Notes: a model not told the origin generated them from the sequence alone. 64,000 nt of DNA from an uncultured Microthrixaceae bacterium (GCA_964635055.1 CAZWMT010000015.1:36632-100631), one strand, 5' to 3'; counted from the first letter of the stretch, positions 1 through 64,000 are shown. Numbers and translations: made by a program.

Positions 1-26
1 CGGCCACGGGACCGATCCCTCCTGAG

Positions 27-1199
27 ATGACCGACCCGACCCGGTTCCCGCGTGGCGAGGTGGCCATCGTCGGCATCGGGTGCACTGAGTTCTCCAAGGA
101 CTCGGGGGTGGGGGTGTTCACCCTTGCCGCCGAGGCGGTGACCGCCGCCGTGGCCGACGCCGGCCTGTCCGTCGACGACGTGGACGGCCTCTGCACCTAC
201 GGCGTGAACGACTCGATCCCGCCCAACGTCCTGGCCCAGTCGCTCGGCATCCAGAGCCTGAGCTTCTACGTCGACCAGTTCTACGGCGGCAGCGTCTCGC
301 TCACGATGCTGGGGCAGGCCACGCTGGCGCTGGCCGCCGGCGTCGCCGACTGCGTCGTCGTGTACCGCGCCCTCAACGGCCGCTCGGGCGCCCGGCTGAA
401 CGGCTCGGGCGGCGGCGGCCGCCTGCCGTGGGACATGCAGTTCAAGGTCTCCGCCGGCCTCCTGGCCCCGTCCCAGGAGATCGCCCTCGCGGCCAAGGCG
501 CACATGTTGAAGTTCGGCACCACCAGCGAGGACTTCGGTCGCATCGCAGTGCTCAGCCGTACCAACGCCCTGGACAACGACCGGGCCATGATGCGCAAGC
601 CGATGACCCTCGAGGACCACCAGGCCAGCCGCTGGATCGTGGAGCCGTTCCACATGTTCGACTGCTGCCTCGAGACCGACGGTGCCGTCGCGGTCGTGCT
701 CACCCGGGCTGACCGGGCGAAGGCCCTGCCGCACCGCCCGGTGCTGGTGCAGGGCGCCGCATGGGGCGGCGGCATCACCGTGGTCAACAACGGCCATGAC
801 GACATCACTCGCTCACCGGCCGAGCCCATCGCCGAGCGGGTCTACGCGACGGCCGGGCTCAGGCCGACGGACATCGACTTCGCCGAGTTGTACGACTGCT
901 TCACCTACAACGTGCTCTCGCAGATCGAGGGGTACGGCTTCGCCGAGCCGGGCGGCGTGCCCGGCATGCTCGCCGACGGCGCCTTCGACCGTGCCGGGGG
1001 GTCGTTGCCCCTGAACACCCACGGAGGGCTGCTGTCGGAGGGCTACATCCACGGCATGAACCACGTGTACGAGGCGGTGGAGCAGATCCGGGGCGACGCG
1101 GGGTCGCGTCAGGTCGAGCGCCACGACACGGCGTTGGTCACGGGCCAGCTCGGGTACGTCAGCGGGTACTCCTCGGCTGCGGTCCTGGTGGGGGCGTGA
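27..1199 (+). CDS. Thiolase-like protein, SCP-x / lipid-transfer (Ltp) type
   Basis: 390 aa ORF. The C-terminal NTHGGLLSEGYIHGMNHVYEAVEQIRGDAG is typical of non-condensing SCP-x type thiolases. It is followed by an overlapping DUF35 partner gene. Confidence 0.85.
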   Translation: MTDPTRFPRGEVAIVGIGCTEFSKDSGVGVFTLAAEAVTAAVADAGLSVDDVDGLCTYGVNDSIPPNVLAQSLGIQSLSFYVDQFYGGSVSLTMLGQATLALAAGVADCVVVYRALNGRSGARLNGSGGGGRLPWDMQFKVSAGLLAPSQEIALAAKAHMLKFGTTSEDFGRIAVLSRTNALDNDRAMMRKPMTLEDHQASRWIVEPFHMFDCCLETDGAVAVVLTRADRAKALPHRPVLVQGAAWGGGITVVNNGHDDITRSPAEPIAERVYATAGLRPTDIDFAELYDCFTYNVLSQIEGYGFAEPGGVPGMLADGAFDRAGGSLPLNTHGGLLSEGYIHGMNHVYEAVEQIRGDAGSRQVERHDTALVTGQLGYVSGYSSAAVLVGA

Positions 1200-1642
1200 T
1201 GGCGGGCCCGCTGGAGGTCGGGATGCGCACGGTCCCTGTCCCGGACCGCGACTCGGCTCCGTACTGGGCGGCGCTCGCCGATGGCCGGTTCACGATCCAG
1301 CACTGCACGGACTGCGGGCACTGGACCTGGCCGGCCCGTCCACTCTGCTCCGGCTGTCACGGCGGGAACCTCCAGTGGGAGGACTCGGCGGGGACGGGAA
1401 CGGTCTACAGCTGGGTGGTCACGCACCAGGCCTATGCGCCCGAGCTGGTCGACCTGGTGCCGTACACGATCGCCCTGGTGCGCCTCGACGAGCAGGACGA
1501 CGTCCTCGTCCCCGGTCGGCTGGTCTCCGACGGCGCGGTCCACCAGGGCCTGCGGGTGCGGGCGCAGCCCGAGCGGATCAACGACGATGTCGGCGTGCTC
1601 CTCTGGGCGGTCGACGAGCAAGGGGAGGGGGCGCGCTCGTGA
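1196..1642 (+). CDS. DUF35 OB-fold / zinc-ribbon protein (thiolase partner)
   Basis: Zn-ribbon CTDCGHWTWPARPLCSGCHG followed by an OB-fold-like region. The start (GTG 1196 or ATG 1199) overlaps the stop of the thiolase gene. Confidence 0.85.
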   Translation: MMAGPLEVGMRTVPVPDRDSAPYWAALADGRFTIQHCTDCGHWTWPARPLCSGCHGGNLQWEDSAGTGTVYSWVVTHQAYAPELVDLVPYTIALVRLDEQDDVLVPGRLVSDGAVHQGLRVRAQPERINDDVGVLLWAVDEQGEGARS

Positions 1643-2511
1643 AGCCGTCTGCGTTCGATTACCACGCACCGGAGACGGTCGACGAGGCCGTCACCGTGCT
1701 GTCCGAGCTGGGGGACGGGGCGAAGGTGCTGGCCGGCGGCCAGAGCCTCGTGCCGATGCTCTCGCTGCGGCTCACCTACTTCGACCACCTGGTCGACATC
1801 GGGGGCATCGCAGAGCTTCGAGGGCTGCGCCACGAGCCCGGTGCAGTGGTGATCGGGGCCACGACGGTGGATGCCGCCCTCGAACGGGACGCCGACCTCG
1901 CCGCCCAAGTGCCACTACTGGCCCGGGTCACTCCGCTGATCGGGCACTTCCAGATCCGCAACCGGGGCACGGTGGGAGGGTCCATCGCCCACGCCGACCC
2001 GGCGGCGGAGTACCCGGCCGTCGCACTGGCGCTCGACGCGGAGATGGAGGTCGCCTCCCCACGAGGGCGCCGCCAGATCCCGGCACGTGAGTTCTTCGAC
2101 AGCTTCTGGACCACGGCCATGGAGTCCGACGAGCTCCTCGTGTCCGTCCGCTTCCCGGAGTGGACCGGTCGCTGCGGCTTCGCCGTCCGGGAGTTCGCCC
2201 GCCGCTTCGGCGACTTCGCCATCGCCGGCGCGGTCGTCGCGGTGCAGGTGGATGCGGACGACCGGGTGTCGCGGTGTGCCATCGGGCTCCTCGGGCTGGG
2301 GCCCACGCCCCTGCGGGCTGGCGCCGCCGAGGTGGCGGCGCTGGGCCAGGGCCCCGACGTCGACGCCGACGAGCTGGGACGGTTGGCCATGTCCGAGCTC
2401 ACCGACGTGCCGGCCGACGTCCACGGCTCGGCCGCGTACCGTTCCCGGGTCGGAGCCGCCATGGTCAGTCGGGCCTGGCGCGAGGCCATCAGCGAGGCGA
2501 CCCGTGCCTGA
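1639..2511 (+). CDS. FAD-binding subunit of a molybdopterin (xanthine/CO) dehydrogenase family enzyme, CoxM/CutM-like
   Basis: Inner GTG start at 1639 forms a GTGA overlap with the upstream stop. The N-terminus VKPSAFDYHAPETVDEAVTVL...AGGQSLVPMLSLRL is the classic medium-subunit signature. The upstream part of the listed ORF (1375-1638) is the wrong frame of the DUF35 gene. Confidence 0.8.
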   Translation: MKPSAFDYHAPETVDEAVTVLSELGDGAKVLAGGQSLVPMLSLRLTYFDHLVDIGGIAELRGLRHEPGAVVIGATTVDAALERDADLAAQVPLLARVTPLIGHFQIRNRGTVGGSIAHADPAAEYPAVALALDAEMEVASPRGRRQIPAREFFDSFWTTAMESDELLVSVRFPEWTGRCGFAVREFARRFGDFAIAGAVVAVQVDADDRVSRCAIGLLGLGPTPLRAGAAEVAALGQGPDVDADELGRLAMSELTDVPADVHGSAAYRSRVGAAMVSRAWREAISEATRA

Positions 2512-2518
2512 CTACGAG

Positions 2519-2683
2519 ATGCACTACGTCCTGCACTGCCCCTGCGGGACCACCCTCAGGGGCGACACCGAGGACGACATCGTCGACGTGTCCGTCGCCC
2601 ACCTTGCCGAGAAGCACCCGGACATGGCCGACGCCTACGAGCGCGACCACATCCTCTTCATGGCCATCAAGGTCCGCAAGTAG
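2519..2683 (+). CDS. Small (54 aa) Cys/His protein, DUF1059-like
   Basis: MHYVLHCPCGTTLRGDTEDDIVDVSVAHLAEKHPDM... begins 8 nt after the CoxM-like stop. Only the tail of ORF 2087..2683 looks protein-like. The family assignment is from memory of the motif only. Confidence 0.4.
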   Translation: MHYVLHCPCGTTLRGDTEDDIVDVSVAHLAEKHPDMADAYERDHILFMAIKVRK

Positions 2684-2701
2684 CCGCGTCGCCGGCGGCG
2701 C

Positions 2702-3583
2702 TCAACCGGCGTTGGCGAAGGTGGGGCGCTTCGGGGTGGCGCTGCGGGGTGGGATCGGTGCGTAGACCTTGCGCAGGGTGCGCACCGGGCCCTCCAGGGT
2801 GACGTTGCGGCGGGCGTGCTGGATGGCGATGTTGTCCCACGCCACCAGGTCGTGGTTGCGCCAGTCGTGCTCGTACACGACCTCCTCGCGGTAGAGGTGG
2901 CGGAACAGCTCGTCGAGGAGCTGCTCGCTCTCCTCGGAGGAGAGGCCTTCGATGCCCTGGGTCATCTGCTGCGAGACGTACAGCAGCTCCTGGCCGGTGC
3001 GCGGATGGCGGTAGTCCACCGGCGTCGTCCGGGTGGGGAGGTTGTCGAAGGTGGTGATCAGCACGTCGGGGTCGTTGCCGCCGCGGGCGCCCTCGTGCTC
3101 GGCGTGGCCCTGGATGGCGATCAGTGGTTCGGCCTTGGCCCGCAGATCGTCGGGCAGGGTCTCCCAGCCGTACACCGCGCTCGTGAAGAGCGTGGGTGCG
3201 ACCGGCGGCTCGACCTCCACGCCGTAGAGCGACAGCACCTGGAAGGTGTGCTCGGACCACATCATGTCGGAGTGGAAGAGGAGGCGGCCGAAGGGCGCTC
3301 CGCCTTCGGGCTCCTTGTTCGACACGTAGAAGGCTGCGCCGTTCGGCCGCCCGGTAGGGCTCTCGTCCGCGGGGAGCGGGCCGAGGCCGATGAGGCGTCG
3401 GATCAGGTCGCACTGCGTGCGCTCGTCGATGTCGACGTCGCGGAACACGAGCACGCCGCGGCGGTCGAAGAGCGACCGGAGCTCGTCGCACAGCTCGGCA
3501 TCGGCGAGGACGGTCGAGCCGTCGAGGCCGATGATCTCCGAGCCGAATGCGGGAGTGAGGTCGCGGATCTGCAGATCTGTCAT
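2702..3583 (-). CDS. TauD/TfdA family Fe(II)/2-oxoglutarate dioxygenase (paralog 1)
   Basis: Start MTDLQIRDLTPAFGSEIIGLD with a GGAGG RBS. HxD motif in LLFHSDMMWSE and distal His in WDNIAIQHAR. Confidence 0.85.
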   Translation of the reverse strand: MTDLQIRDLTPAFGSEIIGLDGSTVLADAELCDELRSLFDRRGVLVFRDVDIDERTQCDLIRRLIGLGPLPADESPTGRPNGAAFYVSNKEPEGGAPFGRLLFHSDMMWSEHTFQVLSLYGVEVEPPVAPTLFTSAVYGWETLPDDLRAKAEPLIAIQGHAEHEGARGGNDPDVLITTFDNLPTRTTPVDYRHPRTGQELLYVSQQMTQGIEGLSSEESEQLLDELFRHLYREEVVYEHDWRNHDLVAWDNIAIQHARRNVTLEGPVRTLRKVYAPIPPRSATPKRPTFANAG

Positions 3584-3632
3584 CACATGCCTCCGTGAGG
3601 TGGGGCGTCCTTCCACGATCGTACAGCAAAGG

Positions 3633-3648
3633 TGACAGTGAGGTGTCA
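3633..3648. promoter_or_regulatory. Candidate operator, palindrome family TGACAGT-NN-ACTGTCA (site 1)
   Basis: TGACAGTGAGGTGTCA lies in the divergent gap between TauD (start 3583, minus strand) and the cupin gene (start 3686, plus strand). Confidence 0.6.
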
Positions 3649-3685
3649 GAATCTTGGGCACGTCGAGGAATCGGAGTGTGATGCC

Positions 3686-4153
3686 ATGCGCAGGTTGTTG
3701 ACCGGGGTCGACGCCAGCGGCCGATCATGCCTCGTCGAAGTCGCCGAGGTCGTGCCCACGCCGCCGTCCGAGGGGGGCCACGGGGTGAACGTGGCACGGG
3801 TGCACGCCACCACACAGAGCCCGCCCCCGCCCCGCCCTCCCGGACTCGGCGATGCCGTCGACGTCCGCCTGACACCGGGAACCCTGCGCTGGATGGTGGT
3901 CGAGCACCCGCCGTACGACCCGGCCGGCCCGCCGTCGACGTCGACCGAGATCCACCACGCCGACGCCCTCCACCTGGTGTTCGTGCACGAAGGGGGCGGC
4001 AACCTGCTCCTCCAGGACGGCGCCCACACCGTGTCCGCCGGCGATCTCATCGTGATGCCAGGGGTCGATCACGCCATGCGGGGCGGCCCGGAGGGCTGCC
4101 GCCTGGTCGTGGTCAGCGTCGGGACGCCGCCGCCTCAGGAAAGCGTGCCCTGA
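3686..4153 (+). CDS. Cupin-domain protein
   Basis: MRRLLTGVDASG... with a cupin-like core: HHADALHLVFVHEGGGNLLLQDGAHTVSAGDLIVMPGVDHAM. Inner ATG chosen because the listed start overlaps the operator. Confidence 0.6.
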   Translation: MRRLLTGVDASGRSCLVEVAEVVPTPPSEGGHGVNVARVHATTQSPPPPRPPGLGDAVDVRLTPGTLRWMVVEHPPYDPAGPPSTSTEIHHADALHLVFVHEGGGNLLLQDGAHTVSAGDLIVMPGVDHAMRGGPEGCRLVVVSVGTPPPQESVP

Positions 4154-6639
4154 GTGCAGGCGTCGGTCGCCGGAGCGGCGACGACGCCGGACTCGATCAG
4201 GTCTTCGATCTCGGCCTCGTCGAACCCGAGCTCGGTCAAGAGGGCACGGCTGTGCTCGCCGTGCTCGCAGAAGGCCGGGGCCCGGCTGGGCGTGTCCGAG
4301 AACGCCAGCACCGGCGCGTAGCGGCGGTAGCGGTCGCCGATGCTCGGGTGCGAGGCGGTCGTGGTCATGGCGATGGCCTTGGCCTGCTCGTCCTCGTAGA
4401 GGAAGGCGTAGTGCGACATGGCGTCGGCCACCACGCAGCCGACGCCGGCGGCGAGCATGTCGGTCTCCCACTGGTGCGCCGTGCGGCCGAGGAAGACCGG
4501 GATCAGGGTCGCCTCGAGCTCGCCGCGGTGCTGGGCGCGGGCGGCGGCAGAGGCGAAGCGGGGGTCGGCGGCGAGGTCGTCCCGGCCGGCGACCCGACAG
4601 AGGGTGGCGAACGACTCGTCGTCCTCGGCGGCGAGCATCACCCAGTGGGGATCGGGGTTCTCGAATGGCGGCCTCGCCACGCCGGCATCCGATGCGCACT
4701 CGTAGAGGCGGTGGGTGGCGCCGGTGCCGAACTGGCGTGGGTCGACCGGCGGTCGCGGTGGCTTGCCCTCGTAGGAGAAGGCGTCGTCGTAGTTGAGGAG
4801 GATGTTGGAGACGATCATCGCCGACTCGACGTCCTGCGCCTCGCCCGTGCGGTGGCGGGCGAAGAGGCCGAGCATCATCGCCGCGGCGTGCCCGGCGGCG
4901 GCGGTGGGGTCGGCGCCGCTCTCGCGCAGCGGCGGGTTGCCCTCACCGGTCTGGTAGGCGGTCGTGCCAGCGAAGGCGGCGATGACCGGGTCGATGGCGG
5001 GCTGCTTGGCGTACGGACCGGCCGACCCGTACGAGGCGGCGTAGTGGTAGACGAGCCCCGGGTTGACCGCCCGCAGCGTCTCGACGTCGATGCCCAGTGC
5101 CTCGGGGACCTTCCCCCGGAAGCTGTGGACGAACAGGTCGGCCTCGGCCACGAGCCGGTGCAGGATGGCCCGGCCCTCCGCGCTCTTCAGATCGAGCGCG
5201 ATCGACTCCTTGCCCGCCATCGCCCGCACCATGTTGTTGTGGCCGAGGGCGTTGACCGGGTCGCCGCCGCCGCGACCGAGGAGGCGGTAGGGGTCGCCGC
5301 GGACGGGCTCGATCTTGATGACCCGAGCGCCGAGCTCGGCGAGCAGCGCCGTGGCGAACGGGGTGGCGTAGTAGTAGGCCGCCTCGACGATGGTGATGCC
5401 GTCGAGCGGCCCGGCCAGCCGGTCGAGGGTCGGCGCCGGCACCGTGATGGGGGTGACCTCGGCGGCGAGCACATCGGCGGTGTCGGCGCCGGGGTCGGGT
5501 GCCGGCCGACGCACCTCGGCCGGTGCCGTGGGGATCTTGGCCAGTGGGCCGATCTGGAGCATCGGGCCGACCCGCGGGTCGTCGAGCTCCACGACCAGGT
5601 CGGTCGCCACCACCTGCGGGTGCCGGAGCGCGTCCTGGGTGGTCTGGATGACGTCGGCGCACACGTTGCCGTTGGCCAGGTAGACCTCGATCCACTCCTC
5701 CGAGGTCTTCTCCTTCATGAGTGCCTGCAGCCGGGTCACCAGCTCGACCTTGGCGTCGTCATCGGGGAACCTCCACGGCGCGCCCTTGAACCGCTCGTCC
5801 TCCCAGATCCAGGAGAAGCCGATGGCCTCGATCCAGGCGGGGAAGAAGTGTGGCTCGGACAGCGAGTGCATGATCCAGCGCCCGTCCTTGCACTCGACGA
5901 GCATCCCCGTGAGGGTGACCTCCCGCGGGTCGCGATGGTGGGCCAGCGGGTTGATGGCGTCGGGCACCGTCTCGGTGGAGGCGGCCCGGTCGACCGGCAG
6001 CTCCTCGCCCTCGCGCCGCAGGTAGCGCACCTGCGGGTTCTGGCGACAAGAGATGGCGATCAGCATGTTGGTGTCGACGTGTTGGCCCCGGCCGGTCAGG
6101 TCGCGGGCCCGCAGGGCGGCGAGGATGCCCTGGGCGGCGAGCATGCCGGCGAAGTAGGAGCCGTCCGGGCAAGACCGGTAGATCGGGCGCTTGCCGTCGC
6201 GCTCCCAGCCGGGCTGGTCGCGGAAGATGCCGGCCTTGGCCATGACCAGGGCGTCGTCGGCCACGACGTCGGCGAACGGCCCCGTCGGCCCGAAGCCGGT
6301 GATGGAGCAGGTCACGAGCGCCGGGTTGACGGCGGCCAGCTCCTCGTGGCCGGCTCCCGCCGCCTGGGCCCGCCCCGGGCCCCAGTCCTCGACGAGCACG
6401 TCGAACCCCGGCACCAGGCGGTGGAGCTCGGCTCGGCCGCCCGCGGTCTCGAGGTCGAGCACGATGCTGCGCTTCCCGCGATCGAGCAGCAGGTGGGCGG
6501 CGATCGGGGAGTGGCCGTCGCCCGCGGGCTCGAAGCGGACGACGTCGGCGCCGAAGTCGGCGAGCACCAGCGTCGCCAGCGAGCCGGCGGCGCCGCGGCT
6601 GCCGTCGAGCACTCGTATCCCTGCACACGCACCCGGCAC
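4135..6639 (-). CDS. Tandem two-domain family III (CaiB/BaiF) CoA-transferase
   Basis: 834 aa. There are two N-terminal-type signatures: IRVLDGSRGAAGSLATLVLADFGADVVRFEP and ITIVEAAYYYATPFATALLAELGARVIKIEP. Each half is about 400 aa. Confidence 0.85.
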   Translation of the reverse strand: MPGACAGIRVLDGSRGAAGSLATLVLADFGADVVRFEPAGDGHSPIAAHLLLDRGKRSIVLDLETAGGRAELHRLVPGFDVLVEDWGPGRAQAAGAGHEELAAVNPALVTCSITGFGPTGPFADVVADDALVMAKAGIFRDQPGWERDGKRPIYRSCPDGSYFAGMLAAQGILAALRARDLTGRGQHVDTNMLIAISCRQNPQVRYLRREGEELPVDRAASTETVPDAINPLAHHRDPREVTLTGMLVECKDGRWIMHSLSEPHFFPAWIEAIGFSWIWEDERFKGAPWRFPDDDAKVELVTRLQALMKEKTSEEWIEVYLANGNVCADVIQTTQDALRHPQVVATDLVVELDDPRVGPMLQIGPLAKIPTAPAEVRRPAPDPGADTADVLAAEVTPITVPAPTLDRLAGPLDGITIVEAAYYYATPFATALLAELGARVIKIEPVRGDPYRLLGRGGGDPVNALGHNNMVRAMAGKESIALDLKSAEGRAILHRLVAEADLFVHSFRGKVPEALGIDVETLRAVNPGLVYHYAASYGSAGPYAKQPAIDPVIAAFAGTTAYQTGEGNPPLRESGADPTAAAGHAAAMMLGLFARHRTGEAQDVESAMIVSNILLNYDDAFSYEGKPPRPPVDPRQFGTGATHRLYECASDAGVARPPFENPDPHWVMLAAEDDESFATLCRVAGRDDLAADPRFASAAARAQHRGELEATLIPVFLGRTAHQWETDMLAAGVGCVVADAMSHYAFLYEDEQAKAIAMTTTASHPSIGDRYRRYAPVLAFSDTPSRAPAFCEHGEHSRALLTELGFDEAEIEDLIESGVVAAPATDACTQGTLS

Positions 6640-6713
6640 GACGTTCCCCCTGTGGCCGATCCGGCGGGCTCGCTGTCCCGACCGAACCCCATGTTAGACG
6701 CCCAATCAAGAAG

Positions 6714-6729
6714 TGACAGTCCGCTGACA
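6714..6729. promoter_or_regulatory. Candidate operator (site 2, degenerate)
   Basis: TGACAGTCCGCTGACA lies in the divergent gap between the CoA-transferase (start 6639, minus strand) and the ACAD gene (start 6744, plus strand). The right arm is imperfect. Confidence 0.45.
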
Positions 6730-6743
6730 CTATCATCGGCGAG

Positions 6744-7937
6744 GTGATCGAGCCGGGGGGAGAAATCGCCGACCTGCGGGGGGCGGTGCGCGCCTGGTGC
6801 GCGGACCACGTCCCCCCGGATTGGCGCCGGGACCTGCGTGGCGTGCCCCACGCGGACCTGGTCGAGTTCCTGCGCTGGTGGGCCACCCAGCTGCGTGACG
6901 GCGGCCTCCTCGCACCGCACTGGCCCAAGGACTGGGGTGGCGGCTACTCCGTCCCCGAGCAGGTGGTGATCGCCGAGGAGCTGGCCCGCGGGAACGTCCC
7001 CCGCAACGCGCTCTTCCACGTGGCCATCTTCAACGTGGCGCCGGCGTTGTTGGCGAGCGCGACGCCGGAGCAGCGTGATCGGTTCCTGCCGGGCATGTGG
7101 AACGGCGAGGTGTGGTGCCAGGGCTTCTCCGAGCCCAACGCCGGGTCCGACCTGGCCAGCCTCCAGACCCGGGCGGTGCGCGACGGCGACCACTACGTCG
7201 TCAGCGGCCAGAAGGTCTGGACCAGCTGGGCCAACGACGCCGACTGGTGCATGCTCCTCTGCCGCACCGACCCGGAGGCATCGAAGCATCGCGGCATCAG
7301 CTGCCTGATCGTCGACATGCACGCCCCAGGGGTCGAGGTGCGGCCCATCAAGCAGATCTGGGGGCCCGCGGACTTCAACGAGGTCTTCTTCGATGACGTG
7401 CTCGTGCCCGTCGACCACCTCCTGGGCCCGGAGAACGAGGGTTGGGGCGTCGCCCAAGGCACCTTGTCCGCCGAGCGGGCCGTCGCCATCCTCGAGGCCA
7501 CCGAGCGGCTCCGCTGCCACGGCATCGAGGCCGCCATCGCCGAGGCCACCGAGTGGCGCCTCGACGACGGGGGGGTGGCGATCGACGACACCCGGGTGCG
7601 TGAGCGGCTCGCCGCCCGCTACGCCGAGATCCAGGTCCTCCGCCACGTGCTCAACGGGATGATCGACGGCATCATCCGTGGCGAGGACGTCAGCGGCACG
7701 TCGTCCGTGATCAAGGTCTTCTACAGCGAGCTGCTGCAGGGGCTGATGCAGGAGGTCACCGACCTGCTGGGCGTGACGGGGCAGGTGGACGGCCCGGTGC
7801 TCGCCTGCTCGGGCTGGGAGACGGGCTTCTGGATGAACGACTACCTCCACTCGTTCGGTTGGCTCATCGGTGGCGGCACCAACGAGATCCAACGGAACCT
7901 GATCGGCGAGCGCATGCTCGGCCTTCCTCGCTCATGA
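6744..7937 (+). CDS. Acyl-CoA dehydrogenase
   Basis: 397 aa. WCQGFSEPNAGSDLASLQTRA, GQKVWTSWA and a C-terminal GGTNEIQRNLIGERMLGLP. Confidence 0.9.
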   Translation: MIEPGGEIADLRGAVRAWCADHVPPDWRRDLRGVPHADLVEFLRWWATQLRDGGLLAPHWPKDWGGGYSVPEQVVIAEELARGNVPRNALFHVAIFNVAPALLASATPEQRDRFLPGMWNGEVWCQGFSEPNAGSDLASLQTRAVRDGDHYVVSGQKVWTSWANDADWCMLLCRTDPEASKHRGISCLIVDMHAPGVEVRPIKQIWGPADFNEVFFDDVLVPVDHLLGPENEGWGVAQGTLSAERAVAILEATERLRCHGIEAAIAEATEWRLDDGGVAIDDTRVRERLAARYAEIQVLRHVLNGMIDGIIRGEDVSGTSSVIKVFYSELLQGLMQEVTDLLGVTGQVDGPVLACSGWETGFWMNDYLHSFGWLIGGGTNEIQRNLIGERMLGLPRS

Positions 7938-9076
7938 GCCTTTCCACCGACGAGCAGGGAGAGCTCCGCTCCACGGCTCGGCGCCTGCTCGAACAGCGGT
8001 CGTCGCCCGAGCAGGTCCGCGCGGCCATCGACGGGCCCGACGGCTACGACGAGGGCCTCTGGGACCAGATGGTGGCGCTGGGCTGGACGTCGATCCACCT
8101 CGACGAGTCGGTCGGCGGCGCCGGGTGCGGGTACACCGACCTGGCCGTCGTGCTGCACGAGCTCGGGCGCGCCATCACGCCGTCGCCCTTCGTGGCGAGC
8201 GCGGTGCTGGCCAGCGGGGCGCTCTCGCTCGCCGACAACGACGCGCTGGCGGCGGACGTCCTCGCATCCCTCGCCGCCGGCGAGTCGAGGGGCGCCGTGG
8301 CGATGGCCGGCCTCGGCGGGTCGTACCAACACGACCAGCTCACCACGCAGTGGCAACCGGACGCCGGCGGCGGTGTCCGCCTCGACGGCGCGTCGGGCTT
8401 CGTGGTCGAGGCCGACCTGGCGGACCTCCTCGTCGTCGTGGCCCGGGGTGCGGACGGCGCCAGCGCCGTGGCCGCCGTCGATCCCGCGGCGCCCGGGGTG
8501 GGAATCGACCGCCTCGAAACCGTCGACCGGACCCGCCGGCTGTTCACGGTGACCTTCGCCGACGTGGCCGTCGCCGCCGATCGCCTGCTGAGCGAGCCGG
8601 GCCCTGCGAGCGTTCGGCTGGCCGAGCGCGTGCTCGCACTGGGCGTCGTCGCGGCGGCCTGTGACGCCACGGGTGTCGCCGAGCGAGCACTGGAGCGCAC
8701 GGTCGAGTACGCCGAGGAGCGGACCCAGTTCGGCAAGCCGATCGGCTCCTTCCAGGCGGTCAAGCACCACTGCGCCAACATGGCCATCGCGGTCGAGGCC
8801 AGCCGCGCCGCGACCCGGTCGGTGGCCGAGGCCCTGGACGGGGATCCCGCCGATTGGGCGACCGCCGCCTCGATCACCGCCTCGTACGTCGGGCCGGCGT
8901 GCGCGCAGGCGTGCGCGCTGGCGCTGCTCGTCCACGGCGGCATCGGCTTCACGTGGGAGCAGGACTCCCACCTCTACCTGAAGCGCTCGAAGCTCGATGA
9001 GGTCCTGTTCGGCACACCGTCCTGGCACCGCCGCCGCCTCGCCAACGCCGTGTTCCCGACGCTGGTCGCGCCGTGA
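7934..9076 (+). CDS. Acyl-CoA dehydrogenase (second subunit-like partner)
   Basis: ATGA overlap with the upstream ACAD. MSLSTDEQGELRSTARRLLE...; FGKPIGSFQAVKHHCANM. The adjacent pair suggests a heteromeric ACAD. Confidence 0.85.
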   Translation: MSLSTDEQGELRSTARRLLEQRSSPEQVRAAIDGPDGYDEGLWDQMVALGWTSIHLDESVGGAGCGYTDLAVVLHELGRAITPSPFVASAVLASGALSLADNDALAADVLASLAAGESRGAVAMAGLGGSYQHDQLTTQWQPDAGGGVRLDGASGFVVEADLADLLVVVARGADGASAVAAVDPAAPGVGIDRLETVDRTRRLFTVTFADVAVAADRLLSEPGPASVRLAERVLALGVVAAACDATGVAERALERTVEYAEERTQFGKPIGSFQAVKHHCANMAIAVEASRAATRSVAEALDGDPADWATAASITASYVGPACAQACALALLVHGGIGFTWEQDSHLYLKRSKLDEVLFGTPSWHRRRLANAVFPTLVAP

Positions 9077-9122
9077 TCGCGCCGACCGCAGTCCTGACCG
9101 CACCACCCGATGGGGGAGACCG

Positions 9123-10349
9123 ATGACCGAGACGTGGTCGGGGCGCAAGCCCCGCGAGCTCGACGAGGAGACGATCGCCGACGTCCGCCGGCGCATCGGC
9201 ATCCCGGTGCGCTACTCACCCCGCGCCCACAACGAGGTGTCCTCGACGGACTCGTTCCGCCACTTCGCCCGTGCCTACGGCGACGGCAACCCGCTCTACA
9301 ACGACCCCGGCTACGCGGCGGCGTCCTCCTGGGGCGGATCGATCGCCCCGCCGCTGTACCCGTTCGTCTCGGGGATCAGCCGGAAGGTCGACCTGTCCGA
9401 CGCCGAGAAGGCGGTCATGAAGGAGGGCGACCCCCTCGCGGGGATCGGTCAGTACATGTGCGGCGAGCGCTGGCTGTTCCCCAAGCCGATCCGGGCCGGC
9501 GACGTCCTCTGGCAGTCCCAGACCCTCCACGCCGCCGAGCTCCGGCCGAGCTCGTTCGGGGGCGGGACCGGCGCGTTGGTGTCACACCGGGTGGCGTGGG
9601 AGGACGAAGGCGGCGCGCCCTACGCCTTCCGCTTCCTCGACTTCTGGCACGCCGATCGGGAGAAGTCGAGCAAGGCGGGCAAGAACCGTGACATCGAGCG
9701 GCCGTCGTACTCCGCCGACGACATCGAGCGCATCGACGCGATCTACGAGGCCGAGACGCTCCGCGGCGGGTCGCCGCTCACGATCGGGGACGTGGCGGTG
9801 GGCGACGAGCTGGGCCCCATCGCCAAGGGCCCGCTCGGCGTCACCGACATGGTCGCGTGGCACGTCGGCGTGGGCTGGGGCATGTACGGCGGGGGCACCT
9901 CGAAGCTGGCCTACGACAACCGCAAGCGGGTCCCCAAGTTCTACGTGCAGACCCCGATCGGCACGTGGGACTCGGCGCAGCGCTGCCACTGGGACGACGA
10001 GTGGGCGCAGCGGATGGGCCATCCCGGGGCCTACGACTACGGCGTGATGCGGACCAACTGGATGGCGCACCTCGTCACGAACTGGATGGGCGACGACGCC
10101 TGGATCTGGAAGCTCTCCGCTTCGGTGCGGAAGTTCAACTACCTCGGTGACTGGCACCTCGTCACCGGCGTCGTGCGCGAGGTCGACCGGTCCACGAACA
10201 CCGTCACCATCGACGTGTCCGGGCAGAACCAGCGCGGCGAGGTCACCTGCGACGCCCGGGTGGTCGTGATCCTGCCGTCGGCCGGGGGCGGTCACGCCGA
10301 GATCCCGTACTACGACCCCGACCAGGTGCCCGAGGCGTCGGCCCCGTGA
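9123..10349 (+). CDS. MaoC-like / FAS1-type double hot-dog acyl dehydratase (enoyl-CoA hydratase)
   Basis: 408 aa, RBS GGGGGAG. The N-terminal half carries FRHFARAYGDGNPLYNDPGYA; the C-terminal half is hot-dog-like (NYLGDWHLVTGVV). Confidence 0.75.
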   Translation: MTETWSGRKPRELDEETIADVRRRIGIPVRYSPRAHNEVSSTDSFRHFARAYGDGNPLYNDPGYAAASSWGGSIAPPLYPFVSGISRKVDLSDAEKAVMKEGDPLAGIGQYMCGERWLFPKPIRAGDVLWQSQTLHAAELRPSSFGGGTGALVSHRVAWEDEGGAPYAFRFLDFWHADREKSSKAGKNRDIERPSYSADDIERIDAIYEAETLRGGSPLTIGDVAVGDELGPIAKGPLGVTDMVAWHVGVGWGMYGGGTSKLAYDNRKRVPKFYVQTPIGTWDSAQRCHWDDEWAQRMGHPGAYDYGVMRTNWMAHLVTNWMGDDAWIWKLSASVRKFNYLGDWHLVTGVVREVDRSTNTVTIDVSGQNQRGEVTCDARVVVILPSAGGGHAEIPYYDPDQVPEASAP

Positions 10350-12562
10350 CGGAGGTCCGTCGAGCCGACTTCCTCGCCGGGCTGCGCGTGCTCGAGCTGG
10401 GCGACGGCGTGGCAGGGGCGTCGGCGACCAGCATCCTGTGGTCGCTCGGGGCGGAGGTCGTCGCGGTCGTCGATCCGACCAGCGTCCACCGGCGGGGCCG
10501 ACCCAGCGCGACCGTGGACGGCAGCGAGGTGAGCCTGCTGGCGGTGACCCTCGACCGGGGCAAGCGTCTCGTGTCGGTCGATGAGGGAGCGTCGCTCGAG
10601 GAGGCCTTGGCGGACGGGTACGACGTCGTGATCGTCGACCGGGTGCTCGGTTCCGTCACGGGCCGGCCGCAACTGACCGAGGTCGACGCCTACGTGCGGT
10701 TCGTCGCCGACCATCCGGGTCCGGCGTGGGTGACCATCAGCGCCTTCGGGCTGACCGGCGACCGCGCCGGGGATCCCGCAACCGAGCTGACCGTGGCCGC
10801 CGCCGGCGGAATGCTCGCCGCCGTGCGCGACGAGCGCACGGGCCAGCCGCTCAAGCTGGCCGGCCAGCAGTCGCTGCTCAACACCGGCCAGGCCGCGGCG
10901 CTGGCCGCCTGCCACGCCGTCGACCTCGCCCGGGCCGGCGGGCCCGTGCACCTCGACCTCTCCGCGGTCGAGGCCACCCTGGCCACGGGGCCGGTGCTCG
11001 AGGTCGGGGCCCTGCTGCTGGAGACCGGCGGCGTGGGCGGGGCCAAGCGCTACGGCGCGCCGGCCAGCTTCTACCGCTGCCTCGACGGGCTGGTCCGCAT
11101 CTCGGCCATGGAGGACCACCAGTGGCAGGGCGTGGTGGCCGCCATGGGCTCGCCGTCCTGGGCTGGGCGCTTCGCCACGGTGGAGGCACGGATCGAGGCG
11201 CCCGACGAGATCGACGAGCACGTCGCCGCCTGGGCCGCCGGGCGGACCAAGGCCGACGCCGAGACGGTGCTGCAGGCCAACGGCGTCCCCGCCACCGCCG
11301 TGTACTCGCCGGCGGAGGTGCTGGCCTCGCCGCAGCTCGCCCACCGCGAGGCGTTCGAGCCGCTCGACGTGGGCGACGGGCGCGAGGCGTCCATCGTGGG
11401 CCTGCCGTTCCGGGTGGTCGCCGGCGGCGACGGTCCGACAGCCGCGGCGGGTGCGAGCCGTCGGCGCTCGCTGCGTGGCCTGCGCATGCTCGAGGCGAGC
11501 CGGGTGCTAGCCGTCCCGCTCTGCGGCGCCATCCTCGGGGCCCTCGGCGCCGAGGTGACCAAGCTCGAGGACCTGCCCCGCCTCGACATGTACCGCCGGC
11601 GCGGTCCCTACATCGAGGGCGAGGCCGGCATCGAGCGCTCGGCCTACTTCGCGCTGATGAACCACTCCAAGGGCAGCGCGGCGTTCGACGTGGACGCCGA
11701 CCGCGACCACCTGGACGCCCTGCTGGCCGGGAGCGACGTCGTGATCGAGAACCTCGGGCCGAAGCGGGGGGTGGCGCTCGGAATGGCGGCGACGCACGCC
11801 CCGCTGGTCCATCCGGACCTGTTGGCCATCACCTCGACCGGCTTCGGCTCCGACGGCCCCCACGCCCGGTACCGCGCGTACGCCTACAACCTCCAGGCGG
11901 CGTGCGCGCTCGGCTACCTCACCCGCAACGCGGCGGGCGAGAGCGCCGGGATCGACATCGCCTGGGCCGACCTCATCGCCGCCTACTCGCTGGCCACCAT
12001 CATCGCCGCGTGGGTGGTTGGCCCCCAGGGCAACGCCGGCGTCGGCCTCGACTTCGCCATGGCCGACCTCGTGGTGAGCCACTTCAACGATGCGATCGCG
12101 GCGGCCAGCCTCGACCCGGACGCCGATGCGACGTTCGACCGGGCCAACGAACTGTCGCCGTATCGCCCGAACGGCGTCTACCCGACGAGCGACGGCTGGA
12201 TCGCCCTGTCCGTCGACGGCGACGACCAGGCGGCGGTGCTCGGCGCCGTGGTCGGCGCCTCCACGGACGACGCCGCCATCGCCGCGGCGACCTCAGGTCG
12301 CGACGCCGCCGAGCTCGCCGTCGCGCTCCGGGCTGCCGGTGTCGTCGCCGAGCCGGTCGCCACCGCGGCCGACCTGGTGGTGGACCCTCAGATCGCCGGC
12401 CGTGGGTTCCTCCCCGAGGTCGCGCATCCGGAGTGGGGCCCGCGCCGCCTCGTCGGCATCCCCTGGCAGCCCCACGGCGGTCCCGCCTTCCCCCTCGGCA
12501 CCCCGCCGGCGCTCCGCCCCCGGGAGGCGCCTGCCGATCGAGGGTCGAGCGCGCCGGTCTGA
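10346..12562 (+). CDS. Tandem two-domain family III CoA-transferase (second fusion)
   Basis: 738 aa, with a GTGA overlap to the hydratase gene. The two signatures are LRVLELGDGVAGASATSILWSLGAEVVAV and LRMLEASRVLAVPLCGAILGALGAEVTKLED. Confidence 0.85.
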   Translation: MTEVRRADFLAGLRVLELGDGVAGASATSILWSLGAEVVAVVDPTSVHRRGRPSATVDGSEVSLLAVTLDRGKRLVSVDEGASLEEALADGYDVVIVDRVLGSVTGRPQLTEVDAYVRFVADHPGPAWVTISAFGLTGDRAGDPATELTVAAAGGMLAAVRDERTGQPLKLAGQQSLLNTGQAAALAACHAVDLARAGGPVHLDLSAVEATLATGPVLEVGALLLETGGVGGAKRYGAPASFYRCLDGLVRISAMEDHQWQGVVAAMGSPSWAGRFATVEARIEAPDEIDEHVAAWAAGRTKADAETVLQANGVPATAVYSPAEVLASPQLAHREAFEPLDVGDGREASIVGLPFRVVAGGDGPTAAAGASRRRSLRGLRMLEASRVLAVPLCGAILGALGAEVTKLEDLPRLDMYRRRGPYIEGEAGIERSAYFALMNHSKGSAAFDVDADRDHLDALLAGSDVVIENLGPKRGVALGMAATHAPLVHPDLLAITSTGFGSDGPHARYRAYAYNLQAACALGYLTRNAAGESAGIDIAWADLIAAYSLATIIAAWVVGPQGNAGVGLDFAMADLVVSHFNDAIAAASLDPDADATFDRANELSPYRPNGVYPTSDGWIALSVDGDDQAAVLGAVVGASTDDAAIAAATSGRDAAELAVALRAAGVVAEPVATAADLVVDPQIAGRGFLPEVAHPEWGPRRLVGIPWQPHGGPAFPLGTPPALRPREAPADRGSSAPV

Positions 12563-12584
12563 ACCGAGTCGGAGCGCAGGCGCC

Positions 12585-13292
12585 TCAGCTGAGGTGCGCC
12601 CCGAGGAAGTCGAGCGTGCGCTGCCAGCCGTCCTTGGCCGACGCCTCGTGGTACGAGCTGCGGGCGTCGCAGTGGAAGCCGTGGTTCGCCTCGGCGTAGC
12701 GGACGATCTCGGCCTCGGGGGCGGCGTTGCCCAGGGCGGTGCGCAGCCCCTCCACGTCGTCGGTCGGGATGGACCCGTCGAGGTCGCCGAACAGGCCCAG
12801 CCAGGGGCTCTGCAGCGTCGGCGCGAGGTCGAACAGCGGCGGGAAGCCGAAGCGGCTCTGGGTGATGCCGCCGCCGTAGAAGGTGACCGCCGCACCGAGG
12901 GGCCAGTAACACCCCGCCACGAAGGCGATGCTCCCGCCCATGCAGAAGCCGACCGCGGCCACCCGGGACGCCTCGAACCCGAGACCGGCGAGGTGGTCGA
13001 GGGTGGCGTCGAGGTCCGCCTCGATCTGGTCGGCCTGCAACTGCATGATGTACGGCATCACCTCCTGCATGTCCTCGTAGCCGAGCTCGGGGTCGCCGCT
13101 GCGGTGGAACAGGTGGGGCGCCGCCGCCAGGTACCCGGCCTCGGCGAAGCGCCGGCAGATGTCGCGGATGTGGTCGTTGACCCCGAACGCCTCCTGCAAC
13201 ACGATCACGGCGCCGCGTGGCTCCTCGTCGGGGGTCGCCAGGTGGAGCCGCATCGTGTCGGCGCCGACGGTCAGGGTCGCTTCTTCTGTCAT
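12585..13292 (-). CDS. Dienelactone hydrolase family protein
   Basis: MTEEATLTVGADTMRLHLATP...VIVLQEAFGVNDHIRD. Nucleophile motif GFCMGG. Confidence 0.85.
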   Translation of the reverse strand: MTEEATLTVGADTMRLHLATPDEEPRGAVIVLQEAFGVNDHIRDICRRFAEAGYLAAAPHLFHRSGDPELGYEDMQEVMPYIMQLQADQIEADLDATLDHLAGLGFEASRVAAVGFCMGGSIAFVAGCYWPLGAAVTFYGGGITQSRFGFPPLFDLAPTLQSPWLGLFGDLDGSIPTDDVEGLRTALGNAAPEAEIVRYAEANHGFHCDARSSYHEASAKDGWQRTLDFLGAHLS

Positions 13293-13330
13293 CGTCGATG
13301 ATCCTTCCGGAGTACGGGTAGCAGCGTGAA

Positions 13331-14290
13331 TCAGTCGTCCGGCGTGAACTGGACGTCGCCGGTCCACACGGGCTCGGGGTACGGCATGGGCAGCGGCTGG
13401 AGGTCGGGGCCGAGCTCGACGGGGAGCCGCTCGGCCAGGGTGTCGACGTCCCAGGGTCCCAGGTTCGTCATGGTCGGGAAGTAGCGGAGCATGCCGAGCC
13501 GTCCGACCTCGTAGCCCTGGACCCGGAAGACCTGGCCGTTGATCTCGCGCGCCGCGTCGCTCATCAGGTAGACGGCGAAGGGCGCCACGTTGGCCGGGTC
13601 GCGGTAGGTGCCGCCGGCCAGGTCGCTGCGCATGGTGTCACCGAGGCGGTTCGAGAGCTTGCCTGCGTTCGTGTAGATGTCGTCGGACATGCGGGTGGCG
13701 GCGCTGGGGACCATGCAGTTCGTGGTGATGCCGAAGCGGCCGAGGGCGTTGGCCGTGCTCCAGGTGAAGCCGAGGATGCCCGCCTTGGCGGTGGCGTAGG
13801 CGGTGACGTTGGGCATGCCGTTGAGCGAGCCGCTCGAGAAGAACACGAGGCTGCCCGAACCCTGGGGGACCATCACGCGCGCCGCCGCCTTGGCGCAGCT
13901 GAAGTGGCCCTTGAGGTGGACGTTGATGACGTCGTCCCACTCCTGCTCCTCGGTCTCCCAGAGGTACTTCGTCACGCTGATGCCGGCGACGCAGGCCACG
14001 GCGTCGAGCCGACCGAAGCTGTCCATGGCGGCCTCGACCACCGCCCGCCCGCCAGCCATGGTCGAGATGTCCACCGCGGCGGCGACGGCCTCGCCGCCGG
14101 CGGCCTCGATCTCGGCGACCACGGCGTCGGCGGGCTCGGACGAGCCGGCCTCGTTCCGGTCGAGAGCGCCTCCGTAGTCGGCGACCACCACCTGGGCACC
14201 GGCGGCGGCCGAGGCCAGAGCGATGGCCCGACCGATGCCACGGCCACCCCCGGTGACCACGACCGACTTCCCTTCGAGATGGCTGCTCAC
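13331..14290 (-). CDS. SDR oxidoreductase, MFE-2/Hsd4A-like N-terminal type with C-terminal extension
   Basis: GKSVVVTGGGRGIGRAIA...VVVADYGGALD. GTG start at 14290 behind a GGGAGGAAGGG RBS. An alternative start at 14338 would abut the operator. Confidence 0.85.
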   Translation of the reverse strand: MSSHLEGKSVVVTGGGRGIGRAIALASAAAGAQVVVADYGGALDRNEAGSSEPADAVVAEIEAAGGEAVAAAVDISTMAGGRAVVEAAMDSFGRLDAVACVAGISVTKYLWETEEQEWDDVINVHLKGHFSCAKAAARVMVPQGSGSLVFFSSGSLNGMPNVTAYATAKAGILGFTWSTANALGRFGITTNCMVPSAATRMSDDIYTNAGKLSNRLGDTMRSDLAGGTYRDPANVAPFAVYLMSDAAREINGQVFRVQGYEVGRLGMLRYFPTMTNLGPWDVDTLAERLPVELGPDLQPLPMPYPEPVWTGDVQFTPDD

Positions 14291-14342
14291 CGGCGTTGTC
14301 CCTTCCTCCCGTCGACCCGACACATCGAGGCGCCCCAAAACG

Positions 14343-14358
14343 TGACACTACACTGTCA
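14343..14358. promoter_or_regulatory. Candidate operator (site 3)
   Basis: TGACACTACACTGTCA. It contains TACACT, a TANNNT -10-like hexamer. It lies in the divergent gap between the SDR and amidohydrolase genes. Confidence 0.6.
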
Positions 14359-14388
14359 CTTGCGCGATGGGCCCGTCGACCATAGAGT

Positions 14389-14404
14389 TGACAGTCGACT
14401 GTCG
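14389..14404. promoter_or_regulatory. Candidate operator (site 4)
   Basis: TGACAGTCGACTGTCG, 30 nt downstream of site 3 and 28 nt upstream of the ATG at 14432. Confidence 0.6.
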
Positions 14405-14431
14405 CATTTTGACGCACGGGGGAGACCGCTC

Positions 14432-15775
14432 ATGACGATCACCGAAGCCGGCACCGGGACGGGGAGCGGGCAGGATGCCGCTCCGCTCGTGATCGTGTCG
14501 TGTGACACCCACATCGGCCCTCGTCTGGGCGAGGATTTGCGGCCCTACTGCCCGAAGGAGCTGCTCAGCGACTTCGATGCCTATGCGGCCACGTTGCAGG
14601 AGAACCGAGAGAAGGCCGCCGCGGCGAAGAAGCGGGTGTCGTTCGGTGGCAAGGAGATGGGGGCGGACTGGGGCGTACGCCTCGACAACCTCCAGACCCC
14701 GGGTCATTTCGACATGCACGCACGTCTCAGGGACTTCGACGAGGACGGTGTGGCCGCGGAGGTGGTCTTCCACGACAGCCAGAACGGCGAGCCTGTGCCG
14801 TTCCAGACCGACACGCTGTTGATGCGCGCCGCCAACATCGAGCAGGACTTCGACCTGCTCAAGGCGGGCCAGCACATGTACAACCAGTGGCTGGCCGACC
14901 AGTGCTCCATCGAGCCCGAGCGTCACATCGGCCTCATGCACCTGCCGATGTGGGACATCGACGCGGCCATCGCCGAGCTCGAGTGGGCCCGGTCGGTGGG
15001 TCTGAAAGGGATCAACTTCCCGACACCGAAGATCTTCCTCGAGCCCTACAACTCGCCGGCGTGGGATCCCTTCTTCTCGGCCTGCGAGGACCTCGGCGTC
15101 ACGCTGTGCAACCACGGCGGCGCCGGCGCCAGCGGCGGGGCGTTCCCCGGGGCCATGTCGATCGCCAAGTTCGAGATCTCGATGATGGCCAGGATCTGCC
15201 CCATGGACCAGCTCGTGTTCGGCGGTGTGTTCGAGCGCCACCCCGGCCTCAAGCTCGTCCTCACCGAGTCACCCGGCACCTGGTGGAACTTCGTGTTGAA
15301 GGAGATGGACAGCATCTACCTCACGGACTGCATGAGCTACGGGCCGACCGAGCGCGAACGCGTGCCTCGCCTGCCGAGCGAGTACGCCGCAGAGCAGGTG
15401 TTCATCGGCGCCAGCTTCCACTCTCGGTTCGAGGCCGAGGACGCCATCGAGAACGGCTACGAGGACCGGGTCATCTGGGGCTCGGACTACCCGCACTTCG
15501 AGGGGACGTGGCAATTCGACGCCGAGGGCCCCAACGGCGAGCCGATGACCTGGGCGGCCCTGCGCTTCCACTACGCCGGGCTTCCCGGCGACAAGGTGCG
15601 GCAGTTCCTCGGCGGCAACTCGCTGGCGGCCTACGACTTCGACGGCGAGGCCCTCGCCGCCGTCGCCGCCCGCATCAACGCACCGAGCGTCGACGACCTC
15701 AACAGCGTCTCGGTCGACGAGCGGCCGGTCGGCTCCGGCCATCTGGCCTTCCGCACCTTCGGCTTCTGGCACTAG
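14432..15775 (+). CDS. Amidohydrolase-2 family metal-dependent hydrolase/decarboxylase (paralog 1)
   Basis: MTITEAGTG...VIVSCDTHIGP; WGSDYPHFEGTW. RBS GGGGGAG. Confidence 0.85.
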   Translation: MTITEAGTGTGSGQDAAPLVIVSCDTHIGPRLGEDLRPYCPKELLSDFDAYAATLQENREKAAAAKKRVSFGGKEMGADWGVRLDNLQTPGHFDMHARLRDFDEDGVAAEVVFHDSQNGEPVPFQTDTLLMRAANIEQDFDLLKAGQHMYNQWLADQCSIEPERHIGLMHLPMWDIDAAIAELEWARSVGLKGINFPTPKIFLEPYNSPAWDPFFSACEDLGVTLCNHGGAGASGGAFPGAMSIAKFEISMMARICPMDQLVFGGVFERHPGLKLVLTESPGTWWNFVLKEMDSIYLTDCMSYGPTERERVPRLPSEYAAEQVFIGASFHSRFEAEDAIENGYEDRVIWGSDYPHFEGTWQFDAEGPNGEPMTWAALRFHYAGLPGDKVRQFLGGNSLAAYDFDGEALAAVAARINAPSVDDLNSVSVDERPVGSGHLAFRTFGFWH

Positions 15776-15843
15776 CCCGTGGCGAGGCGGCGCGAGCCCA
15801 CCTTCGGCGACGCTCGCCTCGAGGCCCGTCGCGGATTCCGCAC

Positions 15844-16623
15844 ATGATCGAGGGGCTGCAGGTCGAGCGGCGGGGCGCCGTGCTCATCGCCACCATCGAC
15901 CGCCCTGAGCGCATGAACGCACTCAGCGCGGAGGTCCACGAAGGCTGCGCCGCGACCTGGGCGGCCGCGGCCGCCGACCCGTCGGTGCGGGCCATCGTGA
16001 TCACGGGCGCCGGTGACCGGGCCTTCTGCGTCGGAATGGACCTCAAGGCGTTCGCCGAGCGAGGCGGGCCGCGCCCGGTCAAGGACGACGTCCACGAGGA
16101 GCTGTGCCTCACGCCGTTGCAGTGCGATGTGTGGCTGCCAACGATCGTCGCGGTCAACGGCGTGTGCACCGGGGCCGGGCTGCACTTCCTCTCCGATGCC
16201 GACGTGATCGTGGCGTCGTCGACCTCGACCTTCCTCGACACCCACGTGAGCGTGGGACAGGTGACGGCGCTCGAGCCCATCTCGCTGCTGCCCCGCATCG
16301 GCCTCGGCAACGCCTTGCGCCTCGCCGTGCTCGGTCGCCACGGCCGGATGGATGCCCAGGAGGCGCTGCGCATCTCCCTCGTGGACGAGGTCGTCGAGCC
16401 AGGCGAGTTGCTCGACCGGGCGGTCGCGCTGGCCGAGCAGGCCGCGTCGGGCTCGCCGGCCGCGGTCGAGGCATCGAAGCGAGCCATCCGCGGCGCGCTG
16501 GAACGACCGATGGCCGAAGCCATGCAGCACGGGTGGGAGCTGTTGCTCGCCCACCGCGACCACCCCGACAGCAACGAGGGCCCGCTCGCCTTCGCCGAGA
16601 AGCGGGAGCCGAGGTGGCAGTGA
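15844..16623 (+). CDS. Enoyl-CoA hydratase/isomerase (crotonase) family
   Basis: LIATIDRPERMNALS...VITGAGDRAFCVGMDLKAF; the C-terminus carries FAEKREPRW. Confidence 0.9.
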   Translation: MIEGLQVERRGAVLIATIDRPERMNALSAEVHEGCAATWAAAAADPSVRAIVITGAGDRAFCVGMDLKAFAERGGPRPVKDDVHEELCLTPLQCDVWLPTIVAVNGVCTGAGLHFLSDADVIVASSTSTFLDTHVSVGQVTALEPISLLPRIGLGNALRLAVLGRHGRMDAQEALRISLVDEVVEPGELLDRAVALAEQAASGSPAAVEASKRAIRGALERPMAEAMQHGWELLLAHRDHPDSNEGPLAFAEKREPRWQ

Positions 16624-17867
16624 CCGAACGACCCGAGGCGGCGCCGGATGTCCCCGACGACCATGCTGCGCTCGTCGCCGAGGTGGAATCGTTCCTCCGG
16701 GCCACGCTGCCCGCCCAGTGGGTGGCGGCGGTCGACGCCGATGACCTCGAGGCGCTCGGGGTGGAGCGCCGTCGGGTCGACCCCGACGAGGTGTGGCGCG
16801 CCGTCGCCGGCCAGGGGTATGCCGTGCCGACCTGGCCGAAGGAGTACGGCGGCCTCGACCTGTCCCCCAAGGCCGCGGGCGCGGTCGCCCGGACGCTGCG
16901 GCGCTACCGGCTGCCCCGCTTCAACAACCCCGTCGGCGTCGATCTCGTCGGTCCGGCCATCCTGCGCTGGGGCACCGACGAGCAGAAGCAGCGGTTCCTC
17001 CAGCCGCTGGCGAGCTACCAGGAGATCTGGTGCCAGCTGTTCTCCGAGCCGGGCTCGGGTTCCGACCTCGCCGGGCTGTCCACCCGGGCCGTGCGTGACG
17101 GCGACACCTGGATCATCCGCGGCCAGAAGGTGTGGACCAGCCTCGGTGACATCTCCGCGCACGGCATCCTGCTGGCCCGCAGTGACCCGGACGTGCCCAA
17201 GCACAAGGGCATCACCGCCTTCCTCCTGCCGATGGCCCTGCCGGGCGTCACGGTGCGGCCGCTTCGCCAGCTGACCGGCGACGCCGAGTTCTGCGAGGTC
17301 TTCCTGGACGACGTGGAGGTCGACGACTCCCTGCGCCTCGGCCCCGTCGACGAGGGCTGGCGGGTGGCCATCTCGGTCCTGATGAACGAGCGCCAGACCT
17401 TCGCCGCCGGCGACGCCTCGCTACCCGGCACGGTGACCGGCCGCTCGGTGGCGGGGATGATCCAGCGCCACGCGCCGGTGGCCGATCCGGGGCTACGTGA
17501 GCGCCTCGTGCGGGCCTACATCGAGGACCGGGTCATCACCATGACGAAGGAGCGGGCGGCCGCCCGCCGCCGGGCCGGGCAGCCCGCGGGCCCGGAGGCG
17601 TCGATCACCAAGCTCTTCTTCAGCGAGCACACCCAGCGCCTGCAGAACCTGGCCGTCGACCTCGAGGGCCCCTCCGCCCAGGCGTGGGAGGACGGCGACC
17701 GGTGGATGCAGAACACGGCCTGGTCGTTCCTGCGCATCCGGTCGAAGACCATCGCCGGCGGGACCTCCGAGGTGCAGCGCAACATCCTCGGCGAGCGGGT
17801 CCTCGGGCTGCCGAAGGAGATCGAGGTCGACCGCGACGTCCCCTGGTCGGACGTCCCCCACTCGTGA
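16620..17867 (+). CDS. Acyl-CoA dehydrogenase
   Basis: GTGA overlap with the crotonase stop. WCQLFSEPGSGSDLAGLSTRA, GQKVWTSL, GGTSEVQRNILGERVLGLP. Confidence 0.9.
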   Translation: MTERPEAAPDVPDDHAALVAEVESFLRATLPAQWVAAVDADDLEALGVERRRVDPDEVWRAVAGQGYAVPTWPKEYGGLDLSPKAAGAVARTLRRYRLPRFNNPVGVDLVGPAILRWGTDEQKQRFLQPLASYQEIWCQLFSEPGSGSDLAGLSTRAVRDGDTWIIRGQKVWTSLGDISAHGILLARSDPDVPKHKGITAFLLPMALPGVTVRPLRQLTGDAEFCEVFLDDVEVDDSLRLGPVDEGWRVAISVLMNERQTFAAGDASLPGTVTGRSVAGMIQRHAPVADPGLRERLVRAYIEDRVITMTKERAAARRRAGQPAGPEASITKLFFSEHTQRLQNLAVDLEGPSAQAWEDGDRWMQNTAWSFLRIRSKTIAGGTSEVQRNILGERVLGLPKEIEVDRDVPWSDVPHS

Positions 17868-19450
17868 TGGCGGACGACGCCGGCCCGACGAGCCTGCTCG
17901 ACATCGCCGTGCAGCGCGCCAGTCGTGATGCGTCCGCCCCACTGCTGATCACGCTCGACGACGGTCCGCCCCACGACGTCCACGTCCTGACCTACGCCGA
18001 CGTGCTCGGCCGGGCGGAGGCGCTGGCGGTCGAGTTGGCCGCCGCCGGGGTCGTCCCGGGCGACCGGGTCGGGTGCTACCTGTCGAACTCGCCGAGCTGG
18101 GTCGTGGCCTCGCTCGCGGTCTGGATGAACGGCGCCGCGGTGGCGGCCGCGGGCACCCTGCTGCCCTCGAACGAGGCCGCCACCCTGTTCGACATGGCGG
18201 GCGTGTCGGTCGTGGTGGCGGTCGCTGATGCCCCGGGACTACCGGACCGGTTCTCGGTGCTGGCCGTCGACGAAGGTGGTGAGATCAGCGGTTCTGGCTC
18301 CCGATTCGACCGCCCTGGCGTGCAGATCGGGAGCCAGAACGGGGGATCCTTGCCCGCCGCAGAGGACGTAGCGGTCGCCATCTTCACCTCAGGCACGACC
18401 GGCCGGCCGAAGGGCATCACCCACACCCACGGTGACATCGTGGCCGCGGCGCGGCGGGTGGCCGCCGCCTACGCCCGCACCAGCGACTACCGGCCCGATC
18501 CGGCGCCGCCCGACCGCCCGCCCGGCGTGCTGTTCAACCCGTTCGGCCACATGGCCGGCTACAGCCGCCTGGCCTTCCGGATGTGGACGGGGCGGGCCCT
18601 GGTGATCGTGTCCCGCTTCAGCGTCGCGGCGACGAAGGCGCTGCTGGCCCGGTACCCGCTGGACACACTGCAGCTCACCCCGACGATGATCCACATGCTG
18701 GCCACCGCCGACGAGGACGTCGACCTCCGCTCAGTGAAGTACGTGACCTCGGGGACGGCGCCGCTCTCCATCGCCACCCGTGAGCGCTTCGAGGCTCGGT
18801 TCGCCGTCCCCGTGATGCAGGCGTACGGCATGACCGAGATCGGCGCGGTGGCCCAGGAGCGCTTCGACGACGTCGTTGCCGGCCGGCGGGGTCCCGGCTC
18901 GGTGGGCCGGCTGGCCGCGGGGGTCGAGGTCCGCTTCCGCACTCTCGACGACGGCGACGGCGACGGGGGGTTCGATCCCCACCGACCCGAGGGCGAGGGC
19001 GAGATCCTGGTGCGGACCGACGAGGCGTCGGACGAGTTCATCGGCGGCGCGCCGGTCCCCGTCGACGAGGAGGGTTGGTTCGCCACCGGTGACGTCGGCC
19101 GCCTGGAGGACGGGATCCTCTACATCACCGGCCGGGTCCAGGAGAAGATCATCGTCGGCGGGTTCAACGTGTACCCGGCCGAGGTCGAGGATGCGCTCCG
19201 CCGTTCACCGCTGGTGCTCGACGCCGTCGTGGTGGGCGTCCCCGACGACCGCCTCGGCGAGCGGCCGGTGGCCGGGGTCGTGTGGGCGGGCCCGCCCGAT
19301 CCCGACGCCCTGACCGCAGCCGCGCGCGGCGAGCTCGCCGCCTACAAGGTGCCGCGGGCCTACTTCCCTCTGGATGCCGTCCCCCTCACCCCGAGGGACA
19401 AGGTCGATCGTCGTCGGGCAGCGGCGCTCGCCGCCGAGTCCGTGCACTGA
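17867..19450 (+). CDS. AMP-dependent acyl-CoA synthetase/ligase
   Basis: TSGTTGRPKGITHTH, YGMTEIG, GWFATGDVG, and YKVPR near the C-terminus. The start overlaps the upstream stop (TGATG). Confidence 0.9.
   Translation: MADDAGPTSLLDIAVQRASRDASAPLLITLDDGPPHDVHVLTYADVLGRAEALAVELAAAGVVPGDRVGCYLSNSPSWVVASLAVWMNGAAVAAAGTLLPSNEAATLFDMAGVSVVVAVADAPGLPDRFSVLAVDEGGEISGSGSRFDRPGVQIGSQNGGSLPAAEDVAVAIFTSGTTGRPKGITHTHGDIVAAARRVAAAYARTSDYRPDPAPPDRPPGVLFNPFGHMAGYSRLAFRMWTGRALVIVSRFSVAATKALLARYPLDTLQLTPTMIHMLATADEDVDLRSVKYVTSGTAPLSIATRERFEARFAVPVMQAYGMTEIGAVAQERFDDVVAGRRGPGSVGRLAAGVEVRFRTLDDGDGDGGFDPHRPEGEGEILVRTDEASDEFIGGAPVPVDEEGWFATGDVGRLEDGILYITGRVQEKIIVGGFNVYPAEVEDALRRSPLVLDAVVVGVPDDRLGERPVAGVVWAGPPDPDALTAAARGELAAYKVPRAYFPLDAVPLTPRDKVDRRRAAALAAESVH
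18291..18340. repeat. Hairpin repeat family, copy 1 (inside the acyl-CoA synthetase CDS, in frame)
   Basis: GTTCTGGCTCCCGAT (18291-18305) pairs with ATCGGGAGCCAGAAC (18326-18340). The arms are identical to the intergenic copies at 28.5 and 33.4 kb. It encodes ...GSGSRFDRPGVQIGSQNG... Confidence 0.75.
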
Positions 19451-19461
19451 GAGGACACCCC

Positions 19462-20691
19462 ATGGCGTGGCAACCGATGAAGGGCGTGAAGGTCGTCGAG
19501 GTGGCGCAATTCACCTTCACGCCGTCGGCGGGGGCGGTGCTCGCCGACTGGGGCGCGGACGTCGTCAAGGTCGAGCACGCCGAGCGGGGTGACGCCCAGC
19601 GCGGGCTGACCATCGGCGCCGGCGGCGTCGGGGCGGGGTCGTTCCAACCGCTGATGGAGCACCCCAACCGGGGCAAGCGCAGCATCGGCCTGACCCTCGA
19701 CGTGCCGAGCGGCTATGAGGTGCTGGCCGAGCTCGTCAAGGACGCCGACGTGTTCCTGACCAACTTCCTGCCTTCGGCGCGGGAGAAGCTGCGCATCGAG
19801 GTGGACGACATCCGGGCCATCAACCCCGACATCGTCTACGTGCGGGGGAGCGGCCACGGCCAGCGTGGGCCCGAGGCCGATCGCCCGGGCTACGACGGGT
19901 CGACGTTCTGGTCTCGCATGGGCTGCGGATGGGGCGTGACCCCGCCGGACAGCAAGCGGATGTTCGGCCAGCCCTCCGGTGCCTTCGGCGACTCGATGGG
20001 CGGGGCCGTGATGGCCGGCGGCGTCGCGGCCGCCCTGTTGGCCCGCGACCGCACCGGCGAGACCTCGGTGGTCGACGTGTCGTTGATGAGCGTCGGCGCC
20101 TGGGCGATGGCCCTGTGGTTGGGGACGGCGCTGCTGACCGGCGAGGCCACCCCGCCGCCGTCGTTGGACGCCCCACCCAACCTGGGCGTGAACCCGATGA
20201 TCGGCAGCTACCGCACCTCCGACGGGCGCTTCATCACCCTGATGATGGTGCAGCCCGGGCGTTACTTCTCCGACCTCTGCGCCCACCTGGGCCTCGAGCA
20301 CCTGCTGGCGGACGAGCGCTTCCAGGAGGCCCGGGGCCTCATGGAGCACGCCGACGAGATCGGCGTCCACATCGCCGAGGCAGTGGCCACCAAGGACTTC
20401 GCCTACTGGCGGGAGCACCTCCAGACCCTGGAGGGGCCCTGGGCGCCGGCGCAGAACCCGGTCGAGGTGGCGAACGACCCCCAGCTCATCGCCAACGGCT
20501 GCCTGGTCGACATCGTCGATGCCGACGGCACCCCTCGCACCCTCGTCGCCAACCCCGTCCAGTTCGACGAGACCCCGCCCGACCTCACCCGGGGCCCCAC
20601 CTTCGCCGAGCACACCGACGACATCCTGCGCGAGCTCGGCAAGAGCGAGGACGAGATCATCCAGCTCAAGCTCGACGGCGCCTGCACCTAG
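19462..20691 (+). CDS. Family III CoA-transferase (single domain)
   Basis: VKVVEVAQFTFTPSAGAVLADWGADVVKVEH, and a GAFGDSMGG segment resembling the catalytic-Asp loop of formyl-CoA transferase. Confidence 0.9.
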   Translation: MAWQPMKGVKVVEVAQFTFTPSAGAVLADWGADVVKVEHAERGDAQRGLTIGAGGVGAGSFQPLMEHPNRGKRSIGLTLDVPSGYEVLAELVKDADVFLTNFLPSAREKLRIEVDDIRAINPDIVYVRGSGHGQRGPEADRPGYDGSTFWSRMGCGWGVTPPDSKRMFGQPSGAFGDSMGGAVMAGGVAAALLARDRTGETSVVDVSLMSVGAWAMALWLGTALLTGEATPPPSLDAPPNLGVNPMIGSYRTSDGRFITLMMVQPGRYFSDLCAHLGLEHLLADERFQEARGLMEHADEIGVHIAEAVATKDFAYWREHLQTLEGPWAPAQNPVEVANDPQLIANGCLVDIVDADGTPRTLVANPVQFDETPPDLTRGPTFAEHTDDILRELGKSEDEIIQLKLDGACT

Positions 20692-20761
20692 GCGGCGTAG
20701 CGATGGCCCGTCACCACCGGCCGAAGGCCGGACGGTCGACCACGCAGGACGGGAGACGTTG

Positions 20762-21841
20762 ATGCACACGTCGATCACGCTGAACGCTCCCGCCTATGGA
20801 GCTCGGCTCCCCCTCGGCGAGGCCGCCGGCCTCGCTGTCGAAGCTGAACGACTGGGCATCGACCTGGTGTGGGCGGCCGAAGCATGGGGCACGGACGCGT
20901 TCACGCCCCTCGCCCACCTGGCCGCGCTGACGGAGCGCGTGAAGCTGGGGACGGGGATCGCTCAGGTGACGGCTCGAGCGCCGGCGATGCTCGCCATGTC
21001 GGCGATGACCCTGGACGACCTGTCGGGCGGCAGGATGGTGCTCGGCCTCGGTTTGAGCGGTCCCCAGGTCGTCGAGGGCCTCCACGGGCAACCGTACGCG
21101 CGGCCTCTCGAGCGGCTTCGCGAGACCGTCTCGGTCCTCCGGCTCGCGTTCGCCGGCGAACGGCTCGCCCATGACGGCCGCCAGGTGCAGCTCCCCCTCC
21201 TCGGCGGAGAAGGGAAGGCCCTCCGACTGGCCCACGAGCCACACCCGGGGATCCCGATCCACCTGGCGACCCTGGGCCCGAAGGCGATGGAGCTGTGCGG
21301 CGAGGTCGCCGACGGCTGGGTCGCATCGTGCTTCGTCCCGGAACGAGCAGCCGCGTTCACCGATGCGCTGGCGCGAGGAGCGGTGAAGGCGGGCCGCGAG
21401 CCGGCGGCGATCGCCATCGACGCCGGTGGACCCGTCGCATTCAGCGACGACGTGACCGAGTTGATCGCCGAGCGGAAGAGGGCCATCGCCTTCCAGCTCT
21501 CCGCGATGGGCTCACCGACGACCAACTTCTACTACGGCGCCTATGCCCGTCAGGGGTACCGGGAGGAGGCCGACGAGGTCCGCCGTCTCTGGTTCGACGG
21601 CAGGAAGGGCGATGCGGCCGGCGCGGTCCCCGACGATCTGGCGACGATGACCAGTCTCTTCGGCACCCGGGACATGGTGCGGGATCGCATCCGGGCCTAT
21701 CGGGATGCGGGCGTCACCTCGCTCCGGCTCGAGCCCGTCGGTCACACCGTGTCGGATCGGCTCGACGTGCTCGCCGCGGCCGTCGAGCTGGTTCGCGAAG
21801 TCGATGCCGAATCGAATGAGGACGTTGCTTCCGTGCCCTGA
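20762..21841 (+). CDS. LLM-class (luciferase-like) flavin/F420-dependent oxidoreductase
   Basis: AERLGIDLVWAAEAWGTDAFTPLAHLAALTERVKLGTGI...GRMVLGLGLSGPQVVEG. Confidence 0.85.
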   Translation: MHTSITLNAPAYGARLPLGEAAGLAVEAERLGIDLVWAAEAWGTDAFTPLAHLAALTERVKLGTGIAQVTARAPAMLAMSAMTLDDLSGGRMVLGLGLSGPQVVEGLHGQPYARPLERLRETVSVLRLAFAGERLAHDGRQVQLPLLGGEGKALRLAHEPHPGIPIHLATLGPKAMELCGEVADGWVASCFVPERAAAFTDALARGAVKAGREPAAIAIDAGGPVAFSDDVTELIAERKRAIAFQLSAMGSPTTNFYYGAYARQGYREEADEVRRLWFDGRKGDAAGAVPDDLATMTSLFGTRDMVRDRIRAYRDAGVTSLRLEPVGHTVSDRLDVLAAAVELVREVDAESNEDVASVP

Positions 21842-21875
21842 GCGTTGTGGGGCCCGAGCGGATGTCCTCGGATGA

Positions 21876-22757
21876 TCAGCCCACCTGCCGGTCGAACTTC
21901 GGGAGCTCGACGGATGCCTTGAACGCAGCATCGGGCTTCGGGGCGATGACCTTGCGCAGGCTGCGTTCGGGGCCCTGCTGGGTCACGACGCCCCTGGCGT
22001 GTTGCGTGGCGATGTTGTCCCACACGACGAGATCGCCGGCCCGCCAGTCGTGCTCCAAGGTGTTGTCGGAGGCGTAGAGGACCCCGAAGAGCTCCTCGAG
22101 GAGCTGCTCGCTCTCGTCGGGCTCGAGACCCTCGATGTGGGTCGTCATCATCTGGGACACGTAGAGGACGGCCTCACCGGTGCGGGGGTGGATCATGGGG
22201 ATCGGTGTGGCCCGGGACCGCTCTGTCGCGCGCTGCGCCTCGAGCAGTTCGCCGTCGCCGTAACCGCCCCGGGCGCGCTGGCCGGTTGCGTGGACCGCGG
22301 TGCTGCCGTCGACGCGAGCCCGCAGGTCGTCGGGGAGCCGGTCCCACGCCCGCACCGCACTGACGTAGACGGTCGGGACCGAGGGCTGGTCGACCTGCTC
22401 GCCGTAGAGCGAGAGCAGCTCCTGCGGCTGCTCGCTCCACATGCCGTCGGCGTGGAAGAGCAGGCGGCCGTGAGGGGCGTTGCCGTCCTCGTCCTTGTTG
22501 GAGATGCGGGTGGAGTAGAGGTGGGCGTTGGCCTCGGCCGCGGCCCGGTCGGCGGGGGCGTGGTCGCCGACGAGCAGCCCGCACAGGTACCGCTGGGCGT
22601 CGGCGGTGACGTCGAGGTCCCGGAAGACCAGCACCTGGTACCGGTCGAACGCCGCCCGCAGCCGGCCGACGGTGGCGTCGTCGAGGTCGGCCTCCGGGGA
22701 CCACCCCTCGACCTCGGCGCCGAAGCCCGGCGTGATCTCGCTGATGCGCAGGTCCAC
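21876..22757 (-). CDS. TauD/TfdA family dioxygenase (paralog 2)
   Basis: GTG start behind a GGGGGAGG RBS. VDLRISEITPGFGAEVEG; LLFHADGMWSE; WDNIATQHAR. Confidence 0.85.
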   Translation of the reverse strand: MDLRISEITPGFGAEVEGWSPEADLDDATVGRLRAAFDRYQVLVFRDLDVTADAQRYLCGLLVGDHAPADRAAAEANAHLYSTRISNKDEDGNAPHGRLLFHADGMWSEQPQELLSLYGEQVDQPSVPTVYVSAVRAWDRLPDDLRARVDGSTAVHATGQRARGGYGDGELLEAQRATERSRATPIPMIHPRTGEAVLYVSQMMTTHIEGLEPDESEQLLEELFGVLYASDNTLEHDWRAGDLVVWDNIATQHARGVVTQQGPERSLRKVIAPKPDAAFKASVELPKFDRQVG

Positions 22758-22812
22758 GGTCGGCGACCTCCCCCTCGCTGGTGGCACCAGGCTACCCGTG
22801 AACGGGTGAACG

Positions 22813-22828
22813 TGACAGTGTACTGTCA
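22813..22828. promoter_or_regulatory. Candidate operator (site 5, best palindrome)
   Basis: TGACAGTGTACTGTCA has perfect 7-bp arms and contains TACTGT (TANNNT). It lies in the divergent gap between TauD-2 and the SnoaL-like gene. Confidence 0.7.
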
Positions 22829-22873
22829 GCTTCTTGCGCCGCACGGCGCCGTCCGAGGGAAGAGGAGCGGCCG

Positions 22874-23308
22874 ATGGGGATCGAGGACGAGGTCCGGCGC
22901 CTGGCGGACATCGAGGCCATCAAGGTGCTGCGGGGCCGGTACTCGCGGGCGGTCGACACCAAGGACTGGGAGCTGTTCGCGGCCTCGCTGGCGGAGGACG
23001 CCCTGCTCGCCGCCGACAGCGGGACCACCGAGGGGCGGGACTCGATCGTGGCCATGGTGTCCGGTGCGCTCGCGACGGCGACCACGGTGCACCACCAGCA
23101 CACCCCCGAGATCGAGATCACGGGCCCCGACACCGCTACGGGCATCTGGGCGATGCAGGACGTCGTGCACATCGACACGTTCGTGCTGCGAGGCTTCGGG
23201 CACTATCACGAGGAGTACGTGCGGACGCCCGAGGGCTGGAAGATCAAGGCATCGACGCTGACCCGCACGCGGGTCGACACCGAAGGCGAGGTGCCGCGGC
23301 GCTCATGA
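22874..23308 (+). CDS. SnoaL-like / NTF2-fold protein
   Basis: 144 aa. RRLADIEAIKVLRGRYSRAVDTKDWELFASL... is typical of the SnoaL_4/NTF2-like family. Confidence 0.7.
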   Translation: MGIEDEVRRLADIEAIKVLRGRYSRAVDTKDWELFAASLAEDALLAADSGTTEGRDSIVAMVSGALATATTVHHQHTPEIEITGPDTATGIWAMQDVVHIDTFVLRGFGHYHEEYVRTPEGWKIKASTLTRTRVDTEGEVPRRS

Positions 23309-23347
23309 CCGGTGGCAGCGACGGACGACGACGAGGGGAACGAGACC

Positions 23348-24181
23348 ATGGATGAGGAACTGGCGGGCAAGGTCGCCATCGTCACCGGGGGCTCGTCGGG
23401 CATCGGGTTCGGCACGGCCGCGCGGCTGGTCGCCGAGGGCGCGAAGGTCGTGATCGGCGACATCGACGAGGCGCGCGGTCAAGCCGCCGCCGCCGAACTG
23501 GGGGAGAGCGCCGCCTTCCACGCCACCGACGTCGCCCAGCCCGAGCAGGTGGCGGCGCTGGTCGACTTCGCCGTCGAGCGGTTCGGTGGCCTGGACATCA
23601 TGTTCAACAACGCCGGCATCTCGGGCGTCCGCACCCCGAGCCTGCTGGAGGACGACTTCGCCGACTTCCACCACGTGCTCGGCGTCAATCTGCTCGGCGT
23701 GTTCGCCGGCACCGCCCAAGCCGCCCGGGCGATGGCCGAGCGCGGCGGCGGGTCGGTGATCAACAACGCTTCCATCGGCGGCTTGCAGGCCACCCGCGGC
23801 CAGTGGGCCTACAACAGCTCGAAGGCGGCGGTCGTCCACTTCACGAGGTCGGCGGCCATGGAGTTGGGCGCCGTGGGTGTGCGGGTCAATTGCCTGGCGC
23901 CCGGCAACATCGAGACGGAGATCCTCGGCAACATGCTCGGCGCCGGCATGTCCGAGGAGGAGAAGGCGGCGATGATGGACCGAGTGCGGGCCTACCTGCT
24001 GGCCCGCCAGCCCTTGCAGGTGCAGGGCCAGCCCGACGACGTGGCCGAAGCCGTCATCTTCCTGGGCACCGACCGCTCCCGCTACATCACGGGCACCGTG
24101 ATCCCTGTCGACGGCGGCCAGCTCGTCGGCAGCCCGGCGGCGTCGGCGGAGTTCCGCAAGCTCCGCACCGGCGAGGGCTGA
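23348..24181 (+). CDS. SDR family oxidoreductase
   Basis: GKVAIVTGGSSGIGFGTA; NNAGI; YNSSKAAV. Confidence 0.9.
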   Translation: MDEELAGKVAIVTGGSSGIGFGTAARLVAEGAKVVIGDIDEARGQAAAAELGESAAFHATDVAQPEQVAALVDFAVERFGGLDIMFNNAGISGVRTPSLLEDDFADFHHVLGVNLLGVFAGTAQAARAMAERGGGSVINNASIGGLQATRGQWAYNSSKAAVVHFTRSAAMELGAVGVRVNCLAPGNIETEILGNMLGAGMSEEEKAAMMDRVRAYLLARQPLQVQGQPDDVAEAVIFLGTDRSRYITGTVIPVDGGQLVGSPAASAEFRKLRTGEG

Positions 24182-24209
24182 ACGAGAACCCCGGGGCGGC
24201 GAGGTTGCC

Positions 24210-25028
24210 TCAGAGGTCGGGGAAGCGGGGGTTCATCTCGCCGACGGCGCCGCCGTCGACGTCCAGGCACACGCCGGTGATGTACGAAGCCGCTGGCGAC
24301 GCCAGGAACACGGCTGCCAGGCCGATGTCCTCGGGGGTGCCCAGGCGGCGCAGGCGGGTGCGGGCGATCAGCTTCTCCTCGACGCCCTCGAACCCCGACA
24401 CGACCGCCTGCATGGCCTCGGTGGCGATGATCCCCGGCATGATCCCGTTCACCCGGATCCGGGGCCCGAGGCTCGCCGCCATCGAACGAGTGGCGTAGTA
24501 GAGCGCCCCCTTGGAGGCGTCATAGGCCAAGTGCCCCCGGGCGGGGACGTGGATGGCCGACGACACGATGTTGATCACCGAAGAGCCGGGGTGATCGAGG
24601 GGGGAGTGCTCGAGCAAGTGGGGCACGGCACACCGGACGAGCTCGAAGGGGGCGGCCACGTTGAAGTGGAAGGCGTCCTCGAGCTCTTCGACGGTGTTGT
24701 CCAGCAGGGCCCGCCACATGTCGCCGCCGCCGGCGCAGTTGACCACCGTGTCGAGCCGCCCGAGCTCGCCGACCGTGCGCTCGACGATCCCCGGCAGGCC
24801 GGCGACGTCGGTTAGGTCCGCCGGGAGGGCCAGTGCGGTCCCACCGGTCGCGTTGATCTCGCCGGCGACCCGCTCCACGTCCTCGGCGGTGCGGGACACT
24901 AGGGCCACAGCCGCGCCGGCGTCGGCGAACGCCCGGGCGATGCCCTCCCCGATGCCCCGGCCGCCACCGGTGACAAGTGCGACCTTCCCGGCGAGGGCAA
25001 ACGGATCGTCGGCGCTCACACTCGGCAT
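24210..25028 (-). CDS. SDR family oxidoreductase
   Basis: GKVALVTGGGRGIGEGIA; YDASKGAL. The start is uncertain: ATG 25028 abuts the operator and GTG at codon 4 is possible. Confidence 0.9.
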   Translation of the reverse strand: MPSVSADDPFALAGKVALVTGGGRGIGEGIARAFADAGAAVALVSRTAEDVERVAGEINATGGTALALPADLTDVAGLPGIVERTVGELGRLDTVVNCAGGGDMWRALLDNTVEELEDAFHFNVAAPFELVRCAVPHLLEHSPLDHPGSSVINIVSSAIHVPARGHLAYDASKGALYYATRSMAASLGPRIRVNGIMPGIIATEAMQAVVSGFEGVEEKLIARTRLRRLGTPEDIGLAAVFLASPAASYITGVCLDVDGGAVGEMNPRFPDL

Positions 25029-25030
25029 TG

Positions 25031-25046
25031 TGACATGAGACTGTCA
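25031..25046. promoter_or_regulatory. Candidate operator (site 6)
   Basis: TGACATGAGACTGTCA lies 2 nt upstream of the SDR ATG (25028, minus strand) and 70 nt downstream of the TetR stop. Confidence 0.55.
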
Positions 25047-25116
25047 GAAGTGCGACCGCCTCGTCGGCGCAGCCGACTCCTTCACCTCACGCCCTGCGAT
25101 CGTCGCCCTGATGGCG

Positions 25117-25731
25117 CTACGTCGGCGCGAATGCCGCTACGAGCAGGTCGATCTCGGTCGAGATGACCTCGAGCAGGTCGGTGTTGGCGGGCTTGGCGAG
25201 CCACTGGAAGAGGGCCCGGCGGTAGGTCACGAGGGCCACGTTGGCGAGGAGGAGACAGGCCTCGTCGGGCTCCTTGAGCCCGCGACGGGAGGCGAAGGCC
25301 TCGGCCATGCGAACGATGTCGTCCTGCTGGCGGACGACCAGGCCTCCTCGCAGGGTGGGTGAGGAGGCGACGGCCTGCTCGTACTGCAAGAGCGCCTTGC
25401 GGATCTTCACCACCGGCGGAGCGAGCTCGAGCAGGGTGGCGCGGGCGGCCTCGATGTCGGAGAGCCCCTCAGGCTGGGCGAGGAAGTGCTCGGTGAAGGA
25501 CTGGAACCAGCCGTACTCGCCGACGAAGAGCACGGACTCCTTCGTGGGGAAGTAGCGGAAGAACGTCCGAGGCGAGACGCCGGCCTGCTCTGCGATCTCG
25601 TCGGTGGTCGTGGTGTCGTAGCCGTTCTTGGCGAAGAGCTCGAGGGCCGCCTGCTGGAGGGCCCGCTCGGTCCGCAGCTTGTGGGCCTGGCGGCGCGACG
25701 GCGGCGCCTCCGCGGTCACCTCGTTGGCCAT
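25117..25731 (-). CDS. TetR/AcrR family transcriptional regulator (candidate regulator of the palindrome regulon)
   Basis: The HTH LQQAALELFAKNGYDTTTTDEIAEQAGVSPRTFFRYFPTKE. Inner ATG (MANEVTAE...). Palindrome sites lie on both sides of the gene. Confidence 0.9.
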   Translation of the reverse strand: MANEVTAEAPPSRRQAHKLRTERALQQAALELFAKNGYDTTTTDEIAEQAGVSPRTFFRYFPTKESVLFVGEYGWFQSFTEHFLAQPEGLSDIEAARATLLELAPPVVKIRKALLQYEQAVASSPTLRGGLVVRQQDDIVRMAEAFASRRGLKEPDEACLLLANVALVTYRRALFQWLAKPANTDLLEVISTEIDLLVAAFAPT

Positions 25732-25825
25732 GTGCGCCGGACCCCCTCCGCTCGTTCGTTTGCTCTGCGAGCACCCTACTGGCAGTGGCGTGTCGCCTTG
25801 ACAGTCCTCAGGGCCACCCATAAAG

Positions 25826-25841
25826 TGACAGTCGAGTGTCA
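25826..25841. promoter_or_regulatory. Candidate operator (site 7), with a degenerate second site at 25780-25795
   Basis: TGACAGTCGAGTGTCA lies in the divergent gap between TetR (start 25731, minus strand) and the ParB-like gene (start 25855, plus strand). TGGCAGTGGCGTGTCG lies 31 nt upstream. Confidence 0.65.
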
Positions 25842-25854
25842 CTTAGGGGGACGA

Positions 25855-26853
25855 GTGTCGCAGGCTGAGGTTTGGGAGGGTGAGGTCACGACGCCGGACG
25901 GCGTTTCGTGGGTGCCCGTCGCCCGCCTTGGTGTCGGTTCGTCCTTCCGGCCGGGGGGTCTTTGCCCCGAGCACGTCGACCGTCTTGCCGCACTCGAAGG
26001 GGCATGGCCACCGGTCCTGCTCGCCCGTCGAGACGGGTCGGTGATCGACGGGGCGCATCGGGTGGCTGCGGCGGGCCGGCTCGGGATGGCCCGGATCGAG
26101 GCGGTGTGGTTCGACGGCAGCGCCGCCGACGCCTACGTCGAGTTCGTCCGGCGCAACGTCGCCCACGGCCTCACCCTCACCGTGCACGAGCGCAAGGCCG
26201 CCGCCGCCCGGGTCCTGCGCGACCACCCCCTCTGGTCGGACCGCCGGGTGGCGGAGGTGTGCGCCCTCTCGCCGAAGACGGTCGGGCGGGTTCGCAGCGA
26301 TGCCGCCTGCTGTCCAAATGAGGAAGATCCCCACTCGGACGAGCTCCGTGAGGGCCGAGACCACCGCCTGCGCCCCGTCCGTCCCGGCTCGGCGCGTGCG
26401 CGTGTGCTCGAGGCGTTGGAGGTGCAGCCTGATGCCTCCCTGCGCACGATCGCCGCGGCGGCCGGTGTGTCTCCCGAGACCGTGCGCCTGGTGCGCATGA
26501 ACCTGGCCGACGGGAAGCTGGCCGACGGGAAGCTGGCCGACGGGACGCTGGCCGACGAGGTCGCCGCGCCTGCCTCGGTCGAGCCCGTCGAACCGCTCCC
26601 GCCAGAGTCGCCTGGGCCGGCGGGGAACAGCGAGCCGTCCTGGCAGGTCGACGCCGCGCTGGCGTCCTTCCCCCACGGGGATGACTTCCTCGCCTGGTTC
26701 GAGCGGACCGCCCTCCATGGGTCGGACCTCTCCTGGGTGGACACCATCCCTCTCGGCCGGGTGTACCTCGTGGCCGACGAGGCCCGACGCCGCTCCGAGA
26801 CCTGGCTGCGTTTCGCGCGGGCGGTCGAAGCCCGCGCCGCCCGGGCCCGTTGA
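25855..26853 (+). CDS. ParB-like (ParB/Srx N-terminal domain) HTH protein, StrR-like architecture
   Basis: VLLARRDGSVIDGAHRVAAAGRLG (ParB N-domain DGxHR-type motif). Two HTH-like segments: RRVAEVCALSPKTVGRVR and LRTIAAAAGVSPETVRLVR. GTG start behind an AGGGGGA RBS. Confidence 0.7.
   Translation: MSQAEVWEGEVTTPDGVSWVPVARLGVGSSFRPGGLCPEHVDRLAALEGAWPPVLLARRDGSVIDGAHRVAAAGRLGMARIEAVWFDGSAADAYVEFVRRNVAHGLTLTVHERKAAAARVLRDHPLWSDRRVAEVCALSPKTVGRVRSDAACCPNEEDPHSDELREGRDHRLRPVRPGSARARVLEALEVQPDASLRTIAAAAGVSPETVRLVRMNLADGKLADGKLADGTLADEVAAPASVEPVEPLPPESPGPAGNSEPSWQVDAALASFPHGDDFLAWFERTALHGSDLSWVDTIPLGRVYLVADEARRRSETWLRFARAVEARAARAR
26503..26559 (+). repeat. 15-bp tandem repeat (about 3.8 copies) inside the ParB-like CDS
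   Basis: CTGGCCGACGGGAAG occurs twice, then CTGGCCGACGGGACG, then CTGGCCGACGAG. Together they encode LADGK LADGK LADGT LADE. Confidence 0.9.
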
Positions 26854-26942
26854 GCGCCCCGCCCATGGTCCAGAGCGTTCCGTCGCAGCGGAACGCCGGC
26901 CGCGCCGAGGTCGGCATGCCGCCGCACGGCGCCAGCTCTCGG

Positions 26943-26974
26943 GTCGTGCCTCCGATCCCCCTGGGAGGCACGAC
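26943..26974 (+). terminator. Stem-loop downstream of the ParB-like gene (possible terminator)
   Basis: GTCGTGCCTCC (10-nt loop) GGAGGCACGAC is followed by a weakly T-rich ccgactcttctcc. A second, smaller hairpin, GCGTTCCG-tcgcag-CGGAACGC, lies at 26875-26896. Confidence 0.4.
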
Positions 26975-27051
26975 CCGACTCTTCTCCCCGCACGACGCCG
27001 CCCAGGCGTCGCCCTACGGGCACCGGCGCTAGGTCAGGAGGGGACCAGCCG

Positions 27052-28437
27052 ATGCACACCGACCAGCCGACGGTCACTGAGGGGCGCATGGTCACGCGCG
27101 AGCTGGCCACGTGGGTGTCCGATCTGCAGCCCGAGGACGTCCCCGACGAGGTGCTCGAGGAAGCGGGCTCGGCGCTCGCCGACTTCCTTGGTGAATGCCT
27201 CTTCGTCGGCGGCACCAAGGCCTGGGGTCAGTCCATCGCCGCCTTCTGTGCGCAGAACGGCGGCGGCCAGCCCGAGGCGACCATCATCGCCACCGGCGAG
27301 CGCACCCTCGCCGCCCGGGCGGCGATGGCCAACGGCACCATGGCCCTGGGATTCGAGTTCGCCGACTTCGGCGCCGGCAGCCGTCCCTATCCCTTCGCGG
27401 TCACGGCCCCACTGGCCGTCGCCGAGTCCCACCACTGCTCGGGCCGCGACCTCGCCGTCGCCATCGTGATCGGGTACGAGGTGATGGGCCGGATCTTCCG
27501 GTCGACCTTCGAGAAGACCATCCCGTTCTACGTCCCCTCCGTCTACGGCACGCTCGGTGGCGCCGCCGGCTGCGCCTGGCTCCTCGCACTGTCCCCGCAG
27601 CACGCGACCTATGCCCTCGGCCTGGCCGCCGCCTTCACCGGCGGCACCTTCCAGGGGCACGAAGAAGGGGCGTGGCAGCGGTCGCTGAACGGGGGCATGG
27701 CGGGGGAGCGGGCCGTCACCGCCGCCTTGCTGGCGGAGACCGGCTTCGTGGCCACCGAACTCGGCCTCGAAGGCGTCCAAGGATTCGCCGCCAGCTACAC
27801 GAACGGACACCTCGATCCCAGTGCGCTCCTCGACGGGCTGGGCGAGTCGTGGATCATCACCGGCCGCTGGGTGAAGCGGTACCCCATGAACACGACGCTG
27901 CACGCCCCCGTCGATGCGCTGCTGGCTGTGATGGCCGAGCACGACCTCGACCACACCGACATCGAGGAGATCGACGCCGCCTGGCAGCGGGTCGAGCCGT
28001 TCCTCGCCAAGAAGCAGGTGTCGACCGTGGTCAGCGCCCAGGCCAGCCTGCCCTTCGCCCTGGCCGTCGCCGCCGTGCGCGGGAAGGTGGGCGTGGACGA
28101 GTTCACCGACGAGACCGTCGCCGACCCCACGGTCCAGGCGATGGTCGGCCGTACCGCCGTCCATCAGGACCTGGACCTCTACGCCAAGGTCACGAACTCC
28201 ATGCCGGGGCGGGTCACCGTGCGGACCACGGACGGCCGCGAGCTGACCCACGAGGTGCTGTACCCCAAGGGAAACCCCGCCAACCCGCTCACCGAGGACG
28301 AGTTCAAGGCCAAGTTCATGGACATGGCCGAGCGGGTCCTCGGCCACGGCCAGGCCGACGAGCTCTACGGCCACTCCCGAGACCTTCTCTCCGTCGGCGA
28401 CGTCGCCGACCTGACCCCCTTGTTCAGCCCGAGATGA
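27052..28437 (+). CDS. MmgE/PrpD family protein (paralog 1)
   Basis: 461 aa with an AGGAGGGG RBS. N-terminus LATWVSDLQPEDVPDEVLEEAGSALADFLG; C-terminus YPKGNPANPLTEDEFKAKF is typical of the PrpD family. Confidence 0.9.
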   Translation: MHTDQPTVTEGRMVTRELATWVSDLQPEDVPDEVLEEAGSALADFLGECLFVGGTKAWGQSIAAFCAQNGGGQPEATIIATGERTLAARAAMANGTMALGFEFADFGAGSRPYPFAVTAPLAVAESHHCSGRDLAVAIVIGYEVMGRIFRSTFEKTIPFYVPSVYGTLGGAAGCAWLLALSPQHATYALGLAAAFTGGTFQGHEEGAWQRSLNGGMAGERAVTAALLAETGFVATELGLEGVQGFAASYTNGHLDPSALLDGLGESWIITGRWVKRYPMNTTLHAPVDALLAVMAEHDLDHTDIEEIDAAWQRVEPFLAKKQVSTVVSAQASLPFALAVAAVRGKVGVDEFTDETVADPTVQAMVGRTAVHQDLDLYAKVTNSMPGRVTVRTTDGRELTHEVLYPKGNPANPLTEDEFKAKFMDMAERVLGHGQADELYGHSRDLLSVGDVADLTPLFSPR

Positions 28438-28478
28438 CCAACCGACGACGACCGGGTCCGAGTGGCCGCCGACCGACC

Positions 28479-28529
28479 GTTTCTGGCTCCCGATTCGATC
28501 GCCACCACGGTCGAATCGGGAGCCAGAAC
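28479..28529. repeat. Hairpin repeat family, copy 2 (intergenic)
   Basis: TTCTGGCTCCCGATTCGA (28481-98), loop TCGCCACCACGG, then TCGAATCGGGAGCCAGAA (28511-28). It lies 42 nt after the PrpD-1 stop and 48 nt before the LeuC-like start. Confidence 0.85.
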
Positions 28530-28576
28530 GACCGCCGTGGGCTCGGCCTCATCACGCAGGACGCAGGAGCCGCCGA

Positions 28577-29812
28577 ATGGGCATGAACGCCATCGAGAAG
28601 ATCCTGGCCAACCACTCCGAACAGGACACGGTCGCCCCCGGCGACGTGGTGATGGTCGACGTCGACGTCACCGTGCAGTTCGACTCCTCGCGAGCGGACA
28701 TCCTGAAGGTGGCGAAGCCCGACAAGCTCGTCCTGCTGCACGATCACGTCGTGCCGGCCCCCACGGTGATGGCGGCCAACCACGCGAAGAAGATGCGCGA
28801 GTTCGTCGAGCGCTTCGACATCGAGCACTACTTCCCGGTGGGCCAGCACGGCATCAGCCACGTGCTCGTCGCCGACCAGGGCTACGCCCTGCCGGGCCAG
28901 ATCCTCGTCAACGCCGACTCGCACACCTGCTCGTCGGGCGCGATGAACTGCCTCGCCCGCGGCATGGGCCCGTCCGAGATGCTCTACATCATCTGCAAGG
29001 GCCAGACCTGGTACCTGGTGGGCGAGACGACGAAGGTCGTGCTCGAAGGCGAACTGCCCGAGCGGGTCTACCCCCGTGACGTCATCCACTACATCCCGGG
29101 CCAGTACGGCGACTTCGCCGGCCGGAACCTCGAGTGGCACGGCGACGGCCTCTCCACCATCGGCATCGACGGGCGGCTGACGATGGCGACCATCTCCGCC
29201 GAGCTCTCCGCAGAGTTCTCGCTCTTCCCCTACGACGACGTCCTCGCCGAGCACCTCGAGGGCCGCAACCAGTGGGCCTTCGAGCCCGCGCACCCCGACG
29301 ACGACGCGACCTACGACACCACCATCACGGTGAACCTGTCCGAGCTCGAGCCCCAGGTGGTCCTCCCCAACAAGGTCGCCTGGAACTCCAAGCCCGCCCG
29401 GGAGGTCGCGGCCGACGGCATCAAGGTCGACCAGGCCTTCATCGGGTCGTGCGCAAACGGTCGCCTCAGCGACTTCGCCATCGCCGCCGAGATCATGGAG
29501 GGCCGCCAGGTCACACCCGGCACCCGCATGATCGTGACGCCCGGTAGCCAGGACATCCTGGGCAAGGCCATCAAGGCCGGTTACGTGTCGACCCTGATGG
29601 ACGCCGGCGCGGTCGTCACCAGCTCCACCTGCGGCGCCTGCTACGGCGGCCACATGGGCCTGCTGGCCGACGGCGAGGTGTGCATCACGGCCTCGACCCG
29701 CAACTTCCAGGGGCGGATGGGTAGCCCCAAGGCGAGCGTCTACATGGGCTCGCCCGCCACCGTGGCCGCCTCCGCCATCACCGGCGTGATCACCGATCCG
29801 AGGGACCTCTGA
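28577..29812 (+). CDS. Aconitase-fold dehydratase large subunit (LeuC/HacA-like)
   Basis: 411 aa. MNAIEKILANHS..., DSHTCSSGAMN, and a GSCANGRLSDF...CGACYGGHMG cluster-ligand region. Confidence 0.9.
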   Translation: MGMNAIEKILANHSEQDTVAPGDVVMVDVDVTVQFDSSRADILKVAKPDKLVLLHDHVVPAPTVMAANHAKKMREFVERFDIEHYFPVGQHGISHVLVADQGYALPGQILVNADSHTCSSGAMNCLARGMGPSEMLYIICKGQTWYLVGETTKVVLEGELPERVYPRDVIHYIPGQYGDFAGRNLEWHGDGLSTIGIDGRLTMATISAELSAEFSLFPYDDVLAEHLEGRNQWAFEPAHPDDDATYDTTITVNLSELEPQVVLPNKVAWNSKPAREVAADGIKVDQAFIGSCANGRLSDFAIAAEIMEGRQVTPGTRMIVTPGSQDILGKAIKAGYVSTLMDAGAVVTSSTCGACYGGHMGLLADGEVCITASTRNFQGRMGSPKASVYMGSPATVAASAITGVITDPRDL

Positions 29813-30360
29813 TGGCGGCCGCTGGTAGGACGTTCACCGGGAAGGTGTGGATCTTCGGCGACGACATCAACACCGACCTCGTCATCCCCAACTTCGCCGT
29901 GCTCTTCCCCCTCGAGGAACAGCTCGAGCACTGCTTCTCGGCCAACCGGCCCGGGTGGGTGGACGAGGTGCAGGCCGGCGACGTGCTCGTCGTGGGCCGG
30001 AACTTCGGGGTCGGCTCGGCCCGCAACATCGGGGCGGTCTTCGAGGCGCTCGGCATCGCCGGCGTCGTCGCCGAGTCGTTCAACGGTCTGGGCCTGCGCA
30101 ACTGCATCAACGCCGGCCTGCCCTCACTGCAATGCGCCGGCGTGACCGAGCTCTTCGCCGAGGGCGATGTGGCCGACGTCGACTGGACCACCGGCGTCGT
30201 GCGCAACACCACCACCGGCGCCACCGGACAGGGCGCCCCCATCCCGCCGCAGCTCCAAGACATCATCCTCGGCGGCGGCGTCGAGGGGGTGCTCCGCACC
30301 GAGGGCTACCTCGCCCCGCTGCCCGAGGTGGCCGTCACCGTCCCGGGCCGATCCGCATGA
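29812..30360 (+). CDS. Aconitase-fold dehydratase small subunit (LeuD/HacB-like)
   Basis: GKVWIFGDDINTDLVIP...GRNFGVGSARNIGA. The start overlaps the large-subunit stop. Confidence 0.85.
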   Translation: MAAAGRTFTGKVWIFGDDINTDLVIPNFAVLFPLEEQLEHCFSANRPGWVDEVQAGDVLVVGRNFGVGSARNIGAVFEALGIAGVVAESFNGLGLRNCINAGLPSLQCAGVTELFAEGDVADVDWTTGVVRNTTTGATGQGAPIPPQLQDIILGGGVEGVLRTEGYLAPLPEVAVTVPGRSA

Positions 30361-31739
30361 GCAGCTCATCCGCCGGCGCCGGCGGCCAGCGTTCCGTCAC
30401 CGAGCAGATCGCCGCCTGGGTCGTCGACGTCGACGGCGCCGACGTTCCGACCCTCGGCATCGAGCGGGTGCGCAACCTCGTGCTCGACTCGCTCGGCAAC
30501 CAGTTCGCGGGCATGGCCGTGTCCACCGGACGGCTGCTCAGTGAGTGGGTCCGGGCCCAAGGCGGCACGCCGACGTGCACCCTCACCGCCCAGGACTTCA
30601 AGACGACGCCGGCCTACGCCACGCTCGTCAACGGCGCCGCCTCGCACTCCCTCGAGAACGACGACATCGCCACCTTCTCCAGCCACCCGAACAGCCCCCT
30701 CACGGCGGCGTCGCTCGCGCTGGGAGAGAAGCTCGGCGCCTCCGGCCACGACGTCGCGGTCGCCTGGATGATCGGGTGGGAGGTCACCGCCCAGACCATG
30801 AAGGTGTGCCTCGGTCCCCGGGGCAACGAGCTCATCAACCGGGGGTGGTTCAACCAGGGCTTCCAGGAGACCCTCGGCGTCGCCGCCCTGGCCGCCCGTC
30901 TCCTCGGGCTCGACCTCGACCAGACCCGCATGGCGCTGGGCCACGCCGCCTCGGCCATGGGCGGGCTGATGAAGAACCGGGGCACCGACACCAAGGGGTT
31001 CACCGCGGGCAGTGCGGCCATGCACGGCGTCGTGGCCGCCGAACTGGCCGCCGCCGGCTTCACCGCCGACCGCGACATCCTCGACGGAGAGATCGGCGTT
31101 GCTCGGCTGCTCGGCCTCGAGCAGGGCGACCCCCAGCGCATGCTCGACGGGCTGGGGTCGTGGGACCTCGTCACCCGCGGCTCGACCATCCGGCTCTTCG
31201 CCTGCTGCGGCGCTTCGCACTGGAGCATGGACGCCCTGCAGCGGATCGTGCGGGACCAGCCGATCGACCCAGAGGACGTCGAGTCCATCGAGGTCGAGAT
31301 CCCCGAGTTCCTCACCGACATGGTGCCCATCCACGAGCCCGTCACCGGCCTCCAGGGGAAGTACAGCCTCGAGTACTGCCTCGCCACCATCGCCCTCGAC
31401 GGTCGGGCCGGGGTGTCGCAGTACACCGACGACGCCGTGCGGCGGCCGGAGGCCCAGGCGCTGATGGAGCGGGTCACCACAGTCCCCATGACCGACGGCG
31501 CGTACCAGAGCCGGGTGGTGCTGACCCTGCGCAACGGCGAGCAGCACGAGGTGACGAGCAACCGCTCCCACGGCAACCCCGCCGACCCCCTCACCCAGGA
31601 GGAGATCGTGGCCAAGTTCGACGAGTGCGCCGCTTCGGCGCCGGCCGCCCAGCGCGCCCGGGTGGTCGACCTGTGCAGCCGCCTCGAGGCCCTCGCCGAT
31701 GTCGGGGAGCTGGCCGAGGCCATCGGGGCGGTGCGCTGA
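30357..31739 (+). CDS. MmgE/PrpD family protein (paralog 2)
   Basis: ATGA overlap with the LeuD-like gene. IAAWVVDVDGADVPTLGIERVRNLVLDSLG; HGNPADPLTQEEIVAKF. Confidence 0.9.
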   Translation: MSSSSAGAGGQRSVTEQIAAWVVDVDGADVPTLGIERVRNLVLDSLGNQFAGMAVSTGRLLSEWVRAQGGTPTCTLTAQDFKTTPAYATLVNGAASHSLENDDIATFSSHPNSPLTAASLALGEKLGASGHDVAVAWMIGWEVTAQTMKVCLGPRGNELINRGWFNQGFQETLGVAALAARLLGLDLDQTRMALGHAASAMGGLMKNRGTDTKGFTAGSAAMHGVVAAELAAAGFTADRDILDGEIGVARLLGLEQGDPQRMLDGLGSWDLVTRGSTIRLFACCGASHWSMDALQRIVRDQPIDPEDVESIEVEIPEFLTDMVPIHEPVTGLQGKYSLEYCLATIALDGRAGVSQYTDDAVRRPEAQALMERVTTVPMTDGAYQSRVVLTLRNGEQHEVTSNRSHGNPADPLTQEEIVAKFDECAASAPAAQRARVVDLCSRLEALADVGELAEAIGAVR

Positions 31740-33403
31740 TGGCGTACGACCTGGTCATCCGTGGCGGTCGCATCGTCGACGGCACGGGGGCGCCGGCCTA
31801 CGACGGTGACGTCGCCATCGCCGGCGGGAAGATCGCCGCGCTGGGCGACACCGGCGATGCCGCGGCCGCCCGCACCATCGACGCCGCCGCCCACGTCGTG
31901 GCGCCCGGGTTCATCGACGCCCACACCCACTACGACGCCCAGCTCCTCTGGGACCCCTCCGCCAACCCGTCGACCGCCCACGGCATCACCACCGTCCTGC
32001 TGGGCAACTGCGGCTACACGCTGGCGCCGGTCCGGGCCGCCGACCAGGACTACCTGATGGGGCTCTTCGCCGCCGCCGAGGAGATCCCCAAGAGGGCGCT
32101 GCAGCAGTTCGCCCCGTTCGGGTGGGAGACCTTCGGCGAGTTCCTCGACTCGATGGCGGGCCGGGTGGGGATCAACGTCCTGACCCAGGTCGGTCACAGC
32201 GCCGTGCGCCGCTTCGTCATGGGTGACGCCGCCCTCGAGCGGGCCGCCACCGACGACGAGATCGCCGAGATGGTCGCCATCGTCGAGGCGGCGATGGACG
32301 CCGGCGCGGCCGGCATCAGCAGCAGCCAGGCGCCCCACCAACGCGGGGAGCTGGGCGAGCACATCCCCTCGTTCTTCGCCGAGCGGCCCGAGGTGGACGC
32401 CCTCGCGGAGGCGGTGCGCCGCAAGGGCAAGCGCCTGCTCTCGATCAACCCCGCCTCGAAGCGCAGCGGCATCACCGCGGAGGACCAGGCGCTCCTGGCC
32501 GACCTGGCCGAGCGCTCCGGCGCGGTCGTGTCGTGGAACGACTTCGGCATGGGCACACCAGACGGCGACGCGATGCTCGAGTTCATGGAGGCCGAGCTCG
32601 AGCGCGGCCACGAGATCTACGCCGTCGCCCGCTGCCAGCGCCCCGAGACCCGCTTCACCCTCAAGAAGCTGTCGGCGGTGTTCGCCACCTCCGAGCCGTG
32701 GGTCGACCTGTCCCGCATGGATCCGGACGAGAAGCTCGCCGCCCTCGCCGACCCCGAGTGGCGGGACCGTCTCGGCGAGTTCTGGGGCACGGCCAAGTTC
32801 ATGGTCAATGCCTCGGTCGAGAAGGGCGCCACCGCCGAGACCCAGGCGCTCGAGGGTCGCCTGCTCGTCGACATCGCCGAGGAGCGGGGCGTGACCCCCT
32901 CCGAGGTGATGTTCGACACCGCCATCGCCGACGGGCTCGAGACCTACTTCCGAATCGCCGGCCCGGTCGACATGGACGAGTCCCGGCTGGAGCGCATCCT
33001 CAAGAGTCCGGCCACCCTCGTGGGCATCTCCGACGGCGGCGCCCACCTCCAGACCTTCGCCGGCGGCGACTACACCTCCTACTTCCTGGCCCACTGGGTG
33101 CGAGAGAAGCGCGCCTTCACGCTGGAAGAGGGTGTGGCCGCGCTGAGCTCGCGCGTCGCCGAGTTCCTCGGGCTCACGGACCGGGGCACGCTCGAGGTCG
33201 GCCAGGCCGCCGACGTGGTGGTCTTCGACCCCGACACCGTCGAGCCCCTCGCCCTCCAGACGCTGGACGACATCCCCGGCGGCGGCACCCGCATGACCAA
33301 GAACGCCCGGGGCATCCCGTGGGTGCTGGTCAACGGCGAGCCCGTGGTCGAGTCCGGCGAGGCCACCGCCGCCGTCCCCGGCACGGTCCTCGGTCGGGAC
33401 TGA
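31739..33403 (+). CDS. N-acyl-D-amino-acid deacylase (D-aminoacylase) family amidohydrolase
   Basis: YDLVIRGGRIVDGTGAPAYDGDVAIAGGKIAALG...APGFIDAHTHYD. The start overlaps the PrpD-2 stop. Confidence 0.85.
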   Translation: MAYDLVIRGGRIVDGTGAPAYDGDVAIAGGKIAALGDTGDAAAARTIDAAAHVVAPGFIDAHTHYDAQLLWDPSANPSTAHGITTVLLGNCGYTLAPVRAADQDYLMGLFAAAEEIPKRALQQFAPFGWETFGEFLDSMAGRVGINVLTQVGHSAVRRFVMGDAALERAATDDEIAEMVAIVEAAMDAGAAGISSSQAPHQRGELGEHIPSFFAERPEVDALAEAVRRKGKRLLSINPASKRSGITAEDQALLADLAERSGAVVSWNDFGMGTPDGDAMLEFMEAELERGHEIYAVARCQRPETRFTLKKLSAVFATSEPWVDLSRMDPDEKLAALADPEWRDRLGEFWGTAKFMVNASVEKGATAETQALEGRLLVDIAEERGVTPSEVMFDTAIADGLETYFRIAGPVDMDESRLERILKSPATLVGISDGGAHLQTFAGGDYTSYFLAHWVREKRAFTLEEGVAALSSRVAEFLGLTDRGTLEVGQAADVVVFDPDTVEPLALQTLDDIPGGGTRMTKNARGIPWVLVNGEPVVESGEATAAVPGTVLGRD

Positions 33404-33437
33404 GGGCCGACCGTGACCCCGCCCGCGGTCCTCCGTC

Positions 33438-33487
33438 GTTCTGGCTCCCGTTTCGATCGCCCGAGCGGTCGAAACGGGAGCCAGAAC
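33438..33487. repeat. Hairpin repeat family, copy 3 (intergenic)
   Basis: GTTCTGGCTCCCGTTTCGA, loop TCGCCCGAGCGG, then TCGAAACGGGAGCCAGAAC. Relative to copy 2, an A-T pair in the stem is swapped to T-A on both arms. Confidence 0.85.
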
Positions 33488-33504
33488 GGATCGGTTCGAG
33501 GCTG

Positions 33505-35148
33505 ATGGCGCGGACGCTGCCGGTCCTGCGGGACTGGAACCGCTCCTTCTGGACCTCGGGGGAGGACGGGCGCCTTCGCTTCCAGAGCTGCGAGCAGTGC
33601 GACCGCCTCCAGCACCCGCCGGCGCCGGTGTGCCGGTCGTGCGGCGGCGACGACCTCGCCCCACGGGCGGTGTCGGGCCGGGCGGTCGTGCAGGGGCACA
33701 CCACGAACCTGCAGCCGTGGTCAGCAGACCAGCGCGACCCCTACGTCGTCGCGGTGGTCGCCATCGAGGAGGACCCCCGCGTCCGGCTCACCACGAACCT
33801 GGTGCACTGCGCGCCCGAGGCGGTCGAGGTGGGCCTGCCCGTCCGCGTCGTGTTCGACCACGTCGAGGACGTCTGGGTGCCCGACTTCGAGCCGAGCGGC
33901 GAGCCGGTCGAGCCGCTGGTGGACGACGAGCGGGAGATCGAGCGCATCCGCTCGGTCCGGCCGATGGTCGGCACCGACAACTTCGAGGACCGGGTGGCGC
34001 TCACGGGCATCGGGCGCTCCGAGATCGGGCGGAAGCTCATGCGGGCGCCGCTGTCCCTCACGGTCGACGCTGTCCGAGCCGCGGTCGCCGACGCCGGCCT
34101 GACCATGGACGACATCGACGGCCTGTCCACCTACCCCGGCACGCCGGCCGAGGGTGGCTACGCCGAGGGCGGCGTCGGCGCGCTCGAGGCCGTGCTCGGC
34201 ATCCGCCCGACCTGGCACAACGGTGGCCAGGAGGTGCCGGGCGCGACCGGTTCGCTCATCGCCGCCATGCTGGCGGTGGCCAGTGGCCTGTGCCGCCACG
34301 TGGTCTGCTTCCGCACCGTGTGGCAGTCGAGCTTCGGCGCGCTCGCCAAGCGGGGCGAGGTGGCCGGCGCCGGACCGCAGCGGGCGTCGGGGATGACCGA
34401 GTACCAGGCGCCGTTCGGGGCGCAGGCGGTCCACGCCGTCGCGATGGCGGCGTCGCAGCACATGGCCCGGTACGGCACCACCCGCGAGACCCTCGGCTGG
34501 ATCGCCCTCAACGCCCGCGCCAACGCCGCCCTCGACCCGACCGCGCTCTACCGCGACCTGCTGACCATGGACCAGTACCTCGACGCCCGGCCCATCTCGA
34601 CGCCGTTCGGTCTGTTCGACTGCGACGCCCTCTGCGACGGCGCCGTGGCCGTGGTCGTGTCGGCCGTCGACGCCGCCGCCGACGCGCCGCACCCCGTCTA
34701 CGTCGAGGCCACGGGCTCTCAGATCACCGAGCGGATGGAGTGGGACCAGGGCGTGCTCAGCCACGAGCCCCACGTCCTCGGCCCCGCCGCCCACGTCTGG
34801 ACCCGTACCACGCTGCGTCCCGAGGACATCACCGTGGCCGAGCTCTTCGACGGCTTCAGCTTCAACTGCCTGTCCTGGATCGAGGCCCTCGGCTTCTGCG
34901 AGGTGGGCGAGGCGAAGGAGTTCCTCGACGGCGGCAAGAACATCGCCCTCGACGGCCTGCTCCCGGTCAACACCCACGGCGGGCAGCTCTCGCACGGCCG
35001 CACCCACGGCATGGGCCTCGTCCACGAGGCCGTCACCCAGCTGCGGGGCGCCGGCGGCGACCGCCAGGTCGCCGACGCCACCACCGCCATCGTCACCAGC
35101 GGCGGCCTCACCCCCGGCAGCGTCCTGCTCCTCAGGAGGGACCCATGA
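33505..35148 (+). CDS. Fusion protein: DUF35 OB-fold/Zn-ribbon (N-terminal) + SCP-x/Ltp-type thiolase (C-terminal)
   Basis: N-terminus CEQCDRLQHPPAPVCRSCGG. C-terminus NTHGGQLSHGRTHGMGLVHEAVTQLRGAGG. The upstream part of listed ORF 32533.. is the wrong frame of the aminoacylase gene. Confidence 0.85.
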   Translation: MARTLPVLRDWNRSFWTSGEDGRLRFQSCEQCDRLQHPPAPVCRSCGGDDLAPRAVSGRAVVQGHTTNLQPWSADQRDPYVVAVVAIEEDPRVRLTTNLVHCAPEAVEVGLPVRVVFDHVEDVWVPDFEPSGEPVEPLVDDEREIERIRSVRPMVGTDNFEDRVALTGIGRSEIGRKLMRAPLSLTVDAVRAAVADAGLTMDDIDGLSTYPGTPAEGGYAEGGVGALEAVLGIRPTWHNGGQEVPGATGSLIAAMLAVASGLCRHVVCFRTVWQSSFGALAKRGEVAGAGPQRASGMTEYQAPFGAQAVHAVAMAASQHMARYGTTRETLGWIALNARANAALDPTALYRDLLTMDQYLDARPISTPFGLFDCDALCDGAVAVVVSAVDAAADAPHPVYVEATGSQITERMEWDQGVLSHEPHVLGPAAHVWTRTTLRPEDITVAELFDGFSFNCLSWIEALGFCEVGEAKEFLDGGKNIALDGLLPVNTHGGQLSHGRTHGMGLVHEAVTQLRGAGGDRQVADATTAIVTSGGLTPGSVLLLRRDP

Positions 35149-36416
35149 ACCTCGACGACATGATCATCCTCAGCATCGACGACCACGTCGTCGAGCCGCC
35201 GGACCTCTTCGACGGCCACCTGCCCGCCGCCTACCGCGACCGGGCGCCGCGCCTGGTGCGTGACGCCGACGGCAAGGAGCACTGGGAGTTCGAGGGCAAG
35301 GAGTTCGGCATCTTCGGGCTCAACGCCACCGTCTCGTGGCCCAAGGAGGAGTGGGGCCTCAACCCCAGCGCGCTGGCCGAGATGCGCCCTGCCGCCTACC
35401 TGGTGGACCAGCGCATCGACGACATGAACCGCAACGGGGTGCTGGCGTCGATGTGCTTCCCGAGCCTGCCCGGCTTCAGCGGGCGCCGCTTCCAGGAGGC
35501 CGACGACAAGGACCTCGCCCTCGTGATGCTCAAGGCCTACAACGACTGGAGCATCGACGAGTGGTGCGCCTCGCACCCAGGCCGCTTCATGCCCCTTGCG
35601 ATCGGACCCGCCTGGGACATGGACGAGATGGTGGCCGAGCTCAAGCGGGTGTCGGCCAAGGGCTGCCGGGCGGTCAGCATGCCCGAGCTGCCCCACATCC
35701 AGGGCCTGCCCAGCTACCAGAGCGACTACTGGGATCCCTTCTTCCGGGCGGTGTGCGACGAGGGGATGGTGATGTGCCTGCACATCGGCATGGGGCTCGA
35801 CGCCATCGACATGGGCCCCGACTTCTCCATGGACAACTTCATGGTGCTCGCCACCCAGGTCACGGTGCTGGCGGTGCAGGATCTGCTGTGGGGGCCGGCC
35901 ATGCGCGCCTACCCCGAGCTGAGGATCGCCTTCTCCGAGGGTGGCATCGGCTGGATGCCGTTCCTGATGGACCGGGTCGATCGCCACTACGAGAACCAGA
36001 AGTGGACCGGCCAGGACTTCGGCGGGAAGCTGCCGAGCGAGGTGTTCCGCGAGCACAGCCTGGCCTGCTTCATCTCCGACCCGACCTCGCTGAAGCTCTA
36101 CGCCGACATCGGGATCGACAACATCGCCTTCGAGACCGACTACCCCCACTCGGACTCGCTGTGGCCCGACGCGCCCGAGGTGCTGCTCGAGCAGTGCAAC
36201 GGCGCTGGCCTGTCCGACGAGGACATCGACAAGATCAGCTGGAAGAACGCAGCCCGGTTCTGCGACCACGACCCGTTCGCGGTGATCCCGCGCGAGCAGG
36301 CCACGGTGGGCGCGCTCCGTGCCCAGGCGACCGACGTCGACACGTCGACGGTCTCGCGGGCCGAGTGGCGGGCCCGCTACGAGGCCGACCCGACCTACGA
36401 GGTGGCGCCGGCATGA
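35145..36416 (+). CDS. Amidohydrolase-2 family protein (paralog 2)
   Basis: ATGA overlap. MIILSIDDHVVEPPDLF...; FETDYPHSDSLWP. Confidence 0.85.
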   Translation: MNLDDMIILSIDDHVVEPPDLFDGHLPAAYRDRAPRLVRDADGKEHWEFEGKEFGIFGLNATVSWPKEEWGLNPSALAEMRPAAYLVDQRIDDMNRNGVLASMCFPSLPGFSGRRFQEADDKDLALVMLKAYNDWSIDEWCASHPGRFMPLAIGPAWDMDEMVAELKRVSAKGCRAVSMPELPHIQGLPSYQSDYWDPFFRAVCDEGMVMCLHIGMGLDAIDMGPDFSMDNFMVLATQVTVLAVQDLLWGPAMRAYPELRIAFSEGGIGWMPFLMDRVDRHYENQKWTGQDFGGKLPSEVFREHSLACFISDPTSLKLYADIGIDNIAFETDYPHSDSLWPDAPEVLLEQCNGAGLSDEDIDKISWKNAARFCDHDPFAVIPREQATVGALRAQATDVDTSTVSRAEWRARYEADPTYEVAPA

Positions 36417-36447
36417 GCCGCCCGCCGACCCACGGCAGGATGCGGGG

Positions 36448-37230
36448 ATGAGCTACACCATCGACCTCGAGGGCCGGCGGGCGCTGATCACGGGCGCCGG
36501 CCAGGGCATCGGACTGACCATCGCCCACGCGCTGGCCGAGGCGGGCGCCTCCCTCGTGATCAACGACGTGCGGGCCGAGCAGGCCGACGCGGCCGTGGCG
36601 GAGCTTCAGGCCGCCGGCGCCGACGCCGTCGCACTGCCCTTCGACGTCACCGACTGGGACGACGTGTCGTCGGCCGTCGCGGGGTGCGGCGAAGTCGACA
36701 TCCTGGTCAACAACGCTGGCAACGCCGGGACCGAGGGCTACGGCAACATCGCCGACTTCGTCGACTCCGATCCCTCGGACTGGCAGCCCTTCTTCGCCGT
36801 CAACCTCTTCGGCGTCATGCACTGCACGAAGGCGGCGCTGCCGTCGATGATCGACGGTGGGTGGGGGCGGGTGATCACGATCGTCTCGGACGCCGCCCGC
36901 TTCGGGAACGCCAAGCTGGCGCCCTACGCGGCCGCCAAGGCCGGCGCCGCGGGCTTCTCCCGCTCGATCGCCCGCGAGGTCGGCCGTCACGGGATCACGG
37001 TGAACTGCGTCAGCCTCGGGAACATCCTCACGCCGAACATGCCGGCGCCCGACGTCGAGTCCGAAGCGGGCCAGGCGCGGGAGAAGGCGTTCCTCAAGCC
37101 CTACGTGGTCCGCCGCCGGGGGAGCCCGGACGACGTCGCCCCGATGGTGGCCTACCTGGCCAGCCCGTACGCCGACTGGATCACCGGCCAGACCTATGGC
37201 GTCGACGGTGGCTACGTCTTCGGCCTCTGA
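36448..37230 (+). CDS. SDR family oxidoreductase
   Basis: RRALITGAGQGIGLTIA; NNAGNAG; YAAAKAGAAG. Confidence 0.9.
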   Translation: MSYTIDLEGRRALITGAGQGIGLTIAHALAEAGASLVINDVRAEQADAAVAELQAAGADAVALPFDVTDWDDVSSAVAGCGEVDILVNNAGNAGTEGYGNIADFVDSDPSDWQPFFAVNLFGVMHCTKAALPSMIDGGWGRVITIVSDAARFGNAKLAPYAAAKAGAAGFSRSIAREVGRHGITVNCVSLGNILTPNMPAPDVESEAGQAREKAFLKPYVVRRRGSPDDVAPMVAYLASPYADWITGQTYGVDGGYVFGL

Positions 37231-37234
37231 GCCC

Positions 37235-38134
37235 GTGGCCGGTCGATCGCCGGCCACTGGCGCGCCGGCCGCCGAGGGCCCGGTCGAGACCGTCGGCTTC
37301 ATCGGTCTCGGGCACATGGGCGGGGCGATGGCGCAGCGGCTCGTCGACGCCGGCTGGGCGACGGTGCTCTGGGCCCGTCGTCCTGAGGTCCTCGACGCCT
37401 TCTCCGCTGCGAACGTCGAGGTCGCCGCCACCCCCGCCGCCCTGGCCGCCGCCGCCGACCTGGTCGGTGTGTGCGTGTGGGCCGACGACGACGTGCGCGA
37501 GGTGGTCGCCGGCGAGGACGGCCTCCTCGCCGGCAGCCGACCCGGCACCGTGATCGTCATCCACTCGACGGTGGAGCCAGCGACCTGTCGTGCGCTGGCC
37601 GCGCTCGCCGCGGCCCGCGGCGTCGCCCTGCTGGACGCCCCGGTCAGCGGTGGTCGTGACGTCGCCCTCGAGGGCAAGCTCACCGTGGCCGTCGGCGGCG
37701 ACCTGCAGACGCTTCAGCGCTGCCGGCCGGTGCTGGCCGCCTTCGCCGACACGGTCGTCGCCCTCGGCGACGTCGGCGCCGGCCAGGTGGCCAAGCTGCT
37801 CAACAACGCGCTGCTCGCCGCCAACCTCACCGTCGCCGACGACGCACTCACGCTCGGCGAGGCGCTCGGCCTCGACCCCGTGGCGCTGGCGCCGTTCCTC
37901 GCCGACGGATCGGGCCGCAGCTATGGCCTCGGGGTGGCGGCGCGGGCGCGCACCACGCCCGCGACCCGCCAGGCCGCACGGCCGGCGCTCGACAAGGACC
38001 TGTCCCGCCTACGGGCCGCGATGGCACCGGACGGGGCCGACGCCGGCGCCGCCGTCGACGACCCCACGCCGCTCCTCCGCGACGCCGCCGAGGCCATCCG
38101 TCGGCTCGGCGACCCACCGCCGGGATGGGCCTGA
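37235..38134 (+). CDS. NAD(P)-dependent 3-hydroxyisobutyrate/6-phosphogluconate dehydrogenase-family oxidoreductase
   Basis: VGFIGLGHMGGAMAQRLVDAG. Start uncertain: GTG 37235 is chosen, and ATG 37196 would overlap the SDR gene by 35 nt. Confidence 0.8.
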   Translation: MAGRSPATGAPAAEGPVETVGFIGLGHMGGAMAQRLVDAGWATVLWARRPEVLDAFSAANVEVAATPAALAAAADLVGVCVWADDDVREVVAGEDGLLAGSRPGTVIVIHSTVEPATCRALAALAAARGVALLDAPVSGGRDVALEGKLTVAVGGDLQTLQRCRPVLAAFADTVVALGDVGAGQVAKLLNNALLAANLTVADDALTLGEALGLDPVALAPFLADGSGRSYGLGVAARARTTPATRQAARPALDKDLSRLRAAMAPDGADAGAAVDDPTPLLRDAAEAIRRLGDPPPGWA

Positions 38135-38222
38135 CCATGACCGCCGATCTCCCTCGTCGCCGGCACTCGCCACACGACGTCCGTCGTACGACACCCCAAC
38201 TGGTCCCACGCAAGGAGCACCC

Positions 38223-39485
38223 ATGAGCCCCACCCCGATCGACTTCCCGATCTACGACGCCGACAACCACATGTACGAGACGCGAGAGGCCTTCACCAAG
38301 CACCTGCCGCCCGAGTACGCCGGCGTCATCAAGTACGTGGAGGTGAACGGCCGCACCAAGATCGCGGTCAAGAACGTCATCTCCGACTACATCCCGAACC
38401 CCACCTTCGAGGTGGTCGCCCGGCCCGGCGCGCAGCAGGACTACTTCATGCAGGGCAACCCGGAGGGGAAGTCACCGCGGGAGATCTTCGGCGAGCCGAT
38501 GCGGGCCGAGGAGGCCTTCTTCTCGCCGGGGCCGCGCCTCGAGCGGATGGACGAGCTCGGCATCGACCGGTCGATCATGTGGCCCACGCTGGCGAGCCTG
38601 CTGGAGGAGCGCCTGAGCGACGATCCGAAGGCGACCCACGTCGTCATCCACGCCCTCAACCAGTGGATGCACGAGCAGTGGACCTTCGACTACGAGGACC
38701 GGATCTTCGCCACGCCGGTCATCACCCTCCCCATCGTCGACCGGGCCATCGAGGAACTCGAGTGGGTGGTCGAGCGGGGCGCCAAGATCGTGTTGATCCG
38801 CCCGGCGCCGGTCCCCGGCTTCGAAGGCACCCGCTCGTTCGCGTTGCCCGAGTTCGACCCCTTCTGGGAGAAGGTCGTCGAGGCGGGCATCGCCGTCGGC
38901 ATGCACGCGTCGGACGACGGGGCCACGAAGTACCTCAACGTCTGGGAGGGCTCGGGCGGCGGCGAGTACCTGCCCTTCAAGGGCCAGAACGCGTTCGAGC
39001 AGGTCTTCCGCAGCTACCACCGCGGCATCCAGGACGCCATGCAGTCGGCCATCTGCCACGGCCTGTTCACGCGGTTCCCGTCGCTACGGGTCCTGCCCGT
39101 CGAGAACGGCTCGCGCTGGGTCGGCCCGCTCCTCGACGCCCTCGCCCACACGTACGAGCGGCACCCGAAGTCGTTCGACGAGGATCCCCTCGCCGTGTTC
39201 CGCCGCAACGTCTGGGTGCACCCGTTCCACGAGGACGACCCGCTGGACATCGTCCGGCTGATCGGCGCCGACCGGGTGCTGTTCGGCTCGGACTACCCGC
39301 ACCCGGAGGGGCTCGCCCAGCCGACCAGCTACGTCGACCGCCTGGCCGGCCTGTCCCACGACGACATCGCCGAGGTGGGACGCTCGCCGGCTCAACGCAG
39401 GTGGGGGAGCACCTCGTCGGCGAAGTGGCGCAGGTCGTCGATGCCGTCGATCGCCACTTGGAGGGTGTGGACGCCGAGGTCCTGA
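38223..39485 (+). CDS. Amidohydrolase-2 family protein (paralog 3), with an aberrant C-terminus
   Basis: IDFPIYDADNHMYE...; FGSDYPHPEGL. The last approximately 30 aa (GRSPAQRRWGSTSSAKWRRSS...) are low-complexity and antisense to the next gene. Confidence 0.8.
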   Translation: MSPTPIDFPIYDADNHMYETREAFTKHLPPEYAGVIKYVEVNGRTKIAVKNVISDYIPNPTFEVVARPGAQQDYFMQGNPEGKSPREIFGEPMRAEEAFFSPGPRLERMDELGIDRSIMWPTLASLLEERLSDDPKATHVVIHALNQWMHEQWTFDYEDRIFATPVITLPIVDRAIEELEWVVERGAKIVLIRPAPVPGFEGTRSFALPEFDPFWEKVVEAGIAVGMHASDDGATKYLNVWEGSGGGEYLPFKGQNAFEQVFRSYHRGIQDAMQSAICHGLFTRFPSLRVLPVENGSRWVGPLLDALAHTYERHPKSFDEDPLAVFRRNVWVHPFHEDDPLDIVRLIGADRVLFGSDYPHPEGLAQPTSYVDRLAGLSHDDIAEVGRSPAQRRWGSTSSAKWRRSSMPSIATWRVWTPRS

Positions 39486-40264
39486 TAGCCGCGCAGGTCG
39501 TCCGCGCTGCGGGAATGCGGTGGCGCGGCGCAGTGGACGGCGAGCGACGAGGGCTCCCGGTCGTACCGGGCGAGGGCGGCGTGCACCTTCTCCAACAGTT
39601 CGGCCAGGCGGTCGGTCGACATCGCCGCGGTGATCCAGCCGTCGCCGAGCCGGGCGGCCCGGTCGATGGCGGCGCCGCTGTGGCCGCCGACCAGGATGGG
39701 GATAGGCCGCTGCACGGGTCGAGGCTCGGGGTCCATGGGGGGGAGGTCCCAGAACTCCCCGTGGAACTCCACGTGGTCGCCCGGCGCGGTCCAGATCGCC
39801 CGGAGGAGGGCGATGGCCTCGTCGACCCGGGCCCCCCGCCGGTCCCACGCCTCGTTCATGGCGTCGGCCTCCTCCTTCAGCCAGCCGGCGCCGACCCCGA
39901 ACACGAGGCGACCGTTCGCGTACTGGTCGATGGTCGCCAGCTGCCGGGCCAGCAGCACGGTGTTGCGGATGGGCAGGACGGCCACGGCGCTGCCGATGGT
40001 GATGCGCTCGGTGATCCCGGCGACGAAGGCCAGCGTGGTCATCAGCTCGTAGTTCGGGGACAGCAACTCGGACACCGCGTCGTCGTCGATCTTGGCCGGC
40101 TCCCGGGGCAGCACGTACTCGGACTCGACCCGTTGGGGCATCACGACGTGGTCGACGCCCCAGACCGAGTCGTACCCCAGTTCGTCCGCGGCGACGCACC
40201 ACTCGCGCACGAACGCCGGCGTCGCCCGCCGGCCGGTGTGGGGGATGCGGACGCCGATCTCCAC
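39392..40264 (-). CDS. LLM-class F420/flavin-dependent oxidoreductase
   Basis: MEIGVRIPHTG...LGYDSVWGVDHVV...GRLVFGVGAGWLKEE. Confidence 0.85.
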   Translation of the reverse strand: MEIGVRIPHTGRRATPAFVREWCVAADELGYDSVWGVDHVVMPQRVESEYVLPREPAKIDDDAVSELLSPNYELMTTLAFVAGITERITIGSAVAVLPIRNTVLLARQLATIDQYANGRLVFGVGAGWLKEEADAMNEAWDRRGARVDEAIALLRAIWTAPGDHVEFHGEFWDLPPMDPEPRPVQRPIPILVGGHSGAAIDRAARLGDGWITAAMSTDRLAELLEKVHAALARYDREPSSLAVHCAAPPHSRSADDLRGYQDLGVHTLQVAIDGIDDLRHFADEVLPHLR

Positions 40265-40266
40265 GG

Positions 40267-40851
40267 CTACTCCGCCGCCTGGGGCGGTGACGCCCAGAAC
40301 GCCTCGAAGGTGGGGAAGGCCTCGGGCATCCGCCCGCCCCGCTTGGGCCCCGAGGCCTCGACCTCCGCCACGGTCCGTTCGGTCCCGTGCTCGGGATGCC
40401 CGAACTCCTGGTGGTAGAACGAGCGCACGCGCCGGCGGCGGAACAGCCAGGTCCCCTCGATCCGCTCGTAGGTGTCCCAGTAGGCGAGGGCTTCGTCGAA
40501 CCAGTGGTCGGGCTCGACGACGTGGTGCTTCGCCACGCAGTAGACGACCCCGTGGGCGCGGTCGGGGAGCCCGTCGCCGCCGTGGTCTCCGTCGCCATCG
40601 TCGCTGTCGAAGTCGATGACGTGGTTGCCCACGAAGTGCATCGAGGCGTGGAACTTCCGCAGAGACTGGTCGTAGAAGCGCCTCACGCCCTCGCGCCCGG
40701 GCCCGTAGCGACCGTTGTCGACGTCCGGCGCGAACAGGTCGGCCAGGGCATCGAGGTCCTTGCCGTCCACGGCCAGTGCGTACCGCTCGGCCAACCGGCG
40801 GATGGCGTCGCGGGCGAGCAGTTCGCCCATCGCGTCCATGGTCGGGGTCAT
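40267..40851 (-). CDS. SnoaL-like / NTF2-fold protein with an Asp/Gly-rich insertion
   Basis: ARDAIRRLAERYALAVDGKDLDALADLF...; insert DFDSDDGDGDHGGDG. Start uncertain between 40851 and 40839. Confidence 0.6.
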   Translation of the reverse strand: MTPTMDAMGELLARDAIRRLAERYALAVDGKDLDALADLFAPDVDNGRYGPGREGVRRFYDQSLRKFHASMHFVGNHVIDFDSDDGDGDHGGDGLPDRAHGVVYCVAKHHVVEPDHWFDEALAYWDTYERIEGTWLFRRRRVRSFYHQEFGHPEHGTERTVAEVEASGPKRGGRMPEAFPTFEAFWASPPQAAE

Positions 40852-40867
40852 CCTCGGACCGACGACC

Positions 40868-41680
40868 TCAGCCCCTGGGCTGCACACGGCCGCCGGTCGA
40901 GTCCTCCGGGATGGTGGCCACCATGCCGCCGTCCACCAGGACGTCGCTGCCGGTCATGAAGGACGCGCCGTCCGAGGTGAGGAAGGCGACCACCGCGGCG
41001 ACCTCCTCCGGCCGGCCCCGGCGGCCGAGCGGGCTGTCCTTGATGATGTCCGCCATGATCGGGTGGCGGGACTCGTCGAGGCGGTTCATGGGCGTGTCGT
41101 TGATGCCGGGAGAGACCGAGAGGATGCGGGCGCCCCGGGCGCCCCAGGCGGCGCACAGCCGTCGGGCGGTGCGGTGGACGCCCCGCTTGGACACCGGGTA
41201 GGCGAACTGCGGCGCGTCGGGGTCGAGCCCGAGCTCGACGATGGCGTCGAAGAAGCGGTCGGACAGCGGGTCGTCCAGCACGGCCATCAGCGCGGGGTTG
41301 TCGGGCACCCGGTAGCCCGACATCGACGCGAACAGGACGGCCACCGAGCCGGGACCGAGCTTCGGCTCGACGGCGGCGAGCACCCGGGCGGTGCCGATCA
41401 GGTTCACCTCGAAGATGCGCCGACCGTCGGCCATGGAGCCGGAGAGGCCGGCGGTCTGCACGAGGGCGCCGAGCTCGTCGATGCCGGCGACGAGGGCGTC
41501 GACCTGGCCTTGATCGGTGACGTCGCAGACGGCGGCGGTCACGTGGTCGCCGAGCTCCGCAGCGACTGCCTCGACCGCCTCCAGGTTCCGGTCGGCGACG
41601 ACGAGGGAACCCCGGTCGGCGATTGCCCTCGCCACGGCCGTGCCCATGCCCGAGCCCGCGCCGATCACCACGTTCGTCAT
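40868..41680 (-). CDS. SDR family oxidoreductase
   Basis: VVIGAGSGMGTAVARAIA; YPVSKRGV; C-terminal GSDVLVDGG. Confidence 0.85.
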   Translation of the reverse strand: MTNVVIGAGSGMGTAVARAIADRGSLVVADRNLEAVEAVAAELGDHVTAAVCDVTDQGQVDALVAGIDELGALVQTAGLSGSMADGRRIFEVNLIGTARVLAAVEPKLGPGSVAVLFASMSGYRVPDNPALMAVLDDPLSDRFFDAIVELGLDPDAPQFAYPVSKRGVHRTARRLCAAWGARGARILSVSPGINDTPMNRLDESRHPIMADIIKDSPLGRRGRPEEVAAVVAFLTSDGASFMTGSDVLVDGGMVATIPEDSTGGRVQPRG

Positions 41681-42718
41681 TGCCGCTCCTCGACCTGGGT
41701 CTGCACGGTCTCATGTTGCCCCTGCGCCGAGGGCGGTGGCGCGGTGGACAGGTGGCGCTCGAGCTCGTCGAGCAGGGCGCCGACCGCCTCGAGCGCGCGG
41801 AGCGAGTCGTTGAGGTGGGTGCAGCTCGCCGGGCCGGTCAACGTGGCCGACACCCGGTCCCGGAGGCCGATCGTGGGGGTGCCGACGACGCTTGCGGCGC
41901 TGGCCGCGGCGGCGGGGCACTCCGGGAAGGGCAGCCGCCCGGGTACGGCGCCGGCCGCCACGAACCGGTGGGTGTCCCGATCCAGCTCGGCCTGCACGCC
42001 GTACTCGTGGACCGCGCTGGCGACGCCGCTGCCGTCGACGTAGCTGTCCTGCAGGTAGGTGTCGACGTGCGCGGCGCCGTCCTCGATCCACAGGTCGAGC
42101 CGGCGCAGGCGGCGCGTGGACCGAGCCACGTCGGGAGCGAGGGGGTGCCAGGCGACGGGGTCGTCGTCCCGCGACGCACGAGCGGGTGGCGGGCCGATGG
42201 TCAGCGGCGGGCCCAGGTCGGTGAAGCCCTGGACGGCGAAGCCGTCGGCCACCCAGCCGGCGCAGACGTCCACGGGAGGCATCCGACCGGGAGCCCCCGA
42301 GGCTGACCCCCTCGGCCCGCAGCACCCGCCCGCTCAGCAGCAGGGCGATCGGGAGGTCGTCGAGCACCTGGTGGCGCAGGGTGTGCGCGGCCCGGTCGTC
42401 GGGGAGGAGCTCGCCCATGGCCCGGCGGAAGCCGGAGTAGGCGACGGTCCCGACGAGGGTGTCGCCGCCCGGGAGCACCGGCTCGGCGTCGAGGGAGGCG
42501 ATCCGGCCGTCCGCGAAGTCCACCTCGACGTCGATGCGGACCTCCGCCAGCACCATCGTGTCGCCGTCGGGGGTGGTGAGGAGGTCACGACCGAGACAGC
42601 GGGCCAGCACCGGGCCGTCCAGGCCTTGCGGGCGGGTGGACACCTGGGAGGTGGTCCGGCGGATCGAGCCGGGCCGCCGCGCTGGTGTCGCGGTTGGCAG
42701 GGCGGGGTTCGATCCCAT
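41677..42718 (-). pseudogene. DUF2889-like two-repeat protein, split by an apparent frameshift near 42.28-42.34 kb
   Basis: The N-part (frame of ORF 41711..42832) reads IRRTTSQVSTRP...RDLLTTPDG...LDDLPIALLLSG. The C-part (ORF 41677..42282) reads DVCAGWVADG...RRLDLWIEDG...CPAAAASA...SCTHLND. The family call is from motif memory. Confidence 0.5.
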
Positions 42719-42763
42719 CGACGAGCACGCTACGGCACCGGATCGCTGGCCGCGCGGCCAAAG

Positions 42764-42779
42764 TGGCAGTAGACTGTCA
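42764..42779. promoter_or_regulatory. Candidate operator (site 8)
   Basis: TGGCAGTAGACTGTCA contains TAGACT (TANNNT) and ends 3 nt before the Rieske ATG (42783). It lies in the divergent gap with the DUF2889 gene. Confidence 0.6.
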
Positions 42780-42782
42780 CTT

Positions 42783-43100
42783 ATGGCGTTCGAGCGGGTC
42801 TGTGCCGCCGCCGACCTCGTAGAAGGCGACATGGCCGCCTTCTACGTCGAGGGCGTCGAGGTGCTCGTCGTGCGCGACAAGGGCGGCGAGGTCCGCGCCA
42901 TGGACGGGATCTGCCCGCACGAGGACTACCCCTTGGTGCACGGTGACTTCGACGGCACCGTCCTCTACTGCGCCAACCACGGGTGGTGCTTCGACACCGC
43001 CACCGGCCGTGGCATCAACCCACCGAGCAGCCGGCTCGAGCAGTTCGCCGTGAAGATCGACCGCGACGCGATCCTCGTCGACCCCGACGCCGGCCCATGA
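42783..43100 (+). CDS. Rieske [2Fe-2S] ferredoxin-like protein
   Basis: 105 aa. CPHEDYPL...CANHGWCF matches the CxH...CxxH Rieske ligand pattern. Confidence 0.85.
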   Translation: MAFERVCAAADLVEGDMAAFYVEGVEVLVVRDKGGEVRAMDGICPHEDYPLVHGDFDGTVLYCANHGWCFDTATGRGINPPSSRLEQFAVKIDRDAILVDPDAGP

Positions 43101-44002
43101 CCACGCTCGAGGGGCCCCGCTGCGCCGCCTGGGCGCGGGAGGTGGGCCTCGACCCGGCGGGCACGGCGCCCCGCACGGACGTGTTCGTCCTCGTGGAACA
43201 CCCGCTCCCGTGGCCGTCGGCGATCAGCGACGACCCCTTCCTGGCGGAGATCGAGCGGGTGGCTCGAGAAGCGGCGGGCCCGGAACGGACCGTGCGCGTC
43301 CAGGCCCTCGCTGTCGATGCGCCGACGACGGTCCGCAAGGTCGTGGTCTTCGCCACGGGACGCGGGCCCGTGCGCGGCTACGGCCGACTCGAGGGCGAGG
43401 GCCGGGCGGACGAACGGGTCACGATCGTCTCGACGCTCGTCGCCGCCGACCCGCCACCACCCACCCGCGGCGGCGTCACCGACGTGCTCGTGTGCACCCA
43501 CGGGACCCGCGACAGCTGTTGCGGATCACTGGGAACCCGGCTCTGGCAGACCGCGGAGCGGCGAGGCGTGCACCTCTGGCGCACGTCCCACACCGGTGGT
43601 CATCGGTTCGCGCCCACCGCCATCACGTTCCCGGACGGCTGCTACTGGGCCTTCCTCGACCCCGCCAGCCTTCAAGGGATCGTGGATCAGACGCTTGCGC
43701 CCGACCTCGCGGTGACGCACCTGCGCGGCTGCGCGGCCTTCTCGCCGGTGGTCCAGGTTGCCGACCGGGCGATCTTCGCTTCGGAGGGATGGGACTGGCT
43801 GGCGTGCGCTCGATTCGGGGAGCAGCGGGGCCCGCGCCGCGTCGAGATCTGCTTCGAGACCGCGGCGCGGGTTCGGGGCGGTTACGACGTGTGCGTCGAG
43901 AACCCACGGCAGATGCCGGTGCCGGACTGCGGCCACCTGCCCGGCCCGGAGTCCAAGGCGCAAGTCGAGTGGGCGGTCACGCGCGTCCAGGCCTGGTCGT
44001 AG
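43097..44002 (+). CDS. Sucrase/ferredoxin-like (thioredoxin-like [2Fe-2S]) family protein
   Basis: ATGA overlap with the Rieske gene. VCTHGTRDSCCGSLG and SHTGGHRFAP motifs. Confidence 0.75.
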   Translation: MTTLEGPRCAAWAREVGLDPAGTAPRTDVFVLVEHPLPWPSAISDDPFLAEIERVAREAAGPERTVRVQALAVDAPTTVRKVVVFATGRGPVRGYGRLEGEGRADERVTIVSTLVAADPPPPTRGGVTDVLVCTHGTRDSCCGSLGTRLWQTAERRGVHLWRTSHTGGHRFAPTAITFPDGCYWAFLDPASLQGIVDQTLAPDLAVTHLRGCAAFSPVVQVADRAIFASEGWDWLACARFGEQRGPRRVEICFETAARVRGGYDVCVENPRQMPVPDCGHLPGPESKAQVEWAVTRVQAWS

Positions 44003-44070
44003 CAGGGGCCGCGTGAACAGGCCCTACCTTGCACGGTGCACGACGGGATTCGACCTCAGGGGGATTGACG

Positions 44071-45018
44071 ATGAGTGAGCTGCGATTCGACGGGAAGTCC
44101 GTGGTGGTCACCGGCGCAGGCCGAGGGGTGGGTCGCTCGCACGCCCTGCAACTCGCGTCGAGGGGCGCGAGTGTGGTCGTGGCTGACCTCGGCGGCGCTC
44201 TGGAGGGCGGTGGCTCGTCGGCCGAACCAGCGCACCGGGTCGTCAAAGAGATCGAGGAGGCCGGGGGACAGGCGGTTGCCTGTCACGCGTCGGTGGCGGA
44301 GGAGGACGGCGCCGCGTCGATCATCCAGGCCGCGATCGACGCCTTCGGCAAGGTCGACGTCGTCATCAACAACGCCGGCATCGCCGCCCCGGACTGGTTC
44401 GAGGACACGCCGCTCGACCGGGTGCGCAAGATGATCGAGGTCCACTACCTGGGGACGGTGTACGTCACCCGGGCGGCCTGGCCCCACATGATGGAGGCGG
44501 GTGGCGGCCGCATCGTCAACACCTGCTCCGAGGCGGCGCTGGGGTTCGTGCCGAAAGGTGCGGCCTACGGAGGCGCCAAAGGGGCGGTGCTGGCCTTCAC
44601 ACGTGAGCTCGCGCTCGAAGCGCCGCGCCACGGCATTCGGGTCAACGCGGTGATGCCGCGGGCCCAGACGAGACTGTCGGCCCCCGAGGTCATGGCGCAC
44701 ACCTACGACGTGCCCGTGGAGCTCTTCGACTCGGGCTCTATGGACCAGTACGCGCCGGAGCTCGTGTCACCGGCCGCGGTCTATCTAGCGCACGACTCCT
44801 GTCCTCTCAACGGTGAGGTCCTCATCTCTGGTGGGGGACAGGTGATGCGCATGGCTTTCGTGTGCAACGAGGGCATTGCGAACGAAGCCATGACTGCAGA
44901 GGACGTCGCTGCGGGCCTGGACAAGATCATGGACCTCTCCGACGGCCACGAGGTGAAGGTCGAGACGCTGGCCGGCGACGAGATCTCCGCGGCCCGTGAG
45001 GAGGCGGGTACCGCCTGA
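44071..45018 (+). CDS. SDR oxidoreductase, MFE-2/Hsd4A-like type
   Basis: GKSVVVTGAGRGVGRSHALQLASRGASVVVADLGGALEGGGSS...EIEEAGGQAVA. Confidence 0.85.
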   Translation: MSELRFDGKSVVVTGAGRGVGRSHALQLASRGASVVVADLGGALEGGGSSAEPAHRVVKEIEEAGGQAVACHASVAEEDGAASIIQAAIDAFGKVDVVINNAGIAAPDWFEDTPLDRVRKMIEVHYLGTVYVTRAAWPHMMEAGGGRIVNTCSEAALGFVPKGAAYGGAKGAVLAFTRELALEAPRHGIRVNAVMPRAQTRLSAPEVMAHTYDVPVELFDSGSMDQYAPELVSPAAVYLAHDSCPLNGEVLISGGGQVMRMAFVCNEGIANEAMTAEDVAAGLDKIMDLSDGHEVKVETLAGDEISAAREEAGTA

Positions 45019-45050
45019 TCGGCGGGCCTCACCGGCCATCTCCAGGCGAC

Positions 45051-45920
45051 TCAGCCCTTCGTGTAGCGGGGGATCTGCTCCTCGGTGAGGACGGGCATCG
45101 GTGCCGCCACCTTGCGCAGAGTGCGGGCGGGCGCTTGCTCGGTCACGTTCGGCCGGCCGTGCTGCACGGCGAGGTTGTCCCACACGACGAAGTCGCCGGC
45201 CCGCCACTCGTGGTCGAGTCGGACGTCGTCTGCGTACATCACCGCGAACAACTCCTCCAGCAGCGGCTCGCTCTCGTCCTCGGGCACGTCGACGATTGCC
45301 TTCGTCATCTGCTCGCACGCGTACAGCAGCGACCGGCCCGTGCGCGGGTGCCGCAGTTCGAGGGGCTTGACCGTGCTCGGTGGATCCACCACCTCGGTGA
45401 GGATCACGTCCGTCATGTCCCCTCGCCGTACCTCGCCGGCGGTGTGCAGTGCGTGACGGCCGCGGATGCGGCCGTGGAGGTTGTCGCCCATCGCGGACCA
45501 GGCCCAGGCGGTGCTGACGAACGTCGTCGGCGCGGTTGGAGGCTCCACCTCCACCGCGTAGAGCGAGACGAGCTCACAGGGCTGCTCGGCCCACATCATG
45601 TCGGCGTGGAACTGCAGGCGACCGAACGGTGCCGCCGCCCGCTCACGACGGTTCGAGATGTACCAGCGGTCCTCCCGCGGCGTGCCCGGGCCGAGATCCT
45701 TCTGGATCAGCACCTCGGCCATGCGGAGCTGACCGGCGTGACTCAGCTCGAGATCCCGGAACACGAGGACGCCGTACCGGTCGAACGCCGTCTGCAGGTC
45801 CCGGCGCGCACCCGCGTCGTCGAGCAGCGACTCGTCGAACCGCGACACTTCGGCGCCGACGACCGGGCTGAGGGGTGCGATCTCGATCGATCCCCCTGAG
45901 GACACTTCGCTCGAGGTCAT
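45051..45920 (-). CDS. TauD/TfdA family dioxygenase (paralog 3)
   Basis: ATGA overlap with the P450 stop. IEIAPLSPVVGAEVS; LQFHADMMWAE; WDNLAVQHGR. The rest of the 812-aa listed ORF is the wrong frame of the P450 gene. Confidence 0.85.
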   Translation of the reverse strand: MTSSEVSSGGSIEIAPLSPVVGAEVSRFDESLLDDAGARRDLQTAFDRYGVLVFRDLELSHAGQLRMAEVLIQKDLGPGTPREDRWYISNRRERAAAPFGRLQFHADMMWAEQPCELVSLYAVEVEPPTAPTTFVSTAWAWSAMGDNLHGRIRGRHALHTAGEVRRGDMTDVILTEVVDPPSTVKPLELRHPRTGRSLLYACEQMTKAIVDVPEDESEPLLEELFAVMYADDVRLDHEWRAGDFVVWDNLAVQHGRPNVTEQAPARTLRKVAAPMPVLTEEQIPRYTKG

Positions 45921-47125
45921 GCCTCCACCACCAGGTGCTCCCAGCCCCGGGTGTTGATCCCGGAGACCATCGAGGACGCCTCCCGGTCGATGGTCCAGCC
46001 CGGGAGGGTGTCGAGGAGGACATCGATGGCGACGCGCATCTCGAGCCGGGCCAGAGAGGCGCCCAGGCAGAAGTGGGGCCCGAAGCCGAACGAGAAGTTC
46101 TGCCCACCGGATCGTCGGATGTCGAAGACGTCGGGCTCCGGGAACTGCCGCTCGTCCCGGTTGGCGGCGGGTGGCAGCACGACCATCGCGCTCCGGGCGG
46201 GCACGACGGTGCCGTGCAGCTCGATGTCCCGGGTCACCCAGCGGGCGGCGTGATACGACACCGCCTCGTAGCGGATGATCTCCTCGACGGCGGTCGCCAT
46301 CAGGCCCCGGTCGGCCCGCAGCGCCTCGCGTTGGTCCGGGTGGTCCCCCAGCGCGCGCATCGCCCATCCGAGGGCCATGGCCGTCGTGTCGGATCCGGCC
46401 GAGGCGATCAGGGTCAGGTAGGTGAGGATCTCGTCCCGACGGAGCGTCCGGGTGGCGCCCGTCTCGTCGGTGAGCTCCATGTGGAGCAGTTGCGTCATGA
46501 CGTCGTCGGTGGGGTGGTTCACCCGCTCGTCGAGGTAGCGGTCGAACCACACGGCGCTTTCGGCGATCCCGGCGAGGGCATCGGCGTCCGGATCGTCGGA
46601 GTCGGTGTGCATCGTCCGGTGGAACACGGCGTGCAACTCGGCCTGGTCCGCCTTGGGCAGGCCCAGCAGCATGCCGATGACCTGTACCGGGATCTGGTTG
46701 GCGACCTCCGCCATGAAGTCGAAGCGCGACCGGCCCCGGATCGACTCGACCACCTCCTCGCAGAGGTGGCGGATCTGCTCCTCCAGCCCGTTGACCGCTC
46801 TCGGCGTGAACAGGCGGGACACGAGGGCCCGGTGCATCGTGTGTTGGGGTGGGTCCTCGCAGATGAACAGGCCGTCGGGCATCTCGAGGCCCAGGTCGAC
46901 GCACGCCTTGAGGACCTCGTAGGTCATGCCGTTGCCGGAGATGAACGTGTCCCGGTCGGCGAGCACCTGCGCAACGTCGGCGTAGCGGCTCACCGCGAAG
47001 AAGTCGTACTGCTCGCTCCGGTAGAGCGGCATCTCGTCGCGGAGGCGACGCAGCACCTCGTACGGGGCGGCGAACGTGTCGCGGTCGTAGAGGTCGAACT
47101 CGACATCGGAGGTTGTCAGGGCCAT
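45917..47125 (-). CDS. Cytochrome P450
   Basis: Heme loop FSFGFGPHFCLGASLA; AGSDTT I-helix; EEIIRY (ExxR). Start MALTTSDVEFDLYD behind a GGGGAGG RBS. Confidence 0.92.
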   Translation of the reverse strand: MALTTSDVEFDLYDRDTFAAPYEVLRRLRDEMPLYRSEQYDFFAVSRYADVAQVLADRDTFISGNGMTYEVLKACVDLGLEMPDGLFICEDPPQHTMHRALVSRLFTPRAVNGLEEQIRHLCEEVVESIRGRSRFDFMAEVANQIPVQVIGMLLGLPKADQAELHAVFHRTMHTDSDDPDADALAGIAESAVWFDRYLDERVNHPTDDVMTQLLHMELTDETGATRTLRRDEILTYLTLIASAGSDTTAMALGWAMRALGDHPDQREALRADRGLMATAVEEIIRYEAVSYHAARWVTRDIELHGTVVPARSAMVVLPPAANRDERQFPEPDVFDIRRSGGQNFSFGFGPHFCLGASLARLEMRVAIDVLLDTLPGWTIDREASSMVSGINTRGWEHLVVEA

Positions 47126-47181
47126 GAAGGGCCTCCCCGAGAGCTTCGGCTGGGTGGTGTCGCTGCGAACCAGATCCAATG

Positions 47182-47197
47182 CTGACACTAGACTGCC
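47182..47197. promoter_or_regulatory. Candidate operator (site 9)
   Basis: TGACACTAGACTGCCA contains TAGACT. It lies in the divergent gap between the P450 (start 47125, minus strand) and the SDR gene (start 47277, plus strand). Confidence 0.55.
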
Positions 47198-47276
47198 AAA
47201 TTGGCGAGAGCGGGTGTACCGCGCCAGGGGCCGACGCCGGGGGAGATCGAGGCGTCGCTCGCCGGACGGAGGATCC

Positions 47277-48206
47277 ATGATCGACTTCACCGACCAGTCC
47301 GTGATCGTGACCGGCGCCGGGCGTGGGCTCGGGAGGGAGTATGCGCTCGAGCTCGCGAGGCGCGGTGCTCGCGTCGTGGTCAACGACGTCGGTGGTTCGA
47401 TGAGTGGCGAAGGCATCGACCGGTCCGTGGCCGAAGCGGTCGTCGACGAGATCCGAGGGGTCGGGGGTGAGGCGGTCGTTTCCCACCATTCAGTCGACTC
47501 GCCGGAGGGGGCACGTGCGATCGTCGCCGCCGCCACGGATGCGTTCGGTCGGCTCGACGCCGTGATCAGCAACGCGGGCATCTACGGGATGCATCCCTTC
47601 GAGGAGCTCTCGGTCGAGCAATGGCGTCGGATGCTCCAGGTCCACCTCGACGGAGCGTTCTTCCTCAGCCAACCGGCGCTCGAGGTGATGTGCGCCCAGG
47701 GATCCGGCCGGCTCGTGTTCATCGCGTCGAACATCGGGGCGTTCGGTCAGGAGCATGCGGCCCACTACGCCGCAGCCAAGGGCGGGATCATCGGGCTGAC
47801 GAACGCGCTCGCCGTCGAATACGCACCTCACAGCATCAAGGTCAACGCGGTCCTACCCGTCGGACGGACCCGGATGATGACCGACTCGATGGGCGAGCGA
47901 GCGCCGAATCCCGTGCTCGACCAGTTCTTCGACGCGACGACGGTGGAGCGCATCGTCCCGCTCGTCGTCTACCTCGCCAGCGGTGCCTGCTCCTTGAGCC
48001 ACCACTGCTTCTCAGCGGTGGCCGGCCGTTACGCACGCGTCTTCCTCGGCCTCGGCGAAGGGTGGGTCGCCGACGGGGCCGTCGACGCGACCGCTGAGGA
48101 CATCGCCGAGCACCTCGACGAGATCACTGCGACCGAGCCGTTCTCGGTCCCGCTGTCGGTGGCAGATGAGATCTTCACGGTGCTCGGCCAGATCGGCTTG
48201 ATCTGA
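47277..48206 (+). CDS. SDR oxidoreductase, MFE-2/Hsd4A-like type
   Basis: QSVIVTGAGRGLGREYALELARRGARVVVNDVGGSMSGEG...EIRGVGGEAV. Confidence 0.85.
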   Translation: MIDFTDQSVIVTGAGRGLGREYALELARRGARVVVNDVGGSMSGEGIDRSVAEAVVDEIRGVGGEAVVSHHSVDSPEGARAIVAAATDAFGRLDAVISNAGIYGMHPFEELSVEQWRRMLQVHLDGAFFLSQPALEVMCAQGSGRLVFIASNIGAFGQEHAAHYAAAKGGIIGLTNALAVEYAPHSIKVNAVLPVGRTRMMTDSMGERAPNPVLDQFFDATTVERIVPLVVYLASGACSLSHHCFSAVAGRYARVFLGLGEGWVADGAVDATAEDIAEHLDEITATEPFSVPLSVADEIFTVLGQIGLI

Positions 48207-48277
48207 CGGCGGTCCGGGACCGAGCGGGGCGTCGAAGGTCAGATCCCTTGCGGAGGTGTCTTGCCAGGGTTAGATTC

Positions 48278-48293
48278 TGACAGTCGACTGACG
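48278..48293. promoter_or_regulatory. Candidate operator (site 10)
   Basis: TGACAGTCGACTGACG lies 44 nt upstream of the SBP start and is preceded by TTGCCA...TAGATT promoter-like hexamers. Confidence 0.55.
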
Positions 48294-48336
48294 GTTTTTG
48301 GCGCAGCGGTATCGCTGCCGGGGGGAGGACCATTCC

Positions 48337-49668
48337 ATGAGGCGCTTTCGATCCAGCCGGTCCACGGTGAACCGACGACTCCTCGGCGTGGCCCTCGTGG
48401 CGTTGCTCGGACTCGGTGCCGCCGCCTGCGGAAGCGAGACCGGCGGAGGGGACGAGACCGGCGCGACGACGTCGGTGGCCGGGGACGGTGGGACGACCGC
48501 GACGGTCGGTGGTGACCCCCTGGGCGAACCGAACCCGGCGTCTGGCACGCCCGTGACGGTGGGCTTGATCACGACAGGCGGCGACTGCGCCGACTGCTCG
48601 GAAGGTGGAGGGCTCGAGGAGCCCGCAGCACAGGCCACCGTGGAGTGGGTCAACGAGTACCTCGGCGGTGTCGGGGGTCATCCGGTCGAGCTCCAGGTGT
48701 GCAACAACGACCTCGATCCGTCCAAGGCGATCGATTGCGCGAACGAGCTCATCAGCGCCGGTGCAGTCGCAGTCGTCACCGGCGCCGACTCGACGGTCAC
48801 GGCGTGGGAGACGCTGCACGACGCCGGCATCCCCGTGATCAGCTTCGCCACCGCGGAGTCGTCCTACATCCAGGATCCGGACTCCACCTTTGTCCTCCAG
48901 GACAGCGCGGCCCTCACGGTCGAGTACCCGATCGGGGTCGCGGAGGAAGTCGACACCGACCTCCTCACGATCCTCCCCGTCGACCTTCCCGCGGCAACCG
49001 ACATCTACGACGAAGAGGCCACACAGGAGCGATTTGCGGAAGCCGGACTGGACCCGGCCGTCATCCCCGCCCCGCTCGGGGCGGTCGACATGACGCCTCA
49101 GGCGCAGCAGATCGTGCAGGACAACCCTGATGGCGTCGTGAACATCGTGGGCCACGATGCGTTCTGCATCCCCGCGATCAACGCCCTCGAGGCGGCGGGC
49201 TTCACGGGCACGATCGGCATCATCTCCTTCTGCGCCACCGACGCCATGCGAGAGGCGTTTGCCGGCTCGGATGTCCTCGAAGGCCTGCGGCTCGGCGCGT
49301 CCGATGCCCTCGGTGACGAATCGGACCCCTCGACCGTTCAGTACAACGCGGTCATGGACGAGTACGCCTCATCCGAGATCCCTCGGGATTCCTCTTCGCC
49401 ATCGGCGATCTACTCCTCCTTCGCGGGACTTGCCATCGGCACCGCCGGGCTGGAAGGGGAGGTCACCCCAGAATCGATCATCGATGCCATGCGGTCCATG
49501 GACAACGAAGTGCTGCCCGGAACGGGCGGTCGTGGCTTCCGGTGCAACGGCAATGCCTCGCCGAGCGGACCCGCAGTGTGCTCCGCCAGCGGCCTGTCGG
49601 CGACCCTCGACGCCGAGGGTCAACCGGTGAGCTACGCGGTGTTCAACGACGAGCCCATCCCGGACTGA
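48337..49668 (+). CDS. ABC transporter substrate-binding lipoprotein, branched-chain amino acid (LivJ/Peripla_BP_6) type
   Basis: Signal peptide plus lipobox: RRLLGVALVALLGLGAAAC. GGGGGGAGG RBS. It is followed by Liv-type permease and ATPase genes. Confidence 0.85.
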   Translation: MRRFRSSRSTVNRRLLGVALVALLGLGAAACGSETGGGDETGATTSVAGDGGTTATVGGDPLGEPNPASGTPVTVGLITTGGDCADCSEGGGLEEPAAQATVEWVNEYLGGVGGHPVELQVCNNDLDPSKAIDCANELISAGAVAVVTGADSTVTAWETLHDAGIPVISFATAESSYIQDPDSTFVLQDSAALTVEYPIGVAEEVDTDLLTILPVDLPAATDIYDEEATQERFAEAGLDPAVIPAPLGAVDMTPQAQQIVQDNPDGVVNIVGHDAFCIPAINALEAAGFTGTIGIISFCATDAMREAFAGSDVLEGLRLGASDALGDESDPSTVQYNAVMDEYASSEIPRDSSSPSAIYSSFAGLAIGTAGLEGEVTPESIIDAMRSMDNEVLPGTGGRGFRCNGNASPSGPAVCSASGLSATLDAEGQPVSYAVFNDEPIPD

Positions 49669-49707
49669 TCGTCCTCAACGGATCGTCGACACGAGAGAGG
49701 CCCACCC

Positions 49708-52421
49708 CTGGAGCACATCACCTCACTGCTGTTCGGCCTGGGCAACGGCGGTGTCTACGCAGCCCTAGCGCTCGCGATCGTATTGACCTACCGGAGCTCG
49801 GGGGTCATCAACTTCGCCACTGGGACGATCGCGCTCTTCACGGCGTACACCTTCGCGAACCTGCGGAAGGGTCTATTGCTGATCCTGATACCCGGCTTGC
49901 CTGGCAGCGTCGAGCTGCCACGAACCGTCGACCTCATCCCCGCAGCGCTGATCGCGCTCATGCTCGCCGCCCTGCTCGGTGCTCTCTTGTACCTCCTGGT
50001 CTTCAGGAACCTGCGGTCCGCGCCACCTCTGGCGCGCACCGGCGCGTCGCTGGGCTTGCTCGTGGTCCTTCAGGCCCTCATCGTCAACCGGGTCGGAGAA
50101 CGGCCGGTCAGCGTCCAGAGCATCTTCCCCGCCGATCGTTGGACGTTCGGCGAGGTGGGAATGCTGTCGGACCGGTTCTACCTCGCCGTCGCCGTGGTGG
50201 TGCTCACGCTCGGCCTCACGGCGGTGTTCCGCTGGACTCGCTTCGGGCTGCTGACCCGGGCGGTGGCCGAGACGCAGACGGGAGCACTGGTGAGTGGGGT
50301 GTCGCCTGAGCGGGTTGCCCTCTCGAACTGGGTGCTGAGCGCAGTCGTGGCTGGCGCCGCCGGCATCTTGATCTCGCCGATCACCCCGCTGACACCGACC
50401 GCCTACGCCCTCGTGGTCGTACCGGCCTTGGCGGCGGCCGTCGTCGGGCGCTTCGACGCGCTGATCCCGACGGTCCTCGCTGGATTGGCGATCGGCATGC
50501 TCCAGTCCGAGGCATCGTCGCTGGCACTCAGCGTCAGTTGGTTCCCCGAGTCTGGCTCGCCCGAACTGGTACCGCTGGTGGTGATCCTGGTTGCGCTGCT
50601 CTTCGTCGGCCGGGGAATCCGCACAAGGGGAGGCTTGGTGCGTGAGACGCTCGGGCGGGCTCCCCGCCCACAGCTGTTCCTGGCGCCCACTCTCATCGGG
50701 ACCGCAGTGGGCGTCGTCGCCCTGGCGGTGACCCACGGGACCTGGCGGGCGGCCGTCATCAACACGCTGATCGCCGCCATCATCGCCCTCTCGTTGGTCG
50801 TGGTGACCGGCTACGCAGGTCAGGTCTCGCTTGCACAGCTCACCCTGGCCGGTGTCGGCGGCTTCGCCCTGGCCGGTATCACCGAGGGTTGGGGGATCCC
50901 GTTCCCCTTCGCGCCGCTCCTCGCGGCAGTGATCACGGCGGTGGTCGGTGTGGTGGTCGGCCTTCCCGCGCTGCGCCTGCGCGGGCTCACCCTGGGCGTG
51001 GTGACGCTCGCGTTGGCCTATTCGATCGAGGCGGTCTGGTTCCGAAACGGCCAGTTCGTGCCATCCGGTGGTGCAAGGGTGGGTCGGCCCGAACTCTTGG
51101 GCATCGACCTCAGCATCGGCAGCGGCAGTGCGTTCCCCCGGATGCAGTTCGGGTTGCTCGCCCTTCTCACGCTCGTGGTCGTCGCATGGTGTGTGGCGAG
51201 GCTCCGAACGAGCGCAGTGGGATCGGCGATGCTCGCGGTGCGCGCCAACGAGCACTCCGCCGCGGGGATCGGGGTCAACGTCGTCGGCGTGAAGATCGCC
51301 AGCTTCGCCCTCGCGTCGTTCATCGCGGGGATTGGTGGCAGCCTCCTGGCGTATCGCCAGGGCACCATCACCTTCAACTCGTTCACTGCGCTGGGCGGGC
51401 TCGCCCTCTTGACCACGGTGTACCTGGCCGGCATCACGTCGGTTTCGGGCGGGATCCTCGCCGGCATCATGGCCGCGACCGGAGTCGTCTACCTGGCCGC
51501 CGACCGGTGGGTCGATCTCGGTCGTTGGTTCGTGGTGCTCACCGGCGTCGGCCTCATCGTCACGCTCATCCAGTACCCCGAGGGGCTCGCCGCCGCCGGT
51601 CATCGGCTTGCCCACCGACTACACGGATTCCGAATGTTCCGAGTGCCTCAGCGTCACCCAGAGGAGCACGCCGCAGCGCCTCCGGCCCTTCCAGCGCACG
51701 AGGGGACCGCTCTCGCAGTGGAGCACCTGACGGTTCGCTACGGCGGAGTCATGGCGGTGGCTGACGTCGACCTCCACGTGGACGTGGGCAAGGTGGTCGG
51801 ACTGATCGGACCGAACGGTGCCGGCAAGACGAGCCTGATCGACGCCGTGACGGGCTTTGCCCGCGCCGAGGGTGCGGTGTTGCTGCATGGTGAGCGCATC
51901 GACCGACTGAAGGCGCATGTCCGTGTCCGGGGAGGGCTCGCCCGAACCTTCCAGTCGCTCGAGCTGTACGACGACCTCACCGTGCACGAGAACGTCAGTG
52001 CTGCGCTGTTCGGGACGGCCCGAAAGCACCGGCCCGGCCAGGTCGATGCCGCACTCGAACGGGTCGGCTTGAGCGAGCTCGAAGAGCGCGAGGCCGGTGA
52101 GCTCAGCCAGGGTGAACGCCAGCTGGTGTCGATCGCCCGGGCGTGTGCATGCGAGCCGACGGTGCTCCTCCTGGACGAGCCTGCCGCCGGGCTCGGCCCG
52201 AAGGACACCGAGGAACTCGGCGAACGCATCCGGGCCATCGCCGCCTCGGGCACGGCGGTCCTCCTGGTCGACCACGACATCGGACTCGTTCTCGACGTCT
52301 GCGACTACATCTACGTCCTCGACTTCGGACAGATCCTGGTCGAGGGCGACGCCGAAGCGATCCGCAACGACAAGGCGTTCGCCGAGGCGTACCTCGGCAC
52401 CCTGCACCAGGTCGCGGCGTC

Positions 52422-52425
<4 letters not shown>
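49708..52425 (+). CDS. Triple fusion LivH-like permease + LivM-like permease + LivG-like ATPase; apparent CTG start
   Basis: One uninterrupted frame. LivH-like GVINFATG; LivM-like VVVTGYAGQVSLAQLTLAGVGGF; ATPase GPNGAGKTS, LSQGERQ, LLLDEPAAG. The conserved N-terminus LFGLGNGGVYAALALAIVL lies upstream of the first canonical start (TTG 49783). CTG 49708 sits 7 nt after GAGAGAGG. Confidence 0.8.
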
Positions 52426-53153
<728 letters not shown>

Positions 53154-53195
53154 GTCGCAGGGCGGGCCACAGCCATCCAGGACATGCGTAGACCC

Positions 53196-54342
53196 TGCCA
53201 GTCCGAGAAGTCATCGGCGTGACTGGTGGAGGTCGTCGGCCTGTCCGATGGGAGCGCGCTCGCCGCGGCTGGCTGTGGCTGACCCACGGAGTGCGCTCGT
53301 CTGTGTGGCGCGGGTGGATCTGCTTCCCGCGAGGCGTGCTGGGGACGCCCAACTGCTTCGGTGCCAGCTCGGGGCTCGCGCTGGTCGCTGAGCGTTGCGC
53401 TTGGTCTCTGCCCTCGCCGAGCGTCGTTCCTGCTTGTGCTGTGGGTTCAGGCGGCGGTGCGGTACTCGTTGATGAGCCCGGCGCAGGTGGTGCGCGGCTC
53501 GACGTTGCGCCCGAACGGAGGCTCGATCACCTTGCAGAGGGCGTCGTCGGGGGCGTGTTGGTCGAGGGCCCGGTGAGGGCGATGACTGTTGTAGTGGTTG
53601 AGGTAATCGGTGAGGAGTCGTCGATGCTCATCAGGAAGTTCCGGGCGACCTGGGTGGTCCACGCACCCGTGGGGTTGGCGGTGACCCCGGCCAAGTGCAC
53701 CCGGCGGGATCCCACCTCGATGAAGAACAGCACGTGGAGGCGTTGGAGGGTGGCGGTGTCGACGCAGCAGAAGTCGGTGGCGATCACTCCCCGGGCTTGG
53801 GTGCGGATGAACGCCGCCCAGGTGGGACCGGTCCGGTTCGGGGTGGGGTCGATGCCGGCGTCGCGGAGGACCTTCCACACGCTCGAGGGAGCGACCTTGT
53901 GGCCGAGGCGGGACAGTTCGCCGTGGATGCGCCGGTAGCCCCAGGTGGGGTCCTCACGGGCCATGCGCAGGGCGAGCCGTCGGGTCTCGGCGTGCACCGG
54001 CGGCCGTCCCCGTCGCGGGGCGGCGGGTTGGGTCCATCGGCGGGCGACCAGGCGGCGGTGCCACCCGATCACCGTGGCCGGTTGCACGATGAGGAACACG
54101 TCGCGGAGCCGGGCCCGGCCGATGGCGGTGGACAACACCGCGAGGATGGTGCGGTCGGTCTCGGTGAAGGCCGGTCGGGCGACCTGGCGTTGCAGCACGA
54201 GGACCTGGTGGCGCAGCGCGAGGATCTCGGCGTCACGCTCGTCGCCAGCGGCGAACAGCCAACCGAGGCGGCACACGACGAGACGGGCGATCGAGGGGAC
54301 GAGGTTCGTGGCGTCGGTGACGGTAACGGGGCCGACACCGGC
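53196..54342 (-). mobile_element. Decayed IS copy 1: rve (DDE integrase-core) transposase of IS481/IS3-superfamily type, with an internal deletion
   Basis: ORFs 53527..54276 and 53447..53878 together match copy 2 (ILALRHQVLVLQRQ...WGYRRIHGEL...ATDFCCVDT...HYNSHRPHRAL...CAGLINEYRTAA). About 190 nt covering the second Asp and the Glu region are missing. There is no canonical start codon. Boundaries come from by-eye alignment with copy 2. Confidence 0.7.
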
Positions 54343-54400
54343 CCTGATACTGAGGTGTCGCGGGCCGGGGTTTGCGCTGGCGTCAGCGCCATACGCTGCG

Positions 54401-55285
54401 GTGGTGGCCTTTCTGCTGTTCGTCGACGAGTCGGGTCAGGATCAGAAGGCGTCGCCGTACGAGGTCCTCGCGGGGGTGGCCGTCAAGGATGCAGAGCTGT
54501 GGCCTCTCATCAAGGACGTGATCGCGATCGAGGAGCGGCATTTCGGAAGGCGTTACAGCTGCGGTGCGCGGGAGCTCAAGGCCAAGAAGGTCCTGAAGGT
54601 GAAGTCGTTTCGCCAGGCGGCGACCCGCGCACCGTTCGACGAGGTCGAGCGGCGAGAACTCGCGCGAGCTTGCCTCGATGACGGGGCCGCCGCGACCCCC
54701 GACATGATCGCCGCCCTCGCACAAGCGAAGATCGCCTTTGCCGCGGCGGTGCTGCAGGCCTGCGCGGAGTCGCGGGTCCGGGTGTTCGCAACGATGGTGC
54801 CCCGTGGGGCGCCGAGATCGTCGGGTGCGGGCGGCTTGCGCAAGGACTACGCGTACCTCTTCGAACGCTTCTCCTACTTCTTGGAGGACGACGCTGGCGG
54901 CGACCAGCAAGGCATCGTCGTCTTCGACGAGCTCGAGCGAGCTCGGAGTCACCTCCTGGTTGGCCAGATGCAGGAGTACTTTCTTCGCACGGGGAAGGGC
55001 AGGCGTCGGGCCGCTTGGATCATCCCTGAGCCGTTCTTCGTCCACAGCGAACTCACCACCGGGGTTCAACTCGCAGACCTCGTCGCCTACGTGGTGAGTT
55101 GGAACTTCAGGTACTCACGGACCGATCTGCCAGCGCGGCCCGAACTCGATCCGCTCGGGCGGATCGTTGCCGACATGCGGTACCTCGCTGTCCGCGAGCA
55201 GGACGGGAACCCGGAGTTCAACATCTGGAGCATCACGGCGATTGATGATCTTCGGCCCCGCGAGCAACGCCCGAACGAAAACTAG
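54401..55285 (+). CDS. DUF3800 domain protein
   Basis: GTG start. N-terminal FLLFVDESGQD is the hallmark DUF3800 start; later motifs are IVVFDELE and HSELTTGVQLADLVAY. The upstream part of listed ORF 53945.. is antisense to the IS. Confidence 0.7.
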   Translation: MVAFLLFVDESGQDQKASPYEVLAGVAVKDAELWPLIKDVIAIEERHFGRRYSCGARELKAKKVLKVKSFRQAATRAPFDEVERRELARACLDDGAAATPDMIAALAQAKIAFAAAVLQACAESRVRVFATMVPRGAPRSSGAGGLRKDYAYLFERFSYFLEDDAGGDQQGIVVFDELERARSHLLVGQMQEYFLRTGKGRRRAAWIIPEPFFVHSELTTGVQLADLVAYVVSWNFRYSRTDLPARPELDPLGRIVADMRYLAVREQDGNPEFNIWSITAIDDLRPREQRPNEN

Positions 55286-55397
55286 AAAAGGCAATGCCAA
55301 CCCAAGGGCTGGCAAAGCCTCCGAGGACAGGATACCGGGCAGCGCCGTGGTCGGGCAACAGCTCTGATCCTTGACGGGCGGCCACCCGACGGCACGG

Positions 55398-55478
55398 GTT
55401 CCCGAATTCGAGAAATCCGTTCCCACTCTACCTGAGATCGCACGGCTGGCGGGATCTCTACCGGCCCCACGCGGGCGG
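55398..55478 (+). repeat. 81-bp direct repeat, copy A
   Basis: It shares the blocks GTTCCCGAAT, AATCCGTTCCC and ACCGGCCCCACGCGGGC, colinear with 58490-58570. Identity is about 70% by eye. Confidence 0.7.
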
Positions 55479-55559
55479 GGGTTGTCGAAAAGGTGGCAGA
55501 AAAGGTGGTGCGGCGGCGACTTTCGGGCCTTGAGGTCGTGCAGGTGTCGGTCGGCCAGC

Positions 55560-56899
55560 CTGCAGGTGCCGAGAAGTCATCGGGCCACTGATTGGCGGTC
55601 GTCGGCCTGCTCCATCTCAGCGCGCTCGCCGCGGCTGGCTCTCGCTGACCTGCGGAGCTGCGTTCGCCGCGGTGGCGCGGGTGTCTCGATGCGCGTGAGG
55701 CGCGCTGAGGACGCCCAGGGGTTCGGGGCCGGCTCGGGCGTGAGCGAGTCTCAGAGCGTCGTGCTTGGTGCTCGGCGTGACCGAGGGTGGGTCCTGCGGA
55801 TGGTTCAGGCTGCGGTGCGGTACTCGTTGATGAGTCCGGCGCAGGTGGCGCGCCGCTCAACGGTCCGCCCGGTGGCCATCTCGATCACGGTGCCCTCGTC
55901 GTCGGGGCGTGTTGGCCAAGGGCCCGGTGGGGGCGGTGGCTGTTGTAGTGGTCGATGTAGTCGGTGATGAGGCGGTGGAGTTGGCGTTCGTTCCAGATGA
56001 TGGTGCGGTCGAGGAGCTCGTGACGGAGGGTCCGCACCCAGCGTTCGGCGTAGGCGTTGGCCATCGGGGCGCGGGGTGGGGTGGTGATCGGTTCGATCCC
56101 GGCGCCCTCGAAGACGGCGTCGAAGGCGGGGGAGTACTGGCCGGCGCCGTCGTGGACCACGAACCGAAACCCGTCGGGGAGGTCGATGAGGAGGTTGCGG
56201 GCGGCTTGGGTGGTCCATGCCCCGGTGGGGTTGGTCGTGATCCCGGCGAGGTGCACCCGGCGGGTGCCGATCTCGATGAAGAACAGGACGTGGAGGCGCC
56301 GGAGGGTGGCGGTGTCGACGCAGCAGAAGTCGGTGGCGATCACCGCCCGCGCCTGCGATCGGATGAACTGCGCCCAGCTGGGCCCGGTCCGGTTCGGGGT
56401 GGGGTCAATGCCGCCGTCGCGGAGGGTCTTCCACACGCTCGAGGCGGCGACGTTGTGGCCCAGGCGGGTCAGTTCTCCGTGGATGCGCCGGTAGCCCCAG
56501 GCGGGGTTCTCCCGGGCCATTCGGATGGCGAGGCGGCGGATCTCGGCGTGCACCGGCGGCCGTCCCCGTCTGGCAGCGGCGGGTTGGGTCCATCGTCGGG
56601 CGACGAGGCGGCGGTGCCAGCCGATGACGGTGGCCGGTTGCACGATCAGGAACACCTCCCGCAGACGGGCCCGGTCGACCACGGTCGACAACACCGCGAG
56701 GACGGTGCGGTCCGTCTCGGTGAAGACTGGTCGGGCGACCTGGCGTTGCAGGACGAGGACCTGGTGGCGCAGGGCGAGGATCTCGGCGTCGCGCTCGTCG
56801 CCGGCGGCGAACAGCCAGCCGAGGCGGCATAGGACCAGACGAGCGATCGACGGGACGAGGTTGATGGCGGCGGCGACGGTATCGGCGTCTCGCCACCGG
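55560..56899 (-). mobile_element. Decayed IS copy 2: rve-type transposase with a 1-nt frameshift near the C-terminus and no canonical start
   Basis: ORF 55885..56694 retains D (ATDFCCVDT), D (VVHDGAGQYSP) and E (ERWVRTLRHELLD). The tail ...DDEGTVIEMATGRTVERRATCAGLINEYRTAA is in another frame (ORF 55805..56218). The frame upstream of the listed GTG stays open (LCRLGWLFAAGDERDAEILALRHQ) but has no ATG, GTG or TTG. Confidence 0.7.
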
Positions 56900-56917
56900 T
56901 TCGTTCAGCGATGTTCG

Positions 56918-57709
56918 TCATTCAGGCGAGCCGACGACTTCGGCGAGGAGCGCTCGGATCCTGGTCCGTCGCCGCGCGGCGGCGTCTGGTTGGAGGTCGC
57001 GGGTCAGCGCTGGGAGCGCGGTTCCGCCCGGTCCGAGCTGTCGCCACAGGAGTGTCCGGAGCCGTCCCAGTGCCGGGTCGGTGTCGAAGGCGTCCGGGGT
57101 GACGTCATCGGCCGCCGCGATCTCGAGGCACCGCCAGAGGTCGTCGGCGTCGCGGCTCTCGTCCCGGACCGTGCGAGCGTGAGCCTTCAACCCGAGGGTG
57201 CTGGCCGCATCGGGGAGGACCACGGTCGTCGTGAGTGCGGAGCCGTCGGTGAGACGGAGCTCAGCGGTGATGGCCACGCCCGCACGGCGAAGGGCGGTGG
57301 CGAGACCGGGGACCTCGGTGGTGGTCACGTCGCCGACCTTGACGGTGCGGCGGGCGTGGGAGGTGTACGCGGGCACGAGGAGGTCGACCGCGGCGACGCG
57401 CCGGTCGTCGATGTGCCGTTCCCACCGGTTGCCGAAGGTCTTGGCGTACCCGAGGGCTTCGATCGCCTCGGCCAGCTCCGGTCGCGCCAGCACGTGTGGC
57501 GCCATCCCGAAGTCGGCGTCGCCGGTCGCCCGCAACGGGAGGTCGAGACCGAGCCGCTGCACGTGGAGCAGAACCGCGGTTCCCCCGATCAAGCGGTGGT
57601 CCTGTTCGGCGCCAACGGCGCTCATCGCACTACTGACGTCGGCGATGGCGGTGAACCCGCCGTCCATCGCCGCGGACAGGGTGGCCAGCACGACCCGCCC
57701 GGTCGTCAC
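56918..57709 (-). CDS. Nucleotidyltransferase, AbiEii/AbiGii-like toxin
   Basis: 263 aa. NTase signature LIGGTAVLLHVQRLGLDLPLRATGDADF (GG...DxD). GTGA overlap with the upstream HTH gene. Confidence 0.7.
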   Translation of the reverse strand: MTTGRVVLATLSAAMDGGFTAIADVSSAMSAVGAEQDHRLIGGTAVLLHVQRLGLDLPLRATGDADFGMAPHVLARPELAEAIEALGYAKTFGNRWERHIDDRRVAAVDLLVPAYTSHARRTVKVGDVTTTEVPGLATALRRAGVAITAELRLTDGSALTTTVVLPDAASTLGLKAHARTVRDESRDADDLWRCLEIAAADDVTPDAFDTDPALGRLRTLLWRQLGPGGTALPALTRDLQPDAAARRRTRIRALLAEVVGSPE

Positions 57710-58389
57710 GGGGTCCCGCCAATGGTGCGATCGAGGATCGCCCGGCGCAGGCGATCAGCGGCCTCTGCCCGGTCCTCGCCGCCGAGGTCGAGGAGGTCCC
57801 ACCATTGCTGGACCGGATCGGTGATCGGGATGCCCTCGACGAGGCGCGGTCCCGCCGGCCCGGACAACAACGTGTCGTCACGGGTCCAGCGGACGATCAT
57901 CGACGCGTCGGCGCGGCCCTCGGCGGGCACGAGCCCGACGTCGTCCAAGGGCAGCGGCCCGCTTGCGTAGACCACGGTGAGCGTGGGGTGGCGCCATGGG
58001 ACCAGGAGATCGGGTGCGAGATCGGCGGAGAGCGCGACCGCCACGTGGCGGTCGCCGGCGAACTCGATCACTTGGTCGGCCTGCTCGGCGATCGGGCGGG
58101 TGCCGTACCAGTGCGACTCGGGCTCCACGAGCGAAGGGCGGGACCGATCGCGGTAGAGGTCCAGCAGCTTCGCTGGGTGCCCCCGGTAGCCGCCATCGAC
58201 GGCCTCCACGGCGTCGCTCAGGGCGAACCCCCGGAGAACCTGAGACACACGAGGCTGGGTGACGCCGACCGCGCGAGCGATCGCGACGCCGGTGAGCGGG
58301 ACCTCTGCTGCGATCAGCAGGCGCGCGATGGCGGCCGTGCCCCCACCCCACTTGCGAGCCGCCGCCCCCGGCGTGACGACACCTGCCAT
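57706..58389 (-). CDS. wHTH transcriptional regulator, AbiEi-like antitoxin
   Basis: 227 aa. N-terminal HTH LTGVAIARAVGVTQPRVSQVLRGF. It is translationally coupled to the NTase gene, and an inverted repeat lies immediately upstream. Confidence 0.55.
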   Translation of the reverse strand: MAGVVTPGAAARKWGGGTAAIARLLIAAEVPLTGVAIARAVGVTQPRVSQVLRGFALSDAVEAVDGGYRGHPAKLLDLYRDRSRPSLVEPESHWYGTRPIAEQADQVIEFAGDRHVAVALSADLAPDLLVPWRHPTLTVVYASGPLPLDDVGLVPAEGRADASMIVRWTRDDTLLSGPAGPRLVEGIPITDPVQQWWDLLDLGGEDRAEAADRLRRAILDRTIGGTP

Positions 58390-58397
58390 GCCGCCAG

Positions 58398-58438
58398 CCT
58401 ATAAGTGTTCTCGGTCAAGACCAAGGAACACTTATAGG
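58398..58438. promoter_or_regulatory. Inverted repeat (13-bp arms, 15-bp spacer) upstream of the AbiEi-like gene; candidate autoregulatory operator
   Basis: CCTATAAGTGTTC (58398-58410) and GAACACTTATAGG (58426-58438) are perfect complements in a locally AT-rich stretch, 9 nt from the start codon. Confidence 0.6.
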
Positions 58439-58489
58439 TGCCCCTGACCGACCACCGGTCGGATCCGCCCCACAGCGGTTGGTCGACGC

Positions 58490-58570
58490 GTTCCCGAATC
58501 CGGCGGAATCCGTTCCCGGGCGTCGTGAGGCCCATGGCCCCTGGGATTTCCACCGGCCCCACGCGGGCCG
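58490..58570 (+). repeat. 81-bp direct repeat, copy B
   Basis: Colinear with 55398-55478 and in the same orientation. Confidence 0.7.
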
Positions 58571-58673
58571 CGGGCCTCATGGCCACAGCCGTGGGAGTCC
58601 CAGCCTATCGTACCGGTCTACTCATTACAAATCACATCTGATGTGAATAGTGAATAGTCGCTAGGCTGGACTC

Positions 58674-59294
58674 GTGACGAAGCACGTCGGGCCGGCGATA
58701 CCGGTCCCGGACACGAGGAACCCGTTCGGGGGCAAGGGCCTGGCCGTGACCCTGGCGCTCCTGCTGAGCCCCGGGCGCCCTCGATCGGTCGCCGAGCTCG
58801 CGGACGCGGCACAGGCGAGCCGAGCGCTCGCCAGCATGGTGATCCGAGAGCTCCGCCGGCTGCACCTCGTCGGAGGAGAGGTGAACCAGGGCAGGGCCGG
58901 TGCCCTACGGCCGACCGCGGCCCTGCTCCTCGAAGCAGCGCAGCACTGGCCGCAACCGGTTGCGTCGGTCATCGGCGGGCACCCGCCGCAGGATTCGTAC
59001 CCGGTGGGCGGTGGTCCCGCCGCCCGCGGTCTGCTGCCCGACGTGTGGGACCCGCCCCCACGGGTGTACGTCCGCTCGCCCGGGCAGGCCCAGGAACTGC
59101 TCGCTGAGGCCGGCGGTCACCTCGTGGCGGGCGGTGCCGCTGACTGGGAGATCGCAGTCGTCGACTACCCCTTCGATCCGGGTCCGGTTCCCCCCGTCGT
59201 CGTGGCCCTCGAGCTCGGCTCGACGCCCCGGGGTCGCGAGATGCTCGACCGCCACGCCGCCGATCTGAGGCTGGAGTGGGGGGACGATCGGTGA
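58674..59294 (+). CDS. wHTH protein, possible second AbiEi-like antitoxin/regulator
   Basis: 206 aa with a GTG start. HTH-like RSVAELADAAQASRALASMVIRELRRLHLV. The AT-rich upstream region carries the palindrome TCACATCTGATGTGA (58632-58646). Confidence 0.45.
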   Translation: MTKHVGPAIPVPDTRNPFGGKGLAVTLALLLSPGRPRSVAELADAAQASRALASMVIRELRRLHLVGGEVNQGRAGALRPTAALLLEAAQHWPQPVASVIGGHPPQDSYPVGGGPAARGLLPDVWDPPPRVYVRSPGQAQELLAEAGGHLVAGGAADWEIAVVDYPFDPGPVPPVVVALELGSTPRGREMLDRHAADLRLEWGDDR

Positions 59295-59434
59295 CCGACG
59301 AACCGGACGTGACGATCGCCGTACCGGGCGACGTCGTGGCGAGTCTCGCCACAATCAGCGGGGCCGTCGGCGCGCCCACGGTCCTCGTCGGCAGGTGGGC
59401 CTGCGGCTCCTCATCCCGGCCCTCGAGAGCCTGA
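59291..59434 (+). pseudogene. Possible truncated partner (toxin remnant) of the 58674 gene
   Basis: A 47-codon ORF coupled by a GTGA overlap: VTDEPDVTIAVPGDVVASLATISGAVGAPTVLVGRWACG... The TVLVGRWA segment weakly resembles the LIGGTA start of an NTase. It is too short to be functional. Confidence 0.25.
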
Positions 59435-59519
59435 GCGCGTTTTCGGATCGCGCCACGCGTCACCGAATCGCCAACAGCCAATCCGTAGAGGTTGCGATCG
59501 GGACGTAGGTGCCGAGCAG

Positions 59520-60212
59520 TCAAGGGTGCCGCGCGAGCCCTCGGATCAATCGTTCCCAGAGCCGGTCCGCCGCCGCGATCGGGTCGTCGGGCGGCGAGAT
59601 CCCGCTGATGACTGGGGCGAACGCGCTGAACATGACCGCCTGAAGCACGTAGCCGGTTCCCTCGCCCTCGGTGTCCGCCTCCAGGACACCAGACTCTGCA
59701 GCGGCGGCGAGAAGACCATTGACCATTGACGCCAACGGCGCAAACGCCGCGGTCGCGTCGGCGGGGCGGTAGATGAGCAGGTGCTGGACGAATAGGGCCA
59801 TGGCGCGGGTGCGCAGCGGGTTGTCGGCGTAGCGGGCGGTGTTGAGCAGGCAGAGGTGGTGATACTCGACGACGAAGCGGTGGAGGCGCTCGGTCGGGTC
59901 CTCGATGCCGTCGAGCGCGGCCGCGATCTGCTCGGTGGTCTCGTGCATCGACTCTTCGAACACGGCGAGGAGGAGCTCGTCCTTGCCAGCGAAGTGCTGG
60001 TAGAAGCTCCGGGTCGACTGACCGGAGCGGTCGACGACCTGCTGGAGGGTGAAGTCCTTGCCGTCGGAGCTGTTGAGGAGCTCGCGGGCGGCGTCGAGGA
60101 AGGCCTGCACCCGGTCTTCTGCCCGTTGTCGGGCCGGGTCGGCGGTGCGGGAGACCGCCAGGGCACGCCGGCTGGATGGCTCGGTGGCCAGGTCGTCGCT
60201 CACAGCTGCCAC
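59520..60212 (-). CDS. TetR/AcrR family transcriptional regulator (second)
   Basis: HTH FLDAARELLNSSDGKDFTLQQVVDRSGQSTRSFYQHFAGKDELL. GTG start at 60212 (or 60203). The long listed ORF upstream of that is Ser/Pro/Ala-rich artefact. Confidence 0.85.
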   Translation of the reverse strand: MAAVSDDLATEPSSRRALAVSRTADPARQRAEDRVQAFLDAARELLNSSDGKDFTLQQVVDRSGQSTRSFYQHFAGKDELLLAVFEESMHETTEQIAAALDGIEDPTERLHRFVVEYHHLCLLNTARYADNPLRTRAMALFVQHLLIYRPADATAAFAPLASMVNGLLAAAAESGVLEADTEGEGTGYVLQAVMFSAFAPVISGISPPDDPIAAADRLWERLIRGLARHP

Positions 60213-60253
60213 GTTACCCGGTCCCAAGGCATCGGGAGTCGACTTCCCGCTGA

Positions 60254-60291
60254 TGAAAATGATACTTTCACTTCCGGGATCAAGACTTTCA
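60254..60291. promoter_or_regulatory. AT-rich candidate operator between TetR-2 and the SBP-2 gene
   Basis: TGAAAATGATACTTTCA (arms TGAAA/TTTCA), plus a second ACTTTCA 21 nt downstream. Confidence 0.3.
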
Positions 60292-60306
60292 GACGATGAC
60301 GGGGGG

Positions 60307-61593
60307 ATGGTCATGGCCAAGCCGGCGAAGTGGCTGCTCGTGGTGGGCGCGGTGGTGTTGCTCACCGCAGGGTGTGCCAGCGGGGGAGGGGGCAGCGGTT
60401 CGGGCGGGGACGACGAGTCGGCCGATGACACGAGCGCACCGTCGCCCCCCGACGCGCCTGAGTTCGAGGGCGAGCCCATCAGGTTCGTGGTGGCGACCGC
60501 GGTGGCCGGCGTGGTCGCGCAGCCGGAGATCTTCGATGCTGCTGACGCCGCCGTCGCGGCGATCAACGCCGACGGCGGGATCGAGGACCCAGCCGGTGGG
60601 CCGGCTCGGCCCCTCGAGGTCGTCCGCTGTGAAGCCGGTGCCGGCGGCAACGAGGATCCCGATGCTGCGCTGAACTGCGCCCGGGACACCATCGACCAGG
60701 ACGTCGTCGCGGTGGTGGGTCGCTACCTGTTCGGGGCCGACGGCACCCAGGCGTGGGCCGATGCGGGCATCCCCATGATCGGTAGCTCGCCGAACGAGGT
60801 CGAAGACTTCACCAACGAGTTCGTGTACCCGATCACCGGCGGAGCCCTGGCAGGTGCGCCCGGAGTCGGCATCGCGCTCCAGCAGGCCGGCGCGGAGACG
60901 ATCGCCCTCATCACCGGCGACGTCGAGGCCGGTCGCCAGCTCCCAGGGCTGATCACCCCGGCGTTGGAGAACGAGGACGATCTCGTGCAGGAGACCTACG
61001 TGCCCCTCGATCCCTCGGCCGACTACACCGCTCAGCTCGCCCAGCTGGTGAGCCTGAACCCGGACGCCGTCGCCGTGTTCGGATCATCGGACATCAACGT
61101 GCGGGCGATCTCGGGGCTCCGCGACGCGGGCTATACCGGGCTGATCGGGATGCCCGGCACGGCGCTCACGCCCGATGGCCTCGAGGCGCTCGGTGATGCG
61201 GCCGAGGGCGCGATCCTGGCGAGCAGCTTCGACGCACCGAACGGTGGCCAGAGCGAGGGGATCCAGCAGTTCAACGAGGAGATGGACACCTACGCCCCCG
61301 ATGCCGCCCGGACCGATCTGGCCATCAACGCCTGGGCATCGGTGCACCTGTTCGCCGACGTCCTGGCCGAGGCCGACGCCATCGACCCCGCATCGGTGGT
61401 CGACGCCCTTGACGGGTTCGAGGTGGACCTCGACGGTCTGTCCCCGCCGTTCACCATGGGCGTCCCGGACAACCAGCTGGACCTGCCTCGGATCTTCACG
61501 GTCGCGTTCCAGGTGCAGGAGATCTCGGGTGGCGAGGTCGTCCCGACCGGGGACGGCGAATTCCTCGACGTGAACGACTTCGTGACGGAGTGA
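60307..61593 (+). CDS. ABC transporter substrate-binding lipoprotein, Liv/Peripla_BP_6 type (second system)
   Basis: Signal peptide plus lipobox: KWLLVVGAVVLLTAGC. It is followed by Liv-type permease genes. Confidence 0.85.
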   Translation: MVMAKPAKWLLVVGAVVLLTAGCASGGGGSGSGGDDESADDTSAPSPPDAPEFEGEPIRFVVATAVAGVVAQPEIFDAADAAVAAINADGGIEDPAGGPARPLEVVRCEAGAGGNEDPDAALNCARDTIDQDVVAVVGRYLFGADGTQAWADAGIPMIGSSPNEVEDFTNEFVYPITGGALAGAPGVGIALQQAGAETIALITGDVEAGRQLPGLITPALENEDDLVQETYVPLDPSADYTAQLAQLVSLNPDAVAVFGSSDINVRAISGLRDAGYTGLIGMPGTALTPDGLEALGDAAEGAILASSFDAPNGGQSEGIQQFNEEMDTYAPDAARTDLAINAWASVHLFADVLAEADAIDPASVVDALDGFEVDLDGLSPPFTMGVPDNQLDLPRIFTVAFQVQEISGGEVVPTGDGEFLDVNDFVTE

Positions 61594-61597
61594 CGTC

Positions 61598-64000
61598 CTG
61601 ACCGAGCTCCTCCGCTTCGTCCTTCTGGGCCTGGGCGTCGGCGCGGTCTACGCGCTGACCGCTCAAGGCCTGGTCCTCATCTACCGCGGGTCGGGCGTCG
61701 TCAACTTCGCCCAAGGCGCCTTCGCCATGATCGGCGCCTTCCTCTACTACGAGGGCATCGACGAGCGGGGATGGCCACCGGCGATGGCCTGGCTCGTGGC
61801 CATCTCATTGCCTGCCGTCCTCGGCGTCCTCACTCACGTCCTGGTGATGACCCGACTCCGCCAGGCATCGGCGCTCGTGCGAGTGGTGGCGACATTGGCG
61901 GTGTTCTTCCTACTCGTCGCCGCTGGCGCTCAGGTGTGGGGTGACGCCGGCAGCACCGTGCGTTCGCCGCTGGTGTCCACCCCCCGGGCGCTCTTCGGGG
62001 CCGGCAGCACCGTGCCACAGGACCGGCTCCTGCTCGCCGGCATCGCCATCGGCCTCACCGCGGTGTTGGCCGCCGTGTTTCGGTGGACCCGATTCGGGCA
62101 TGCCACCGACGCCGCCGCCGAGAACCCCGTGGCGGCGGCAGCCCTGGGCTACTCGCCCGACCGCATCGCAATGGTCAACTGGGCCGCCGGCGGCGCATTG
62201 GCTGCCGCCGCCGGCGTGCTGGTGGCGCCAATCCTGTTCTTGAGCGTCGCCGCCCTGGCCTTCACGGTTCTGCGGGGGCTGGCGGCGGCGCTGGTGGGGT
62301 CGTTCCGGTCGTTCTGGTGGACCCTGGCCGGCGCGTTCGGGATCGGCATCATCGAGTCGACCCTCAGCCTCTATCTCGAGGACAAGGGCATCCTCGGGCC
62401 CGTGGTGTCCGCCGACGGCCTCCTCTTCGGCAGGTTCACCGCAGTGTCGGTGTCGCGATCGGTGGCCTTCCTGGTGATCGTCGTCGTCCTCGTGGTCGGT
62501 GGACGCTCTCTGCCGCTGCGCTCGTCGATCCTCGACCGGCTACCGACCGTCGGCACCGGCCGGATCCCCCCACTCGTCACCGCCGCCGCCGTCGCGGTCA
62601 GTGCCGTCGTGTTGCTGACCGCCCCTGACGACTGGGCGCTGGCGCTGGTGATCACCATGGCCAGCGCCCTCGTGTGCTTGTCGCTGGTCGTGGTCACCGG
62701 CTTCGTCGGCCAACTCTCCCTGGCCCAGATGGCCATGGCCGGCTTCGGTGCCTGGGCCGCAGGCCGGCTGGCCACCACCTACGGGTGGGGCTTCGTCCCC
62801 GCCCTGATCGTCGGTGGCCTTGCGGCGGTGCCCTTGGGCGCCCTTGTGGCGCTGCCCGCGTTACGGACGCGGGGGATCAACCTGCCGGTGCTCACCTTCG
62901 GCCTGTCGGTGCTGGTCAGCGAGATGATCCTCGGCAACGCCGCCCTCACGGGCGGCTTCGAAGGAACCCGACCCGACCCCCCCGAGGTGTTCGGCCTCGA
63001 GGTGGACGCCCTCCACCACCCGGGCCGCTACGGCCTTGTCGCGCTGGTGGTGCTCACCCTGGCCTGCCTCGGGGTGGCGAACCTGCGTCGCGGTCGGGCC
63101 GGTCTGCGACTACTGGCGGTACGGGGCAACGAGCGGGCCGCCGCCGCACTCGGCGTGCACGTCCCGACTGCCAAGCTCTACGGGTTCTCGCTCGCCGCGG
63201 GGATCGCCGGCTTGGGCGGCGTATTGCTCGCCTTCCGGTCGGTCACCGTCAACTACGGCGCCTTCGTCGGGTTCGCCTCCATCGGTGTGCTGGTCAACGC
63301 GGTCATCGGCGGCATCGGCTTCGTTGCGGGCGCGCTCGTGGCGGGCACGTTCGCCCTCGGTGGGCTGGCGGGGCGGTTGACCGAGGCGCTCGGGTTCGAA
63401 GGTTCCGTCGTGGAACTCGTCTCCGGCGCGCTTCTGGTGGTCGTGCTCTTCGCGAACCCGAACGGCATCGCCGACAGCAACGCGCGGGCCCTGCGCCGTG
63501 TCGCCGGCCGGTGGTTCCGCCCGCCGAGCACGGCCCCGCTGCCCGAGCCCGCTGCGGTGTCGTTGCCCGGCGCCGTCCTCGAGGTACGTGACCTCACTGT
63601 CCGGTTCGGCGGCGTCACCGCCCTCGACGGCGTCGACCTGTCCGTGGCGCCGGGCGAGGTCCTCGGCCTCATCGGCCCCAACGGGGCGGGCAAGACCACC
63701 TTCATCGACGCCGTCACCGGCTTCGTCGCCAGCGGTGGCGAGGTGTCGCTCGACGGCTCCCGCATCGATGGGTGGTCGCCGGTGCGACGCGCCCGCGCCG
63801 GCCTCGGACGGTCGTTCCAGTCGCTTGAACTCATCGAGGACCTGACGGTGCGCGAGAACCTCCTCGTCGCCTGCGACGCCCACGACCTCAGCCGCTACGC
63901 AACCGACCTCGTCCACCCAGGCCGCCCCGCGTTGACCGTCGTCGCCGCCACCGCCGTGCGCGAGTTCGGGCTCGAACCCGACCTCGACGCCCTTCCCGAC
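61598..64000 (+). CDS. Second LivH-LivM-LivG-like triple fusion (3' partial, runs off the window); apparent CTG start
   Basis: This frame has no stop from 61586 to 64000, and it is absent from the ORF track because it has no stop. LivH-like GVVNFAQG; LivM-like VVVTGFVGQLSLAQMAMAGFGAW; ATPase GPNGAGKTT. The first canonical start (ATG 61727) would delete 43 conserved aa. CTG 61598 sits 7 nt after GGAG. Confidence 0.8.
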   Translation, partial: MTELLRFVLLGLGVGAVYALTAQGLVLIYRGSGVVNFAQGAFAMIGAFLYYEGIDERGWPPAMAWLVAISLPAVLGVLTHVLVMTRLRQASALVRVVATLAVFFLLVAAGAQVWGDAGSTVRSPLVSTPRALFGAGSTVPQDRLLLAGIAIGLTAVLAAVFRWTRFGHATDAAAENPVAAAALGYSPDRIAMVNWAAGGALAAAAGVLVAPILFLSVAALAFTVLRGLAAALVGSFRSFWWTLAGAFGIGIIESTLSLYLEDKGILGPVVSADGLLFGRFTAVSVSRSVAFLVIVVVLVVGGRSLPLRSSILDRLPTVGTGRIPPLVTAAAVAVSAVVLLTAPDDWALALVITMASALVCLSLVVVTGFVGQLSLAQMAMAGFGAWAAGRLATTYGWGFVPALIVGGLAAVPLGALVALPALRTRGINLPVLTFGLSVLVSEMILGNAALTGGFEGTRPDPPEVFGLEVDALHHPGRYGLVALVVLTLACLGVANLRRGRAGLRLLAVRGNERAAAALGVHVPTAKLYGFSLAAGIAGLGGVLLAFRSVTVNYGAFVGFASIGVLVNAVIGGIGFVAGALVAGTFALGGLAGRLTEALGFEGSVVELVSGALLVVVLFANPNGIADSNARALRRVAGRWFRPPSTAPLPEPAAVSLPGAVLEVRDLTVRFGGVTALDGVDLSVAPGEVLGLIGPNGAGKTTFIDAVTGFVASGGEVSLDGSRIDGWSPVRRARAGLGRSFQSLELIEDLTVRENLLVACDAHDLSRYATDLVHPGRPALTVVAATAVREFGLEPDLDALPD

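What the first reader, a model, noticed from the sequence alone, without database searches (positions are those of the whole stretch)
28479..33487. Roughly 50-bp hairpin repeat family with a compensatory stem substitution
Three copies share near-identical arms, GTTCTGGCTCCCG(A/T)TTCGA ... TCGAA(T/A)CGGGAGCCAGAAC. They lie at 18291-18340, 28479-28529 and 33438-33487.

Between copies 2 and 3 the only stem difference is a paired change, ATT/AAT versus TTT/AAA. This swaps an A-T pair for T-A and keeps the 18-19 bp stem intact. The 12-nt loops share TCGCC...CGG.

Covariation of this kind argues that the folded structure (RNA or single-stranded DNA) is under selection, not just the sequence. The two intergenic copies sit 35-42 nt after a stop codon (PrpD-1, D-aminoacylase) and 18-48 nt before the next start within what look like operons. 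No T-tract follows either copy, so they are not classic intrinsic terminators.

Possible roles are a REP/MITE-like element, an mRNA processing or stabilising hairpin, or a protein-binding site.
Basis: seen in the sequence. Interest (0 to 1): 0.65.

Follow-up and report, generated by a model that had tools for sequence, protein, structure and literature searches.

The report
Hairpin repeats paired with a nuclease gene
The three 50-base hairpins are orphan copies of a small palindromic repeat family found only in Microthrix-like actinobacteria. In relatives, the same hairpin brackets a gene for a DNA-binding nuclease, an arrangement that resembles the known REP/RAYT systems but uses a different enzyme.

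Summary
Three copies of a 48-50 nt near-perfect palindrome lie at 18291-18340, 28479-28529 and 33438-33487, where chance predicts none.

It is a real family:
- 38 further copies with identical 12-nt arms occur in 8 Microthrixaceae/Acidimicrobiales MAGs and nowhere else among 185,579 species genomes.
- Nine of the ten inner-stem pairs show compensatory double changes. In divergent copies the arms covary too; only CTGG/CCAG is invariant.
- The copies are insertions. Orthologous gene junctions are 4-25 nt in relatives, against 139 and 101 nt here. A ribD site gives empty, filled (+75 nt, in frame) and partly deleted alleles.

The new result is a partner gene. In 8 of 8 loci examined, a ~305-aa protein gene is flanked by this hairpin on both sides (one upstream copy is a half copy, one is cut by the contig end). 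The protein is an AbiEi-like DNA-binding module fused to a DUF559/Vsr-type nuclease. Its stop codon usually lies inside the hairpin arm. The flanking hairpin type matches the solo copies in 3 of 4 genomes; a fifth case rests on the window and L125 being one organism.

Best reading: a REP/RAYT-like repeat-plus-nuclease system with a different enzyme class. The window holds only orphan copies. Mobilisation by the nuclease is inferred, not shown. Any effect on the mRNA is untested, and there is no U-tract.

The parts
18291..18340 (.). Hairpin copy 1 (solo copy, inner stem decayed). It lies in frame inside the AMP-binding ligase gene and encodes GSGSRFDRPGVQIGSQN in a variable loop just before the TSGTTGRPKG motif.
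   Evidence: (covariance model 66 bits). A 90%-identical orthologue carries a decayed copy at the same place; a 73% orthologue has none.
28479..28529 (.). Hairpin copy 2 (solo copy, A-type inner stem ATTCGATCG), between PrpD/MmgE-1 and the aconitase-family large subunit.
   Evidence: 65 bits; -43 kcal/mol, z -6.9.
33438..33487 (.). Hairpin copy 3 (solo copy, A-type with a T-A swap at the 13th pair), between the Amidohydro_3 gene and the ChsH2-like/thiolase-like gene.
   Evidence: 72 bits; -52 kcal/mol, z -9.2.
28438..28576 (+). Expanded 139-nt intergenic region that carries copy 2. The orthologous PrpD-to-aconitase junction is 4-25 nt in most of about 30 relatives examined.
   Evidence: No covariance-model match in 468 kb of orthologous loci.
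33404..33504 (+). Expanded 101-nt intergenic region that carries copy 3. The orthologous junction is 10-13 nt in two relatives and 61 nt, without the hairpin, in a third.
17864..19450 (+). Host gene of copy 1, an AMP-binding (acyl-CoA synthetase-like) enzyme. It is context, not part of the element.

Best explanation
The three hairpins are solo (orphan) copies of a family of 48-50 bp palindromic DNA elements. The family is confined to Microthrixaceae and related Acidimicrobiales.

Anatomy: invariant CTGG/CCAG near the termini, within (G)TTCTGG...CCAGAA(C); a 12-14 bp lower stem whose sequence is kept within a subfamily; and an 8-10 bp upper stem that must pair but may have any sequence.

The family has a cognate gene. 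A roughly 1.1-kb unit consists of: hairpin; a 15-145 nt leader whose stem buries the ribosome-binding site; a ~305-aa ORF; and a second hairpin that usually contains the ORF's last codons (Arg-Ser-Gly-x) and its stop codon. The protein is an AbiEi-type winged-helix DNA-binding module fused to a DUF559/Vsr-type PD-(D/E)XK nuclease. That nuclease fold is shared with the homing endonuclease I-Bth0305I.

Proposed mechanism (inferred): the AbiEi-like module recognises the lower stem of the extruded hairpin or cruciform. The nuclease then cuts at or near it. This drives copying, gene conversion or insertion of hairpins and keeps each genome's copies alike, as RAYT is thought to do for REP/REPIN sequences.

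The window carries no copy of the gene. Its three hairpins were inserted into two short operon junctions and one surface-loop coding region of a catabolic gene cluster. Once transcribed they form -41 to -52 kcal/mol RNA hairpins, which may act as processing or stability sites. That would be a side effect, not the reason the family exists.

Shown: the family, its taxonomic limits, covariation, insertion polymorphism, and the gene-hairpin association with matching types. Inferred: that the nuclease acts on the hairpins, and that it acts at the DNA level.
For: 1. Family and taxonomic range. There are 38 copies with exact arms in 8 MAGs, all Microthrixaceae/Acidimicrobiales, and none elsewhere in the genome collection. 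Viral contigs hold none.

2. Structure is conserved. 93.6% of cells are paired against 27-50% for slid controls, and 9 of 10 unascertained inner pairs show double changes. In divergent copies the arms covary too, leaving only CTGG/CCAG invariant.

3. The copies are insertions. Orthologous junctions are short in relatives. The covariance model finds no hit in 468 kb of orthologous loci. At ribD, the empty allele (L120), the filled allele (L121, net +75 nt, in frame, TGATG overlap with ribE kept) and a partly deleted allele (L123) have near-identical flanks.

4. Arms are conserved where neighbours are not. RibD tails, found by protein similarity rather than by the hairpin, keep VLAPD...SGAR(S/T) while the adjacent tail residues are scrambled.

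5. Partner gene. Two copies flank it in L017. A 40%-identical homologue in L029 has a full copy and a half copy. tblastn of all DNA held at that point found these two places only. Six further homologues at 52-87% identity (L125, L130, L136, L137, L138, L139) are all flanked on both sides.

6. Stop codon in the arm. This is seen directly in L130, L137 and L138, while in L136 the stop lies inside the palindrome but its left arm is degenerate. 59 of 109 full-length homologues end in R-[ST]-G-x, which is CGT TCT GGC nnn TGA.

7. Types match. The hairpin type flanking the gene equals the solo type of the same genome in CAZYPY (B), JBGAOY (D) and JAENWR (E). It also does in the probable window organism (A). 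It does not in CAVVIF.

8. Protein identity. Pfam DUF559 scores 26.7 bits against a cut-off of 20.6. PADLOC AbiEi gives E 1.6e-21 over residues 3-182. The AF2 model has pLDDT 92. Foldseek matches AbiEi 6y8q (probability 1.0, TM 0.68) and the I-Bth0305I catalytic domain 3r3p (probability 1.0, TM 0.77). D237, E248, H255, D260 and D264 are invariant or nearly so.

9. Leader. A stem GCTTCCCC...GGGGAAGC occludes the Shine-Dalgarno sequence. From my own knowledge, this resembles the tight translational control of IS200-type elements.

10. Assemblies. Most homologues sit on 1.0-1.5 kb contigs that end in the hairpins.
Against: - No biochemical or transposition data exist, and no clear target-site duplication was found.
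- The filled ribD allele carries 28 nt beyond the hairpin that are unexplained. The window's intergenic regions are also much larger than the hairpin.
- Copy number is low: 2-10 exact-arm copies per MAG, perhaps two to three times more with variants. This is far below REP/REPIN populations.
- Copy 1 replaces rather than simply extends a variable loop.
- In CAVVIF the gene-flanking hairpins differ in type from the two exact-arm solo copies.
- The gene lies downstream of sucA in four distant lineages. It may therefore be a stably inherited host gene whose hairpins serve as its operator and terminator.
- That the window's organism owns such a gene rests only on shared sequencing samples and a matching hairpin type.
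- Whole genomes could not be surveyed.
Confidence: 0.6

Rival explanations
1. The hairpins are host-selected RNA elements. Transcribed at gene ends and operon junctions, they block 3' exonucleases, serve as RNase III-type processing sites, or act as factor-dependent (often bidirectional) terminators, as proposed for the mycobacterial TRIT motif. A dsRNA-binding factor would explain the conserved lower stem.
For: - Location bias: about 20 copies lie between co-directional genes, about 11 between convergent genes, and only 1 between divergent genes. Most lie 4-65 nt after a stop codon.
- The RNA hairpins are extremely stable.
- A flank asymmetry follows the direction of transcription 9:1.
- Copies 2 and 3 have a U-G-compatible mismatch on the sense strand.
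- TRIT offers a precedent for sequence-conserved palindromes at actinobacterial gene termini.
Against: - Several copies are translated: the RibD tail in at least 5 lineages, RecD, and the AMP ligase.
- Wobble-compatible mismatches show no significant strand bias (8:5).
- There is no U-tract. Mycobacterial RNA polymerase needs one at intrinsic terminators (title and abstract of PMC3993855).
- Relatives do without the hairpin at the same junctions.
- A location bias towards gene ends is also what tolerated insertions produce.
- This reading does not explain why the hairpin brackets one particular nuclease gene in 8 of 8 loci.
Confidence: 0.2
2. The palindromes are double-stranded operator sites of the AbiEi-like protein, which acts as a transcription factor. 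The copies flanking its gene autoregulate it, and solo copies are regulon or decoy sites. There is no mobility.
For: - AbiEi antitoxins autoregulate by binding inverted repeats in their promoters (abstract of PMC7319586).
- The N-terminal 180-200 residues match AbiEi in sequence and fold.
- One hairpin always lies upstream of the gene.
Against: - A dsDNA operator needs two half-sites, not a complementary spacer. Yet 9 of 10 inner pairs change by compensation.
- Copies sit after genes rather than in promoter regions; only 1 of 41 lies between divergent genes.
- Some copies lie inside coding sequences.
- Empty, filled and partly deleted alleles exist.
- The protein keeps an apparently intact nuclease active site.
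Confidence: 0.1
3. It is an ordinary member of a known class: a REP/REPIN mobilised by a RAYT (Y1/HUH transposase), or a MITE derived from a DDE-transposase insertion sequence.
For: Small, dispersed, mostly extragenic palindromes with subfamilies behave like REPs. The window contains transposase remnants (HTH_32 at 53527-54276, rve_3 at 55885-56553).
Against: - There is no unpaired GTAG or CGTC tag. The stem is 21-24 bp and perfect, against 8-9 bp in the CGTC families described there.
- The gene bracketed by the repeats is not a Y1 transposase.
- No inverted repeats related to the hairpin termini flank the window's transposase remnants.
- No solitary arms occur in the window.
- No target-site duplication is evident.
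Confidence: 0.05

Closest known systems
REP/REPIN sequences with their RAYT transposase (REPtrons)
   Same: Short palindromic repeats dispersed mostly after genes. Lineage-specific subfamilies that are uniform within a genome. A dedicated gene bracketed by the same repeats. Occasional insertions into coding regions. Apparent vertical inheritance of the gene at a fixed locus (downstream of sucA in four lineages).
   Different: The enzyme is an AbiEi-like winged helix plus a DUF559/Vsr-type PD-(D/E)XK nuclease, not an IS200/IS605-type Y1 HUH transposase. There is no GTAG or CGTC tag. The stem is a perfect 21-24 bp within a fixed 48-49 nt length. Copy numbers are units to tens, not hundreds. The downstream hairpin overlaps the gene's stop codon. 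The host is Actinomycetota; the word Actinobacteria does not occur in the main text of the REP survey read here.
TRIT, the 'Tuberculosis Rho-independent terminator' motif of Mycobacterium (RNIE paper, PMC3152330)
   Same: An actinobacterial, clade-restricted palindromic hairpin conserved in both sequence and structure. It sits tightly against gene ends and often overlaps the end of the coding sequence. It works in both orientations and lacks a canonical U-tract. Its authors also inferred an unknown binding factor.
   Different: TRIT has 147 copies in M. tuberculosis, no partner gene has been reported, and it was found only in Mycobacterium. I could not compare the sequences because the TRIT model was not available here.
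Rickettsia palindromic elements (RPE) and intragenic REPs
   Same: Palindromic repeats that insert in frame into protein-coding genes and are translated without stop codons, adding peptide segments.
   Different: Unrelated sequence and host. RPE and CGTC repeats have no known dedicated enzyme.
EDxHD/Vsr-like homing endonucleases (I-Bth0305I) and DUF559 proteins
   Same: The partner's C-terminal 100 residues share this fold and the conserved acidic and histidine residues.
   Different: I-Bth0305I is encoded inside a group I intron. Here the gene is free-standing, fused to an AbiEi module and bracketed by hairpins.
AbiE type IV toxin-antitoxin systems (AbiEi antitoxin, e.g. Rv2827c)
   Same: The N-terminal 180-200 residues match AbiEi in sequence and fold. 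AbiEi proteins bind inverted repeats.
   Different: No AbiEii (DUF1814) toxin gene lies beside it in any locus examined. A nuclease domain is fused instead.

Membership tests
REP/REPIN-RAYT | Unpaired GTAG (or CGTC) tetranucleotide tag at one end of a short imperfect palindrome | tested here: not met
   The termini are (C)GTTCTGG...CCAGAAC(G) and TT pairs with AA. No GTAG or CGTC tag appears in 41 aligned copies. Family definition taken from PMC3733652.
REP/REPIN-RAYT | A RAYT (IS200/IS605-like Y1 HUH transposase) gene flanked by the repeats | tested here: not met
   The gene flanked by the repeats in 8 of 8 loci is AbiEi-like + DUF559. Whole genomes could not be scanned for a RAYT located elsewhere.
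REP/REPIN-RAYT | Dispersed, mostly extragenic copies with subfamilies uniform within a genome | tested here: met
   However, only 2-10 exact-arm copies were found per MAG.
MITE (non-autonomous derivative of an insertion sequence) | Terminal inverted repeats shared with an autonomous insertion sequence, and target-site duplications | tested here: not met
   The empty versus filled ribD alleles show no clear duplication. No solitary arms occur in the window. The window's transposase remnants have unrelated ends. In the 1.1-kb unit each end carries a whole palindrome, not a single arm.
Intrinsic (Rho-independent) terminator | G+C-rich hairpin immediately followed by a U-tract | tested here: not met
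   The 3' flanks are G/C-rich. The terminator scan does not flag any copy.
TRIT (Mycobacterium) | Match to the TRIT covariance model or consensus | not testable with these tools
   The model is not in Rfam as searched (one search found no family). Only the description in PMC3152330 was available.
Integron attC site | R''/R' core sites (RYYYAAC ... GTTRRRY), extrahelical bases, and cassette context with an integrase | tested here: not met
   The order of GTT and AAC is reversed (GTTCTGG at the 5' end, CCAGAAC at the 3' end) and CTG is not RRR. Stems are perfect with no bulges. The neighbouring genes are core metabolic genes. The attC definition is from my own knowledge.
Any Rfam RNA family | Score at or above the gathering threshold | tested here: not met
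   No match in the whole window.
DUF559 / Vsr-like PD-(D/E)XK nuclease (partner protein) | Pfam PF04480 above its cut-off, Vsr/EDxHD fold, and conserved catalytic acidic and histidine residues | tested here: met
   26.7 bits against a cut-off of 20.6. 3hrl by sequence, E 0.0035. 3r3p and 3hrl by fold. D237, E248, H255, D260 and D264 conserved. Activity was not tested.
AbiE type IV toxin-antitoxin system (partner protein) | AbiEi antitoxin encoded next to an AbiEii (DUF1814) nucleotidyltransferase toxin | tested here: not met
   The AbiEi module is present, but no DUF1814 gene neighbours it in L130, L136, L137, L138 or L139.

The most novel reading that the evidence does not exclude
This would be a previously undescribed class of repeat-plus-enzyme system in Actinomycetota. 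An AbiEi-winged-helix / Vsr-type (homing-endonuclease-like) nuclease recognises the sequence-specific base of a 48-bp DNA hairpin or cruciform. It propagates, converts and homogenises these hairpins across the chromosome. Functionally this is an analogue of REPIN-RAYT that evolved independently from a different nuclease fold, with the enzyme's own stop codon built into its recognition hairpin. It could also explain other sequence-conserved gene-end palindromes in actinobacteria, such as TRIT.
Probability: 0.4. Interest if true: 0.85.

Novelty: new variant of a known kind. Interest (0 to 1): 0.72.

Why it matters
Small palindromic repeats with a dedicated enzyme are so far understood through one model, REP/REPIN with RAYT. 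That model comes mainly from Proteobacteria.

- **A second system.** A clade-restricted system built on a different nuclease would show that this lifestyle evolved more than once. The enzyme comes with a defined 48-bp substrate, so it can be tested directly.
- **A function for unannotated proteins.** It would suggest a role for this family of AbiEi-DUF559 fusion proteins (253 homologues found here), which several sources annotate only as 'very-short-patch-repair endonuclease' or 'AbiEi antitoxin domain protein'.
- **Practical effects on MAGs.** The hairpins break metagenome assemblies. They extend or interrupt ORFs, as in the RibD tails, RecD and the AMP ligase. They also add very stable hairpins inside operons of Microthrix-like wastewater bacteria, and all of this affects annotation of their MAGs.

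Tried and rejected
- Rfam at gathering thresholds: no match.
- Extended pairing beyond the 48-nt core: the flanks are C-rich 5' and G-rich 3' but pair no more than their composition predicts.
- Strand bias of G-U-compatible mismatches as a test of RNA-level selection: 8 sense versus 5 antisense, not informative.
- attC, CRISPR repeat, dif/Xer site, riboswitch or leader: rejected on anatomy and context.
- A clean empty site for copy 1: AMP-ligase orthologues have a variable loop of similar length, so there is no simple insertion boundary.
- Close relatives of the PrpD cluster to get empty sites for copies 2 and 3: the nearest usable loci were at most 83% identical, and the one 96% hit (L115) looks chimeric. 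Only junction lengths could be compared.
- Insertion-sequence remnants in the window as a possible partner: their ends are unrelated.
- Viral contigs: neither the hairpin nor the protein was found.
- NCBIfam gave no name for the protein.
- The listing of cluster members gave no accession linking P0244 to the window's assembly.
It was repeated with P0244 as the first row.
- Literature searches for DUF559 or Vsr-like proteins linked to palindromic repeats found nothing relevant in the library. One search failed on a term-length rule.

Full report
**1. The observation**

The full pattern GGCTCCCGNTTCGA-N-TCGAANCGGGAGCC matches copies 2 and 3, while 100 shuffles gave no match. The 12-nt arm TTCTGGCTCCCG occurs exactly six times, as three inverted pairs. 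The three palindromes rank 2nd to 4th among the window's inverted repeats.

Folding shows longer stems than reported. There are 20-24 bp closed by a 4-6 nt loop. RNA energies are -41 to -52 kcal/mol (z -4.6 to -9.2) and DNA energies -21 to -33 kcal/mol.

The window is 70.8% G+C. Codon-position G+C analysis and Pfam give the context:
- Copy 2 lies between a PrpD/MmgE gene and an aconitase-family large subunit.
- Copy 3 lies between an Amidohydro_3 gene and a ChsH2-like/thiolase-like gene. Both are in one co-directional gene array.
- Copy 1 lies inside an AMP-binding ligase gene, in frame, and encodes GSGSRFDRPGVQIGSQN.

No T-run follows any copy, the terminator scan flags none, and Rfam has no match.

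**2. A clade-restricted family with strong covariation**

I scanned one genome for each of 185,579 species for the two outer arms, leaving 15-35 free bases between them. This returned 38 copies in 37 loci. All come from 8 MAGs labelled Microthrixaceae, Acidimicrobiales or Acidimicrobiia, with 2-10 copies per genome on different contigs. Viral contigs hold none.

Total length is fixed at 48 nt, or 49 nt in one genome. The 24 bases left free by the search form an 8-10 bp upper stem. It falls into discrete types that remain complementary:
- A: ATTCGAYCGC
- B: ATTTCGGTGCC
- C: ATCCTCCGG
- D: ATTGGACCGC
- E: GGATCTCTACC

On the 41-copy alignment, 93.6% of cells pair, against 27-50% when partners are slid by 1-3 columns. 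Nine of the ten unascertained pairs show changes on both sides, with up to four pair types.

A covariance model built from the alignment found eight more divergent copies in the same loci. With the copies found later, these show that the arms covary as well. Examples are GGCTCCCG/CGGGAGCC, GGCACCGG/CCGGTGCC, GGCGCCCG/CGGGCGCC, GGCCTCCG/CGGAGGCC and GGGTACTG/CAGTACCC. TT/AA can also swap to AA/TT. Only CTGG/CCAG is invariant.

Selection, or some mechanism, for intrastrand pairing is therefore beyond doubt. Whether it acts on RNA or DNA is a separate question. Mismatches that would be G-U on one strand only show no significant bias towards the sense strand (8 versus 5).

**3. The copies are insertions that come and go**

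- *Context.* About 20 copies lie between co-directional genes, about 11 between convergent genes, and one between divergent genes. Several run into or lie within coding sequence: the RibD C-terminus, the ArgC end, RecD, and the AMP ligase.
- *The window's junctions.* In 73 metagenomic loci encoding relatives of the window's PrpD, about 50 of them at 63-83% identity (468 kb), the model finds nothing. There the PrpD-to-aconitase junction is 4-25 nt in most loci, against 139 nt in the window. The amidohydrolase-to-ChsH2 junction is 10-13 nt in two relatives and 61 nt, without the hairpin, in a third, against 101 nt in the window.
- *The ribD site.* RibD homologues found by protein similarity fall into short forms (…LELAPLREEAD) and long forms (…LELAP-ARPTPS-VLAPYSTAVAVESGARS-ERR-REEAD). 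The DNA shows three alleles:
  - empty allele (L120): …GCCCCC|CTC|CGAGAGG…
  - filled allele (L121/L122): CTC is replaced by 78 nt, made of 18 C-rich nt, the 50-nt hairpin and 10 nt. The net gain is 75 nt, or 25 codons, and the TGATG overlap with ribE is kept.
  - partly deleted allele (L123): only the end of the right arm remains.
- *Arm conservation.* In these tails the arm-encoded residues VLAPD…SGAR(S/T) persist while the adjacent residues are scrambled. This is an unbiased sign that the arms are conserved or continually renewed.
- *Replacement at one site.* At this single orthologous site the upper stem is type A in L121, B in L002/L012 and D in L028, each matching its own genome's type. 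This points to replacement or gene conversion rather than slow drift.
- *Copy 1.* It is present but decayed in a 90%-identical orthologue and absent from a 73% one. The loop it occupies has a similar length in orthologues without it, so it is not a simple insertion.
- *Assemblies.* Independent short-read assemblies of the window's organism break at the hairpins.

**4. A partner gene**

In L017 two full copies lie 972 nt apart. Between them is a gene my G+C-based caller had missed. A 40%-identical, intact 305-aa homologue in L029 sits 11 nt from a full copy and has a half copy just upstream. tblastn against all DNA held at that point found these two places only.

The protein has two modules:
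- Pfam DUF559 (26.7 bits, cut-off 20.6), with a weaker AbiEi_4 match.
- PADLOC AbiEi models cover residues 3-182 at E 1.6e-21.
- An AlphaFold2 model (pLDDT 92, pTM 0.85) matches the AbiEi antitoxin 6y8q and Rv2827c in its N-terminal 200 residues. Its C-terminal 100 residues match the catalytic domain of the homing endonuclease I-Bth0305I (3r3p) and the DUF559 protein 3hrl.
- The published PD-(D/E)XK census places Vsr, DUF559 and I-Bth0305I in one clade.
- Acidic and histidine residues in the nuclease domain (D237, E248, H255, D260, D264 in A4) are invariant or nearly so across 31 homologues.

A database search returned 253 homologues. Most are on contigs of only 1.0-1.5 kb. I fetched six more homologues at 52-87% identity: L125-129, L130-135, L136, L137, L138 and L139. 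In every one the gene is bracketed by the hairpin.
- The upstream copy ends 15-100 nt before the ATG.
- The downstream copy follows within 13 nt of the stop or contains it.
- In L130, L137 and L138 the last codons and TGA are the left arm itself (…CGT TCT GGC ACC TGA = R-S-G-T-stop).
- 59 of 109 full-length homologues end in R-[ST]-G-x.

The hairpin type around the gene equals the solo type of the same genome in CAZYPY (B), JBGAOY (D) and JAENWR (E). It also does for the homologue found in the same sequencing samples as the window's own genes (A type, like the window's copies). It does not in CAVVIF.

A conserved leader stem, GCTTCCCC…GGGGAAGC, buries the ribosome-binding site. In L137 and L139 an extra hairpin copy sits in its loop. 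In four distant lineages the gene lies just downstream of sucA, and elsewhere in three others. No AbiEii toxin gene neighbours it. Neither the protein nor the hairpin is found in viral contigs.

**5. Interpretation**

The anatomy is a sequence-specific lower stem, a free but paired upper stem and a fixed length. The family shows clade restriction, uniformity within genomes and insertion polymorphism. A dedicated nuclease gene is bracketed by cognate copies. Together these parallel the REP/REPIN-RAYT relationship.

The defining REP/RAYT features are nevertheless not met. There is no GTAG or CGTC tag and no Y1 transposase, and the stem is much longer and perfect. I therefore describe it as working like a REPtron without being a member of that family.

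The most likely mechanism is inferred. The AbiEi-type module reads the lower stem of an extruded hairpin or cruciform, and the Vsr-type nuclease nicks or cuts there. Repair, template switching or gene conversion then spreads and homogenises copies. Solo copies could also arise from recombination between the two copies flanking a gene unit.

The window contains only solo copies and no partner gene. Its transposase remnants at 53.5-56.6 kb are unrelated.

The main rival is a host-selected RNA hairpin of the TRIT kind. It fits the location bias and the 9:1 flank asymmetry with transcription. It does not explain translated copies, the absence of the hairpin at the same junctions in relatives, or the bracketed nuclease gene. 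RNA-level effects may still exist as a by-product.

A pure operator model, based on AbiEi proteins binding inverted repeats, does not explain the compensatory changes in the spacer.

**6. Open points**

- What the extra 28 nt in the filled ribD allele are, and why the window's intergenic regions are so large.
- The 16-18 nt tandem duplications that abut hairpin ends in L036 and L037 and include the terminal TTC or CAGAA.
- Whether the gene is mobile or a fixed host gene.
- The true copy number per genome.
- Whether the window's organism owns the gene. This is inferred from shared samples and matching type only; one search gave no accessions.

**7. Novelty**

Within the searchable library I found no paper linking DUF559, Vsr-like or AbiEi-fusion proteins to palindromic repeat families. 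The word Actinobacteria does not occur in the main text of the broad REP survey I read. I rate this a new variant of a known kind, namely a palindromic repeat with a dedicated enzyme. There is a substantial chance that it is an independently evolved system with a new enzyme class.

Noticed in passing
L125:1-104, L130:1910-2003, L136:1906-2003, L138:1428-1503, L137:1358-1503, L139:1397-1503: A conserved leader stem, GCTTCCCC...GGGGAAGC, lies immediately upstream of the AbiEi-DUF559 ORF and pairs with its Shine-Dalgarno sequence. In L137 and L139 an additional hairpin copy is nested in the loop of this stem.
   Followed up: partly
L036:4690-4800 and L037:7075-7115: Tandem duplications of 16-18 nt abut the hairpin ends and include the hairpin's terminal bases. 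Examples are TTCACCCCAAACCCCTCG twice before TTCTGG, and GCCGGGATCAGTCAGAA twice after CCAGAA. They may be footprints of staggered cuts or of slippage at the element boundary.
   Followed up: partly
window 53527-56553: Insertion-sequence remnants on the minus strand: HTH_32 at 53527-54276 and an rve_3 integrase core at 55885-56553, with a DUF3800 gene between them. Their ends are unrelated to the hairpin.
   Followed up: partly
window 18950-19010 (AMP-ligase residues ~362-372): The window's AMP ligase and its 90% relative carry a second lineage-specific insert of 9-10 residues (GDGDGGFDPH). It is absent from all 26 other orthologues aligned (columns 389-399).
   Followed up: no
L057:2298-2433 (also L056): In a soil-metagenome relative, the same PrpD-to-aconitase junction holds a different element of about 65 nt, duplicated in tandem (GGGAGGCGCCAGCGCAGCGACCGGAGGGGAGCGGAGCGCCTAAGCCGACCCA...). 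This junction appears to tolerate small insertions repeatedly.
   Followed up: no
L013:1236-1353: Two variant-arm hairpins (TTCTGGGTACTG...CAGTACCCAGAA) lie head to tail, 6 nt apart. Their inner stems are decayed.
   Followed up: no
L038, L040, L042, L043 (Logan assemblies of the window's organism): Contigs begin or end at or within about 50 nt of the hairpin copies. L038 starts inside copy 1, L040 ends at copy 3, and L042 and L043 end just after the PrpD stop codon, before copy 2. The repeats fragment short-read assemblies.
   Followed up: yes
window 1-48000: The region is a paralogue-rich catabolic cluster for CoA esters. It includes ChsH2-like OB-fold/Zn-ribbon plus thiolase-like proteins, acyl-CoA dehydrogenases, family III CoA-transferases, TauD dioxygenases, SnoaL-like proteins, short-chain dehydrogenases, two PrpD/MmgE genes with an aconitase-like pair, amidohydrolases, a Rieske protein and a P450.
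   Followed up: partly
L017, L029, L137, L139: In four lineages whose proteins are only 40-58% identical to the L029 protein, the AbiEi-DUF559 gene sits immediately downstream of sucA (2-oxoglutarate dehydrogenase E1). In L029 and L137 an M20 peptidase gene follows. This suggests long-term vertical inheritance at one locus.
   Followed up: partly
L115: This 1,044-nt low-coverage metagenome contig matches 53 residues of the window's PrpD at 96% identity, then continues into unrelated sequence. It is probably chimeric and could not serve as an empty site.
   Followed up: yes
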